From NCBI GenBank assembly GCA_020184695.1, contig JAANOX010000030.1:124001-188000 (forward strand): 64,000 bases of DNA. Reading direction: 5' to 3'. The stretch is from Histomonas meleagridis 2922-C6/04-290x. Taxonomy: Eukaryota; Protista; Parabasalia. The translations under genes were made by a program, and so were the position numbers. Numbering within the stretch: the first letter of the stretch is position 1; the number at the start of each line of letters is the position of its first letter. Under the pieces are notes generated by a model. It made no database searches, was not told the origin of the DNA, and worked only from the letters and a program-made list of their open reading frames with translations. Positions 1 to 64,000 of this stretch are shown here, one piece after another.

Positions 1-563
1 TCAAAATGTATAATTAATAAAATTCAATATAGATTTTGTGGATATTAATTAATTTCATAGATATTATTGCCCGTTCGGAGTCCCTTAGTTTTCTGACCCA
101 TCTTAGATTATTTTTTTCGTACATATCTCTCAACTTTATAAAGTTTTACGAAATCACTATAACTAATTAATGCTTTAAGACTCAGAATATGAACAGTATA
201 TTAATTTGTCAGAAAAATAATTGGATTATTTAATAAATATATATATTTCAAACGATTTAATTTTTTGATTAGCTAAATTTTTTTAACAATATTGTTGAAA
301 GCAAATGCTTTTGTGGGGGCATGGTTGGTTGAAATTATATATTTTTAGTGCACACACGAATTGTTAATAAATATAGAAATCATTTTTATCTTGACCCAAT
401 TCTGTTCTAGTTCAATTGTTTAAATCAAGATGCTATTAAACCATTGAAATAAGTTAATATGACGATTTCCATTATGTTGTCATATGACTTTCGAAGTTTT
501 TTATAATTTTTTTCACAATATTTAAAAACAAAAACTAATTCTAAACACAATTTACAAAACAAG

Positions 564-3500
564 TTAAGACTTTTCTGAATAAGATTCCATTATCGGTGTT
601 ACATACGCCGGGTATCCAACGGGCAAATTACAGCTTTGATTTGTCAAATTCCTTAAACTTTGCACATTAAATTGGATTGAGTTTCTTTCTCTTGAAGAGT
701 TAGCGAAGAACAACAAACTTCTAATTTCGTTTGCCCAAAATCCTCTAATGCATTCGCTTTCCATTTGGAAGAAAGACCATTCTGTTATCGAGTTACTTAA
801 TCTTACAACTGATACTATATCTTGATCATATACCATTGTTATTACTGATTTTTTACCTTCTTTTAAAACGCTTTCTAATTCTTCTGATCTTAAAGGTAAT
901 GCAATATATTTATCATAAATTTCATTAAAGAAGTTAAACAATTCTTCATTATCATTTGAAGTTGGTTCAAGTCCAACACTTATCATTAATAACGAAGCAA
1001 TTGAAAACCTAAAACAAGGACAAATGATATTCTCTTCAATGATACCATTCATATTAATTTCGATTTTACCTTCAAACAATTCGAAACATTTCTCTGGTAT
1101 GAAATTCCCAGTCCTATTAACAATTACAGTATGGATAAAATGAATAACAATCCACATACGTTGTAATAACTTCGGACAAAATTCTAACCCGAAATTTTCG
1201 GCAATACATTTTATGAACTTTAAATGTGTTTGTGAGAATTTCGGTATAATATTTTGAAGATAATTATCATTCTCTTCTTCTTCAGAGTTAATAATATTCG
1301 GATTCTCTGAGATGATCTTTAAGACACTATAAACAAGTGACTTAAGTTCCCAACTTAATGCTGAGCGACCTAATGGTGGTAAAACAGTATCTTGAAATCC
1401 AAATGTTGAAATACCAACCATTTCAATTGGCTTATTATATATTCGAAGCTCATACATACTAAAATTAGATGTTAACGCAAGATGTATATTACCGAAATTT
1501 TGATATTCTAATATAATCTTTTGTAATGTTGATATTTCATTATCATGACAAAGTGTTTGTTCTATATATTCTAAGCCACGTAATTGAAATGATATTTTAT
1601 TAGCTTCAATAGATATTATATGTAATATCGCTGCAAATTCACCAGAAATCATTAAAAAAAATGAATCATCTGTAACTAAACCTAATTCGCCATCTTTGAT
1701 CATTTTCCCTAAATTCATTTGAAGCTTTTCTGATAATGATAAATAAATTGGTGCTTCAAGTGGATGTTCTAAAGTTGATTGATTTAATGTTTTATTATTA
1801 TTACCATTATCATTATCATTTTGTTGTTCTTCTTCTGATGCTAAATGATCATAAAATAAATTCGGCTTTGGCGGACAAAATGTAAATAACATTTGATAAC
1901 CCGATAAAATTAACATTGGAGAACCAGTAAAGAAACTCCATAAAAATGATAAAAATGATAACGCTGAAAATGGTTGTACTATATTACAGATGAAATAACA
2001 TAATATTATACTTAATATATATTTCTTATTATCAATGATATCATTCTTAAATAATGAATATGGTAAAAGTCGCCATTTATACCATAAACGAATAAAACGA
2101 AAAACTTTAATAAGTTTTCGAGATATTAATAAACTTAATAAAAATACTAATGCTGTAGGTGGTATATCATAATCATGTTGAAATAATATTATTGTTAAAT
2201 ATAATGAGAATGAAAATATATGTGGTAATGTTTGTGCAACTCTTAATGCTTGTAATATTAAAATTGCTCCTAAAAGTGGATATAAATTTTTATCATTAAT
2301 TAATGAAAATGATATAAATGCAGGCGCAGTGACGAAGTTAGTTATAAAATGTGGATATTTAGTTAGAAAGTTATATTTTAATATTCTTCCATAAAATATT
2401 AAATATCGTTGATGTGTAGATAAATATGGTATAATTATATCAATAAGAAAATGTGCACCGAAAAATAAATATAATAAAATTGTTAATATTTTCTCATCTG
2501 TAATTAACACTAAAAATGATGTACAACCCGATATAAATGATACTATTATCGATTTAAACAAATGATTCCTCATAAAAACTCGGAAATTATCCGAAATCGA
2601 AAACTGTATAAAAAAAGTGATGACAAATATTGATATTGCTATTGTAATATAATTAATCCCTAATAAAAAGATTAATGATGTTCCAAATACTATTAATAAT
2701 GACCAAAAAAAACTTAAAGAAGCTTTTTTTAAGCCTGTTGATCCATTAAGTCCAAATAAATATTTGTTTAATGTTTCAACTAAATAATGAATTGTAGTTA
2801 ATGGATGTCCAAAAACTCCAATAAATATTAAAATAGGATAAAAACGAAATAAATTAACAGCAAATATTTCGATGATATTTAAAATGGGTTCCCATGTAAT
2901 AGTTATCGATAATTGTTCAATATATGTACTAACAGGTAAATATTTCCGACATATGTTAATCCCACAAATGATTCCTGTCATTCCAACACAGATAGATGCT
3001 CGTGTATATGATAAATATGGATCTGTTAAATTGGTCGAATATGGATCTGATGTCGGTGGTAATAATAAGGAAAAAATTGCAGTGCAACAAATTAACGCTA
3101 TATACCAATGCCATCCAGACGGATTTAAATGTTGTGTTTCTGGTACAAAAAGTGCAAGTAAAAATGTGATTATCACACATGATAAAAGATGCCAATTATT
3201 AGCAGGGCGTGTAAAGGCACGTGATAAAGAATCTCTGTCAAAGTGTATGTTAATAATTTGACCGCATAAAACTATCATATTTGTTTTAACACGGCGTATT
3301 GGTGCATGACTTTTGGTCTCTGGTGTGACAACTCCTTGTTGAATAAGTTCATAAAGTCGAAAGACTTCATCAACATCAAAACCGCGGCGAACAAGTTGAT
3401 ATGCACGTTCATCTGTTGGGATTCGTTCATTAAAAAAAACTGAGCGAGCTTCCCATAATGGCCCACTAATTCCTGGTGGAATGCTGGGGATATCTTCTAT

Positions 3501-3773
3501 ATCCTCGGGTTCATCTACTGCAACTGATTCATCCAATAATATATTAAACCAAGTAACAATAAGTTCAATAATTAAAATAAAAACAGCCCCAATTGATGCA
3601 ACAAGAAAACGTATTGTATATGTTGTTTCAAGAGAAATTAATAAATAAAAATATCCATATAATAGCAAACAAACTACAATTTTGATAAGATTCGGCCAAA
3701 AATCATTTCTGTGTAAAATAAACCCACCAGTAAAGGAACAAAGAATGTGGAGTTTAATTCCATACAATTCCAT
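564..3773 (-). CDS. Pecanex-like multi-pass membrane protein (Pecanex C-terminal domain)
   Basis: 1069-aa ORF with many TM segments. C-terminal motifs FQLRGLEY...TLCHDNE and ERNSIQFNVQSLRNLTNQSCNLPVGYPAYVTP match the pecanex signatures (FQLRGLEFRGTYC; RNSIQ...LRN...SCDQPIGYPIYVSP). Confidence 0.85.
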   Translation of the reverse strand: MELYGIKLHILCSFTGGFILHRNDFWPNLIKIVVCLLLYGYFYLLISLETTYTIRFLVASIGAVFILIIELIVTWFNILLDESVAVDEPEDIEDIPSIPPGISGPLWEARSVFFNERIPTDERAYQLVRRGFDVDEVFRLYELIQQGVVTPETKSHAPIRRVKTNMIVLCGQIINIHFDRDSLSRAFTRPANNWHLLSCVIITFLLALFVPETQHLNPSGWHWYIALICCTAIFSLLLPPTSDPYSTNLTDPYLSYTRASICVGMTGIICGINICRKYLPVSTYIEQLSITITWEPILNIIEIFAVNLFRFYPILIFIGVFGHPLTTIHYLVETLNKYLFGLNGSTGLKKASLSFFWSLLIVFGTSLIFLLGINYITIAISIFVITFFIQFSISDNFRVFMRNHLFKSIIVSFISGCTSFLVLITDEKILTILLYLFFGAHFLIDIIIPYLSTHQRYLIFYGRILKYNFLTKYPHFITNFVTAPAFISFSLINDKNLYPLLGAILILQALRVAQTLPHIFSFSLYLTIILFQHDYDIPPTALVFLLSLLISRKLIKVFRFIRLWYKWRLLPYSLFKNDIIDNKKYILSIILCYFICNIVQPFSALSFLSFLWSFFTGSPMLILSGYQMLFTFCPPKPNLFYDHLASEEEQQNDNDNGNNNKTLNQSTLEHPLEAPIYLSLSEKLQMNLGKMIKDGELGLVTDDSFFLMISGEFAAILHIISIEANKISFQLRGLEYIEQTLCHDNEISTLQKIILEYQNFGNIHLALTSNFSMYELRIYNKPIEMVGISTFGFQDTVLPPLGRSALSWELKSLVYSVLKIISENPNIINSEEEENDNYLQNIIPKFSQTHLKFIKCIAENFGLEFCPKLLQRMWIVIHFIHTVIVNRTGNFIPEKCFELFEGKIEINMNGIIEENIICPCFRFSIASLLMISVGLEPTSNDNEELFNFFNEIYDKYIALPLRSEELESVLKEGKKSVITMVYDQDIVSVVRLSNSITEWSFFQMESECIRGFWANEIRSLLFFANSSRERNSIQFNVQSLRNLTNQSCNLPVGYPAYVTPIMESYSEKS

Positions 3774-3897
3774 GGTGGATTAGATTGAATATTCTTGATC
3801 GATAACCGGAAAAAACATGAACGGCAAAAGTCGACACTTTTTACATATTTTTAAAAATGTCAAAAAAATTGAATAGTTCTAATAATGTCAAAAAAAT

Positions 3898-4098
3898 ATG
3901 GAAAATCAACAAAATGAAGAAGTTGGTGATCTTCAAAGTGATGATGCCGAAGAAAATCCACAAGAAAATTTAAAAATAGCACAAGATCCATTTCCTTTAT
4001 TATTTGTTCCAGCATCACAAGCACCATATATCCAAAAACGAATTGCTCAACAAAGTAGACAAGATGTAATGGAACTACTTCAAGCGGCGTCAAATTAA
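3898..4098 (+). CDS. Small acidic hypothetical protein (66 aa)
   Basis: ATG-initiated ORF, protein-like composition, divergent from the pecanex gene. No recognisable domain. Confidence 0.4.
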   Translation: MENQQNEEVGDLQSDDAEENPQENLKIAQDPFPLLFVPASQAPYIQKRIAQQSRQDVMELLQAASN

Positions 4099-4359
4099 AT
4101 CAATTTTATTTGTATGTAAACTAAAAATTTAACATTATTTTGAATTCAATTAATTTTAATAAATCAAAGTTAATATTTTGCTTATTTTGGTTTTATATCT
4201 GGTAATAGTTTTACTTAAAAACATTAAAGTATATGAGTAGTGCAAAGATATTTTGTTAACATCCCAGACGGACCACCCTAATTTTTGAATGAAACTGATT
4301 TAACACCTTTGAAATTTCTATGAGTTTCAAAAAGTGCTTATCATCGTTTTTTTAAGTAA

Positions 4360-4365
4360 TCATTT
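4360..4365 (+). promoter_or_regulatory. Trichomonad-type initiator (Inr) TCATTT
   Basis: TCATTT ends 9 nt before the ATG at 4374 and fits the TCA(T/C)T(T/A) parabasalid Inr consensus. Confidence 0.55.
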
Positions 4366-4373
4366 CACATTTA

Positions 4374-5954
4374 ATGTACGCCCAATCAAGCGGTTACATC
4401 AAAAGCGTTCAAGAATTTCCAATCGAAGAAGTTCATGATCCACGTATGGAAAAGATCTCAAGAACTCAACTACTTTCCGAACATGCCACACTTTCATTTT
4501 TATTAACTTCAATATACCATAAGCTCTTTAATCGATTTCTCAAAGTTGAACATTCCCTCGGATCTGGTTATTATTGCGCGGATTCAGAAGATATCGAAAT
4601 CACAGAAGAAAACGTCGAAGCAATGAAAAAAGAAATGTTGGACCTCTTAAACTCTGATATCGAAATCAAAAAGGTTCGTATCCCACGTTCTGAGCTTGTT
4701 GCTTTCTTCATCGAGCAAAAATTCAATGACAAACTTGGTCTAATGAAGACATGGAGCGAAGATTATATTACCTGTATCCAATGTGGTGATTACATTGATT
4801 ATGCTCTTGAACCAATGTCAACAGACAAAGAAAGACTTAAGAAATTTGAATTACGCAAATACCAAAATGGTCTTATCATTCGTTTCCCAACTCTTTTGAC
4901 ACCAAATGATATCCCAGAATGGAGTGATCCAAAGGCGCTCTTTGATATGTTTAAAGAATATCGTGAATGGGCTAAACTTATTAATTGTGATACCGTATCA
5001 AAACTTAACGATATCATTTACCACCGTAAGATTAATGACCTTAAATGGATCGCAGAAGGTCTTCATGAGCAAAAGTTTGCAAAGATCGCAAAACATCTTA
5101 TCAAGAACTTCCCAACAAAGAGAATCGTAACAATTGCAGGCCCATCCTCATCCAACAAGACAACATTTGCAATGCGTCTTGCTATCCAACTTCGTGTTAA
5201 TGGATATGATTCAATTGTTATTGGAATGGATGATTTCTATAAGGATACATGCGACATTCCATATGGCGCTGATGGGCTTCAAGATTTTGAGTCATTTAGT
5301 GCTCTTAACGTCGAAATTCTTGGACAAATTGTTCATCGTATTTTATCTGGTGAAACTGTTCCAGCAAGAAAGTTCAACTTTAAGACTGGAAAGGGTTACT
5401 TTGATGATAAGAAGACTTACACACTCCCTAAGAACTCATTTTTGATCATAGAAGGTATCCATGGTCTCAATCCCGAACTTTTAATGTCACTTGGAGCAGA
5501 CCAAGTCACACCTATTTATGTCTCCGCATTGACTCCTTTGAAGTTAGACTATAACCATCGCTTCCCAACATCTGATCTGAGATTGATTCGAAGAATCATC
5601 CGTGACTATAGATATCGTGGATACTCTCCAAGAAGAACCATTATGCGATGGACAAGCGTCCGAGTTGGAGAAGAACGAAACATTTTCCCATTCCAAGGAA
5701 ATGCTGAACTTTTCTTCAATTCCGCATTAGTTTATGAATTGCCTGTTTTGTCTGTTTATGGTAAAGCATTGCTTGCTGAGGCTACAATCCCAGAAAAGGG
5801 AGAAGATCCTGACTCAGAGCAATCCCAAGAAATCACTAAGGAAGCAAGAAGATTACTTGGATTATTGAACTTCTTCTATCCAGTAGAAACTGAAATCGTT
5901 CCACATATTTCCTGCATCCGTGAGTTCGTCGGTGGATCAGATTTGAAATACTAA
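4374..5954 (+). CDS. Bacterial-type uridine kinase/phosphoribulokinase-family protein with ThrRS-like N-terminal region
   Basis: 526 aa. N-terminal ThrRS-editing-like segment (VEHSLGSGYYC), then the kinase domain IAGPSSSNKTTFA, GMDDFY, IIEGIHGLNP, DLRLIRRIIRDYRYRGYS, WTSVRVGEERNIFPFQ and FNSALVYEL. Confidence 0.85.
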   Translation: MYAQSSGYIKSVQEFPIEEVHDPRMEKISRTQLLSEHATLSFLLTSIYHKLFNRFLKVEHSLGSGYYCADSEDIEITEENVEAMKKEMLDLLNSDIEIKKVRIPRSELVAFFIEQKFNDKLGLMKTWSEDYITCIQCGDYIDYALEPMSTDKERLKKFELRKYQNGLIIRFPTLLTPNDIPEWSDPKALFDMFKEYREWAKLINCDTVSKLNDIIYHRKINDLKWIAEGLHEQKFAKIAKHLIKNFPTKRIVTIAGPSSSNKTTFAMRLAIQLRVNGYDSIVIGMDDFYKDTCDIPYGADGLQDFESFSALNVEILGQIVHRILSGETVPARKFNFKTGKGYFDDKKTYTLPKNSFLIIEGIHGLNPELLMSLGADQVTPIYVSALTPLKLDYNHRFPTSDLRLIRRIIRDYRYRGYSPRRTIMRWTSVRVGEERNIFPFQGNAELFFNSALVYELPVLSVYGKALLAEATIPEKGEDPDSEQSQEITKEARRLLGLLNFFYPVETEIVPHISCIREFVGGSDLKY

Positions 5955-6178
5955 GTCATTTAGATGCGTTTTGGGAAATAAACCCTTATGTGCATGAAAT
6001 TCACTTTTGTTTCAGTGCTTTACGTATATAAACTTCTCAATGTGAACTTTCGTTTTTTGTGTAATTTGCCTTCTTTACTGTTTATGTGTATCTTTATATT
6101 TATTTATACTGTAACATCTGCGAGTTATGATGTTTGTCTTACATATTTATGAAATGAATTGGATTTGGAAAATTCCAT

Positions 6179-6760
6179 TTACTCAAGAACTTCCTTGATT
6201 TCAAAGAAAGACTGTGGGAAACGGCATGCTGGACAAGCCTTTGGAGCTGAAAGGCCTTGGAATACATATCCACAATTTCGGCATTTCCATAACATTGCAC
6301 GTGTACGCTTGAATACAGTGCCGTTCTCAACCTTTTCAAGAAGGGTCTTGTAGCGAAGTTCGTGCTGTTTCTCAACTTGAGCGATAAGCTTGAAAGCTCT
6401 TGCAACATCCTTGAATCCTTCCTTTTCAGCTATCTTGGCGAACTTAGGATACAAAACTTCTGTTTCTTCATTTTCACCTGCAGCTGCTGCTCGAAGATTT
6501 TCAGCAGTTGAACCAATTCCTGACAAAGGAACTGTTGCTGGTACTTCAATGGCTGTGCCACCATTTTGTTTAAGGAGATTAAAGAAGATTTTGGCGTGTT
6601 CGCGTTCGTTTTCTGCAGTTTCTAAGAAGATTGCAGCTATTTGTTCGTAACCTTGTTTCTTAGCAACTTCTGAGAAGTATGTATATTTAGTACGAGCCAT
6701 GCATTCTCCTGCGAATGACATAGCCAAGTTCTTCTCTGTTTGAGTTCCACTCAAAGACAT
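6179..6760 (-). CDS. rbr: Rubrerythrin (diiron four-helix bundle plus C-terminal rubredoxin domain)
   Basis: TEKNLAMSFAGE, AENEREHAK, AAGENEETEVLYP and VEKQHE supply the diiron ligands. CRNCG...CPAC is the rubredoxin-type site. Confidence 0.95.
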   Translation of the reverse strand: MSLSGTQTEKNLAMSFAGECMARTKYTYFSEVAKKQGYEQIAAIFLETAENEREHAKIFFNLLKQNGGTAIEVPATVPLSGIGSTAENLRAAAAGENEETEVLYPKFAKIAEKEGFKDVARAFKLIAQVEKQHELRYKTLLEKVENGTVFKRTRAMLWKCRNCGYVFQGLSAPKACPACRFPQSFFEIKEVLE

Positions 6761-6762
6761 TT

Positions 6763-6768
6763 AAGTGA
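6763..6768 (-). promoter_or_regulatory. Initiator (Inr) TCACTT
   Basis: Minus strand reads TCTCACTTAA-ATG immediately before the rubrerythrin start. Confidence 0.6.
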
Positions 6769-7151
6769 GATGGTGAAGTCAACGATGTTGGAATTGAATA
6801 AATGTAGAAGAACAGCATTCAATTTTGAAAAGATCAAATTTGACGTTGAAAATGAACAAACTTCGTTGTAACTCTGGAAATTTTTTGGCAACTTTATTTA
6901 ACCGAGGTTCAAGTTCGAGTTATCGAGTCATGATGTGCAAAAAGTGCACTTTGGACATAGGTCCGATTTCTAATTTATAAAAAAAGAGATTGGTTAGCCC
7001 AGAAATGACATACTACAAACATATTCTTAAATAAATTCCTCAAAAACAGAGCATCTGTTCCGGAATTCTCCAACCGAAACAAATAACAACAGGTTTTCGT
7101 ACATTTGATTTTTAGGGTATAAAAATATTGATCTATGAGCAAAGTTAGCTT

Positions 7152-7733
7152 TTACGGTTGATACTCTATTAAATTTTCGTCATACGTTTCATTGCTAAGG
7201 TTAGGATAATATTGTGATCCTTGATTTTCTTCATAATCATTAGTATATTTTGGAATTGTTTCAGTTGCATTAATGATCCTTTGTTGTGGATTTCTACGAT
7301 CATTAGCTCGTTCAATGGAATCTTCTGATGGATCAGGACAACAACAACAGCAACATTCCTCACTTGTACATCTAAAGTATGGTGTCTGGCAGCAGCAAGA
7401 TGGCTTTCCACAACATAGACAATTTTCCCCAGGAACACAACAAGATTCTGGACAACAACAAAACTGCCATATATGGCAATACCAAAGATTATCAACAAAA
7501 TTCCCTTCAATGCAAGGGCAAGGAAGCCACCTTTTACTATTAGGGCATACTCGATGAATTAGCGTATTGATCAATTTGCAAATCATTATGATGGGAAATA
7601 ATTCTATTAATAAATGTCCACAGAATATGAGAAAAATTGTAAAACAAATAATTCGAAGCCATAATGGTAGCTTGTTGGTTTGGTTTAATTCAACAGAATC
7701 TTCTGGTTGATATATCTTATCCTTTTCCTCCAT
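7152..7733 (-). CDS. Cysteine-rich membrane protein
   Basis: Probable start MEEKDK (ATG 7733) rather than 7790. One hydrophobic hairpin is followed by a dense Cys tract (FCCCPESCC...ECCCCCCPDP). Confidence 0.6.
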   Translation of the reverse strand: MEEKDKIYQPEDSVELNQTNKLPLWLRIICFTIFLIFCGHLLIELFPIIMICKLINTLIHRVCPNSKRWLPCPCIEGNFVDNLWYCHIWQFCCCPESCCVPGENCLCCGKPSCCCQTPYFRCTSEECCCCCCPDPSEDSIERANDRRNPQQRIINATETIPKYTNDYEENQGSQYYPNLSNETYDENLIEYQP

Positions 7734-8407
7734 TTTGAACGATAGAAAATTCAGAATGACGATTTTTCTAAGAAAACAGTTTATTTTCAATTAAATTGGA
7801 CGTTAAAACGGTTCAAACCGTGTAATTTTTCCTATGTGAAGTTTCCTATGTAAAGCATTTAAATTTTTTTTCAGATATATTTTGTTATCTTCTTACTCAG
7901 GTTGATCCTATTTAAAAATTTCGTCTACGAATGTAGTTTATAGAGTCTCATCTGAAGATATAATTATTTAGAAATTTAAAAACAAGCAGCTTCTAAATAT
8001 TGTTGGATATCGATAATAACCGATTTTAAACACTTTTTTATATATGAACGGTTAGTATTCATGTTCTTACAAATGCGGAATTATCAACCGGTTATATCGG
8101 TTTTGACAATTACAGGTAAATTATCGGAATAAACAAAATGAACAATTGCACAACGGGCTTAACGGTTTAAGAAATTGAATGGCCCATTAATTACTTTCAA
8201 ATGAAGGTAACATTTTGATGGTTGTCGTGCATGATACCGGTTACCATGTGTCAACAAATTTGAATGTACCAAATACTTGAATTTATTGTGTTTGAAAGGC
8301 TATGCCAGAAGCTGGGAAGAAGCTGGTATTAAATATATCATATATAATTCATGTTCACACCGGATATGAAAAATAGTTTATAAAAATTAAATTTGTTTGT
8401 TATTTAA

Positions 8408-9353
8408 ATCTTTCTAATATTAAGTATAGAATATGAAACATTTGTAATTTCCAATTCAAGTGGATTTGAAGAAGCTGCTAAAAACAAAGATAATATTTCA
8501 TATATTATTATTAGTGGAGATGTTAGTGAAATCCCATCGTACGTATTTTCTAAATGGACTTCATTAATATTTGTTGAAATTGGGAACAATGTAAAAATAA
8601 TCGGTAGTTATGCCTTTGACCATTGCGAGTTATTGACAACAAAAGTAATTGGAAAAAATGTTGAAACAATTGGTGAATCTTCATTTTCTTATTGTAATTC
8701 ATTAAAGAATATTACAATTCCATCTTCGGTCACAACAATCAGTGAAAGTTTATTTCATTATTGTACTTCATTAACGAATATTACGATTCCATATACAATT
8801 ACATCAATTGGAAATTTTGCATTTCAACAATGTTTTGCTTTAGTAGATATTGAAATTCCATCTTCAGTTACAACAATTGGGGATTATGCATTTAGTTTTT
8901 TTCATTCATTCGTGAATATTGAAATTCCATATTCTTGTTTTTCTTTATCAAAAATTATAATTCCATCTTCAGTTACCACAATCGGAATGATGACACTTTA
9001 TAATTGCATTTCGCTTAAATGCATATATTACAACGGAGAGAAGGCTCCATCATTTAGGGATAATGTTTTTTCCGGAGTTCCCGCAAAATATGTTATGACA
9101 TTCAATTCATATATTGAATATAATAATTGATAAATTTGGCATTTTAGAAGCATATAGTCAATCGAATACATTTTCGCAATCAAATGGTTTTACTAAATCA
9201 AATACATTTAATCCTTCATTGCAATTTGATTTCACATTAATTCATTCCATTGTTTTTATCAATTCACTTTCACTTACAAATACAATTATTGAAACATTTT
9301 TCATAACAAATACAATAATACTTTCTATGATTAATCAAGAATATACACAGTAA
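8408..9353 (+). pseudogene. BspA-like (LRR_5/TpLRR) surface protein pseudogene
   Basis: The frame of track ORF 8633 is open back to 8408 (IFLILSIEYETF...) but is preceded by TAA at 8405 and has no ATG. It carries repeats ITIPSSVTTIGxxAF. It shifts frame near 9115-9130 into the SQSNTFSQSNGFTKSNTF stalk typical of these proteins, then stops at 9353 with no TM anchor. Confidence 0.7.
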
Positions 9354-10114
9354 ATTCACAAATTTCTTACTATGACTCAAAAATTACTGAATTTTATTCT
9401 AATTTTACTTTATATCTGGAATTTACCAAAAATTCTTTCTGATAATCAAGAAACCGCATTTCAATATATATATTTATATCTTCATGTTAATTGATGAAAT
9501 ACCATATATTCTAAATTCTCCCATTTTTATAATGTTTAGCCATAAGTAGAAGCAAAATTTTTTTTAATTCTTATTTAAATAAGATTAAAAATTTAATATT
9601 ATGTTTATATTACAATTCCGACAGTTCCGATCTACTATTACATTTTTTTATACATTCAAGTTGCATTTCTGGTTGATTTTTACTGTGATTGAGAGGAATG
9701 AGCCACAAGCGAAGAAAAACAATTTTTTCCCGCCATTTTACTACACCCTTCATAATTTCATTTACTTACTTTCCAAGACCAAGTTGAAAATGAATTTTTA
9801 ACATTAACAATAAATATATTTATGATATATTATTAAACTAAAAAAAAAGTCTATAAGGAGGAAACTATTGACTCTCTTTTAAATTATGTCTGTAAAAATC
9901 AATTTAATATAACATAAACAATGAAATTGATATATATTTCATAATTTAGATAATGAATTTAAGCAATAACAAAGAATTATTTACTTAACATTAATTCTCT
10001 TTATTTTAAAGTCAATAAAAAATAAAAAATTTCATCTGCAAATAATTTTTAATAATTTCAATGATTATATATATTTATTTACATTTTATTTTATTTTTTA
10101 TTATTTATCGCCAT

Positions 10115-13100
10115 TTATTCCTTTACATCTTTTAGTTCTCTTTTTTCGTTTTCTAATGCGTTAATATTAAAGTCGTGTGACGACAAATGTCTTCCGTTTG
10201 CTGACAAATTGCCTAAGCCGAACGGAGCATTTTTCTCATCGATTCCGAATTCGACGTTTTTCTTATTTTCTTCTTTTGCTTCTTCTTCTTCGCCATCGTT
10301 AAATATTGGCTTCACGTTATATTCATCATCGAATATTTCGATCATTTCCATATTATCATCGTCGTCAGATATCAAACTCATATTTTCTGAGTTAAAACTT
10401 AATTTTTGTAATAAGTTTTCATTTGATGGTACTAATAACAATTTATCATTTTCATTCTCATTTTCTACTTCATTTTTCACATTTGAATTCTTTCTTCTTT
10501 GAACATTTTCGAATGTAACTGCGTCAATCGATTGTTTTCTTGCAACTCGAATTGGTATCGATTCAGTTTTACCGACATTTTGTTGTTGTTTTATCATTAA
10601 GTTATCTAAACGCGGCCTTTTTTCATCAGTAAGTTTACGAGTGAAACTTCTTTCTTTCGCTTTAGGTCTTTTCCTAATATTAATTCGATTAAATATTTCT
10701 TCGTCAAGGTTATGATTACCAGTGAACAAATCACCGCTTGTTCTACGTGTTTGATAATCGAATAAGTTTTGGTTCCTAAACACATCAACTGGATTTAATG
10801 TTAATGGCGTATGGATTTTAAATATTGCGGAGAATTGATTCTTTTTATCATTCGAACCAGATATTAAATATATTGATCCATTCGATACTAATGTAGTTGA
10901 ATTTGGATGAGAACAAACATTACCAAACTCAGCAACATCATAAATTTCTAATGATGTTAAGTCCAAAATTTGTGTTTTATCCATTGAACCACCGAAAATT
11001 CCAATATATTTATCAAAGCTGATTAATGAATGACATTTTCTTGGTGGTAAAAACACTTTACGTAATTGTTTCCATTCTAAAGTATCCAAATTTAATTCAT
11101 CAAAACGTTTTAATGTTTTACGATTATTAATACCTCCATAAACTAACATACGATTCCCATCTAATATCGATGCATGTTTATATCGAGGATAAGGGAAACG
11201 TGAACCTCCTTCATATACTTTAACGTTATTATTTTCAAGGTTTATTATAATTGTATCATTAAAACATGTTGAAGAATTTAATGATTTTCCTCCATAAATA
11301 ATTAAATTCGTTTTATATAATATCATTGTACAATATTTTCGTGGTTGAATTTGATCACCATTTAATTCGACTTTAGTTGTAACTTTATTTATCGAATCAA
11401 ATTTATATAATTCGTTATATGAAAAGATATAAATATAATTAGCAAATGGTATCGCTATAATATCATTAATAGTTGTCGGAAGTTTTATTACATGTATAAG
11501 TTTTTGTGATTGTAATTTATATATATCAAAATCTTTATCAATTCCAGTAATAATATATAATACATCATTAACTGATACTGCTTTCGGATTAATAAATGGA
11601 ATTAATTTCGTTTTCATTTCAACATTTTCCCAATCAATAGTAAACTTTTCATTACAAAACAATTTATATTTTTGTCGCATTTGATATAAACATTTAAACA
11701 ATTCTTTCATGTCATTTTCATTATTAAATGTAATTGTATAAATCCCTTTTTTGTTTGTAATATATGACTTATTTGATGAATCAATAATTATCGAATTTAA
11801 TTCAGGCCATTGATATATTAATGAAAACTTAGAAATAGGACAATCAAAGATACCTTTGTAACGATTCTTTTCTTGTTGTTGAATGATAACCAATAAATCC
11901 GAAAATAAATATATATTACCTTCATGTTGATTCCGTGATGAACTTTGGATATTAACTTTAGCTTCGAAAACAAGATCGCGTTGTATATCCAAGAAGATAA
12001 ATCCATTCGTAATACCTTGTTGAATATGCATTAGTTCAGCTTGTTTACGTGCTAACTCAGAAACTGAATCAAATTGTGACGTCATTTCTTGAATACGCTC
12101 TGAGACTATAGGTAACAATTTGGAGTCCGGATGTGATTTAGGTGTATATTTGATTAAATCACGTATAAATAATATGTAACGTGGAATACGTTGAACTGGC
12201 GTTATTAAATAACTATGTAAATCTCTGCCATCTATAGCTTTAGCTAATTGTAATAGTTTACGATGGACATTTGTGTTCTTATAAAGATTTAAAACTTCAA
12301 TAATAGATGGATACTCAGAGACATAATGCTTAGAAATGGAAAAAGCAGGTATGAACTCGATAAATGGTATGGAAATTTCGGAGCTATATGATGTACCTGC
12401 TTGCTGCAAATGCTCACAAAAATACATATGTACGCCAAAAATGGATGATATGTCCTTAAATATGATTTGTAAATGATTCTCTGGTAATATCTTCTTGGCA
12501 CGAAGTGTCTTCTCCCAATAATTTGTAATGATGGAAAGATTATGAAGATAAGATTGCTCAGTAGTAACAATTTCTTTTAATATAAAGGTACGATGCTTAA
12601 TACGATTAAGTGCTTCTTCAGTAAATGTGCATTTAAATATGATTTGTTGTGTTTTACCGAGTTGTAATAATGAGGCGGCGTTAAAGGTTTCTGGAATAAA
12701 TTGATCGTTAATATAAAGTGATGAGTCAAGAACAGCTATGTCTAAGTCTTTCTTGATTTTGTTCTTAACATCAACGGCAGTGGCATTTTTGAAAAAATCT
12801 AAATTAAAAGGTACCATAAAAGATGGTATTTCATACTCTGATGGGTTGCTGATGGAAATCCTAAGCGTAAGGGTTTTAAACTCATTAGCTGGATGAACTG
12901 ATAACGAATACTTTGGAATTTCATACGGACTACATTGATAGTTAATAATGAGTTGTGGATATGTTTTCAAAGGACAACAAGAAAATGGTAATACTTCAAT
13001 GTAGTTAGGTGTTCGAATAAAAATTAATTCTCCAATTAACCCAAATGACTCAGATATTTGTTTAGTTGATAGGTTAACAAAATCTGCAGCATCATAGCAT

Positions 13101-13144
13101 TGAGTTGGTTGCCCTTTACGGATGACAGCAAAATATTCACCCAT
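10115..13144 (-). CDS. RhoGEF (DH-PH) and Kelch-repeat protein
   Basis: DH motifs HRTFILKEIVTTEQSYL and SYLITPVQRIPRYILFIRDLIKYTP, a PH-like segment (IYLFSDLLVI), then Kelch repeats (IIYGGKS, LVYGGIN, IFGGS). Confidence 0.85.
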   Translation of the reverse strand: MGEYFAVIRKGQPTQCYDAADFVNLSTKQISESFGLIGELIFIRTPNYIEVLPFSCCPLKTYPQLIINYQCSPYEIPKYSLSVHPANEFKTLTLRISISNPSEYEIPSFMVPFNLDFFKNATAVDVKNKIKKDLDIAVLDSSLYINDQFIPETFNAASLLQLGKTQQIIFKCTFTEEALNRIKHRTFILKEIVTTEQSYLHNLSIITNYWEKTLRAKKILPENHLQIIFKDISSIFGVHMYFCEHLQQAGTSYSSEISIPFIEFIPAFSISKHYVSEYPSIIEVLNLYKNTNVHRKLLQLAKAIDGRDLHSYLITPVQRIPRYILFIRDLIKYTPKSHPDSKLLPIVSERIQEMTSQFDSVSELARKQAELMHIQQGITNGFIFLDIQRDLVFEAKVNIQSSSRNQHEGNIYLFSDLLVIIQQQEKNRYKGIFDCPISKFSLIYQWPELNSIIIDSSNKSYITNKKGIYTITFNNENDMKELFKCLYQMRQKYKLFCNEKFTIDWENVEMKTKLIPFINPKAVSVNDVLYIITGIDKDFDIYKLQSQKLIHVIKLPTTINDIIAIPFANYIYIFSYNELYKFDSINKVTTKVELNGDQIQPRKYCTMILYKTNLIIYGGKSLNSSTCFNDTIIINLENNNVKVYEGGSRFPYPRYKHASILDGNRMLVYGGINNRKTLKRFDELNLDTLEWKQLRKVFLPPRKCHSLISFDKYIGIFGGSMDKTQILDLTSLEIYDVAEFGNVCSHPNSTTLVSNGSIYLISGSNDKKNQFSAIFKIHTPLTLNPVDVFRNQNLFDYQTRRTSGDLFTGNHNLDEEIFNRINIRKRPKAKERSFTRKLTDEKRPRLDNLMIKQQQNVGKTESIPIRVARKQSIDAVTFENVQRRKNSNVKNEVENENENDKLLLVPSNENLLQKLSFNSENMSLISDDDDNMEMIEIFDDEYNVKPIFNDGEEEEAKEENKKNVEFGIDEKNAPFGLGNLSANGRHLSSHDFNINALENEKRELKDVKE

Positions 13145-13490
13145 TTAGGCTTTTTATTCTTTGAATATGAAATTTTTTGTCCGTTAAAAATTAAATTATC
13201 TTAATATATAATTGATATTAAACAAAATAAAATATCTTAATCAAAAATATAATATGTAGTAAATTTAAACTTAGAAAAATATATTTAAATTATCTCTAGA
13301 TAAGAAAATATAAGATATTTTTTTGAAAACAATCAAGTCGAACAAACTCAGGGAATTGTAATTTTAAACGTAAGACGTAGTGTTTCACAAATTTATCTGC
13401 TATAAAAATATATTTAATTTTAAATTTAAAGCATATATTTTTATTACAAATCAATATATATTTAGAAACATTTTTTTCCTTAGAAATCAA

Positions 13491-14186
13491 TTATTTTTTG
13501 CTCGAAAAAATTAAATCATCTCCTTCTTCATTAGCGAGTTCAGCAAGAAAATTAGCTCCTGCTTTTGTTGCTTGAACTGTTGGTGATTGTATTTCACGTT
13601 TCTTGCCTTTAGATGCTGTTATAGGTGTTTTAGGTTTTTTGGGCGTTGGGATCATTGATTTTCTTTTTGGAGAAGATGGTGTTGGATTTTGTCTCGATTT
13701 TTGGATTTCTGCATATGATTGAACTGATGTTGTTTCTGTTTTACGAGCACTACTTGGGGACTCACTATGTGTACTCCTTGCTGTAGATATTGAATCATCA
13801 CTTTGTATTGTTTGTGCTGATTTGATTTCCCTTGGTTTGGGCTTTTTAATATTCCGAATTGCCCTATTTATTTTCTTTATTTCGTTGTTTGTTTCTGTTT
13901 CTTTTTGTTGAAGTTCTAAAATATTTTTCTTCGATTTAGCTTCAACATTACTAATATGTTTTTGAATTTCTTCTTCAGTAAAACCAATACTTAGAAGTGA
14001 TTCAGTTATTTGGAAAAGATAAAGGTTTGGTTCTGGATGTTTAATAGGATCTTTTGGAGTATTATTTTCTCTATTTTTTTGAACACTATGTTTTTTTGAT
14101 ATGTCTTGAGCATGGTGTACTTTTTTATTCATTTCTAAAAGTTTTTCTTTTGCCTTTAAAAGTCTTTCTTGTTCATGAGGATCCAT
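13491..14186 (-). CDS. Hypothetical coiled-coil / basic low-complexity protein
   Basis: Open frame, likely start MDPHEQERLL (ATG 14186). K/E coiled coil followed by an S/T/P/K-rich tail. Confidence 0.55.
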   Translation of the reverse strand: MDPHEQERLLKAKEKLLEMNKKVHHAQDISKKHSVQKNRENNTPKDPIKHPEPNLYLFQITESLLSIGFTEEEIQKHISNVEAKSKKNILELQQKETETNNEIKKINRAIRNIKKPKPREIKSAQTIQSDDSISTARSTHSESPSSARKTETTSVQSYAEIQKSRQNPTPSSPKRKSMIPTPKKPKTPITASKGKKREIQSPTVQATKAGANFLAELANEEGDDLIFSSKK

Positions 14187-14312
14187 AAAAATTTTGTTAA
14201 AAATAAAATTCGTCATTTTTTTCAGAAGTTTTAAAAATGACACACAGAAAAAGTCCATTTTTTAAAAAGGTTGTTTAAAAAAAAACTTAAAAACGATTTT
14301 CGTTTTGCTAAT

Positions 14313-14858
14313 TTAAAGTTTAGCAAATAAACTGATTTCAGGCTTTTCAGCAAAGACATTGGAGACAACTGAATAAAGTGAGTTTTCATCATCTTGGAAG
14401 ATTACTTGAACGTTTCTTGATCCTCTGAGGGTTTGAGCACGTGCAGCAAGAACCTTATGAGGTGTAGATGTGAGATATTTGTTACTGACTGCTGAGTTGA
14501 TAACGTTTTGAATTTCTTCTTGATTTTCTTCAATATCAATCCAATAGTATCCACCTCTCAAAGCGGTCTTGGGTAATGGCTTGAATGCTGTTAAGACTGG
14601 TTCTTGTCTTAATGGGAATGTGATTTGAACTTCGAATTCAAATTGTGCGTATTTGCAAGTTAAGTTCAAGATTGCGCCTTTAACAATTTTGATTTGAGCT
14701 GAAGTAATTATTAATTCAGCGTTGGTAATTTCTGGAAAGATGGCATTCATTTTTGATTGGAGATTTGTCTTGGCATGTGTGACATAGTCATTATCAAGAT
14801 CAATATCAGAGAAGCCACCTAAAACGTTGGTGTACATGAGCAACGGAAGGAAGAACAT
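14313..14858 (-). CDS. Secreted protein with two tandem cystatin-like domains
   Basis: Short hydrophobic leader. Each half starts with a cystatin N-terminal GG (VLGGFSDIDL; LRGGYYWIDI) and has a degenerate QxVxG strand (AQIKIVKG; ARAQTLRG). Confidence 0.55.
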   Translation of the reverse strand: MFFLPLLMYTNVLGGFSDIDLDNDYVTHAKTNLQSKMNAIFPEITNAELIITSAQIKIVKGAILNLTCKYAQFEFEVQITFPLRQEPVLTAFKPLPKTALRGGYYWIDIEENQEEIQNVINSAVSNKYLTSTPHKVLAARAQTLRGSRNVQVIFQDDENSLYSVVSNVFAEKPEISLFAKL

Positions 14859-15432
14859 CTTAAAATCTAAGCGACAAATGACACTTCAATTTGAATTAAT
14901 GCGAACAAATAATGATTCAAATCAATTGGCGAATTCAAAAGCGCCATATAAACCAGTCAATTTTTCGATTCGTCAGTTAAAAACGGTTAAAGTTCAGGCA
15001 AAAAAGAAAAAAATTATTTTTATTCTATAAAAAATAAATTTAAATTTAAATTGATAGGTTTTTCCTTTATTAAACTACTTTCCTTTAATTTAAATGTAAA
15101 TAATTTCTAATAAATATAAATATTTTATTTCAATTCTGCAGGCAAATTTTATTTAAAAATCATCAAACTCCATCAAAAACAATACTTAATGTATGGTGGT
15201 AATTTTAAAGTATTTTCGTTAAATAAATATAAAAAATTAAAGAAACTTTTTTTGCACATTATTTTTGAAACCAAAATGAAAAATTTTTTTAACATCAATA
15301 ATTGCTTAATCTAATTATAAACAATGTATTTAGTATTTATACTTGCTACTTCATTTGAAAAGAAAAGTAATGATGTTTTGCTTTTTTATTATCGTCTTGA
15401 TGATATTCGACCGTTAAGATCATCTAGGTCCA

Positions 15433-18400
15433 ATGTTGAGCCCAGCAATCAAAAAGATCAAATCTTTTGGATGTCTTCCTACAGCCGACGACGTTGATTT
15501 TTCTACACCTGCTTTATCATACACTCAACTGGATGCAAAGATAATGGAATTATATCAAAAATTTAATGATGATGTAAACAATGTTTCTGTTTATGAAACT
15601 AATAACAAGACATCAGAGGAAAGGGAAATTGAAAAAGTAATGCGACTTATTCGAGGATGTCAAACTCCAAAACAAGTAAATCAAATTGTGAATCTTCTTT
15701 CAAATTCCAAATTCCCAATTACTGCAATGAAAGTCCGTGATCATTTACTTGATGTTATGACCAGGCCATCTTATTTTTCATCAACATCTGAGTCACATAT
15801 TTATTTTCAACTTTTTATTCCAGAACTTCATCGTTTCCTCATATATTTTTCAAGGGAAGACCAAAGCAATTTTCTTGAAGCCTTATCCAATCTCATTGTT
15901 TGTGTTTCACCAAATCCACAAAAGTTAAATGAAAAAGGATCTGTCCCAAGTTTTCAAAGTTATGAAGCGGTGGCTAATTGTTGCACCTCAGTTCTCCGCA
16001 AATGTTTTGAGATTAATTATCCCCAAGATTTAATTTTAAAATTTTCAAAATCAATACTTTCATCTATTCTTACAGTTTCTGTCAACATTGCCGAAGTCTC
16101 ACGTATTATGCATTCACAATTTTCATCTAATTTTATTTACATTGGCTCTTTTTTCCCATTTGTATCCGAACTCGAACCGCTCATAACCGCTAACGATAGC
16201 GATCTTGTTCGACTTTTACAACAATTTTGGATCGTATCAGTAATGTTTACCTTTTTTGGGACACGAATCTTTTTACAATGGGATGAAGCAGTTACTAAGC
16301 TTATGAAGTTTATCCCGCCACTTGTACAAAAGACGCCACGTGTTGATTTTTCATCAATTAAAGTTCGAGTTAATGAATTATTTAAACTGATAAATCCAAG
16401 TTCATTTAAACAAACCGAAAATCTTGTACCAGTTTATACACGCATGTTACCAAATCTTCCAACGAAAACAATATTACAACTTGATGTTGCAGATGCGATT
16501 TATGGCTTGTCAATCTTCACATTAGAAAAGACGCGGGCAGAGAATGGAATTATTGGTCCAATGTTTGAATATATTGAAGCCGAATACACGCCAACATTTT
16601 CACAGATATTAGATGCTATGTTTGAGCCCATTTTTAGTGAGTTTGAAAAATATTTTAATAAAGAAGAAGACATTGAACAAAAGCATCAATATATGGCATT
16701 TACAATGTCAATTATCTTACCTAAGATTGCATCAAATAATGTACATGTTCAAACATTAGCTGATCAATTCTGTCGACAATTTGCTTTATCAAATCCGACA
16801 GTAATTTGTCATGAACAAGTGTTAAAGACAATTTTATCTATTGAGAAACATATTCAACAATCTATAAATGAACAACAACGTCAAACAATACATACATTTA
16901 TTGAAACATTATTTTCATCAGCTGTATCATTAGTCCCTAATTCATTATTTGCATTATTGTTTTATGTCGAATATCGTAAGAAGACAAATAAATCGAATTC
17001 TAAGACAACAATAATTCAAATGCAAAATATAATATCTAAAGAATATTATAATGTATTATTAAATCAATTTATGACTAAATCAATATCAATGGGTAAAGCA
17101 GAATATATAACGCCAGAAAACTTTGATGACATTAAAGAAAATGAAAACAAATCATTAACAATTGCTTCATATATTATCTTACATCCAGAACGAATTGATT
17201 TAATATCAAAGTTTTTAGATGTTTCTAAGAATGATAAAGATTCGATGTTATTAACATGGACACATTTTGCTAATAATTCGATTTCATTTTCGAAACATAT
17301 TACATCTGATTTGATCCATTTATTTATGGGAAGTATATTAAATAAGACAGGAATATTTGGGTTTACATTAGATTTAAATGTTATTAACTTCCAAACGACG
17401 ACATTACGCTTTTTAATTGAACAAATATTAATTTCAAGTCATTCTGCTAATTATATTTCAATCTTTTCGATTGCGTTAGATTCGAAATTCTTAAATAACT
17501 CAGCTATAGTACCATCATTAATCTCATTTGCATATTTTGGTTGTTTATTATTAAACTCTAATAATGTATCATTACCAATTAAATTAAAATATCAAATTTT
17601 ACGATTTGTAATTCGAATGTTATTAATATCATATTCTTATACATATGACGCATATATATTCCGTTATATTAATGAAACAGATTTAGTTCATATGGAACGA
17701 ATCATCGAAATATTACCTGAAACTACATCATTATTATCAACAACACAAAACATTGATCAAAATACAAGTTCGACAGTTACTAATTCGACAATGTTTTCAA
17801 GTAAAAATGAAAACAAAATTCCTAAAACAATTGGAAATGCAATTAATAATTCAACAATTAACTTCATATCTAAAAACAGTGAAGACATTACTAACTTCGA
17901 ACCTTTAATTTCATTCACAACTACTTTATTATGTAATCAATTACAATTGTTTTATTCATATTTGAAATCAGGTCAAATTCCTCCAAACTTACAAAGGATT
18001 TTCGCATTATATCAAATCAAACCTCGAAAAGCGCATTTAAACGCTACAATTCCAATGATATGGAAAATCGCGCCTGAAGCTTTATATAACTTATGTTTAC
18101 TTCCTAGAATTGGTGAAAATGTAATTTCAATAATTGCACAATTATCTGAAATCGATCCGTTCACTGCTGCAAGTATTCCTTCATTAGCGTTATTATTTGC
18201 AACAAATTCTTCAGACAAATTAAATAAATCAAATTTGTCAATTTGGAAGCCGTTAAATGCGATTCAAGCTTTAACTTTAGTAAAGGCTAATTTAATGAAA
18301 GATAATGAAGCTGCTAAATATGTATCAAAATGTTTGGCTTCATTTACTAAGGATGAAAGTTTGTTATTCTTACCACAACTTGTACAAAGTCTTCGATTTG

Positions 18401-19641
18401 ATTCTTGTGGAATGCTGCGTCAGTTTTTAATAGACTATTCAAAACAATCCGAAATATTTTTACATTATTTATTATGGAATATTTTAAGTGAAAAAGGTAA
18501 TTCTGTAAATGGGAAAGATAATTTACCTGGGATATTGACTGAGTTAGAACAAACTTTAATCGATAATATGTCAAATGAAGAAAGAATTCATTATGAAAAC
18601 GAATTCGGTTTAATTGATAAACTTGACGAAGTTAGTCAAAGATTGTTACCGATGCCGATCGAAAACCGTCCGCCGGCTTTGGGTGACATGTTAAATGAAA
18701 TGGAAATCCCTGATGGTATTTATATACCTTCAAATCCAAATTATAAAATATTATCTATTGATGCTGAACATTCAGTACCATTGAAAAGCCATGCACGTGT
18801 TCCTATTCTTGTCCGTTTTAAAGTTTATGATGAAAATGATGAAGAAAAGAAACCAATTCCATTTTCTTGTATATTTAAGATTCATGATGATGTTAGACAG
18901 GATGCAATGATGATACAATTCATTGATAGGTTCCAAACTATCTTCAATGAAGCAGGACTTGATACTTATCTATTTCCTTATCGAGTTTTCGCTACTGGCG
19001 AAAATCGTGGAGTTCTTGAATGTATCCCCAACGCCAAGTCACGCCATGACCTTGGCCATGCTACCAACGAATATTTCTTACAATATTTCATCAGCAAATA
19101 TGGACCACCCCATACCAAAGAATTTAAGCAAGCGCAACAAAACTTCATCAAGAGTGTGGCTCCCTATTCACTTCTCTGTTATTTATTCCAAGTTAAAGAT
19201 CGACATAATGCAAATATAATGGTTGACGAAGAAGGCCATATAATTCATATTGATTTTGGGTTCTTATTTGAGATTTCACCAGGAGGTAACTTAAAGTTCG
19301 AACGTGCTCCATTTAAACTTACTCGCGAAATGATCGATTTGATGGGAGGATCACGCGAAGCTCCACCATTCCAACAATTTGCGACTCTGTTAAAGAAGTG
19401 TTTCTTTGCAGTGAGAGCAAGACATTCTGAAATAGAGTCAATCACATATTTGATGATGAGCGCCGGATTTCCATGCTTCAGAGCCGACTCGATAAAGAAG
19501 CTGCAGCAAAGGTTCTTCTTGGATAAAAGTCCTAAAGACGTCTGTGTTGGAGTAGAACAGCTAATAACAGAATCGTATGAAGCTCCTTCAACATCTGCTT
19601 ATGATGGATTCCAAGCAATGCAAAATGGTATCTTCTTTTGA
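15433..19641 (+). CDS. Phosphatidylinositol 4-kinase alpha (Stt4/PI4KA-type)
   Basis: 1402 aa. PIK helical motif FLPQLVQSLRFD and kinase motifs IFKIHDDVRQD, VKDRHNANIM, HIDFGFLFEISPGGNLKFERAPFKLT. Confidence 0.9.
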   Translation: MLSPAIKKIKSFGCLPTADDVDFSTPALSYTQLDAKIMELYQKFNDDVNNVSVYETNNKTSEEREIEKVMRLIRGCQTPKQVNQIVNLLSNSKFPITAMKVRDHLLDVMTRPSYFSSTSESHIYFQLFIPELHRFLIYFSREDQSNFLEALSNLIVCVSPNPQKLNEKGSVPSFQSYEAVANCCTSVLRKCFEINYPQDLILKFSKSILSSILTVSVNIAEVSRIMHSQFSSNFIYIGSFFPFVSELEPLITANDSDLVRLLQQFWIVSVMFTFFGTRIFLQWDEAVTKLMKFIPPLVQKTPRVDFSSIKVRVNELFKLINPSSFKQTENLVPVYTRMLPNLPTKTILQLDVADAIYGLSIFTLEKTRAENGIIGPMFEYIEAEYTPTFSQILDAMFEPIFSEFEKYFNKEEDIEQKHQYMAFTMSIILPKIASNNVHVQTLADQFCRQFALSNPTVICHEQVLKTILSIEKHIQQSINEQQRQTIHTFIETLFSSAVSLVPNSLFALLFYVEYRKKTNKSNSKTTIIQMQNIISKEYYNVLLNQFMTKSISMGKAEYITPENFDDIKENENKSLTIASYIILHPERIDLISKFLDVSKNDKDSMLLTWTHFANNSISFSKHITSDLIHLFMGSILNKTGIFGFTLDLNVINFQTTTLRFLIEQILISSHSANYISIFSIALDSKFLNNSAIVPSLISFAYFGCLLLNSNNVSLPIKLKYQILRFVIRMLLISYSYTYDAYIFRYINETDLVHMERIIEILPETTSLLSTTQNIDQNTSSTVTNSTMFSSKNENKIPKTIGNAINNSTINFISKNSEDITNFEPLISFTTTLLCNQLQLFYSYLKSGQIPPNLQRIFALYQIKPRKAHLNATIPMIWKIAPEALYNLCLLPRIGENVISIIAQLSEIDPFTAASIPSLALLFATNSSDKLNKSNLSIWKPLNAIQALTLVKANLMKDNEAAKYVSKCLASFTKDESLLFLPQLVQSLRFDSCGMLRQFLIDYSKQSEIFLHYLLWNILSEKGNSVNGKDNLPGILTELEQTLIDNMSNEERIHYENEFGLIDKLDEVSQRLLPMPIENRPPALGDMLNEMEIPDGIYIPSNPNYKILSIDAEHSVPLKSHARVPILVRFKVYDENDEEKKPIPFSCIFKIHDDVRQDAMMIQFIDRFQTIFNEAGLDTYLFPYRVFATGENRGVLECIPNAKSRHDLGHATNEYFLQYFISKYGPPHTKEFKQAQQNFIKSVAPYSLLCYLFQVKDRHNANIMVDEEGHIIHIDFGFLFEISPGGNLKFERAPFKLTREMIDLMGGSREAPPFQQFATLLKKCFFAVRARHSEIESITYLMMSAGFPCFRADSIKKLQQRFFLDKSPKDVCVGVEQLITESYEAPSTSAYDGFQAMQNGIFF

Positions 19642-19871
19642 GGAAATGATGTAAAAATGATTTCTAATGATTTTCTATAAAATATGATTTTGCTTAATTG
19701 CAAAAATAATCAGCAAAAAATCAGATCGTTGAATCGTCATAAGAAGTTGCCATATACGTAATGAGTTCAGTTTTAAAACTTATTTACAATAGATTCTTGA
19801 GAAGGTGTTCATGTCAATTAACCGTCGATTGAAAATGCCACTTTTATTTAAAAAATGCCATCGTACATTAA

Positions 19872-20729
19872 ATGGAATTCTCCCACTCCAAATATACATT
19901 AGCAACTACAAATGATCATGAAAAAATTGTATACAACCACCAAGAATTCGAAAACGCAATGATGAAAGTGAAAGGAAAGCCAATTATTTTTGTAACGATT
20001 TTGGGTGAATATCAAATAGGAAAATCTACTACATTAAAATTTCTTACAGGAGATAGAAGTATTGTTGTTGGTGACGGAAATAATCAAGAAACCACTGGTG
20101 TTTTGATGTATGGACCTTTTCTTTATAATAATTTTCGGGAAAAGTTTAACATCGAAATAATACCAAATGATGAAACCCAAATTTTTTTTATTGATACGGA
20201 AGGAAGTAATGGTTTTAATTTATTTCCAGATGAATCAGGAATTCTTTATTCCAAACTTGTTTTCCCATATACTGCGCTATCCAATGTAATCATCTCTATG
20301 CTTCATAGGCACCCTCTTTTTTCTGAAGTGCAAATTCTTTGCAATGTTCTCAAAACAACCAACTTAATTGTTCAAAAAGAACATACTAAATCATGCCCAA
20401 AGAACATTGCGCTTATCAAACATTATATCCTTAAGCCAAATATAAATAATTTTGATGCAATCCAAAAGAAAGCAATGGTAAATTTAACTAAAAAGATATC
20501 TTTTGTTAAATATGATGATGTTATACCACTTTTTATCTATAATATTAATAATGACGAATCTTCTCAGAGCCCGGAATTTTATGAGGTATTCAATATCTTT
20601 GCACAACGACTTATAAATCAAATCGAAGAAACACGAAAAGATTTTACGTTTACCTCTGAAAGTGCTTGCGAAATGTATGAGAAAATAGTTAAATACATTT
20701 CCAAATATTTAATAAACAGTCGTTTCTGA
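19872..20729 (+). CDS. Guanylate-binding protein/atlastin-like GTPase domain protein
   Basis: G1 ILGEYQIGKST, G2 ETTGVLMY and G3 FFIDTEG, as in GBP-family GTPases. Confidence 0.65.
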   Translation: MEFSHSKYTLATTNDHEKIVYNHQEFENAMMKVKGKPIIFVTILGEYQIGKSTTLKFLTGDRSIVVGDGNNQETTGVLMYGPFLYNNFREKFNIEIIPNDETQIFFIDTEGSNGFNLFPDESGILYSKLVFPYTALSNVIISMLHRHPLFSEVQILCNVLKTTNLIVQKEHTKSCPKNIALIKHYILKPNINNFDAIQKKAMVNLTKKISFVKYDDVIPLFIYNINNDESSQSPEFYEVFNIFAQRLINQIEETRKDFTFTSESACEMYEKIVKYISKYLINSRF

Positions 20730-21186
20730 TCTTTAAATTTTTAAAATTCAGTTATTTACTCATAATAATTTATATAAATTTTCTGATTATTTCATATTTA
20801 TAATTATCTTTTGTTTAAAAATATTTTCATGGCATCTTGGCTATACTAATTACTTTACATCAAATCAACTTTAATTCAATTTATTAAGATCTTTTCAAAC
20901 ACTTACACATAAAATAACAAATAATACACTCTTGAAAAAAATACTTAAGTTGTGGCTGTACGCCTTCCACTCGTTGAAAAATATCTTCAATGTCATTATT
21001 AATATCACGTATTTTAAATCAGATTTTGCATTTTAAATCAGATTTTATTAGCAATATGTAACATATCAATTAGTTTTTTTGTATTATTAAAATTTTCAGT
21101 AATGAGGTAATTACCGTGAGTAATAACCACATTCTAATTATAAAATTTATAATGCAATATAACATTTTATTAAACATATTATGAAA

Positions 21187-22179
21187 TTACGGCTCTTTCC
21201 TAGCATGAGTTGGCTTTGCGCCAAATGTTACATTTTCATTCAAAACAAATTCTGAACTATCAAATCTTATACCGATTTCTTCATTTTTTTCACCTTGGAA
21301 GAAACAATTCTCCAAAGAAACAACGGAATCGACAGACTCAATGTAAATTGAATTCGGATCATTTTTACAGTTATTCCCGAAAAATTCACAGTAAGAAAAA
21401 GATGACTCATGAATAACATGGAAAGCACAAAATCCACCAGATCTATGGTCGGCTATGTTATTACTAAAAATTGAAAATTTTAATGTTCTTTTGGATGGCT
21501 TCCATGCAAAATCAAAGAAACCAGCCGAAGTTTTGGCTTCATTGGAGTCGATGACTGAGTTCTCAAATATTCCGCCTCCATGATCACATCTAATTCCACC
21601 ACACCACTCAATTGCTTTGTTATGTGTAATGTTGGTATACTTAACATGTGATAAAAAATTGGTTTTCTCGGTTCCATCAAGCATTAGTCCTCCAATGAAT
21701 TCTGCTTGATTATCAATAACTGTAATTCTAGTAAGGAATATTTGATCCGTTTGAGTATGGTAAGCACCTCCACCAAATCTTGCAGAGTTATTTTGAAATA
21801 TTGAATTAGTGATGTTTACAATATTACATCCATCAGTAAAAATGCCTCCACCTTTGCCTGTGGTTGTACACCCAGTAAACGAACAGCCATAGATAACAAC
21901 ATTACCACCCATATATTTTTTTCTTTTAGTAATTTTTTCATTAGTTAATTTTTTATCAGCATTGGAAATGTAAATTGGAGATCTTAGAAAACTATTAAAT
22001 TTAACATTCTGTGCATAAAGATTGGTTTGGGTAAAAGACAATAAAAATGGAGAAAAAAAATTGGTAAATCTAGAATTAGATATTTGAATATTACTTTGAA
22101 ACATAAACTCTTGACCTGATATTAGAGCAGAATTCTTATAGAATGAATTTAAACATAATGAGATTAATGTTAAATTCAT
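21187..22179 (-). CDS. Right-handed beta-helix (pectin-lyase fold / Pmp-like repeat) protein
   Basis: Repeated GGG(I/A) and FxxNxA motifs (GKGGGIF, FQNNSARFGGGAY, NQAEFIGG, FSNNIADHRSGG). Confidence 0.65.
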   Translation of the reverse strand: MNLTLISLCLNSFYKNSALISGQEFMFQSNIQISNSRFTNFFSPFLLSFTQTNLYAQNVKFNSFLRSPIYISNADKKLTNEKITKRKKYMGGNVVIYGCSFTGCTTTGKGGGIFTDGCNIVNITNSIFQNNSARFGGGAYHTQTDQIFLTRITVIDNQAEFIGGLMLDGTEKTNFLSHVKYTNITHNKAIEWCGGIRCDHGGGIFENSVIDSNEAKTSAGFFDFAWKPSKRTLKFSIFSNNIADHRSGGFCAFHVIHESSFSYCEFFGNNCKNDPNSIYIESVDSVVSLENCFFQGEKNEEIGIRFDSSEFVLNENVTFGAKPTHARKEP

Positions 22180-22261
22180 TCTATTTTTGAATCAGTTTAT
22201 TTCACTTCTTTATGAAGCATTTTTTTAACGATTATATAAATAATATTTTTTAAAAATGGAT

Positions 22262-22333
22262 TCCGATATCGTTCATCGGTTAGGATATGTGGTTTTCATC
22301 CACGGGAGCGGGGTTCGACTCCCCGTATCGGAA
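22262..22333 (+). tRNA. tRNA-Glu (anticodon TTC)
   Basis: 72 nt. Acceptor stem TCCGATA/TATCGGA plus discriminator A. Anticodon arm TGTGG-TTTTCAT-CCACG with TTC at 22295-22297. T arm CGGGG-TTCGACT-CCCCG. Confidence 0.95.
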
Positions 22334-22337
22334 TTAA

Positions 22338-22343
22338 TTTTTT
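22338..22343 (+). terminator. RNA polymerase III oligo-T terminator
   Basis: T6 run starting 5 nt after the tRNA 3' end. Confidence 0.6.
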
Positions 22344-22663
22344 CTTTTTTTAAACAATTTTAATTCATTTGGTTTCAATTTTTTGTTACTAATTTTTCTT
22401 ATTGTGTAATTTAAATTCATGCTTTCAGTGGCTTGATTTTTTGGTGTGAAACTAATTAATTTTTCAGATATAAATTTTCTATTTAAATTGATTAACTTCC
22501 AAATTTGTATCACATAAATATATTCTAGATGTCAAAGTTTTGATCTGTTCGTACATCAAATATAAAATAAGTATTAATGTTTATAGTTCGAATTAAGATG
22601 TGAATTTTTTCTAATTTTAAACGTTCTTGAGTGAAAGTCGAATTAGTAAACGTCCAATTAATA

Positions 22664-24952
22664 ATGGAAGAAAACCTTGGAGGACAAGACCATTCTAATG
22701 ATGCAAGAACCAGACAGGAATTTCAAGAGCTTTTTCACAATTTTCTTTCCACATTTAAGTTACCAAATGAAGATACTCCATATTATGAAAATCAAGTTCA
22801 TGAAATGGTAGATTCTGAACTTACCACACTTTTTGTAGATTTCGAACACATATCTGCTTTCAACTCAGATTTGGCTGATGTAATTCAATTATATTATTAT
22901 CGCTTTGAATCATTACTTCAAAAAGCTCTCCTTGAATTTATCAAAGATGTTGATCCCAAGTATGCGCAGGATGATCGTTCTCTTGGGGAGCGTACATTCT
23001 ATATCTCTATTGTCAATTATCCAATTCAATCAACAATCCGTGATATTCGTGCCTCTGAGATTGGTAAACTTTTCTGTATATCAGGTACAGTGACACGTAC
23101 CTCAGAAGTTCGTCCTGAACTTCTCAAAGGCACTTTCAAATGCAGAATATGCGGAGCCGAAATTCCTAACATTAGTCAAAATTTTCAATATACCGAACCA
23201 ACTTCATGTTCATCCAAGACATGTGGCAACCATACTAAGTTTGAATTACGTACAGACAAATCATTATTTGTAGATTGGCAACGTGTTCTTGTCCAAGAAA
23301 ACCCATCCGAAGTTCCTTCTGGTTCAATGCCCCGTACCATCGAAGTTATCTTACGTAATGATCTTGTCGAAACCACCAAACCTGGTGATCGATGTGTATT
23401 TGTTGGTACCCCAGTCGCAGTACCAGAAATTCCGCGTCGTTCAATAGGTGAACGTCTTCAACTCCAAAAGCCAGGCGGCTTTGAAACCGATGGTGTCACT
23501 GGAGTTCGATCATATGGCTCACGCGAACTTACATATCGATTATCATTTTTAGGCTGTTCAGCGAAACCTATTGAAGATGAAGACGAAGAAACTACGACTG
23601 CAGATGCGGCTGAGATCCGCCAAATCCGTGATAGTTCTGATTTATATGGTAAACTTTCACGATCAATAGCGCCAAACATATATGGACATGATGAAATCAA
23701 AAGAGGTATACTCTTAATGTTACTTGGCGGTGTCCAAAAGATTACTCCTGATAAGATTAAGTTAAGAGGAGACATTAACATATGTATTGTCGGAGATCCA
23801 TCTACAGCTAAATCGCAATTCTTAAAATTCGTCTCAAGTTTTATGCCTCGCGGAATATATACATCAGGGCAATCATCATCAGCTGCAGGTTTGACAGCAT
23901 CGGTAACAAAAGATTCCGAAACAGGCGATTTCACAATCGAAGCAGGCGCAATGATGTTAGCAGATCATGGCGTATGTTGCATTGACGAGTTTGATAAAAT
24001 GAACATTGTTGATCAAGTAGCAATTCATGAAGCTATGGAACAACAAACGATATCTATAGCTAAAGCAGGAATTCATGCGACACTTAATGCGCAGACGTCA
24101 GTGTTAGCAGCTGCTAATCCGATTCATGGTCGATATGATAAATCGAAATCATTACGTGCGAACTTAAACTTAAGTGCGCCGATTATGTCACGTTTTGATC
24201 TTTTCTTTGTCATCATTGATGAATGTAAACCTGAATCAGATGAAAAAATCGCAAATCATATATTTGCAGTACATAGAGAATTAGACACATCACTAACTGG
24301 AGAATACTTTTCACCAGAACAATTACGGAGATATATTAAATATGCGCGTAAATTAGAGCCGAAAATTACTGACGAATCACGTAAAGTATTAATCGAATCA
24401 TATATCGATTTAAGACAAGATGATTCCGTTGGCGTCACACGTTCTTCTTATCGAATTACTGTTAGACAACTCGAAGCATTAATTAGATTAAGTGAAGCAC
24501 TCGCGAAAATGAATCTCGATGAACAAGTTCGACCTGAATATGTTAAAGAAGCAACGCGATTATTAAAGCGTTCGATTATTCAAGTCGAATCTGAGGCAAT
24601 TAATTTGGATATACCTTCGGATCAAGTGAAAGAGATCGAAGATAAACAACAAAGATCAATAACATTCGAACAATATCAAAGAATTGCAAAGTTCGTAATT
24701 ATGCACTTGAGACAAATAGAAGAATTAAAAGAAATGGGAAAAATACAAAAAGATCATATCGAAACTATGGATACAATTGCAGATTGGTGGCTAAAGGAAA
24801 ACGCAGAAACATATGGAAAAGTTGATGAGATTGCAAAAGACGTCGAAATTCTGAAATTAGTAATCGAAAGATTAATTAAAGTAGATAATGTATTACTTGA
24901 AAATGAAACAGATCATTCAATATCAGTTCATCCGAATTACACCGATGAATAA
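22664..24952 (+). CDS. MCM6: DNA replication licensing factor MCM6
   Basis: First ATG (MEENLGG) at 22664. Zn finger C-x2-C...C-x4-C, Walker A GDPSTAKSQFLK (MCM6-type), IDEFDKM and arginine finger APIMSRFDL. Confidence 0.92.
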   Translation: MEENLGGQDHSNDARTRQEFQELFHNFLSTFKLPNEDTPYYENQVHEMVDSELTTLFVDFEHISAFNSDLADVIQLYYYRFESLLQKALLEFIKDVDPKYAQDDRSLGERTFYISIVNYPIQSTIRDIRASEIGKLFCISGTVTRTSEVRPELLKGTFKCRICGAEIPNISQNFQYTEPTSCSSKTCGNHTKFELRTDKSLFVDWQRVLVQENPSEVPSGSMPRTIEVILRNDLVETTKPGDRCVFVGTPVAVPEIPRRSIGERLQLQKPGGFETDGVTGVRSYGSRELTYRLSFLGCSAKPIEDEDEETTTADAAEIRQIRDSSDLYGKLSRSIAPNIYGHDEIKRGILLMLLGGVQKITPDKIKLRGDINICIVGDPSTAKSQFLKFVSSFMPRGIYTSGQSSSAAGLTASVTKDSETGDFTIEAGAMMLADHGVCCIDEFDKMNIVDQVAIHEAMEQQTISIAKAGIHATLNAQTSVLAAANPIHGRYDKSKSLRANLNLSAPIMSRFDLFFVIIDECKPESDEKIANHIFAVHRELDTSLTGEYFSPEQLRRYIKYARKLEPKITDESRKVLIESYIDLRQDDSVGVTRSSYRITVRQLEALIRLSEALAKMNLDEQVRPEYVKEATRLLKRSIIQVESEAINLDIPSDQVKEIEDKQQRSITFEQYQRIAKFVIMHLRQIEELKEMGKIQKDHIETMDTIADWWLKENAETYGKVDEIAKDVEILKLVIERLIKVDNVLLENETDHSISVHPNYTDE

Positions 24953-24995
24953 AAATTAAATATATTGAAAGAATTTTTTATTTAACAAATGTTTG

Positions 24996-27668
24996 TTATT
25001 GTTGAAGTAATTGGACTATTTCTTTATGATCTTGTTTTGTTGCATAAAGAAGTGCTGTTATAAATAATTTGATGATTTTCCATATAATGTTTTGGAATAT
25101 TATAATATTAGTAGAAATATTAAATAGTTGAATAAAAGATTTTTATGATTTATATCAATTCCTGGTTGTTCTATAAGAGTTTTAACAATTTCGATATTAC
25201 CTTTTAAGGAAGCATACATCAATGCTGTATTAAATGATTTAAGTGATTTCCAAATATTATTTTAAAATCAAAAATTATTGAAATAAGTATTAAAAAACAT
25301 AAAATAAAATCACTAGCATTAATAATAATTCCTTCATGCTTAACAAGTAACTCAATAATATCTTTATAACCTTTTTTAGCTGCTAAAATAAGTGCTGTTT
25401 CAAATACTTTTGATAATTTCCAAATATTATTTTGAAATCCAAAATTATTAAAATAAAAACGCAATAAAACAGAAAAACATTAATAGAATTAACATCAATT
25501 TCTTTTCGAATAAGAAGCAATTTAACTATATCTGTATATCCTTTATTAGATGCTTCAATAAGTGCTGTATCAAATAATTTAAATAGTTTCTATATATTAT
25601 TTTGAAATATAAAATTGTAATAATTAACATTTAATAAGACAAAAAAATATTTTTTACATTAATATCAATATCTTTTTGCATTAGAAGTAATTTAACAATA
25701 TCTATGTAACCTTCTCTAGATGAAGTTATAAGTACTGTGTTAAATAATCAAAGTAATTTCCTAATAATATATTGAAATTATAAATTATCAAAGCAAAATG
25801 AAAACATAATAAATAAATAGCTTTAACATTAACATCAATTCCTTCTTTCTCAAGAAGTGATTTGACAATTTCTGTATGTCCACGTGAAGATGCATAAATA
25901 AGTGCTGTTTCAAATTAAATGTATAATTTCCAAATATTATTTTGAAATATCAAAATATCAAAATAAAAATTAAATTTAACAAATAAATGTCTTTAGCATT
26001 AAAATCAATACCTTTTTGTGCAAGAAGTAATTTAACGATTTCTATATAACCACCATAAGATGCTTTCATAAGTGCTGTACCAAATATTATAAGTAATTTC
26101 CATATATTATGTTTAAATATAAAATTGTTTTTAAAAATTCTAAACAAAACAAATAAAAATCTTTAGTATTTATATCAATTCCTTTTTGTTCAATAAGTAA
26201 TTTAATTATTTCTAAGTGGCCATTTATAGATGCGTACATAAGTGCTGCCCAAATTTATTAGAATAAATACCGAATATTATTTAAAAATATTAAATTATTA
26301 AAGTAAATATTAATTAAAACAAATAAATATCTTTATCATTAATATCAAACACATCTTGTTCAAGAAATAATTTGAATAATTCAGTATATCCGTTTTCAGA
26401 TGCATATATAATTGCGTTTTTAAATGTTTTGAATAATTTCCAAAAATTGTTTTGAAACTACAAATTATATTATTAAATTCTATAAAAAATAAAAAATCAT
26501 TTTTTTCTTTGATATTAATATATCCATTCTTTATTAGATAAAGAAAAAGCTCTTTATTTACGTATGTTGGTGATGTTTTATACAAATTTATTGATATTGG
26601 ATTTTTTTCAAGTAAATATTGCAATAGGAATAAATTTCCATTTTTTATTGCTTTGTAGATAAGATATTCATCAATTTTCATTCCATTGTCTAATAAAAAT
26701 GAAAAAATTTCGTAGTTATCATATAAAATACAGAACTTCCCTAATTTTTCCATGTTTTTAATAGTATCTAATTTATTTTCATAAATATATTTAAAAACAT
26801 CATTTCGATGAAAAATAATTGCTATTTCATATGACCATTCAAACAATGCATGATTATGTTCACACAAATGAATGATTTCTTCATTTCCACCTGCAATTGC
26901 ATATTTAATTGTGTTATTTACTTTTTCATTATTCATAAGTAAATATTTAAAACATTTAACTGATCCAAAAAATGCTGCATAATCAATTAGTGGAACATTT
27001 TCTTGATTAACAAAAGAATATCTTTCATAAAGTGATGGTTCAATTGTTTGATTAAAATCAAAATTTGATTGCGATGATATTTCTTGAAGTTTTTCTATTT
27101 CATCATTTCGAATTATTTTTGATATTTCATTTGGATTAACTCCTTCTTTAACATATTTCTTATGAAGTTCAAAATCATTCTTTGAAAGTTCATCAATGTT
27201 CTGTAAAAAGTATTGCGAAAATTGAGCGTTTGGATAAATTTCATTGGTCATATGAGCAAAATAACATGTGGATTTGTTGCTGATGTAATTTTTTGGGTCT
27301 AATAGGTCATTCTCAATCATTTTTTCAATAAGATAATTAGATTCTTGAGAATTAACTAGAAATATGAAATGTGCAAAAGTATCAATGATTTTATAAGAAT
27401 TATTAAAAATATCATTTACTTTGGATTCAAGTTGCTTTAAATATTGAAAACATATATCACTTTGACCTTTCGAAATGAAGTATGAATATATGATTCTACA
27501 AATAGAGAAAATATATGAATAAGGGTATGTTTCATCATAATAAACTAATGATGATTCAACAGATTCATTTATTTTATCGATTTCTAAATTAAAAATGATC
27601 TGTTCAAGGAACACTAATGTGTTAACCGCCTTCCGATTTCCTATTTCATTATTTTGTTTTACATCCAT
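24996..27668 (-). CDS. DUF3447-type ankyrin-repeat protein interrupted by nine 68-nt inserts (conceptual product 686 aa)
   Basis: N-terminal part has LIDYAAFFGSVKCFKYL, AIAGGNEEIIHLCE and AIIFHRNDVFKY. Deleting 68 nt at 26425-26492, 26255-26322, 26085-26152, 25915-25982, 25745-25812, 25575-25642, 25405-25472, 25235-25302 and 25065-25132 leaves 2061 nt = 686 codons plus TAA (24996-24998), ending FITALLYATKQDHKEIVQLLQQ*. Confidence 0.7.
25051..26580 (-). repeat. Tandem array of 170-nt units (102-nt ankyrin exon-like segment plus 68-nt insert)
   Basis: The + strand anchor a(g/a/t)t(g/a)c, encoding the TAL motif, begins at 25051, 25221, 25391, 25561, 25731, 25901, 26071, 26241 and 26411. The units align without gaps. 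Confidence 0.9.
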
Positions 27669-27871
27669 TAGGAAAAAAAAATATTTTTTGGCGATAATTT
27701 GGTCAAATTTTTGAATATATAACCGAAATCATTTCCCACAATTGTAAACTACTCAATAAATTCAAAAAAGTGGAGAAATAAACTTCTAAAAACAGACACC
27801 GATACAGTTCGAATGAAAAAAAATTTAGTTGTGCGAAAAAGAAAAATCAGAATTCTTTACCATAGTCATAA

Positions 27872-28360
27872 TTACTCTAATGATCCTTGTACTGTTGTAC
27901 GATCTTCTTCACTTTTTGCATAGAAATCAGATGCATTGACTTCAAACGAAGGAGGTTCTTTTTGTAATAAGGGTTTTCGTGGAGGCCCAACAACAAAATG
28001 ACATATTAACATGAGTACAAAGACGACCCAAAAGAATACTGAGACAACGATTTGAAACGTATATGATGTTGAAAAAACAAAGAATCCCATAAATAAATAC
28101 ATAATTGCTTTTCCCCAGAATGTGAGAAGAAATGAGAAATATCTGAGTGGAGAAAAGATATAAATTTCGATGAAAATTAGGGCCAAGCTAAATACAATGG
28201 TGAAAAGGGCAAGGATTAAACCATTAACAGTAAAGTGTGTAAAAATACCAACAAGTGCGCACACAATACCTAGAGCACTTACGATGATCGAAATAATCTG
28301 GAGAACGAGTTGAAACACTTCTTTTCCCATTCCAAATGAGCGGAAACAGTTTTTATTCAA
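27872..28360 (-). CDS. COPI-associated / TVP15-like Golgi membrane protein
   Basis: Small four-TM protein with the family motif RYFSFLLTFWGKAIMYLFMG. Confidence 0.7.
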   Translation of the reverse strand: MNKNCFRSFGMGKEVFQLVLQIISIIVSALGIVCALVGIFTHFTVNGLILALFTIVFSLALIFIEIYIFSPLRYFSFLLTFWGKAIMYLFMGFFVFSTSYTFQIVVSVFFWVVFVLMLICHFVVGPPRKPLLQKEPPSFEVNASDFYAKSEEDRTTVQGSLE

Positions 28361-28956
28361 TTTTTTGTGTGTATTGCGGGGGGTTTTTGCGAATTTTTAC
28401 AGTCAAAAAAGTTTGCTTGTCAAGCTGTAATTCCGAACAAAAAATTCTCATAGTCAAAATTGGACAGCAGTGGAGTGATTATCAATTTGCTTGATGTACT
28501 TTCCTTTGTTTTAATTGATTTTAGCTTCTCTTGGTTCTAAGCATATTAAATTTAAAATAATGTATTTCAATTTTGTTTTTTTTGTTATAAAAAAAGTTTC
28601 TTGCTAGGGTTTCTTATAATATGAGCAATTTCATGATGAAAATTCTATATGAATTAGCAAAATTAAGGTGTTTGTTATTGTAAGAATTGTTGATACATCT
28701 CCACTTATATGAATCTTTTCATGATTTCTTATTTATCTGCACCAATTTATTATAAAAATTTTATTCTACATATGTTTACGATGTATTGGTGTTATTTCCT
28801 CATAAATGTTGCAATGATTTTTATCAACATAAAATTTTATTCAACTTCTCGAAGTGTAATATTACTCAGTGTATTTAATATGTTAAAGTTAATAAAACAC
28901 TTATTGATACAATATTCATAAAAATAGTTTTAAAATATTATTTAAAAAACATTTAT

Positions 28957-31900
28957 TTAATAAGAAAGAGAACAAATCATTGCAACGCCTCTTTTGATCC
29001 AATAAGACTCAGGTTTATCAGAAGGTAATTCTATTGTCATTACGTAATTTGTACTATGTCCAGTTGTACTTAATTGCCCTTTTCTTGTACCAATTTTATA
29101 TAGCGGACAATTATAAATTCCATTTTTTGGTGGCTTCCTGTTACTTACTGGTATTAATTTAATTGGCGGCATTTGTTGATATAATTCTTTTGGATTTGGG
29201 TCTGTAATTATCTTTTTATTTCTATCCCAAGCAGCTCCTTCGATAAATAGTCCTTTAATTATCACGCCATCGTTTGGTCTTTCATTGATTTCGTTCTCGT
29301 CATTGATCACATCGAACGCAAATGATACAGTGTCGACTCCAATTTGTGTCTTTCTGGCGTAGTTTTGTTTGATTCCTGTTAGAAATGATTGCTGAATAAA
29401 GAATCCGGAGATCCAATATATTAATGGAGGACCATTTTCTATCCAATCATTAAAGAATTTCACACGTAACTTTAAGTCTATTATCCAAGAAGATAAAGGT
29501 TTTGTTGAAGGATAACCAGAGTTTTCCCATAATTTAGGAACGAAATTATCATAAATTGAATTAGAGATATCTTCTAATTCTTTGTTCATTACGATTATAC
29601 CCTTTAAAGCTTTTAGTAAATCTTTTAATGATTTCGTTACTATAGTTATTAATTTATTAAACATTTCCGTTTGTTGTATTAATACTGTGTTCATTGAGTC
29701 GGAATATTTTTGTGGATATTTTTCACTTATTAATTTTTGATCGAATAATTTTGGTACTTCTTTAATTATATCTTTTGTAAGGTCATAAATTATATTTTCT
29801 TTTGATTGATTTTGATTGTTTACTATTAATTCATTATTCGAAGATTGTAATAATAATAAATTATTAAACATTGAAAACGTTTCATTTTGTTGATAAGTAA
29901 TTTCAGCGTTTGAATGTAATCCAAATAAATCAGGCGAATCATTAATAGGAAATTGTTTTATTGTGTTTAAATACATTTTAATTGATTGTTCAGGTAATGA
30001 TAAATAATTTGGATTCTCCGTAAATTGATAATTATCATTCATAACTTTGGGCGTATAAAAGTCATCAAGAATTGATAATAAAGTTCTTCGATCCCAATCA
30101 TCAGTAACTTTACCACCATAATTAATTTCACCAGTTAAATATTTTAATACTTTAAATGGCACATTTTCATATAAATTCAAAAACATTTTTAATTGTTTTT
30201 GTGATATTTCTAAATCGCCATTATTCCAATCATAAATTTGATTAAATCCTAACGATCCATATTTCCTTCTTTCTAAGATAATCGCATGGAAGAAACATAA
30301 TGCATATATTAACTTATGATATTCAAATAATTTCTTAATATCATTTAACATTTTATCATCAAATTGTGACATTGATTTTAATAAATTAGAACGAATACCT
30401 TTCGGTGGTTCATTTGTCATTTTAATACCTTTTTGTAATATCGAAACTGGAAAATCTTTAGATGGCATTGAAGTTAACCATAATCTAAAATCACGATTAA
30501 TTTCATCTGGTTTAATGTTCTCAATTAACATCTCTAACTTAGGTAACCATGAAATAGCTAAATGACAATTTTGTAATAATAACCAATGCCCTCGATCCAT
30601 AGCTTCTATCATTTTCGCTTCTGCTTTAGGTCCTTGTCCTTGACCTAAAGATATTGATGAGAACTTTTTACCAAATGATTTCTTCTCGGCGAATTTTGTT
30701 AATTCTGATAATGGATCAGCACCTACAGATAATATGAATATTAATGGTGTAGAAACAGTTGAATCTGAAAATGAAGAATTTAAATCAAATTGTGGTGATT
30801 CAAGAAATTGATTACCTAATTTATTTGATATTAATTCTTGGATTGCATTGATGATTGAATCAGGTCGAATAACTCTAAGTATTAAAAGTCGTTGAAACTC
30901 AGTAAGTTTCGATTGCCATTCATTAGGGAAAATACATTTAGACGCGTTTTCTGAATCGAAAATTTCTTTCCATAATTTTATATCTTTAATAAATGAGTTT
31001 AAAAATCCTTTAAAGTTAGGTAATAAATCTAATGATTTAATTTCATTCCAAATTTTGATGGTTATCCAACTTGGATCAGGATTAGGTAATGATTCGATGT
31101 TTTTAGAAGGACCAGAAATCAAAAATCGTAATTCTTCTGAGTTAATTTCATTATTACTTTGCATTATTTTATAACATAATAAAAATGAAAACATTTGTTT
31201 ATGTCGTTCGAACATTGATCTACAAATATTATTATAAAAATTAATAGTAATTGTATTAATTAATGAATTTAATCGAATTTCTAAGTCATCTGAATTAGGT
31301 GTATTATTTATACATAATCCAAAGAATGATATATACCATTCAAGTGAATATTGATACATTGGATCAATTAAAAACAAATTTGATATACAAAAGAATAATA
31401 ACGAACCTCTAAACGCAACTTTTTGATAATTTTGTCGAGATTTATCAATTTCGATTTCAGTTTCTTCTGTTTCTTTAACTTGTTTTTGTATATTTTGTGA
31501 CATTTGATTTGATTCAGTTAATGTATTAATTAATTCTAAATCATCCAAAAGTTTATTAGGATCAGTATTCTCTAATAATGATAACATTTTAGTTTGAATT
31601 TGATGAAGTTTCTTTTTATTTTGTGAATTCTTAATGACTAAAGAAGATTTCATTTCTTCTAAATCAGGTCGTTCTTTAGCTACTGTTAAAGCTAAAAGTT
31701 GTTCTTCTAAACCTGTTTGAGTACAAGTAAAATCTAATAATGAAACTTTAGCAGATAATTCTGGTGAATAATTGGGATTCGGTAATTGAGTTGTAATATA
31801 TAATTTGAAATCCCAATTATAAGGGATAATAGTATCACCTATTTTAATTACATCTGCACCACTTTGTTTATATATTTGTTTTTGTAATATTGGATCTAAG

Positions 31901-34900
31901 ATTGGATCTAATTCTTCTAATACATTTTCAATTAATAAAGGTTTACCAAATCGTACTGCATTTTCAATTGTACGGATTAAATTATCATCATTTAATTTGA
32001 TTATATCTAATTGATTATCTTTCTCTAAGTTCTTTATAAACCTATTAGCTTGTCCTTGTGGATCTATACATAAAGGCCAACGTTTCGAGTTCGTTAATAT
32101 TATAATATTTTCTAATGATATCGAATCGCGTGGTAAACCATTTAAATTCCACTTTAATATTTGTATTGGATCTTGTAATGTTTGAATTATATTTGAGTTA
32201 TCAGAGAATAATAATTCTTCTTGAATTAAAAAGTTCCTCCAATCATTTAATAAATCATTTCTAAAGTCAGAAGGAAATGGACCTAAATAAGCAACAGAAG
32301 CAGAAGCTATTAATATATCGCCAATTAAATTCTTTTCTTTAATTAAAACATCTTTTAATGTATCTTCCCAACGACCTTTTTCACCAGATAAATTATTTAA
32401 TAATGATTCAGCACGTATTAACTTCGATTTACATTCTTCTTGTTGATCTTGATAATTCTTCTTCTTTAAATTCGATTCATCAAATTCTGCTTTAATTAAT
32501 GAAATCTTTTCTTCAATAGATTGTAATCGATCTTTCGATTCTTGTAATGCTTTTTTAGATTCTTCTAATTCTTTCTCTGCTTTTTCTAATGCTTGTTGTT
32601 TAGGTCTAACTAACTTTATAGCAAAATGATATTTATTCATTGCTATAACCCAATAATAAAGATTTAATGTAGCAGAACCTGCGTTTTCTGCATTTTTCTT
32701 TGTAAAGTTTTCCGAATTTAATAAAGGTTGTAATCGTTGGATTGTAGATTCGGGTATATTATCTTTTTGTTCATTAGTAAATAATTCGATTCGTTGTTTA
32801 AACTTCGGATCATTTAACATCTTTTGCGCTGTAGCCCACCAATCATCAACCATTTCGCCTGGTCTAGAACCTGGCACTTGTATAACAGGTTGATTTAATA
32901 AGATACAAACACCTTGCATTACATATCCAACTGTTTCTGGTGGTCGTAAATATGATCGAACAGTAGATATAGCTGAAGATGTTAAACCTTTTACACCTTC
33001 TTTAGCTTCTTCTAATACTGGTAAAACTTTATCTAATTCTTTTTGTGTATCTTCTTTTAATAGTTTTGTTTGTTGTACATTCTCTTCAGCTAATTCAGTT
33101 TCTTTTTGTACTTGTATACGGATTTCATTAGCTTTAGATTCTTCAACTCGAATTCGTTCCATTGCTAAATCTACTTCTTTAGTAGCTATTTCTAATTGTG
33201 GTTGTAATGCTTTAATTTGTTCTTGTAAATCTTTAATTGATGATGCTGCAACTTTTAATGATGATAAACCTGTTTCCATTGAAGATTTTAATCGATTCAT
33301 TTCTTTAGTCTTTTGATCTAATAATTGTTTAACTAAATCTAAAAAGTCTAAAAATGAAGTTGGTGTAACATAATTATTACGTTTAATCTTTTCATATAAT
33401 TTTTGTGAATAATCAATGATTGATAAATGTGTATTAACACAAAACTTTGTAACAATTTTGATGAGTTTTTCATTATCATTAAATAACTTATTATAAAATT
33501 CAGTAGCTACAGAAGTTAAAGAACTTTCATCCCAATTATTAAACCAATCAATAGAAGTACAAGTAACTAAAGAAGGAAACATTCTAAGACGTCTTCTAAA
33601 TGATTCACCAATTGGTGAAATAGCTAAAACTAAATGTAAATATTCTTTAACTCTTGAAATAAATAATGAATATAACGAAGCTTTTGTCATTTGTATATCT
33701 TTAGTTTGTGCTATAGGTTTCATTTTCTCAATAATTTCTTCCATATCTTCAGGTTGAAATATATTTGGGACATCACCAGAATTTAATAAATTATTAATAT
33801 CTTCTAAAAATGATTCTTTAATAATTTGTGAATCAGATATTAAAAATATAATTTTTTGTTCTTCTAAACCTGCTTTCTTCATAACTTCTTTAATATCTGT
33901 TAACCATTCTATAGTTCCATAATTTTTATTAATTTGTGGTTGGAAGATTTCATATTCACCTAAATAAGCTGCTAATTTAGTTAATGATTGTCTACCAGAA
34001 CCTCCGACACCTAATAATAATGCATGACCTAAAGGTTGACGAATAATTCTAGAAATCCTTAATATATGTTCAATAGCGTTAGGGAATAAAACTAATTTTA
34101 ATTTATTAGTATTAATTTCATCATATTCAAGCATAGCTGAGTTTAATATTGATTCAAGTTTCTTTATATCTTTGACTTGTATATAAGGCTTTTGATCAGT
34201 ATTTTCTTCATAAAAATCACAATATAATAATTTCTCACAATCATTATATAAATCTTTTGGATTTAATTTAAATTGATTATATAATTCATCATTAATAATA
34301 TTTTGGAATTTTTCATGATCTGTTTCATTAACTAATCTATCACTAAATACTCTAATTGATTCATGATACCAAATACTAATTATATCTTTATCATTATTAA
34401 CATAAGATTTATTTAATGACATTACCCCTTGAATAATTTTCGAAATATCTCTTAAATTAAATATATAATGTGATTTAGAAGGTATAGGTAACATATTTTT
34501 CCTAACATTATTATAACAATTAATTGTCGAATTAATTATCGAATTAGAAACATTTTTAATAGATTCATCAAATATATTTAAATAATTATCTAACATTGTC
34601 TTAAATATTTTATATAATGAATCATCTTGTAATTCAACAAAATTAAATAAATTAAAATGCCTTATAAATCGTGGAGTCATTTCTTGACGTCCTCCACCAG
34701 GATAACCACAAGCACAAATTAATTGTGCATCGATTAATTTATGGAATTCTAAAGTTTTTCGATCATACCAACCTCCATGATCTATCCATTGTCGTAATAA
34801 TTCGATTGGTGGTTGAGCACCGAATTCTTCTTTTAATGGCATATTAACATCATCGAAAAAGATTATAGCTTTTTTACGATCTAAAGGACCATAAATACCT

Positions 34901-37900
34901 TTAAATCTTCGTTCATATTTCGAATCAATTATATCTTGTGTTTGATTAGCAGTAGTTTTAGCAGAAAATGAGATAAATATCGGAATATAATTTGTAGGAT
35001 CTAATGAAGATATCATATAAATATTAATTGTGATTGATTTAGCTGTACCTGTAGGGCCTATACAAAAGAAATTATAACCTGCGTTTAATAAAGTCTTTAA
35101 TAAAAATGTATGACGAATATTATCAATTGTTGGTACTAAAATTTCGGTGAATTTTGCATTCTTTGGTATATTATATTCCGGAATATTATCCATCCAATTT
35201 TCCCATTTTAATGTATCAAAATTAAATTTATAATCATATACTAAACCTTCTTTAGGAAACTCAATTCCAGATTTATTAATTAATGGACGAATAAAGAAAT
35301 CAAATTGATTTCTACCTTCAGTATTAGTAGTAGAACCTACTGACCAAATTAATGAGAACCAAAATAAATTCGGTGCCAAATTCTTAATTTTATAAATTAT
35401 ATCATCTGAAATTTTATCATTAATATCATCATTTGAATAAAACGGATATATTAATGAATGAAATATTCTAAATAAACTTTGTATAATATTACTATTAGTA
35501 GTAACTATTGGTTCTTTAATTCTATTTCTTAAGAATTCGATTGAAGGGATTAAATAATCGTCAAACATTTGATTTAAAGTTTCATTTAAAATCGATTGTA
35601 ATTGTGGATGCATATTTAATACCCAAGAATCAAATAAATATTTCAGATTAGAATTAGGTTCCATATATACCATTCCACAACGTGATACAGTTGCAGGTGA
35701 AGCTACAGCTAAATCTTCGACTTCAAATAACATAAACATTCTATCAGTGAAATTAATTACTGCCGAAGATGATAAACAAAGTTTTTTATTATCATCTAAT
35801 ACAGTATTCATATTTTCGATCCATAAAGCATCAACAGGACCATCTAAAACTATCCATAAGTTATCATTAGTTTCATCTTCTGAACAAGTTTTAATTATAT
35901 CAGATAAAACTCCATTAGTCCATTCATGAGTCGTTAAATCAAATTCACCATAAAGTTGTCCCATAGTAATTGATTTAGGATTTAATATATAATATCTTGT
36001 CTTGAAATATTTCTTATTATCTGATAATGAAGTCAAAACTTTGGAAAGTGTTTGATATACAGTAGTTTTACCTGAACCTGTAGGTCCTACAAGCATTACA
36101 CCCCAACGTACTGAGAATGTTTCTTTTAATTGTATTATTTTATTTATAAATAAATCATTCACTTGAAGTTTTTCTTTCTTACATACATTATGAATTTCAT
36201 TAATTAAATCACTATAATCTAAAGTCTTTTCTTCTATTCCTGGGAATAAATCAGAAATAATATCATTAAATAATATTAAATCATTTTTCAAGAATTTCGG
36301 TACATTAACATCTTTAATAGCTCGTAATATGATTAAAGATTCAGACATATCAGGGAAATTCATTCGTAAGTTTCCTGCGTTTTGTATAACAGTATTAACA
36401 GCACGCATACCAAAGTCATAATGTTTTTGTGATGAAAGTTGTTCTGATGAAAGTCTAAAAGTAGCGACAATTTTTTCGGAAAGTTTTCTAGCTTCGATAA
36501 ACCCAAATGAATAAAGTTTTATCTTTGCAATCATTTTATAATCTGGTACCATCATAGATACTGATCTAAATAAAGCTTTTAAGTTATCAGGTAATTCTGT
36601 TCTGCCTGCATAACCAGGATTCATAGTAATAAATACTGCACAACGTGGTGATAATGGTACATCTCTATTTTCAAATCGAAAATGTTTAACACCTGCTTGA
36701 ATAGCGTTTTGTATTGTAGTGATTTGTTGTGCTATAACACTTAATACTTCAATATATATTCGATTAAATTCATCAAAACATGCCCATGCACCACATGATG
36801 CTAAACCCGTCAAGAAAATTCCCATTTGTAAATAATCAACACTTTCACTACAATTATATACTACGCATTGAAATGCTACTGCTTTAGCTAAATCTTTTGT
36901 AGTTTCTGTTTTCCCTGTACCTGCAGGACCTTGAGGTGCACCACCCATATTCATTTGTAAAGCAGAAGTTAATGTTAAATAACATCGATCTGTTAAAGGC
37001 GTTATAACTAAACGTGTAGTATTACCTAAATATTCATAACCATATTCGACTTCATATGTTAACATTTTGATAATTGCAGTTTCATTATTATAATAATATC
37101 TTAATTGTGATATCCATTCAAATGAATCAATTGAATTAACTCCATTTCGTACCATTTTTTCAACTATATCATGTGCATGTACATCTAATACTATTAAACA
37201 TGATAAAGTTCGAAGTTTTAAGAAATCTTTAGTTTCTCGTACAAGTTTAGTTAAGTCGATTAATTGATTATCTAAAACTTTTAGTAAATCTAATAACTTA
37301 TTTTGTTTAATTGCTTCTTCGACATTTTTTGTCCAATATATCATTGAACAACATAAAATTATTTGTGCTGGCCAATTTAATACCCATTCGATACGTGGTA
37401 TTGTAGGATATTCTTCATAAGCTTTCTTTAAGATATCTTTTAATGTTTCTCTCATTATAGTTTCTACTTCTAATAACCAATGTTCGACATTACCTTTCGG
37501 ATATAAAGATCGAGATAAATTAACAACTTCTCCTTCACAAGAAATCATTTGAGTAATTTTTAAGTCTTTTTCAAATGTTAATGACCCAATATTTTCGAAA
37601 CATCTTCTTAAATGTCTTTGAACTGCTGTTGGATCTTTAGTTTGTGATAATATTGATAATAATTCATCATTAGATAAAAAGTAAAATCGTGGAAATGCAA
37701 CACGTTTTGATTCTAAATAATCATTTAAACCTCGTTCTACATGTGACAACAATTTATTATTTTGTTTAAAGTCATCTAATAATTTTTGTGATGGACAAAA
37801 CTTTAATGCAGATGGTGATCTATAAGCAGAATCTAAGATTTTTCTCCAAGTTTTATCAACACTTTCAAAACGTTCTGTTTCAGTAGGTAATTGTTTCTTA

Positions 37901-40900
37901 ATATCATCTGATGAAAAAATGGGCTCTAAAGATAACCAAGAACGTTGACAATTTAACCATTCTTCAATAACTGAAGTTATTAATTTTAATGTTTGTTCCC
38001 ATTTATTTAATTTATCTTCAAAAGGCTTTTTATAAGGTGAGAATTCCATTGTATTTATCATAACCATATCATCATCAAGTTTTTGGATAATATCATCAGA
38101 ACCTTTTAAGATATAAGTACCAGTATTTTTATAAGGTTCAATATCTAAATTAATTTCTTCCCAATCATTTTGCATCTTTTGTAATGACGTTTCAATTGAA
38201 TATTCTTTTGATGCTGCTGATACTACTTCAATAATTACGTCAATTTTCTCTTCAAGATTATTTTGTAAGACATCATTTAATGTAATTTCATCATCAAGTT
38301 GAAATTCAAACCCAAGTTTCTCTGATAATTTAACCCAATGTCTTTTCTTCATTCCAGGGTTTAATAAAGCTGTTAATAAAGGTATATGATCTCTCATTTC
38401 ACTAACTTTTTGTTTTGTATCAATAGCTAATTGTAAAATAGCAGTTGGACCATTTTTAAAGTTATGTGTTGATTTATGTAATGCAGTATATATTACTTGT
38501 AAATCTTTTGATATTTGTTCGGCATTTAATTGTATTAATGGCTTTTCATTTATCGATTGTGATAATTTATACCATTGATCTAAATTAAGCCAAAATAATG
38601 CAAATGGTTCAAATGTCTTCTTAAGTTCATCAATTCGTGAATAATCAGTAATTTCTTGTCCAAAAATAATTTGTCGTGAATTATATACTTTAGCTGTTTG
38701 TTCTGAATTCTCAATAATTTTCGAAATTCGTTTAATTTCTTGTGAATATATATCACTTTGTGTTGGATCAATATATTTAGATACAGTAGAAACTTCACGT
38801 GAAAGTTTATCAAGTTCAGCAGCAAATTTTTCTTGATGCATTTCAAGATCTTGTTCAAATTTAATGAAATAATTATCAAGTGTCGATTTCGATTTTTCGA
38901 TTAATTGGAAACAATGTTTTGCATGACCAAATGTATTCCATTTAATATTAAAATCTTCATTAGATATTTGATGATTATAATTCTCTAAAAAGTCATAATA
39001 TTTCATTGAGTCACAAACTCTTAAATGAAGTTTTTCGACTAATTTTGGTACAGTTGATATATATTGACGTTGTTGATCTAATTCTTCGATTTTTGTTGGT
39101 ATTGCAGTAATTCTATTTTCAATTGTTCGATATTCATTTAAATATTTTTTGAATTGTGATTTTGCTGTTTTTGATATATAATCTAAAATCGATTTTATTA
39201 ATAATTTATGTTTTGAAATTAAATAATTTCGGACTGATGTAACATTCACTGAAAATAATCCTAAAATTGCTCGTTTAGGTATAGTTTTTAAGATTTCATT
39301 AATTGATTCTTGATGAATTTTAATTTCATGTGAACATTGTTCTAATGAAGGTGAATCATTATTAAGTTTCTCTACAAATTTCGCATGATCAAGTTTTAAG
39401 AAATCAATATATGAATCATAAGTTAATATATAATCTTCTAAAACTTTAATTGCAGCATCTAAATTCTTTATAATATTTTCTTTATGTTTAATAAGTTCTG
39501 TTTCATCTTCATTAATTGTGGATAATGTTAATGAAACATTACGAAACATTTCAGGTAATACACGTGGTTCAATGATTGGAATCGATCGAACAGAATCAAC
39601 AATTGATGATAATATATTTAAACATAATTCCTTAAATAAAATAGGATCAATTCCATAACAAATTTTCTCTTCTTCAATTGTCATATCGATTTCAAACAAT
39701 GGCATTATCATTGCGCCCGATGAATTTTTAGGAAATTCTGATTTAAATTCAGTTTGTGATTTTATTGTTACTGAAATCGGTGATAAATCTTCAATAAAAT
39801 TATCAAATAATTCGAAATTATTTAAAACTGATTTCCGTGCAGCATCAATCATCATAAAAGATATTAAAGTCATGAAGTTACTAAATTTAGACATATTATA
39901 TACTTCACGATCAGTTTCTTCTAAATTAAACCAACCTTTTGATATACCAGATAAAGCATTTCGTAATTCTCGACCAAGTTGTGGTACCCAATCATCAGTA
40001 AGAAAATGTTTATTCTTTGAGATCATTTGTGATTGCGTTTGTTGGAATTCTTCTAAATGAAATGATTTATTAGATCGTAATGATAACATTATAATATTAG
40101 AGACATCTAAACATGAAGATCTCGTCTTCATTAATGCATTAAAGATACAATCCTTTGTATATAATGAATGAAATGATACTTTTTCATATAATCGTTTAAA
40201 GTTTGCATTCGTCTCGATTTTATTTCGTGATATAATTTCTTCTTCTTTAGTTAAATCATATATACCTAATGATCGTGCGTAAATTGGATCCGATTTAATT
40301 TTAGCTTCAAATGAATGCGTATTAAATGTATATTTATAATTGATTTTGGCTTCTTTTAAAAATGGTTTTATGTCAAGTTCAATCTTTCTTCGTGGTGATG
40401 GAATCTTTTGTAATATTCGTTCTACACTTTCTTTAGGGATTTTGGGCATCGATTTATATGGCATGTTTTCAACATAAAACACAAATCGTATCCATGACTC
40501 AATACGTCGTCTTTCATTAATTGCATTAGCAATTCGATTAGAAAAAATTCGTGGATCTTCTGATAGAAATAAAATACGTAAACGTGGTAACCATTCAGAT
40601 GGATAAATGTCATTCGGATATTTGACTTGCCATAACATTGTGGTGGAATTATAATCAATAACAATGGAATCAATCCATTTAAGTTCATGCGTATTAAATA
40701 CTCGTGAAGGAATTCCACCCATCGTACCATCAGAATTAAGGCCAATACTAAGCCATTCATCAGTAGTACGTGGATCAAACGAATCGTCATCAAAATCCCA
40801 TAATTGGAAAATTGGTGGAAACTCAGTATTCATTTCTGTAACACCAATCTCTTGAGGATAATCAATACCACGTTCAATAAGAAGTTGGGATATGTCCATT

Positions 40901-41304
40901 TGTTGATATTGTCGCTTTAGACGTTCAACTTCAATGGATCTTGGTGTGACTCCAGGTGGTGTAATAAATGGAATTTGAACTTTAGGTAGAATTGACTCTG
41001 GTGGGGTATTGTGCGGGCCCATTGGTAATGGATCTGATGGTGGTAATTTATCAGATTGTTTTGAAAAATATTTTCGTGCAGCTGTATAAGTAGATATATT
41101 TGGGAAAGAAGAATTTGAAGGTTTTGAAACCGGCTCGTTATCTTCTTCATTATGTGTAGTATCTTCTGGTGGAGTGGTATCTTCAAGTGGTGGAAGCGAA
41201 ATGTTTCGAAGGCTTGTCTTACTTGATGGACGAATTGACGCTTTTTGGGTAGAGAAAAAGAGTTCTGAAAATGCTCCTTTTCTCTGTTTATTTGTTTTGT
41301 TCAT
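28957..41304 (-). CDS. Axonemal inner-arm dynein heavy chain, DNAH1-like
   Basis: 4115 aa. AAA1 GAPQGPAGTGKTET, AAA2 GPTGSGKT, AAA3 GPTGTAKS, AAA4 GVGGSGRQS, plus a stalk coiled coil. The N-terminal LFLSEDPRIFSNRI...FVFYVENMP segment resembles DNAH1-type tails. Confidence 0.95.
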   Translation of the reverse strand: MNKTNKQRKGAFSELFFSTQKASIRPSSKTSLRNISLPPLEDTTPPEDTTHNEEDNEPVSKPSNSSFPNISTYTAARKYFSKQSDKLPPSDPLPMGPHNTPPESILPKVQIPFITPPGVTPRSIEVERLKRQYQQMDISQLLIERGIDYPQEIGVTEMNTEFPPIFQLWDFDDDSFDPRTTDEWLSIGLNSDGTMGGIPSRVFNTHELKWIDSIVIDYNSTTMLWQVKYPNDIYPSEWLPRLRILFLSEDPRIFSNRIANAINERRRIESWIRFVFYVENMPYKSMPKIPKESVERILQKIPSPRRKIELDIKPFLKEAKINYKYTFNTHSFEAKIKSDPIYARSLGIYDLTKEEEIISRNKIETNANFKRLYEKVSFHSLYTKDCIFNALMKTRSSCLDVSNIIMLSLRSNKSFHLEEFQQTQSQMISKNKHFLTDDWVPQLGRELRNALSGISKGWFNLEETDREVYNMSKFSNFMTLISFMMIDAARKSVLNNFELFDNFIEDLSPISVTIKSQTEFKSEFPKNSSGAMIMPLFEIDMTIEEEKICYGIDPILFKELCLNILSSIVDSVRSIPIIEPRVLPEMFRNVSLTLSTINEDETELIKHKENIIKNLDAAIKVLEDYILTYDSYIDFLKLDHAKFVEKLNNDSPSLEQCSHEIKIHQESINEILKTIPKRAILGLFSVNVTSVRNYLISKHKLLIKSILDYISKTAKSQFKKYLNEYRTIENRITAIPTKIEELDQQRQYISTVPKLVEKLHLRVCDSMKYYDFLENYNHQISNEDFNIKWNTFGHAKHCFQLIEKSKSTLDNYFIKFEQDLEMHQEKFAAELDKLSREVSTVSKYIDPTQSDIYSQEIKRISKIIENSEQTAKVYNSRQIIFGQEITDYSRIDELKKTFEPFALFWLNLDQWYKLSQSINEKPLIQLNAEQISKDLQVIYTALHKSTHNFKNGPTAILQLAIDTKQKVSEMRDHIPLLTALLNPGMKKRHWVKLSEKLGFEFQLDDEITLNDVLQNNLEEKIDVIIEVVSAASKEYSIETSLQKMQNDWEEINLDIEPYKNTGTYILKGSDDIIQKLDDDMVMINTMEFSPYKKPFEDKLNKWEQTLKLITSVIEEWLNCQRSWLSLEPIFSSDDIKKQLPTETERFESVDKTWRKILDSAYRSPSALKFCPSQKLLDDFKQNNKLLSHVERGLNDYLESKRVAFPRFYFLSNDELLSILSQTKDPTAVQRHLRRCFENIGSLTFEKDLKITQMISCEGEVVNLSRSLYPKGNVEHWLLEVETIMRETLKDILKKAYEEYPTIPRIEWVLNWPAQIILCCSMIYWTKNVEEAIKQNKLLDLLKVLDNQLIDLTKLVRETKDFLKLRTLSCLIVLDVHAHDIVEKMVRNGVNSIDSFEWISQLRYYYNNETAIIKMLTYEVEYGYEYLGNTTRLVITPLTDRCYLTLTSALQMNMGGAPQGPAGTGKTETTKDLAKAVAFQCVVYNCSESVDYLQMGIFLTGLASCGAWACFDEFNRIYIEVLSVIAQQITTIQNAIQAGVKHFRFENRDVPLSPRCAVFITMNPGYAGRTELPDNLKALFRSVSMMVPDYKMIAKIKLYSFGFIEARKLSEKIVATFRLSSEQLSSQKHYDFGMRAVNTVIQNAGNLRMNFPDMSESLIILRAIKDVNVPKFLKNDLILFNDIISDLFPGIEEKTLDYSDLINEIHNVCKKEKLQVNDLFINKIIQLKETFSVRWGVMLVGPTGSGKTTVYQTLSKVLTSLSDNKKYFKTRYYILNPKSITMGQLYGEFDLTTHEWTNGVLSDIIKTCSEDETNDNLWIVLDGPVDALWIENMNTVLDDNKKLCLSSSAVINFTDRMFMLFEVEDLAVASPATVSRCGMVYMEPNSNLKYLFDSWVLNMHPQLQSILNETLNQMFDDYLIPSIEFLRNRIKEPIVTTNSNIIQSLFRIFHSLIYPFYSNDDINDKISDDIIYKIKNLAPNLFWFSLIWSVGSTTNTEGRNQFDFFIRPLINKSGIEFPKEGLVYDYKFNFDTLKWENWMDNIPEYNIPKNAKFTEILVPTIDNIRHTFLLKTLLNAGYNFFCIGPTGTAKSITINIYMISSLDPTNYIPIFISFSAKTTANQTQDIIDSKYERRFKGIYGPLDRKKAIIFFDDVNMPLKEEFGAQPPIELLRQWIDHGGWYDRKTLEFHKLIDAQLICACGYPGGGRQEMTPRFIRHFNLFNFVELQDDSLYKIFKTMLDNYLNIFDESIKNVSNSIINSTINCYNNVRKNMLPIPSKSHYIFNLRDISKIIQGVMSLNKSYVNNDKDIISIWYHESIRVFSDRLVNETDHEKFQNIINDELYNQFKLNPKDLYNDCEKLLYCDFYEENTDQKPYIQVKDIKKLESILNSAMLEYDEINTNKLKLVLFPNAIEHILRISRIIRQPLGHALLLGVGGSGRQSLTKLAAYLGEYEIFQPQINKNYGTIEWLTDIKEVMKKAGLEEQKIIFLISDSQIIKESFLEDINNLLNSGDVPNIFQPEDMEEIIEKMKPIAQTKDIQMTKASLYSLFISRVKEYLHLVLAISPIGESFRRRLRMFPSLVTCTSIDWFNNWDESSLTSVATEFYNKLFNDNEKLIKIVTKFCVNTHLSIIDYSQKLYEKIKRNNYVTPTSFLDFLDLVKQLLDQKTKEMNRLKSSMETGLSSLKVAASSIKDLQEQIKALQPQLEIATKEVDLAMERIRVEESKANEIRIQVQKETELAEENVQQTKLLKEDTQKELDKVLPVLEEAKEGVKGLTSSAISTVRSYLRPPETVGYVMQGVCILLNQPVIQVPGSRPGEMVDDWWATAQKMLNDPKFKQRIELFTNEQKDNIPESTIQRLQPLLNSENFTKKNAENAGSATLNLYYWVIAMNKYHFAIKLVRPKQQALEKAEKELEESKKALQESKDRLQSIEEKISLIKAEFDESNLKKKNYQDQQEECKSKLIRAESLLNNLSGEKGRWEDTLKDVLIKEKNLIGDILIASASVAYLGPFPSDFRNDLLNDWRNFLIQEELLFSDNSNIIQTLQDPIQILKWNLNGLPRDSISLENIIILTNSKRWPLCIDPQGQANRFIKNLEKDNQLDIIKLNDDNLIRTIENAVRFGKPLLIENVLEELDPILDPILQKQIYKQSGADVIKIGDTIIPYNWDFKLYITTQLPNPNYSPELSAKVSLLDFTCTQTGLEEQLLALTVAKERPDLEEMKSSLVIKNSQNKKKLHQIQTKMLSLLENTDPNKLLDDLELINTLTESNQMSQNIQKQVKETEETEIEIDKSRQNYQKVAFRGSLLFFCISNLFLIDPMYQYSLEWYISFFGLCINNTPNSDDLEIRLNSLINTITINFYNNICRSMFERHKQMFSFLLCYKIMQSNNEINSEELRFLISGPSKNIESLPNPDPSWITIKIWNEIKSLDLLPNFKGFLNSFIKDIKLWKEIFDSENASKCIFPNEWQSKLTEFQRLLILRVIRPDSIINAIQELISNKLGNQFLESPQFDLNSSFSDSTVSTPLIFILSVGADPLSELTKFAEKKSFGKKFSSISLGQGQGPKAEAKMIEAMDRGHWLLLQNCHLAISWLPKLEMLIENIKPDEINRDFRLWLTSMPSKDFPVSILQKGIKMTNEPPKGIRSNLLKSMSQFDDKMLNDIKKLFEYHKLIYALCFFHAIILERRKYGSLGFNQIYDWNNGDLEISQKQLKMFLNLYENVPFKVLKYLTGEINYGGKVTDDWDRRTLLSILDDFYTPKVMNDNYQFTENPNYLSLPEQSIKMYLNTIKQFPINDSPDLFGLHSNAEITYQQNETFSMFNNLLLLQSSNNELIVNNQNQSKENIIYDLTKDIIKEVPKLFDQKLISEKYPQKYSDSMNTVLIQQTEMFNKLITIVTKSLKDLLKALKGIIVMNKELEDISNSIYDNFVPKLWENSGYPSTKPLSSWIIDLKLRVKFFNDWIENGPPLIYWISGFFIQQSFLTGIKQNYARKTQIGVDTVSFAFDVINDENEINERPNDGVIIKGLFIEGAAWDRNKKIITDPNPKELYQQMPPIKLIPVSNRKPPKNGIYNCPLYKIGTRKGQLSTTGHSTNYVMTIELPSDKPESYWIKRGVAMICSLSY

Positions 41305-41682
41305 TTTCTTGTTTGCAGAAAAACGGATTTAACCGTTCACCAAAAAAATCATGATTTACTCCTCATTAAAATCATAATCAAGTATATATTGTATTTACAT
41401 ATGTTGTCTAAATGTTTCTCGTAACTTTTTTGATAGTTACTTTTCTTTTAAAATAAATTTTAAATTGATTTCAAATTTTAGTATAACCAATATTTATGTG
41501 TTTTGATCTGTTGGTCATACAACAATAACATTTTTTTTCTAATAAGTTGATTATGATTTATTGGAATTTAAACTAAATTCATGTTATTTTTCATACTTGC
41601 GCTAAAATACGTTTGAATTCATTCAAAAATTTCGAGATAAAAGTGACAAATAATCCATTCAAATTTGCTGGGAAGGATCTGG

Positions 41683-44600
41683 ATGAAAAGCAAAAATCAT
41701 TTTTTTTCTCCATATGGTGAATTGAACAAATGGGGAAATTTAAGTCATCTAGGGCATATATTAAATGCATCTCTTTTACTGCATCCAGTAGTTTCATACA
41801 TTCAAATGATTTTTGTATTTTTTCAATTCTATTATGTTCATTCATCAACAGCAATATTCAACCTTGAAACCCAAGTAGGTGTATACAAGTCTGTTGTACT
41901 TGTCTTAAAAAACATACTTTTTTTAGATTTTATTCCTTATCAATATTTTGCGATTGTACTATTTATTTTTTCTATTGTTATTGTTGCTCTCTTTATACCA
42001 GCAGTTGTCAATCCATCTACAACATTAAATCTTCATTATTTATATTTTCTTGATTTAATGAATCAATTTTTCATCCCTATTTTACTAAATATTACAAGTC
42101 GTCTAACATATATTTTCTCTGGGAGTTATTATACGAATGGTCTTGATCTCCCATTTCTTATACTCAATGTAATTTCATATTTTATTTTTCTTGTTTTATA
42201 TCTAATATTTTTCTTTATACGAAATCGTTCGATATATATTCGAATGAACAACTTAACCACATGGAGTGAAGCCTTTAAAACCATCATACAACTTCATACT
42301 GTCGTTTTATTAGAAATTTGGGTTATAATACCGACAAGTCACACGAACATCATTATATATTGTTTTGCCATTTTATTTAATTTAAGTAATTTTTTTGTGT
42401 GTTATTTAATGTTACCATTTTGTTCTTATCAAACGAATGTAAACTTTAGTTCCACTGTACTTTTCTTTGTTTTTTTAGAGATACTTTTAATATTATGTTC
42501 ATTAACAGAACTCGATGAAGTTACAGCGTTTATGTGTTGCATCGTAATCTTTTATTTGATACATTTAACTATGTCTTATTTAGTAAAGAAGCGTTATGAT
42601 AAGATATTAATGAAAGACGACAAGGAGTTCCAATCGAATGAAGAAATTCCAGTTGAATTTTACCCCCAAAAAAACGAAGTCTTAAGATTGCGTTTATTAT
42701 ATACAGAGAATCAAAAGCAAAGTGTTTTATATGCAAAATATTTGATTAAGAACTCAGATAACTTTGATGCTATTGCAGAGTCTTTAAGGATTCTTTCGTT
42801 CGTTGATGAATTACCAATTGAAGATATATTAAATTTCCCTTTTTCGAAGATAAAATTTTATTATAAACAAATGATATGCGACTTATTTTATGAAGCATAT
42901 TCGAAATCGATTAAAGAAGAAGACATGAATTATTATTGGGATAAACTCGATGAGAAATGTAATAAAATTAAACAAAATATATCAAACATTATCGAAGCAA
43001 GTGAATTAGGTATTAAGTCATCAATTAAATATTACACTAAAAAATATACTAAAGGATGTAAAAGATTCGAATTAATGATACATTTTCTTTTACGAAATTA
43101 TCCTTATTCAAATAGAGTTAAATGTTATATTGAAGAATATCATACATTCTTAAGAGGATATCTTAGGAATGAAGAACATTGGAATGATTACAGTAAATTT
43201 AAAGAAAATTATATGTTCGGGACTTCAAGTTTAATCCCATTAAATATATCATTAAGTAATTTACCTGAAACAAATGAAACGCACCAAAACTATGACACTG
43301 TTGCATTAAGTAAAATCACATCAAAGGTTCTATCTGTCTCGAGCACTCTTTGCGTGTTGGCGTTTGTTTTATCGTTATTTTTATCTGTTTATGGCTTTTG
43401 GTTCCAGTCTAGAATTGATGTTTCATATAAAGAAAATGATTCATATCCTTTATCATATGTATGTAACAACATATTAGTTGCAACATATTATAATTTCAAA
43501 TCAATAAATCAGGCAATTATCGATTGTAACACAGATTTCGATGTCTTGGGAGATGGGTTTGTTGCAGAATCGGATTTAACATTTTCTGAGTTATATAAAA
43601 TATCAAATAGTTTAACACAACTAAATCATTCGTTATTCCGAATTAGAAATGGCACGGAAAAAGCGCTACAATTATATTATGCAGTTTATGTTGATATTTA
43701 TCAAAATGTCAATACAACATATGCAATTTTGATCAATGAAATTATGCAACAAATCGAATTTAGACCAAATGAATCATATTGCCAGCCTCGATATATCACA
43801 ATGATCTCAAATTCTGATCGAAATCTGAAGTCATCACGATATCCGACACAACTATTTTATTTATTAATTGAAGACTCAAAAGAATTAATCATTTCAACGC
43901 AAACGAGTAATGGCTTCTTTGAGATCTTAATGATTGCTATAGTTTTGTTGGTATTATTAGCAGTTTCATATTTCATATTTCACTTTGGACGTATCAAAGA
44001 AATGAACATATTCTTCGATCAGTTAATTGCATTAGATAACAATGACTTATCAGTGTTTGAAGATTTATTATATCAAAACAATAATTTAAATCTGGAAAAT
44101 AAGTCAGAAAATAACTCAATTGAGAAATTTGATGATGAAGAAATAAGTGAAAACTTAATTAACCAAAAAAACAAAAACAGAAAATTCGGATATTTATTAT
44201 TAGCAACAATTTTGTTCTTTTTATTTGACGTTGGGTTTTTATTAATCGAAGTTACTCAAATGCAAAGTTACATTAAAATGGAAAATGACGTTCAAAATTG
44301 TTATTGTTACTTACAATTATTAATTTCTGAAAACAATTTACATTTGGTCGATCACTTCTATTCAATTTTACAAACTTTATTCTACAACGATACGAATTAT
44401 TTACATGATAACGATAGCTCGTTTTTGAATAGCTCATTGTATTATTTCAATACAACAAAGTATTCAATTAGTAACCCATCGTACTTTAACGTTCCTTATG
44501 AATCAGAACAAATTATTAATAACATAATAAACTCTTCAATTTTATTTGAGAACTTTACGAACATAACGGTTAATGATATGATTAACAATTATAAATTAAT

Positions 44601-45909
44601 CGGTCATATGTTTCAATCATTAAGGGCCCAATATAATATAATTAATAATTGGTTTAATGAAAAACGTCGTAACATTAATTATTTTATTAATGTAATTGTT
44701 ATGATATTTTTTGGAATACTTTTCATTTTTTCAGTGGTTTACTTCATCGTCTTCTTAATTACATTAATTAATTATAAACATTTATTGGAATCATTAAAAG
44801 CTTTAATTACTCTATTACCTTCTCCACATTTTATATCATCCGCTAATATCGTCGATTCATTTTCATTCAGTAATAAGCGTAAAAAGAAAACTAACATTAA
44901 AACTATGGCACGTTATATAGTCCAACAGTCAGTGAATTCGTTGTTTATAATCGATTCTTCGAAGATAATTAAAAATGTCAATAAAAATGCAATCGAATTA
45001 TTTAGATATAAACGTAAAGATCTGATCCTCAAAGACATTTCGATCTTATTCGATCAAGAAGACCAAAGAACCATTGACTTCTTCGACCAATTGAACCTAA
45101 ATATCCAAAGTTCGCAAGAATTCAATTTGACCGCTTATCGATATGACCAAAGGTCTTTCCCCGTTGGCTGCACTATCATTCCCATCAACCAGTCCATCGA
45201 TAACTCGAAGATTTATATTGTTTTAATACGTGATCGAACTGAATTCATCGAAAATGAAGAAATTTACAAAAGTAAACAAGAGCAAGTGCAAACGCTACTG
45301 CTGAAAATTATGCCACGTGTCATGGTTACGAAGCTGCTGTCAAAGAATCAAGTATTGCATTCGAAGATCAGCCGGGCGACTTTTATGTTCTTCGCAATCG
45401 CCGACTTCTTGAAGTGGTGCTCGAATACGCAGATTGACATTGTCGACTTCTTGGATGAGATCGTTTCAATGTTCGATAAATTAATTGCGAAATATCAATC
45501 ATTGGTTAAAATCAAAATCATCAACGGTGTTTACATGGCAGCTGGCGGTCTCTTCGATGTTACGAAGAATCAAGAAACTGAAATGATCGATTTCGCAATT
45601 GATTGCATCAAATGGATCAAGTTACACAACAAGGAGTTGAACATAGAGATCAACTACAAGGTGGGGATCAACACGGACGGGCCAATCATCGCAGGCATAT
45701 TGGGCCACGACAAACCGTTTTTTGACGTGTACGGCGATGCGGTGAATGTCGCGTCGAGGCTGTGCACATCGGCGCCAATAAACTGCATCCAAATATCAGA
45801 GGACTTAAAGAACAATATCCCGCATGGAAAGTATAAGCTGAAAAGAAGAGAAAAGGTCTTCTTGAAAGGTAAAGGAGAATGCACAACGTACATAGTGTGC
45901 AAAAGATAA
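41683..45909 (+). CDS. Multi-TM PAS-domain class III adenylate/guanylate cyclase family protein
   Basis: First ATG at 41683. Many TM segments, a PAS-like region (IIKNVNKNAIELFRY...DLILKDISILF) and a C-terminal cyclase domain (KIKIINGVYMAAGG, VGINTDGPIIAG, FDVYGDAVNVASRL). Confidence 0.9.
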   Translation: MKSKNHFFSPYGELNKWGNLSHLGHILNASLLLHPVVSYIQMIFVFFQFYYVHSSTAIFNLETQVGVYKSVVLVLKNILFLDFIPYQYFAIVLFIFSIVIVALFIPAVVNPSTTLNLHYLYFLDLMNQFFIPILLNITSRLTYIFSGSYYTNGLDLPFLILNVISYFIFLVLYLIFFFIRNRSIYIRMNNLTTWSEAFKTIIQLHTVVLLEIWVIIPTSHTNIIIYCFAILFNLSNFFVCYLMLPFCSYQTNVNFSSTVLFFVFLEILLILCSLTELDEVTAFMCCIVIFYLIHLTMSYLVKKRYDKILMKDDKEFQSNEEIPVEFYPQKNEVLRLRLLYTENQKQSVLYAKYLIKNSDNFDAIAESLRILSFVDELPIEDILNFPFSKIKFYYKQMICDLFYEAYSKSIKEEDMNYYWDKLDEKCNKIKQNISNIIEASELGIKSSIKYYTKKYTKGCKRFELMIHFLLRNYPYSNRVKCYIEEYHTFLRGYLRNEEHWNDYSKFKENYMFGTSSLIPLNISLSNLPETNETHQNYDTVALSKITSKVLSVSSTLCVLAFVLSLFLSVYGFWFQSRIDVSYKENDSYPLSYVCNNILVATYYNFKSINQAIIDCNTDFDVLGDGFVAESDLTFSELYKISNSLTQLNHSLFRIRNGTEKALQLYYAVYVDIYQNVNTTYAILINEIMQQIEFRPNESYCQPRYITMISNSDRNLKSSRYPTQLFYLLIEDSKELIISTQTSNGFFEILMIAIVLLVLLAVSYFIFHFGRIKEMNIFFDQLIALDNNDLSVFEDLLYQNNNLNLENKSENNSIEKFDDEEISENLINQKNKNRKFGYLLLATILFFLFDVGFLLIEVTQMQSYIKMENDVQNCYCYLQLLISENNLHLVDHFYSILQTLFYNDTNYLHDNDSSFLNSSLYYFNTTKYSISNPSYFNVPYESEQIINNIINSSILFENFTNITVNDMINNYKLIGHMFQSLRAQYNIINNWFNEKRRNINYFINVIVMIFFGILFIFSVVYFIVFLITLINYKHLLESLKALITLLPSPHFISSANIVDSFSFSNKRKKKTNIKTMARYIVQQSVNSLFIIDSSKIIKNVNKNAIELFRYKRKDLILKDISILFDQEDQRTIDFFDQLNLNIQSSQEFNLTAYRYDQRSFPVGCTIIPINQSIDNSKIYIVLIRDRTEFIENEEIYKSKQEQVQTLLLKIMPRVMVTKLLSKNQVLHSKISRATFMFFAIADFLKWCSNTQIDIVDFLDEIVSMFDKLIAKYQSLVKIKIINGVYMAAGGLFDVTKNQETEMIDFAIDCIKWIKLHNKELNIEINYKVGINTDGPIIAGILGHDKPFFDVYGDAVNVASRLCTSAPINCIQISEDLKNNIPHGKYKLKRREKVFLKGKGECTTYIVCKR

Positions 45910-47018
45910 ATAAATTTATGTTTGGATTAAATGTTATGTTTTACAGTACGATTTTTGCAATATGTAATGGCTCAAAACTGAATTAAATTTCGCTTTGTTT
46001 TGTGAAAGTGGATACAGATTCAGATTAAAAAGTGCACTGATTTGAAAGCAAATTATCGTCTATGCGCCATAGAAGATATAATATATAATTGAAGGATATT
46101 GACAATTAATACCAATGGTAGTTGAAGCATTTGCTCTTTTCATATTAAAAGTCTCCAAATCAATTCAAATTTATAAATAAAAAGCCATGAATTACTTAAA
46201 ATTGGCCCATAAAAATACTGGTAATTATAATAATATAAAATTCTTTATATTAACAATAAGACATTATGGTGAAAATAAAAACAAAATCATTAAATATTTT
46301 GGTTTATGCTTAAATAAATTATGTTATAACTCATGCAAATAATGTTCAAGCTTCAATTTCAAAAATAAAATAATTTATCAACTATCATAAAAGATAATAT
46401 TTTGTATAATAATCAAACCAACTGAGCTTATGATAAAGATTAATATGTTTATAATTTAAAAATATTAATAATTCGTTGAGAAAAATGTATGTGAAATAAG
46501 ATTGGAGCCAGTTTTTTTGAATGGTTGTAAAATGACTTTTTGAGAATTATGCGATATTTCACACAATACAACGAATTTTTCCAGAAAGACGATGTTACGT
46601 CATTCAATTTTTCTATTGGCCGTTCCAATAATTATAAACATATTTATACTGTTATTGGGATGAAAAATCTGCACATTCACCATGTTTTCCATGTGTCAAT
46701 AATGTGTATAATGTCATATTAAGTGGATTAAGTTCATTTTTGTAAAAAATTATTAATGAATTCCATAGATTGCGTCACAGTATTGATTTTTAACTTAAAA
46801 CAGGATTTAAAATTCATTTTTCCATGAATTTTCTTTACAAACAAAACTAAGAAATTCCGAAATTATGAATTTTAGTGATTAAAAAAATCCGAAAATATTG
46901 TATCGGAAAAATAAAAAAATAGTATTTAAACAACTCTCAATATATCTTTAATATGGATTAACAAATTTGAAGTATTTGATCATAATTTATCGCATTATTA
47001 TTGTGGTTTACCGTGCAT

Positions 47019-47564
47019 TTAGTTGATTGTAGCAAGTGTTACATTGTCATATAAATCTGTGTTCTGATAAAGGTCAATACCTTGTTTCTTTTCGGAATTT
47101 TGGCGTTCCCATTGACGAAGCATAAGTTGCCACCTATTCCTAAGACTGTTATCTGATCTATTGGTGAAGAATTTTGCGATTTTATTCCACCTAGGGCCAT
47201 ATTCTGCAAATTTATCAACCAATAAATGATCTTCTTCAAAAGTCCATGGATCATTTCTTAGATTTGGATCAAGATAATTTTTATATCTTTCTCTACATTG
47301 TCTATGATTTCTTGTGCCCATCAAACTTGAAATCAATTTCCAAGATGAAGTTCCATGAATTTGTACGAGTTCTTTTAATTTTTGATCTTCTTCTGGTGTG
47401 AATTTACACTTTACAATTTTTCCTGATTTTGGTTTAATTTCAACATTTGGATTTACAGGAGCTTGTTGTTGCTGAGGTTGTGGCTGTTGATTTTGATCGC
47501 GACAAACATATAGTTGGGGATCAATGAGTTGAGGAGGAACCCTTAGTTGTAGGGATGTAAACAT
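47019..47564 (-). CDS. R2R3 Myb-like DNA-binding protein
   Basis: KFTPEEDQKL...WKLIS...RQCRERYKNYLDP and PWTFEED...GPRWNKIAKFF..RSDNSLRNRW. Confidence 0.92.
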   Translation of the reverse strand: MFTSLQLRVPPQLIDPQLYVCRDQNQQPQPQQQQAPVNPNVEIKPKSGKIVKCKFTPEEDQKLKELVQIHGTSSWKLISSLMGTRNHRQCRERYKNYLDPNLRNDPWTFEEDHLLVDKFAEYGPRWNKIAKFFTNRSDNSLRNRWQLMLRQWERQNSEKKQGIDLYQNTDLYDNVTLATIN

Positions 47565-48243
47565 GACAACAAGTAAAATTTGATTTTGCCGTTAGGAAGG
47601 TCATTGAATCACTTTTTCTGTGAAAACTTTTCACTGTTCTCCTTTGAAAAATTATCCAGCTGTCCGGAATTGGATACTTTACAAAAAGACGCTAGGAATA
47701 GGACCACATGTGATTGAATGGGCTGAAGACCAAAAATAAAATCAAAGGTGAAACGGTTCCGATCTGATCCGATTGAGAACGTTTATCGTTTTTTGAGGGT
47801 TGGTTTCGAAATCAACAAACATTGCAAATGTAAGGAATAACGAAAAAACAATTATATCCTAAAAGAATTCAAATCACTTGATAAACTTTTGATAAACCAT
47901 AAAATTCTTGAAACATTAAAAATTGAAAAAATTTAAATAGTTAGCTATCTCATAATAATAAAGTTTCACTATAGCAACCAAACTAGCTTAGCTTGTTAGA
48001 ATTATGCAACTTGATTTAAATACATATATGTTTGATATTTTTGATTTTTTTTTTTTTACATTGTCATGATTGTTGAAATTTCAAAGTATAAAATGTTTGG
48101 TGGACATAATTTCTTGCGCATTTATCTAAATGTTTGGAAATCAATGTTGAAATAGGTTGAAGTGGAAAGCTGCAACCAAAATGAGCAGCTAAACATTCTC
48201 AATTCATAATAAACGGTCTTCTCAGTCTTCTGGTTGAGTAATA

Positions 48244-48513
48244 ATGAATACGAACCAGCCAAAAGCAATTGTTATTACTCCAGCAATAGCTCATTTTGAA
48301 AAATTAATTTCTGAATATGAGGCATTACAAAAAGGAACACATCCAGAACTTGTTAAATTACAGAAGGAACAAAATGAACAAATTTCAGAAAAGTTTCTTA
48401 TTCTTGATAATTATGCAAGATACCAAAAGCACATTATTGAAGAACAATGTAATTGTGAAATTCAATCCGCTCAAGAAGAATTTGAAGATTTTTGTGCTTC
48501 TCATCCAGAATAA
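48244..48513 (+). CDS. Short Sds3/BRMS1-like coiled-coil protein
   Basis: YEALQKGTHPELVKL...EIQSAQEEF resembles the Sds3-like family pattern LxxGTHPEx...E...A.EEF. Only 89 aa. Confidence 0.4.
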   Translation: MNTNQPKAIVITPAIAHFEKLISEYEALQKGTHPELVKLQKEQNEQISEKFLILDNYARYQKHIIEEQCNCEIQSAQEEFEDFCASHPE

Positions 48514-48851
48514 TTATTTTTAGCTATTTCAAGTACTTGTGCAAATTCTCTCTTCAAAAAAATGAAGAAAAATCAATTTTATCTAAATAAATATTTAATT
48601 AAAATTATAAACAATTCTTAATGTATTTGATCTATACACTAAAAAAATTGAAATTTAAAGACTTGATATTAATACATTACTTGTAACAATAAAACGTAAT
48701 TTGTTTTAGAGTTAACTCATCCAAATTTGGATAACAAATTTTTTTCATTTTTGTTTAACTGGTCAAATGATCTATAATTAACGTTCTCTGTTTTTTAAAT
48801 GCAATTTGGGGCACCCCATATGATATTGAATTTTTTAAAAAATTTTCATCA

Positions 48852-49523
48852 ATGGATCCTTATTATCTCCTTCAAAAAGAAGTTATTACAGGTATTGATA
48901 ATTTACAAGAAATGTTAAATAATCGAGAAGATATGTTAAATGATTCACGTGGTGTTAATGTTGAAATTTTTAAAACGCTTGGAGTTAAAATGATGAATGA
49001 TATCAATACTATTCGAGGATTTTTGAAAGACATTGAAGAATCTATTCAACAGGTTCGGCAAAATCCAGAAATATTTCAACTTAGTGAGAACGAACTTTCA
49101 CTTCGAGATTCATTTGTTCAACAATCCACTATTAATCTTAATGATATTGAACAAAACATGAAAGCACAATCATCTAATCAGCGTATTCAATTTCATCGTC
49201 CTTCATTTCATGAAGATCCTTTGTTTCCACAAGAAACGAATGATCCACAAACGCAATTACAACTACATCAAGAAGAACGTATTGAAGCCATTGGTCATAG
49301 TGTTGGCTTACAAATGCAAATTGGGAAAGAAATCATTCAAGAAATTGATGATCAGCGCCAACTCATATTAGACTTAGAAGACGGCGTTGACAATGCGCAG
49401 ACCGCCATGCGCAAAGTTACACGACAAATCACAGAGATAATTGACAATGAAGGCCGCGGCCCAACGTTTGCAGTCTTTGGACTTTCCGTTGCACTTATTT
49501 TAATTTTATTTTTTGTTATATGA
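48852..49523 (+). CDS. Syntaxin-6/Tlg1-like Qc-SNARE
   Basis: N-terminal MDPYYLLQKEV (syntaxin-6 N domain), SNARE helix QEERIEAIGHSV...EIDDQRQLILDLEDGVD and a C-terminal TM anchor. Confidence 0.8.
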   Translation: MDPYYLLQKEVITGIDNLQEMLNNREDMLNDSRGVNVEIFKTLGVKMMNDINTIRGFLKDIEESIQQVRQNPEIFQLSENELSLRDSFVQQSTINLNDIEQNMKAQSSNQRIQFHRPSFHEDPLFPQETNDPQTQLQLHQEERIEAIGHSVGLQMQIGKEIIQEIDDQRQLILDLEDGVDNAQTAMRKVTRQITEIIDNEGRGPTFAVFGLSVALILILFFVI

Positions 49524-49554
49524 AAATAAAAATATTTTAAATTAATATTTATAT

Positions 49555-50141
49555 TTATGGAAATATTGTGCTCGGCGTGTTGCAAAGCTTTTTAACAAGT
49601 TGAACAAATTCTGTTGATGTGTCCCAATCTTTGTCTGTGGGAAGATTAAGCGTGAACTTAAATGTTGAGCCAATCGTTGGATTGCGCGGAACTTCGCTTT
49701 CGCTGGCTTTGTCTTTGATTTGTAATATTTTATGAAGAAGATGTTCACGAATCTCTGACGCGGTAAGTGCTGAAAATGTAAACGTAATACACCAACGTTC
49801 CCATATTTCGGTAGTATACGTATCTCGGAACCATCCTTTACGTGGAATAGAATATGATAATGTCAATATTAACCATGCTGTGCCTTCTTTTTTTCATAAC
49901 GACCTGAAAAAACTTCTTGTTGCATAGGTAAAAGTCGCGTTTTAATATATTCAGTAACTTGCTCTGTTTCACCACTAGCATAACAAATATCAACACCTGG
50001 AAGTAAGATTGACTTTGGTGAAACTTGTGTATCAATCGAACGATGAAATAAAATGGTATGAATAATAGCTTGCGCACAATCAAGAAATTGATCTGGACTA
50101 ATTTCTAAAGGATCAAGAATATGTTCTGGAATGTGAGTCAT
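49555..50141 (-). CDS. ATG101: ATG101-like HORMA protein, split by a one-base frameshift
   Basis: 5' part has CAQAIIHTILFHRS (ATG101 HT(I/V)LxHR motif) and 3' part has KGWF...EIWERWCITF. The two join as YEKK-EGTAWLILTLSYSIP if the A7 run (T 49888-49894 on +) gains one base. Confidence 0.65.
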
Positions 50142-50384
50142 AAAAAAGAAAAAATTTAAAAAAGATTTTTATTTAACGGTCGAAATAAAACATGAAAATA
50201 CGTTAATCGTTAAAATAAGAAAAAAATATTTGAAATTTAATAATATTGGATTAAATATCAACAAGACTATATACATGTATATCAAAAAATTCAATAATAA
50301 GATTGGTTGATGATTCATCTTTATTTGAGAGTACCCAAAGGGTAATTACATTGCACTTTTTCTTTCTCAAAATTACATTCTTGA

Positions 50385-51789
50385 ATGCTATGCGAGGAAC
50401 AGCAACGCAAAACTATAAATTCAATAAATGATAAATTGCAAACACTTATAACAATTAAACAGATTGTTTTTTTGGTTTAAACACAAGAAACGACATAGAG
50501 TCAGTGTGTTCAATAATCCAAAACATTGATATCATTTACCCATTATCTAATAATATACTTGTTAGTCAAATGATAAATACATTAATACTCATTAAAAAAA
50601 TTGACTGTAGTTTATACTTAAATTTTATTAAGGAAATTGAAACATTTGAAAAGAACAATAACATTAAATCTAAAATATTTAAAATATTCATCCAGCTTAT
50701 TCTTGATCAAAATTCGCAAGGAGCATATTATCTTCTTGAAAATATGATTGAGCATAATATTATTGAGTCTGAAATCGTACAAAACAAAGTGAATCCATAT
50801 TTCATGCATCACATGTCAGATGAAGAAATTAAAAAATCAGAAATTAGTGTATATTTGAAGCAATTTGCAGTAAAATATGAAGAACTATCAAAGAACGATT
50901 GGGAACTTCATAAGAAATTAATCAAAGAAGGAGTTAATCCGAATGAAATTGCAACAATAATTCGAAATGATGAAATAGAGAAACTTCAAGAAATATCATC
51001 GCAAAGTGATTTCAATTTTGATCAACACATAGCACTATCAATTTATGAAAGATGTGATTTTGTATATAATTGGAATGTTTCATTAATTGATTATGCAGCA
51101 TTTTTTTCAGCAGTAAAATGTTTTAAATTTTTACTTATGAATAACGCAAATGTAAAGAATACAGGAAAATATGCAGTTTCAGGTGGAAATGAAGAATCAT
51201 TCATTTATGTGAACAAAATCATTCATCATTTGAAGATGCATATGAAACAGCAATAAAATTCCATCGAAATGATATCTTTAAATATCTTTATGAAAACAAA
51301 TTAGAAGAAATTAATAATTTAGAAAAATTGGGCGAAATATGTATTTCATATCATAATTATGAAATTTTTTTGTACCAATTAGAAAGAGGAATGAAAATTA
51401 ATGAAAATATTATTAATAAATCAGCAAAAAATGGAAACTTATATCTCACCAGGTATTTTTTAGAATAAAACATAATACCAAAAAATATTATACTTTATTC
51501 ATCAGAATCAGGAAATATTGAACTTGTTGAATATATTTTAAAGCAAGAAGGAATTGATATTAATTCTAAAGATGTTTATTTGTTTCATTTGAAATTTATT
51601 TTTTTTGATTATATATTTCAAAATAATATTTGGAAATTATTTAAATTGCTTCATACTGCACTTATTTTAGCATCTTTATTTAATCAAAAGGAAGTAGTTA
51701 AAATACTTCAAGAATATATATATATATTCTTAAATGAAAACAAATTATACATAAAAACATCATTATTTCATGTATTTGATTTAAAATAA
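50385..51789 (+). pseudogene. Disrupted DUF3447-type ankyrin paralog carrying one 69-nt insert
   Basis: ATG 50385. Clear similarity to the 27668 gene (ELSKNDWELHKKLIKEGVNPNEIA, LIDYAAFFSAVKCFKFL). Frameshifts at T7 50467-50473 and near 51195, in-frame TAA at 51466, insert at 51580-51648. Confidence 0.75.
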
Positions 51790-52167
51790 TTTTTTACTTT
51801 AATAAATAAAATTTATTTCTTACATTGAGGTAATTTTATTTGGAAATTCAATAAAAGTTGATGAAGAAGCACTAAATTTGCATAAGTGAGATCTTACGGT
51901 ACTGATGAACAAGATAAATTTTATCACAAATACTATTACTCTTTGGATGTTTAAATCATTTTATTCTTGTATTGAAACGAAATTTGTTTAAATGCAAAAT
52001 AATAAACATGAAGTTATGTGCTGAAATTGTTGAGGGCAATATTAGGTGAAAAGAAATGAAAATTTTGGTTCATCATGAATATCATTTGAAAAAAATGTTT
52101 AAGTACTCAAATAATGAAATAAACCATAGAAAACACAAACGGATTCCACAAAAAATTTTTCTTCTTT

Positions 52168-53000
52168 ATGGCATTGGTTGAAGATACGACAACAATTCTT
52201 AATTCAAGTCAAATAGAGAATAGTTTTAAAATTGCGCAAGTATTACAAATTCGAAAAGAGACAGAAAAAAGTATTCAAAAGTATCAAAACATATGTTTAT
52301 CACTTGAAAAAATTCTATTTAATAATCCTAATAGTGAAGTTGAACTCCATTACATTCCATTATCATTGAGTAAATTATCCGAAATTTATAAAAAAAAAAA
52401 GAAGATTATAACAAAGCGTTTCTTTTTATGAAATGTAGTCGACAATTTCTTGAATATATTGCTAATGAACGAACTAAAGCACATAATTCTAATGCTAGAG
52501 AAGATGAAGAAGGACTTCAATATGAAGAGCACACACTTCAAGAGTTATTTTCGAACATGCATTTAGCCTTTGATGCTCCAGATGCATTACCGCCTAAAGA
52601 TCCACAAGAAATCATTGATGAACTTTTACAAGCCAAGAAACGACAAGAAGAAGAAATCACACGACAAAATTTGGAGAAATTGAAACGCATTAATGAAGAG
52701 CGCAAGAAACGACTTTCTACATCAAAATTTGAGCGCTTTCTTGACTTTGTTAACAACCATTCCATCATTGTTGTTATTGTTATCTTTATCTTTTTTGTTA
52801 TTATATTACTTATTTCATATTTTTATATCAAACGTGGCAACAGTAACATTCAAAAGATTCTTCAAAACAACAAACGCAAACACAACAGCAACAACAATAA
52901 ACATTCGAATCTCAATTACGAAAATATTAAAGAATTTCGTGAAACATTTCGTAAATTAAATGAAGAACGCCAAAAATTAAAAGAAAACACGGAACTTTAA
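52168..53000 (+). CDS. Hypothetical TPR-like, single-TM protein, split at an A11 run
   Basis: The two track ORFs join as LSKLSEIYKKKK-EDYNKAFLFMKCSRQFLEY if the run at 52390-52400 gains one A. C-terminal TM segment IIVVIVIFIFFVIILLISYFYI. Confidence 0.6.
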
Positions 53001-53029
53001 ATAAATAATAAATAAAAAATATTATTACT

Positions 53030-53485
53030 TTATTGATGTGTTGTTTTATTTAATCTATATCTCAAAAAACGAAGTTCGACAAGTCTTTGAAGCGCGCTAC
53101 TTTGTGAACCTGGTGGAATAGAACGCGGAAGTGATGACGCTAGAATTTCAAACTTTTGTGCTAATAAATCTGCTGCTTTATAAATTGTATGTGTTTGATG
53201 ATTGTATTGTTTGGCGTTAATCCAAATTTGACGCATGTCTTGAATAAACTCTTCTGGTGTATTATAAAGTTTCTTATCAAGTTTATCTTGAACGACAAAT
53301 ATAGACATCGGTGTAAGAATAATTTCATAATAATTAGGTGCACCGTCAAGTTCTGGATCAACTGGTTTAAAAAAATAAAATGAATTATCTGAATTCATGA
53401 TTTGTTGAACTATATCTTGACATGTCCGATAAAATTGTTCTCGATAAATACTTTCTCTTGTTATTGCTGGTTCTTCTGTTTCCAT
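53030..53485 (-). CDS. Single-bromodomain protein
   Basis: FFKPVDPELDGAPNYYEII..PMS...YNTPEEFIQDMRQIWINAKQYN, with the conserved YN. Confidence 0.88.
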   Translation of the reverse strand: METEEPAITRESIYREQFYRTCQDIVQQIMNSDNSFYFFKPVDPELDGAPNYYEIILTPMSIFVVQDKLDKKLYNTPEEFIQDMRQIWINAKQYNHQTHTIYKAADLLAQKFEILASSLPRSIPPGSQSSALQRLVELRFLRYRLNKTTHQ

Positions 53486-54188
53486 TTTTTGTCGTTTAAA
53501 ATTACTGTCAATTATTTAACTGATGCTGTGAAATCATTATTCTTTTCATTTTTAACTTCTAAAAATACTTGGGAATCATTAATATATTCTATATATTATT
53601 ACCTCGTTCGAAATAACTATTTTCGTTAAAGTATCAAGACACATCATATGATAAAAATAAACATTTATATAAGTAATTGATTAATCAGAATATTTGCAAA
53701 TATTTGGAGAACACCAAATAATAACTAACATTAGATATTTGTTAAGTTGTTAAAAGCATATTCTTGAGAATCTAATTGATTCATATTTTTTTAATTCTTG
53801 GCTAACTTAACTGAATATTTTTGTCAAAATTTTTCACAGGTATTGTGAATTTTTTTAGTTCACCAATCACATGAAATACAAACATCCCAATGAATGCACA
53901 ACAGTTGACATAATAAGCAGCGATATTTTTCATGAAAATGAGATAATTCAACATATTAAAGAAAGTACTAATCAAATAATAAATTTTTTTCATCCACAAG
54001 GCCCAATTTTGTTCCAATCATCATTAATTTAATTGACAAATTCCCAAAATTTTTTGATCATATTTATAATAATCAATTTTTACTCCAAATATTTCATTAC
54101 GAATCAGTAACATATTATGCAAAACCTGACCTAAAACTCGAGAATTTTATCCATCTCATTCTATATTATTACATTAAATACAAAATCG

Positions 54189-54659
54189 ATGAAATTGATG
54201 ATGAATCAATTTCACATATTATTGAAATTTGCTTTAAGCATTATGTTGAAATTGAAGATATCGACATACAACTTAGTATTCTTACCACATTACATCCTTT
54301 TTGTTAACAAAAATGCGATCATATTAAATATGCCAAAAATCAATATATTTCTAAGAGACATGTGCAAACGTTTGATTGGTTGCACAAGTTATATTCTGAT
54401 CGAAAAGTCATTAGATATAATCGAAGAACTTATTCCAAGCCAATTATATTTGTTTGACATTGAACAATTGTTTTCATCACTTCAGCAGCCACTTGTTAAA
54501 ACTTATGGGCAATTAGAATACAATAATACAATTAGAACGATTACCATATTACGAAACATTTTAAGTGTTAACGAAGAGTATATGGATGTTCTTTATAAGC
54601 TTGGAAATATCGCGCAAATCATTAGCCGGAAATTTGATGATTTTCAAAAAAAAAATTGA
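54189..54659 (+). pseudogene. Decayed helical-repeat (ARM/HEAT-like) coding fragment
   Basis: The 3' half reads as amphipathic helices (TIRTITILRNILSVNEEYMDVLYKLG). The 5' half and upstream DNA look frameshifted. Family assignment is weak. Confidence 0.3.
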
Positions 54660-54916
54660 CCTGCACCACCTGCAGCATGTTGATAAGCATTTTGCACAAT
54701 TGACATTAATTTATTTTCAAGTTCTTTTTGTTTAGCTTCAATAGTAGCAACATCTGCATTCTGATTAGAATCAATCCAAGCTAAAGTATCATTAATTTCC
54801 TTATTAATTGTATCTGCTTGTGAAAGTGCATTAGCAAATTCATATTGTAAAATATTTCTTTTCGATCTGTATTGTAGCTTATCATTTGAATGCCAAAATC
54901 TTCGCCTCCTAAACAC
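54644..54916 (-). pseudogene. Cytosolic Hsp70 C-terminal lid fragment
   Basis: QADTINKEINDTLAWIDSNQNADVATIEAKQKELENKLMSIVQNAYQHAAGGAG matches the Hsp70 lid helices. No ATPase domain upstream, and truncated before EEVD. Confidence 0.75.
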
Positions 54917-56268
54917 ATATCATCTACTGTTGTACAAACTTCAAATATAAATTGTATTTAACATCAAATGAAATCTTAGTTAAGGCAGTATCTATTTTGT
55001 TCATGCTTGTATTTTTTCCCCTCGTTTTTAGTGTTTTCTCTTCTTTTTATTATTCTCTCATCCAAATTTTAGTCCATTTAAATGGGCATGAAGTTTTTTA
55101 GATTCTCCTTAATTTCTTCTTTCTTTTTGTCTTCTTTCTTTTTGACAATTCGTTTCTTGGGATATTTTTCGATTGGATTTCAAATGGTCGAAATAACCGT
55201 GAAATCTACGGTTATTTTCAGGTATCAAAAATCTGTTTTTCGAAAAGTGGAAATAACATCATGGATTCTAATCTAATTATGTTATAAATCATAAATAATT
55301 GTATATACTTAAAATACAAAAAGGTTATAGAACAGACCAAATTTATCTTTCTTTAAATTTAAAATATTTGCATTCTAAAAAAGTGAAGTGAAACCATGTT
55401 GTCACAAATCATTATATCTTTGATTTAAATTGATATAGTTATTATATAATAATAAACATATAGTATAATGAAAATATATTATATATATGTTTCATGAATA
55501 TTCATATAAATATGGATATTTTTATTTTATATGAAAAAAGTGGTTGAAAGGAATTCAGATGTCATTCAAATCATAGCATTTTTTGGTAAAAATAAGTAAA
55601 AAATATTACTTGCATTCAATATCTTTAATATTAATTTTCTAATATTATGTGATGAAAATATTCTTATAATTGGATATCATAAATAACAATAACAATTAAA
55701 TCTTAATATGAGGATAATATTATCGAGATACTTCTATTTAATACTCATTAATTATCTGGTCGGACTACACCCTTAATTCAATATTGATCTTTTATTTCAT
55801 TAAAGAAACAAAAATATCGAAAGATTGTAAATAGACATTTCATTCATATTAGACTCATTTGTTCATTATAAAATAGAGAGAAATCTAATAAAAAAATAGA
55901 TTTAAATTCCCACAATTTGGAGAGTTTTTCGATTTGAATAATTAAGAACTTCCTTTAGCCAAATAACCGCAATTTCCTGTGAATTTTTCGCAATTTTAAC
56001 ATAACCCTCTATTTTTTTTAAATTTTGATACTCCTAAGCAAGTAAACGCTTATTCTAACATCAAGTATTCGCAAAATACATTAATAATCATAGGCTGAAA
56101 ACAAGTTTTTTAAATTAATATAGCATATGCTTTTTAGTCTCTTTTAATTATGGATGATAATTTTTTCCCCTTTTTAGACATAGGATAATGTAAAAAACTA
56201 TTTATCCCTTTATTTTATTAGTAAGAAGTTTACCTTTTGATATAACTTGTTTATTTACAAATAATTTC

Positions 56269-57668
56269 TTGAATTATTTTTATAATATTGATCTTTCATT
56301 AAGACAAATATATAAAGAAATGAAAGAAGATCAAAAGAATATAGCAGTCGATGCAAGAACTTCACTTTATTTCTTTTTAACAACTCTTTTACAAATTCCT
56401 TCATTACCTTTTAAAATAGTTAAAATGAAAGAAATAGCAGATGAAATTTAAAGTTCAGAGGAGAATTTAAAGATGTCAATGATTTCCATTACTATGCCTG
56501 ATATAGTTAAAAAGGAAGAAAATATGCACCATGCCTAACAAGAAATAGTGAAGGTTTCCAATGTAGATTATGCCGAAGATTGGATTTACTCTAGGAAAGT
56601 TCAAAAATAATTTATTCACAATTGCAATTTTGACATTATTAATAACACCAATTTGCACGTAAACTCTCACGTGAAGAATTTTTTGGAACTCCTTCTTGAA
56701 TCAAAATCAATGGCTTATCATTTCCCTTTATTTCTGAGCAAGCAAAAAATGTTTAAAATGTATAATTATTATACCTTTTCTATGCCATAAAATTCAAAAC
56801 ACATTACAGATGGCAATCAAAAGAGATGTTGCTTTAAATAAAATTATCGTATAAATTCATTTCATATCAAAGGAGTGCTTAAATCATATCCAGGATATTG
56901 GTGCAATATGCCCATCACATTTGAGCACGAGATGAATTTATCACATGATATCATCAATTTCATAATTAGACGCAAAAATGTTCTCTCAAAATATGTAGAA
57001 ATATCAATGGATATTAAAAAATTATAACAATCTTTAAGAATATTTAAAGCACTCAACAATATTTTTAAAGATCCCCAAACATCAATCGGAAGAGCGCATA
57101 CCATTTTAATGCATGCATTGTTAGCTCTTGAAGAACTATCAGAAACTAATCAATTTACCAAAACGTTCAGGAATGCATTAGCCAAATATATTATTGAATC
57201 CGAAGAAATCTCTGGTATTTTGGACACATTATACATACTAACTCCTGAAGGACACGAACGTTTCTAAAAAAACTTATCAACCGAAATGAACCAGAAAATA
57301 AAATTGTAGTTATCAAAGATTTTTATGTGAATAAGAAACCAGATGAAGATGAACTGGATGAAGATATTCAAAACCTGACACAAGAAAGAATTTCTTCCAT
57401 CCTTGAGTGCTTTAATCAGGATGATGAAGAAAACAATGATTTAAGTGATGAGTTCAAAGAAACAACAATAATAAGTCCTGAAGAACTTCAAGAAGAAATT
57501 ACTGTTGATTTTGCCAATGACATATTCAAAAATATTTATCTTTTTATCAAAAAATGGGCATGCAATTGTATTTTTGATAGTATTGAAAGAAGTGAATTCT
57601 TTTCTTCTTTTAGTTCCTATATAACAAGTTCGATGAAGCAACAAGTTAAAATTAATAATTATTGACAT
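56269..57668 (+). pseudogene. Fragmented hypothetical coding sequence(s)
   Basis: Protein-like pieces in shifting + frames (e.g. FKDPQTSIGRAHTILMHALLALEELSETNQF; NKKPDEDELDEDIQ) broken by stops. Confidence 0.3.
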
Positions 57669-58051
57669 TTTAATTGGTTAATTGACAGAACTAACAAAAA
57701 GCCGAAGTCCTAAGCAATTTGACTTTAAGACCTGAAAGCTGTGGTTGCTACAAAGCTGCATACCAAAGGATAATATCGTTACAAAGATTAAATTTAACTT
57801 CTTGGTGATGATTCAAACATAGTTTTACTTGACGCATTGATGAGAAGTTAAAAATTATTTAAAATAAATTTTTGTCTAAATCTGAATGTATATATGCGTG
57901 CTTCAGTTCATGAAAGAGAAATGAAAGTCTGGTGAAACCGAATTTCATGTTGAATTTTTCTAAGGGAAACGATTATTTTCTACTCAAAACTATTGGTTGA
58001 TTTTATTATTTGAAAAGGACTTCAGCATGAGAAAACAATCATCACAAATCC

Positions 58052-58245
58052 TTAATATGTGACTTTGGTTCATGCATGAATGCAAGCAATGGAGAAGCAC
58101 ATCCCTTAAAAGTTGGATCACTTTATTATCGAGCATCAGAACTTCATTTTGGCGACGGTTTTATACATTTTCAATTGATATTTGTTCTGTCGGTTGTGAG
58201 ATGATTTTTGCAGAAATTTTGAATGGAAAACCGTTATTTTCGGCA
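58052..58245 (+). pseudogene. CMGC (GSK3-like) protein kinase fragment
   Basis: LICDFGSC...YYRASELHFG, then after a frameshift YTFSIDICSVGC..IFAEILNGKPLFS (subdomains VII-IX). Confidence 0.65.
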
Positions 58246-58300
58246 AAAATTCTTTCAGTAAAAATATTTTGTCAACAAGTACAATGATATCGAGTTGATG

Positions 58301-58304
<4 letters not shown>

Positions 58305-58341
<37 letters not shown>
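58305..58341. repeat. (TA)18 microsatellite
   Basis: Uninterrupted TA dinucleotide run. Confidence 0.95.
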
Positions 58342-58343
<2 letters not shown>

Positions 58344-60642
58344 CCTCCTTGGTTACCAAAGTTAACCATGGTTGAATTTTTTCTAGGAAAATCGAATGAT
58401 TATTATAAATATTTATTAGCAGTTTATCAATTATCATTTTTTTTAATTATCAAGAACTTTTACACAAAAAGAAATTCAAAATCTATTGAAGATGGTCATG
58501 TTTCTACAAATTTAGAAAAAAGACCACTTTATATGTTATCAGAAAATCAATTTAATAAGCCTATTCATCTACATTATTTATTGATTTATCCTGTTATTTC
58601 CAACAATTACCAAATTTATTACATATTTTTAGAAGTGAATATCCATTAGAATGTGTAAGATCATTATTTAAAAACTTTGATAAATTTAAAAATAGTTTAT
58701 TATTATTAGAATCAGTATAACATTTATTTGTCTCTAAAATTGATTCCATTTTTGAATTAGCAGCTTTATTATTACCAACAGGAGATTCTAAAATATTAAC
58801 ATTGGAATTATATCATAATTTTTTTTGAATATTATAAATATTCTTCTGATCAAAAATATGTATTTGATCATGTATTAATGAATTTTGATATTTTGATTCG
58901 TTCATCAAATGATGAATTTTTAAAAATATTAAATCATTGGTCTGAAGAAATGGTTTGATGAAAAAAAAGTTTTTTTAAGAGATAGTTTTATATACAATGT
59001 GAATATAGCATTCATCATTTTATTATTAATTACAATGCTTTAATATTTTTATTGTATACTTCAACACTTTTGTAAGAACTTTGATAATTGATGATGTCTC
59101 AAAATAAAAATTCTGCAAAAATAATAAATATATTCTATAATGAACCAAAATAAATTAAATTCATGACCCATTTATTTTTTTCTGAAATAGATTTTATTGC
59201 AGATCTCGATAAATTTTACTTAAAAATTGGGATCGGAAATTAATATCATTTTTAAGATTTGCATTATTAGAAATCTCTTCTCCCCATCTTATAGAAATTC
59301 TTATCAAAAGGTCTGTAATGGATTCTTTAAATCTATGAAGATATTGTACATCACTTGCCACCCTATATATAAAATGGATTTCATCTTCTGAGTCTGACGA
59401 TTTTATGAATTCAAAGATCTCCATATCTATACTATTCAAAATTTTATCTCCGATATTTAAGAATTTTCCAGTCAGGTTGCATTGGCTATGTTGTTATTGA
59501 GTTACTTGTATCAATTTCGTTTGGTTTAGGAAGATCATTGATCAGAAACTCTTTTGACATGACCGTATGTATACATGGAAATTCGATCTTTGTGATTTAA
59601 TAAAGTCCTCTGAGAATATATAAATGGCCTGATAAAATCATTAAAATGAGAATTTGAATGTAGTTCAAGAACTTTGTCAATTTTTTTATATGGATGACTA
59701 CTTGAAAGATTTATTGTTTCTTCTTTTAATTTCAAAAAAGATGGTAGTGTATACAAAAATAATATTGAATTTTTAAATTTAAAATCTCTGATTCTTTCTC
59801 TCCTTATAGAAACAAATGGACAAGTTGAATGAAAATATAGTTTTGAGTATATTATAATTATAAAGTTGAATTTTAAAAATTGTTTTTGTTTGGTAATATA
59901 TCGCATGAATACAATTTTTTTGGAGATCATTATTTCGGTACCTTGGAATAAATACATCAAGTTCTTGCGGAATTTTTCTTAGAAAAGCAAATAAGTTCTC
60001 AAATTTAATCTGATCATCTCCATTAAAAAAAATTTCTTTTGCTTTGAATAACTCTTCTTTTGGGGTGTTTCCTGTTAAAAAGTATAAATTACTAATTTCA
60101 TCGGTTTTAACAATCACAAAGTTTTTCATAATAATTTCTAAAATGTCATTATTAAAAAAAATGCCAACTTTAAGTTGAACCCATGCTTTAGAATTTATCC
60201 GATAAAAAAGTGTCATATTCCCAAAAAACGCCCAAGAACGATCATAACCGTTGTCTTTGAATCCATAAATGGTCATTTAACATTTAATAAACAATTGAAT
60301 ATCAAACTGTTATGTTTTTTAAAAAAATAAAAAATATCTTGCTTAATTTACATTTTTTCAAATTTAAGCATACCAAAATTCTTACATATATATATATGGA
60401 ATGCAAGAATTGGGAATAGTTTTTGGTTAAAAGTTTCATGGAAAAAAGGGAAATATTTAAAATCTCTTCCTGAAAGTATAAGCAGGTAACCCAGAAATTG
60501 TTCAATTTATTATTGAGCATAAAGATGTTAGAGTATTTTATCTGGAATAATTTTAAAGAAGGAATTAAAAGGTCATGTTTATTTTCATGAATTAATGTCA
60601 AATATTTATTTTTAATGAATCTTTTTCAATATTCTCTAAATT

Positions 60643-60775
60643 GCACTTGCTGGAGCAATAGAAGGTGATCAAGTTGATGTTGTGAAATTTATTGTTCTGA
60701 TACTTTTGTTTGATAAAGCACTCATATGGGCTTCGCAAAATGGTTACACTGGAATGTTCGAATTTTTTAGGTCAA
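60643..60775 (+). pseudogene. Ankyrin-repeat remnant
   Basis: ALAGAIEGDQVDVVKFI...FDKALIWASQNGYTGMFEFF. Confidence 0.45.
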
Positions 60776-61806
60776 GTACTTCAATTTGCCCTCCACATTC
60801 GACAAATTTATGTTTAATAATATTTCCGACCATAAACGCGCTCTGGAAGGATAGCATCATTCCAACGCATCGTTGTCCCGGGGCTTTCAAGGAATCATTT
60901 GAAAGTTGAGTCCGTCCAAGATTAGCGTTTTGAATTTAGTCCTTGGAAGTGAATTGCTGAAGCTGAAGAACTCCATTAACTTTGCAGTAGCTCTTCGGGA
61001 TGAGTGTCTTTTTGGTTCTAGTTGGGATTTGAGCGTCTCGATATCACGTTGACCATTTCCGATTATTCTTTTGAACCGTTTTCCAAACCTCCTCATTTTG
61101 GTACTAGCATTTGACTATATACGGTTATTCAATGCGCTAAAGTTCAACCCAAAAAGGGTGGAACAACGATAGAAAATTTATTTTATGAAAAAATAAAGTA
61201 TTGAAATGAATTTGAATGTTGTCAAAAAATATAATCATTGAAAATTATCATGACAGCTCTAAATTTCAAGGATATTTTTCATAAAACATAGTATATAACA
61301 ACACAAGCACCTTCACAATTGTTTTTCAAGGTAGGTCATAAAACATTATAAAGGAATTAAAATCGCACTCACCGTCCTCATATCTCAATTTTGTTTCAAT
61401 ATTACAAACCAGATTATTTAAAGAGTACCCACACTGCGGCGGCAATCTTTACTGTGCGCCAGCTTCCACACCCAAGGTTTCGTTGAAAAGGGAAAATATT
61501 ATTTGAATAATTATTAATCGATTAATCGATGAAAACTCATTATTTCGTCTCAGCTTTGTTCAGTTCCTTAAAAGATTACAAAAAATAAAGGGTACCAAAA
61601 CCTCAATAATTATTCATCAATAAAAAAAAATGCACTTCATATTTTTTTATATCACAAGTCTGAGAATCTATTCAATCGTCATTCAGGCGGTTGGAACGAA
61701 ATTGAATACCTTTTATCAAAATTCAAAAAGCTTGTTTCAATCCATGTGGGCTTTATAAAGTTGTGGTCTCTGTAATAAAAGTGCAATCATTTGACAGATA
61801 TTTGTA

Positions 61807-61812
61807 TCACTT
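61807..61812 (+). promoter_or_regulatory. Initiator (Inr) TCACTT
   Basis: TCACTT ends 7 nt before ATG 61819. Confidence 0.55.
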
Positions 61813-61818
61813 TGAATT

Positions 61819-64000
61819 ATGCTCTTCTTTTTTCTTTTCCAACTTATCCGTTGTGAAGAAAATGCGAATCCATTCGTAGAACCTCTGCATTATGTTTCTC
61901 AATTTGATAATAACATTGAAACTTATTCCATGTGTCTTAATGATAAGGATTTTGGATATGAAGCTTGGAGTTTTCGTTCACCATCTCATTCCTCACGAAG
62001 TGCAGACAATAAAACCGCCACAGTACAACCAGGAACCAATGCGGACATATCACCCTTATATTTTCGCTATTTAGTACAAGTACCAGCAAACAAACTATGG
62101 ACCCATATCGAAGTTCAGTGTCCTGCACCATACGAACAATCTGAAATGGAACAAGCACAATGTTTCATTACATATAATCAAGAAACTCCAAATGGTCGTG
62201 TTCAATCCAACCGCGCGTCCTCCCCTCTTGGTCAAACCAAACGTATGCGTCTTGAACGTCTTCTTAATTCTACATCTACCATAGCTCTTCATCTTATTAA
62301 TAATCATCCTTCAAAACCCTTTATTTTCTCACCGCCAAAGATTTATTTCTTTAGTTATCCAGCCCATTCTTTTGAAATCACCAAAACAAAAGATCATAAC
62401 GTCCAAAAATTCACTGCAACAATTGATGCAATCAATCAAACAATTGAACTTAATACCATGATTCTTAACGCATCCTTTGTTCCTATTGATATCATGACCG
62501 AATATGTTTATTCTCCATTACCAATCATAGCCAATGGAACTCATATCATTGGCTTTGATATTTATGATGAACGATTTACACATCCATGGCGAAATAATGG
62601 TGAATTCTTTACAATGAAAATCAGACCTCATCAAACCTTTACTCTTTCTATTTATCTCGTTGAACATAAATCTTCGAATTATTACGCCGCATTAGATCAT
62701 TGGTATTCTCTTTTTCCAGAGATTTATTATGAACAAAAATATGGGATTGGAACATGGGTTGCATTTATGACTCAAGAACGTTATAATCATTCCGGGTTAA
62801 CCACTGATTTCATGGGCAAATATTATTGGAATAATCATGGACAAAAAGGGAATTATAAAGAATTTTATTATGTTGAACAACTTTATACCTTTTTTAATGA
62901 TATCCAATATGACCAAGATCCAGTAATTTTAGAAAATCGATTAAAAGAATGTTCCTTAAATTCATCAGTTACTGAAGAAAGTTCATATTCAGAAAAGAAA
63001 AGGAAAAAAGAATGTGAACTTGTAGTTAAATATGGTTTACGAGGACCTGATGGGAACTTTAATTGTATTGTAGATCGTACTACTACATTTGCTATATTAA
63101 GTTATCTTTCTGAAGAAATGTTTGAATATAAATTTCATGATGCATTTGAAGCAATTCAAAATGGCCTTTCTATTGGAATTGGTTTCGATTCACTTTGGGA
63201 AGATCGTTGGAACCTTTATAATACTGATTATTATACCTCTAATAATATTTATCCATTTTTATGTGTTGATGATGATAATAATAATTTTATTCCATCAATT
63301 ATGTTTACTGATGATTCTGTACGAAAAGCAGGGTTTAAAGATAATATGGCAAATTCCGGAATTATTTCTCCACAAATTGTTAAATATATGCAAACTTTTG
63401 GTTCCGAAATTGCTACAAATAAAGATAATGGAAATGTAATACTTTCAACTTGGGAATGGAAATATTGGTATATTAGAAGATATTTATGTGGTTCAAGACC
63501 AATGTCAAATGTAGAAAATGTTGATATGGAAAGAGCAAGTAAAGCTGCAGAAAGTTATTTTTCACTTTCTGCTCTTTTTGGTATAATTCCTTCTTATTAT
63601 CATGATAATAGTGGAATTCATTTTTGGAATAATGATGAATATATGGAAAAATTAAGACCTGTTTATAAGAAATGGAATTCGATTTTTTATGAGGTTTTTG
63701 AGAATGCTATTTTATATGCAAATAGAAAAGGTATGATAAAAGAAACTAAGGCTAATGTAACAATGTGGTGTAAAAATGATGATGATGATTGTTATTTGGT
63801 GGCTTTAGTTGGTGATGAAGGTGAAATTAGTTTTGAGTTGGTTGAGGGAAATGTAGAATGTATTTTTAAGGCTGATGATGTTGATGTGGAAATAGATGAT
63901 AAGAAAATTACTTTAAAGTCTAATAAGAGTTATAGAGCTGCTTTCTTTAAATTCAAAAAGGGGTTAAGTGGTGGTGAAATTGCTGCAATTGTAATTGTGG
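61819..64000 (+). CDS. Large secreted/type-I membrane protein, possibly glycoside-hydrolase-like (3' end outside the window)
   Basis: My manual translation is stop-free from ATG 61819 to the window end (about 727 codons); absent from the track because it has no stop. Signal peptide MLFFFLFQLIRC, aromatic-rich core, and the start of a KKGLSGGEIAAIVIV TM anchor. Confidence 0.75.
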   Translation, partial: MLFFFLFQLIRCEENANPFVEPLHYVSQFDNNIETYSMCLNDKDFGYEAWSFRSPSHSSRSADNKTATVQPGTNADISPLYFRYLVQVPANKLWTHIEVQCPAPYEQSEMEQAQCFITYNQETPNGRVQSNRASSPLGQTKRMRLERLLNSTSTIALHLINNHPSKPFIFSPPKIYFFSYPAHSFEITKTKDHNVQKFTATIDAINQTIELNTMILNASFVPIDIMTEYVYSPLPIIANGTHIIGFDIYDERFTHPWRNNGEFFTMKIRPHQTFTLSIYLVEHKSSNYYAALDHWYSLFPEIYYEQKYGIGTWVAFMTQERYNHSGLTTDFMGKYYWNNHGQKGNYKEFYYVEQLYTFFNDIQYDQDPVILENRLKECSLNSSVTEESSYSEKKRKKECELVVKYGLRGPDGNFNCIVDRTTTFAILSYLSEEMFEYKFHDAFEAIQNGLSIGIGFDSLWEDRWNLYNTDYYTSNNIYPFLCVDDDNNNFIPSIMFTDDSVRKAGFKDNMANSGIISPQIVKYMQTFGSEIATNKDNGNVILSTWEWKYWYIRRYLCGSRPMSNVENVDMERASKAAESYFSLSALFGIIPSYYHDNSGIHFWNNDEYMEKLRPVYKKWNSIFYEVFENAILYANRKGMIKETKANVTMWCKNDDDDCYLVALVGDEGEISFELVEGNVECIFKADDVDVEIDDKKITLKSNKSYRAAFFKFKKGLSGGEIAAIVIV

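Follow-up and report, generated by a model that had tools for sequence, protein, structure and literature searches.

Probable 17-Nucleotide Introns Stacked Between Single Codons in an Ankyrin Gene of Histomonas meleagridis

On the minus strand of the 64,000-nucleotide stretch of Histomonas meleagridis DNA analysed here (the window), the region 24996-27668 raises the question of how an ankyrin protein can be read from nine exact 170-nt units that keep the frame only if 68 nt are removed from each. A preliminary description, made from the sequence alone, had proposed such a removal; repeating it reproduced a stop-free ORF of 686 aa, running from 27668 to a TAA at 24998-24996. What is removed, at which level, and by what kind of machinery are the subjects of this report.

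The Gene and Its 170-nt Units

The region is a live DUF3447/ankyrin gene, with homologues in H. meleagridis and in Tritrichomonas; that of Tritrichomonas foetus is a single uninterrupted 1980-nt ORF. Exon 1 (26499-27668, minus strand) comprises 390 uninterrupted codons for DUF3447 and intron-free ankyrin repeats, as delimited by the ORF list, Pfam, and RNA contigs whose matches at 26499-26794 and 27162-27672 are colinear. In Pfam, the N-terminal 452-aa ORF matched PF11929 (DUF3447) above the cut-off (E = 1.9e-10), along with Ank_2/3/4. The C-terminal part consists of the nine ankyrin units, whose exact periodicity was confirmed by Tandem Repeats Finder (period 170, 8.4 copies, 25041-26477, 69% matches) and by a 30-aa repeat-core profile, which matched the minus strand at 25058, 25228 and onward to 26418, always exactly 170 nt apart. 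According to the ORF reconstruction, the 2673 nt of the region divide into 2061 coding nucleotides (686 codons and the stop) and 612 removed ones (36 × 17). The coding blocks contain no in-frame stops, versus 16 and 42 in the two other frames; dN/dS among the repeats is only about 0.7, and selection on the repeat surface is therefore weak.

Loop Anatomy and Transcripts

All nine loops are 80 nt long and parse as four 17-nt segments, each followed by one kept codon, such that every one of the four β-hairpin loop codons in the nine C-terminal repeats is preceded by a segment. The segments follow the consensus RTTT-N9-ATTT, are T-rich, G-poor and without GT-AG, and all 36 lie in phase 0. The kept codons encode the canonical ankyrin loop, K-D / x x G x / T-A-L (NDGE, NNGW, etc.), with Gly at the third position in eight of nine loops and no stop among the 36 codons.

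On the minus strand, loop 1 (26419-26498) has putative introns at 26498-26482, 26478-26462, 26458-26442 and 26438-26422, and keeps AGA, GTA, GGA and AAA (RVGK). In loop 2 (26249-26328) they lie at 26328-26312, 26308-26292, 26288-26272 and 26268-26252, leaving NNGW, and in loop 3 (26079-26158) at 26158-26142, 26138-26122, 26118-26102 and 26098-26082, leaving RYGG. Loop 4 (25909-25988) loses 25988-25972, 25968-25952, 25948-25932 and 25928-25912 to encode NDGE, and loop 5 (25739-25818) loses 25818-25802, 25798-25782, 25778-25762 and 25758-25742 to encode SIGN. For loop 6 (25569-25648), the segments 25648-25632, 25628-25612, 25608-25592 and 25588-25572 separate the codons of NYRD, with AGA at the Gly position. 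The last three are loop 7 (25399-25478; 25478-25462, 25458-25442, 25438-25422, 25418-25402; RWGE), loop 8 (25229-25308; 25308-25292, 25288-25272, 25268-25252, 25248-25232; NLGN) and loop 9 (25059-25138; 25138-25122, 25118-25102, 25098-25082, 25078-25062; NNGI). The assignments rest on decomposition in all nine loops, to which RNA contigs add for loop 1 and, taken together, for loops 6-9; within loops 2-5 the removal of the individual segments is predicted from the decomposition. Removal in this form leaves three 3-nt micro-exons per loop, the fourth codon being fused to the next exon. Since the segments are four 17-mers between codons, the protein would read KD-NDGE-TAL and not KDIY-FETAL.

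This layout is shared by other Histomonas arrays, both neighbouring and paralogous, and by one metagenome homologue. Across 26 loops from four loci, 24 measure 80 nt, one 63 nt and one 81 nt. The 63-nt loop lacks exactly one 17-mer, whose codon is fused to the exon; the 81-nt loop, in an opposite-strand paralogue (51575-51655, plus strand; segments of 17, 18, 17 and 17 nt; codons EYGH), was identified by sequence and motif search, and its third segment is identical to the third segments of loops 4 and 7. This paralogue, at 50.5-51.8 kb, may be decayed, because the N-terminal part is broken up among several reading frames. All 96 segments parsed from 80-nt loops are strictly 17 nt long, to which the 81-nt loop adds one 18-mer; a purine occupies position 1 in 89/96 and T occupies positions 15-17 in 88-89/96, and no stop occurs among the family's 96 kept codons. 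G is limited to positions 18-19 of the 20-nt period, with G-G distances peaking at 20 and 40, and the segments are strand-asymmetric in composition (T 57.5%, A 34%, G 3.3%), which suggests that it is the RNA strand that is recognized. In the window, the motif PWM gave single matches at close to chance frequency (135 versus 98 per strand). Pairs in 20-nt phase were confined to this array, with 22 against 0.4 expected, and the scan gave no sign of elements in MCM6, dynein or other genes there. A metagenome search with a conserved 23-mer returned a single match, of 36% GC and non-ankyrin, which was discarded as unrelated. Adjoining the neighbouring array is a gene that encodes an IRE1/RNase L nuclease domain (PF06479).

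Transcript data locate the removal. The runs taken as RNA are labelled 'RNA?', a label backed by zero depth in the intergenic bin 27684-27750, compared with about 530 in the DNA run. Their contigs match the locus with 0 mismatches, starting at 27672 or 27655 and ending at 24963, and the junctions at this locus are known from contig coordinates and lengths, not from base letters. In loop 1, X3 record 11 and X5 record 25, both RNA contigs, match from 26794 to 26499, continue with 9 other letters and resume from 26421 to 26328, the 9 letters replacing 77 skipped genomic bases. Across loops 6-9, X4 record 16 covers 587 genomic nt with 315 nt of its own, and the difference of 272 equals 16 × 17. 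Other RNA pieces start at 25741 (loop 5) and 25061 (loop 9), both fourth codons, and one ends at 25648; the break points 26499/26421, 25741/25648 and 25061, covering loops 1, 5 and 6-9, are those that the 4 × 17 model predicts. Loose RNA contig ends at 26159 (loop 3) continue with 12 nt of loop codons followed by T-A-L, and derive from family members; in paralogue transcripts, the letters that link the exon matches are GAT AAA GGA and AAT GGA TGG. Besides the spliced contigs, the RNA runs contain some that are unspliced or only partly spliced. The fourth intron of loop 5 seems retained in X5 record 24, because that contig continues to 25763, and loop 9, spliced in X4 record 16, also appears unspliced in a 137-nt contig (25032-25168) in X3 and X5. 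A protein query made of the C-terminal 120 aa of exon 1, aimed at translated RNA contigs, found no match.

Contigs of the DNA run keep all segments and stay colinear with the locus across loops 1, 5 and 9 (X1 record 7, for loop 1, over 26320-26794). Since DNA carries the segments and RNA lacks them, they are removed after transcription. Ribosomal bypass, which the preliminary description had listed as a possible mechanism, is excluded by the absence of the segments from the RNA; frameshifting falls with it, in line with the earlier judgement that neither read-through nor a simple frameshift could work. Genomic excision, also raised there, finds no support, because the DNA-run contigs retain the segments, and programmed elimination of the ciliate IES kind likewise does not fit the assembled DNA contigs, which are colinear through the loops.

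Candidate Machinery and Alternative Explanations

The reading that we consider probable is a live gene in which each of 36 phase-0 17-mers is excised from RNA, giving the 686-aa protein, by a machine that defines introns one 17-mer at a time. Each 17-mer would leave singly, and the machine would read an R-U-U-U start, an A-U-U-U end and a fixed length; the 170-nt units, introns included, would all descend from a single ancestral repeat through tandem duplication. The likeliest candidate for the machine is a divergent spliceosome that operates at the shortest intron length recorded in other systems (15-21 nt), and we give this identity about an even chance; a separate endonuclease-ligase route instead takes about a third of the probability.

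Removal from RNA with retention in DNA is what U2-type introns show, and the segment ends depart from that type. The 96 segments mostly begin with AT (53), AA (18), GT (15) or TT (6) and mostly end in TT (81) or AT (7), never in AG, and the boundary sliding that the sequence allows creates no GT-AG. An A at position 11 (66/96) or position 14 (77/96), followed by TTT, is compatible with a branch point, a match that is unspecific in an AT-rich genome; on the spliceosomal reading, A11 or A14 would be the possible branch site. The U12-type AT-AC class (ATATCC at the 5' end, the TCCTTAAC branch motif, AC at the 3' end) does not fit either, the consensus being ATTT..ATTT with no segment ending in AC. 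The parabasalid signal, a GTAYGT 5' end with a fused ACTAACACACAG branch/3' signal, was not found in the array at up to 2 mismatches, and its 3 matches in the window are at chance level. Neither ACTAAC..ACAG nor a fitting GT-AG pair occurs in the array; a GT..CAG pairing inside ACA-GCA spans 76 nt by hand count and gives the wrong frame, as stated there. An Rfam scan of the window returned only a tRNA and no snRNA. Against the spliceosomal reading stand the missing GT/GC-AG or AT-AC ends and the missing parabasalid ACTAAC..ACAG motif, and we know of no precedent for 3-nt exons between 17-nt introns.

Our survey of the literature on Histomonas, other parabasalid and ultra-short introns found no paper describing such a layout. 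The ultra-short introns of mikrocytids, heterotrich ciliates and the chlorarachniophyte nucleomorph end in GT-AG. These introns, of 16-17, 15-16 and 18-21 nt, respectively, are conventional spliceosomal ones that share highly conserved sequences (PMC10245619). The Histomonas elements resemble them in length class, in very narrow length spread and in removal from RNA, but they end in RT..TT, stand up to four in tandem with 3-nt exons and were seen only in ankyrin loops, whereas ultra-short spliceosomal introns are single and scattered over many kinds of genes. In Trichomonas vaginalis, type B introns begin with GT and have a 3' end of the AG type. They measure 23-25 nt, the CTAA motif of the branch site being conserved and both ends carrying consensus motifs, and the paper describing them reports no multiple introns per transcript (PMC12316389). 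The Histomonas segments share with them the Parabasalia, shortness, a T-rich interior and an intron-poor genome, but carry none of the CTAA, 5' or 3' signals. Animals and plants possess 3-nt micro-exons flanked by ordinary long GT-AG introns. Such single-codon exons are spliced (PMC8042270 for Drosophila) and are comparable to those of Histomonas, which differ in being flanked by tandem 17-nt introns. Giardia ankyrin 'introns', rarely spliced and mostly of 93 nt (PMC10711314), are a different thing. Euglenid non-conventional introns also lack GT-AG and are precisely removed from pre-mRNA, their ends being brought together by base pairing and their length variable; the Histomonas segments differ in their fixed length and in having no supported structure.

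The same anatomy could also be served, as a tentative alternative, by a dedicated non-spliceosomal endonuclease that recognizes length or the RUUU/AUUU ends, with an RNA ligase to rejoin the pieces, on the model of tRNA-type or IRE1/RtcB-type splicing. Histomonas would then possess, which we regard as possible but rather unlikely, a separate RNA excision-ligation system measuring 17 nt from RUUU to AUUU and handling tandem units one codon apart. IRE1 introns (26 nt in XBP1; HAC1) and tRNA-type bulge-helix-bulge introns are short, non-GT-AG and precisely excised, and endonuclease-ligase chemistry would account for the fixed length, which is strictly 17 nt but for the one 18-mer despite slip-prone T runs. 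Ends that are neither GT-AG nor AT-AC, and the restriction of the elements to ankyrin loops in the window, argue in the same direction; so does the nearby PF06479 gene, whose proximity may be chance. IRE1/tRNA-type splicing, however, needs defined stem-loops or a bulge-helix-bulge, and neither a helix nor twin stem-loops presenting both cut sites were found in the loops: RNAalifold gave 0 conserved pairs, and fold z-scores of -1.7 to +0.1 are not significant. A hairpin ATTTC..GGAAAT in the third segment is 81.5% paired, but compensatory pairs number 0 and 262 of 500 shuffles equal it, and its conservation was read as sequence conservation only. IRE1 itself also requires G-containing CNGNNG loops, against only about 3% G in the segments, and was set aside as the enzyme on these motif grounds.

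The probable reading, excision of single 17-mers from the RNA of a live gene, has also to be weighed against accounts that deny it. It is very unlikely that the array is dead and amplified, its spliced-looking RNA having its source in paralogues or in a copy elsewhere that has no introns (a retrocopy, or a product of DNA-level excision). The dN/dS value and the decayed look of the 50.5-51.8 kb paralogue would suit that view, but RNA contigs join array exons, without a mismatch, to the unique flanks (exon 1 and the 3' UTR), stops are missing from the coding frame alone, the colinear, segment-bearing DNA contigs have a single-copy, flank-like depth (about 490-600), and the layout is shared by several loci and a metagenome relative.

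A single 68-nt insert per repeat, cut between ..K-D-I-Y and F-x-T-A-L as first described, is no more tenable and is already contradicted. It yields an equally stop-free 686-aa ORF and removes the same total length, but it would extend the RNA matches by 6 nt and 3 nt with nothing between them, whereas 9 letters were seen in loop 1 and pieces start at 25741 and 25061; the earlier boundaries, lying 6 nt and 3 nt further in, are thereby displaced. Moreover, it places F, I or W where ankyrin needs Gly, scores lower against intron-free homologues (4 × 17 versus 68-nt block: 99/90, 85/62, 70/59 and 67/53 bits) and leaves the 63-nt loop unexplained. What endures of the original proposal is an extra sequence precisely absent from RNA, with non-GT-AG ends and tightly fixed length, and what does not is its contiguity. 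Finally, gaps produced by reverse-transcriptase template switching or assembly collapse, conceivable in a repetitive region whose segments begin and finish with the same ATTT, can hardly be credited, since ATTT-to-ATTT jumps delete 13 or 20 nt instead of 17, both frame and canonical Gly loop are restored by the gaps repeat after repeat, and the genome itself encodes the pattern as purine-rich, stop-free codons (0/96) in a T-rich 20-nt period.

Meaning for Intron Biology and Histomonas Genes

Should a spliceosome do the work, the elements would be introns as short as any known, lacking GT-AG and tandem-stacked with 3-nt exons, and would test current ideas on splice-site and exon recognition. 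Otherwise, they would represent a new RNA processing pathway and a new intron class with its own enzyme. In either case, natural variants, such as the loop without one 17-mer and the 18-nt form, provide test cases for the gain, loss and measuring of elements. The published H. meleagridis annotation ends such genes at the first loop or has no gene call; therefore, a large ankyrin family of this poultry parasite is mis-annotated, as truncated proteins or as empty DNA.

The ankyrin array and the layout of its loops

The ankyrin gene begins with a 452-aa ORF (26310-27668, minus strand) carrying DUF3447 and ankyrin domains, which leads into tandem repeats with a 170-nt period (8.4 copies, 69% matches); the closest named proteins are Histomonas meleagridis paralogues. 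The G+C content of the window is 28.6%, and the published genome comprises 43 Mb at 28.7% G+C, with 573-638 predicted introns and no more than one per gene (PMC8529796). At its 3' end the gene converges with the plus-strand MCM6 gene, their stop codons being separated by ~44 nt (24952-24996), and the ankyrin RNA contig stops between the two, at 24963. A tRNA gene (22262-22333, plus strand; Rfam RF00005, 49 bits) lies shortly upstream of MCM6.

Profile matches of the repeat core (30 residues) fall at 25058 + 170k (k = 0 to 8) with zero deviation, confirming that the repeats are spaced exactly 170 nt, nine times. ORF reconstruction likewise upheld the preliminary description in that removing 68 nt per unit yields a stop-free 686-aa ORF ending in TAA at 24998-24996. 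Eight 90-nt blocks tested contained 0 stops in frame vs 16 and 42 in the other two frames; these counts, and RNA contigs matching the locus with 0 mismatches, contradict a dead array.

The removed sequence had been described as one contiguous 68-nt insert per unit, which was not borne out. In each of the nine units, 80 nt exactly separate the K-D from the T-A-L codons, and every one of these loops parses as 17+3+17+3+17+3+17+3, that is, four T-rich 17-nt segments each followed by a single kept codon. From loop 1 to loop 9 the kept codons read RVGK, NNGW, RYGG, NDGE, SIGN, NYRD, RWGE, NLGN and NNGI. None of the 36 is a stop; Gly is third in eight loops, and the remaining one has AGA, one change from GGA. 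Together they give D/N-x-x-G-x-T-A-L, the canonical hairpin of ankyrin repeats, for which intron-free relatives have an unbroken coding sequence, e.g., INMGNEWGWTAL and INFTDSKGTTAL. Furthermore, G is almost confined to positions 18-19 of a 20-nt period, with G-G distances peaking at 1, 20, 19, 21 and 40; since this periodicity uses no protein information, the parse is reached independently of the protein. Both models give 686 aa, and against uninterrupted homologues the product of the four-segment parse scored higher than that of the single block (99 vs 90, 85 vs 62, 70 vs 59, 67 vs 53, 60 vs 48 and 56 vs 46 bits).

17-nt segments are removed from the RNA

Four runs under the same organism label, three marked 'RNA?' and one 'DNA?', were placed on 24900-27750; at this locus their evidence consists of contig coordinates and lengths, given for loop 1 and, jointly, for loops 6-9. 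The intergenic bin 27684-27750 has a depth of 0 in the RNA runs vs ~530 in the DNA run, and RNA-run contigs start at 27672, a few bases before the ATG (27668), or at 27655, and end at 24963, just beyond the stop. The 'RNA?' runs therefore behave as RNA.

Across loop 1, a 483-nt contig (X3 record 11, also X5 record 25) matches 26794->26499 and 26421->26328 with 0 mismatches and 9 unplaced letters in between. Nine letters thus stand in for 77 genomic bases, so that 68 are removed and three codons kept. A 68-nt block at the position first proposed would predict matches to 26493 and from 26424 with nothing between, which the breaks at 26499 and 26421 contradict. For loops 6-9, a 634-nt contig (X4 record 16; depth 546, 0 mismatches) places its bases 106-199 on 25741->25648 and 514-612 on 25061->24963, both pieces beginning exactly at the fourth loop codon; over these four loops the contig has 315 bases where the genome has 587, and is thus short by 272 = 16 x 17. 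The RNA thus lacks 68 nt per loop, as anticipated, but not as a single block. Partly matching paralogue transcripts carry GAT AAA GGA and AAT GGA TGG between exon matches, and loose-end consensus sequences from the RNA runs read AAT GAT GGA AAA ACA GCA and similar, indicating that mRNAs of this family have 12-nt loops with Gly third.

The segments are therefore taken out of the RNA as phase-0 units of 17 nt, and the single codons between them stay. Loop 9 is kept unspliced in a 137-nt contig found in two RNA runs, and X5 record 24 apparently retains just one segment of loop 5, the fourth; the coordinates of such partly spliced contigs suggest that segments are removed one by one. Ribosomal bypass or frameshifting is contradicted by RNA contigs that themselves lack the segments, and genomic excision by DNA-run contigs that stay colinear across loops 1, 5 and 9, their depth (490-600) resembling that of the flanks.

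Segment signals and candidate machinery

Across loci, 24 of 26 loops measure 80 nt. Parsing gave 96 segments: the first base is a purine (A or G) in 89, T occupies positions 3, 4 and 15-17 in 84-93, and A stands at position 14 in 77 and at position 11 in 66. Their kept codons include no stop (0/96), with Gly third in 18/24 loops; this absence of stops and the G periodicity contradict an RT artefact. Most segments have AT..TT ends, the fourth of the ankyrin gene always AA..TT; GT starts occur in 15/96, and none of the 96 ends in AG or AC. The proposed non-GT-AG ends are thereby supported, and the Trichomonas-type ACTAAC..ACAG signal is absent from the array, as claimed. Recorded ultra-short spliceosomal introns have GT-AG ends.

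Segments contain 57.5% T, 34% A, 5% C and 3.3% G and exons are A-rich, a strand bias that argues for recognition on RNA. Conservation within the unit is highest in the third segment (ATTTCAAAATAATATTT; p-distance 0.19 vs 0.22-0.37 at codon positions), which is identical in paralogues and the metagenome homologue. A hairpin between it and the following GGAAAT (81.5% paired) was rejected, having no compensatory change and being equalled by 262/500 shuffles. RNAalifold predicted zero pairs, and single-sequence folds were not better than shuffles. We infer recognition through sequence ends and length, not structure.

A divergent spliceosome, which would remove segments one at a time, is the preferred machine. 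In its favour, 17 nt corresponds to the minimum intron length at which mikrocytids, heterotrichs and nucleomorphs arrived independently (PMC10245619), and the segments are U-rich inside, with an A 3-6 nt from their 3' end. Against it stand exons of just 3 nt and ends of the RU..UU type. The main rival, an endonuclease-ligase route, could draw on an IRE1/RNase L nuclease-domain gene (PF06479, weak beta-propeller match; 1-1040 of the adjoining upstream DNA, minus strand, ~4.6 kb before the window) beside the neighbouring interrupted array, but IRE1 needs G-containing loops at its sites, which the segments lack.

A literature search found no paper describing such a tandem 17-nt layout. The shortest introns on record, 15-21 nt (PMC10245619), and those of 23 nt in Trichomonas (PMC12316389) are conventional spliceosomal introns that are not in tandem, whereas the Histomonas segments are. 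We file the segments as a variant of intron; a categorically new excision system is the less likely alternative.

Related arrays and the published annotation

Just upstream of the window, an array (1880-4030 of the adjoining DNA) comprises ten units of 170 nt, of which eight contain an 80-nt loop. Two loops, at about 3200-3353 and 2349-2520 (minus strand), depart from this: one of 63 nt precisely lacks its first 17-mer, the codon being fused to the upstream exon, and one of 81 nt has an 18-mer with a run of eight T as second segment. The metagenome homologue (N-terminus 48% identical) shares this unit layout, its loops reading NYGK, NDGK and NWDK, and the Tritrichomonas foetus homologue is a single uninterrupted ORF. 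A paralogue at window 50504-51790 (plus strand), its N-terminal part spread over several reading frames, ends soon after one loop at 51.5 kb (17, 18, 17 and 17 nt; EYGH); this copy may be in decay or may contain additional inserts not yet recognised. An isolated ankyrin-like fragment (..KALIWASQNGYT..; window 60682-60760, plus strand), outside any repeat context, could be what remains of an array exon.

On WSYJ01000186.1 (GCA_020186115.1), a distinct TPLHLA-type array (1-700 of the locus, plus strand; spacings 230, 190 and 153 nt) has 7, 5 and 3 segments per loop. By hand, its first loop resolves into seven 17-mers and the single codons A-G-W-E-A-N-F; segment number per loop therefore differs between gene families. 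At the same locus, the paralogue P0016 has 170-nt units beyond the end of its published gene model.

Within 4001-6200 there, the P0016 model ends at the first loop (5521) and the one after it begins at 6097, within the final exon of the array; in the DNA upstream of the window, no gene is called across a 12-unit ankyrin array (1491-6191). The published annotation systematically truncates or misses the ankyrin family with 17-nt segments.
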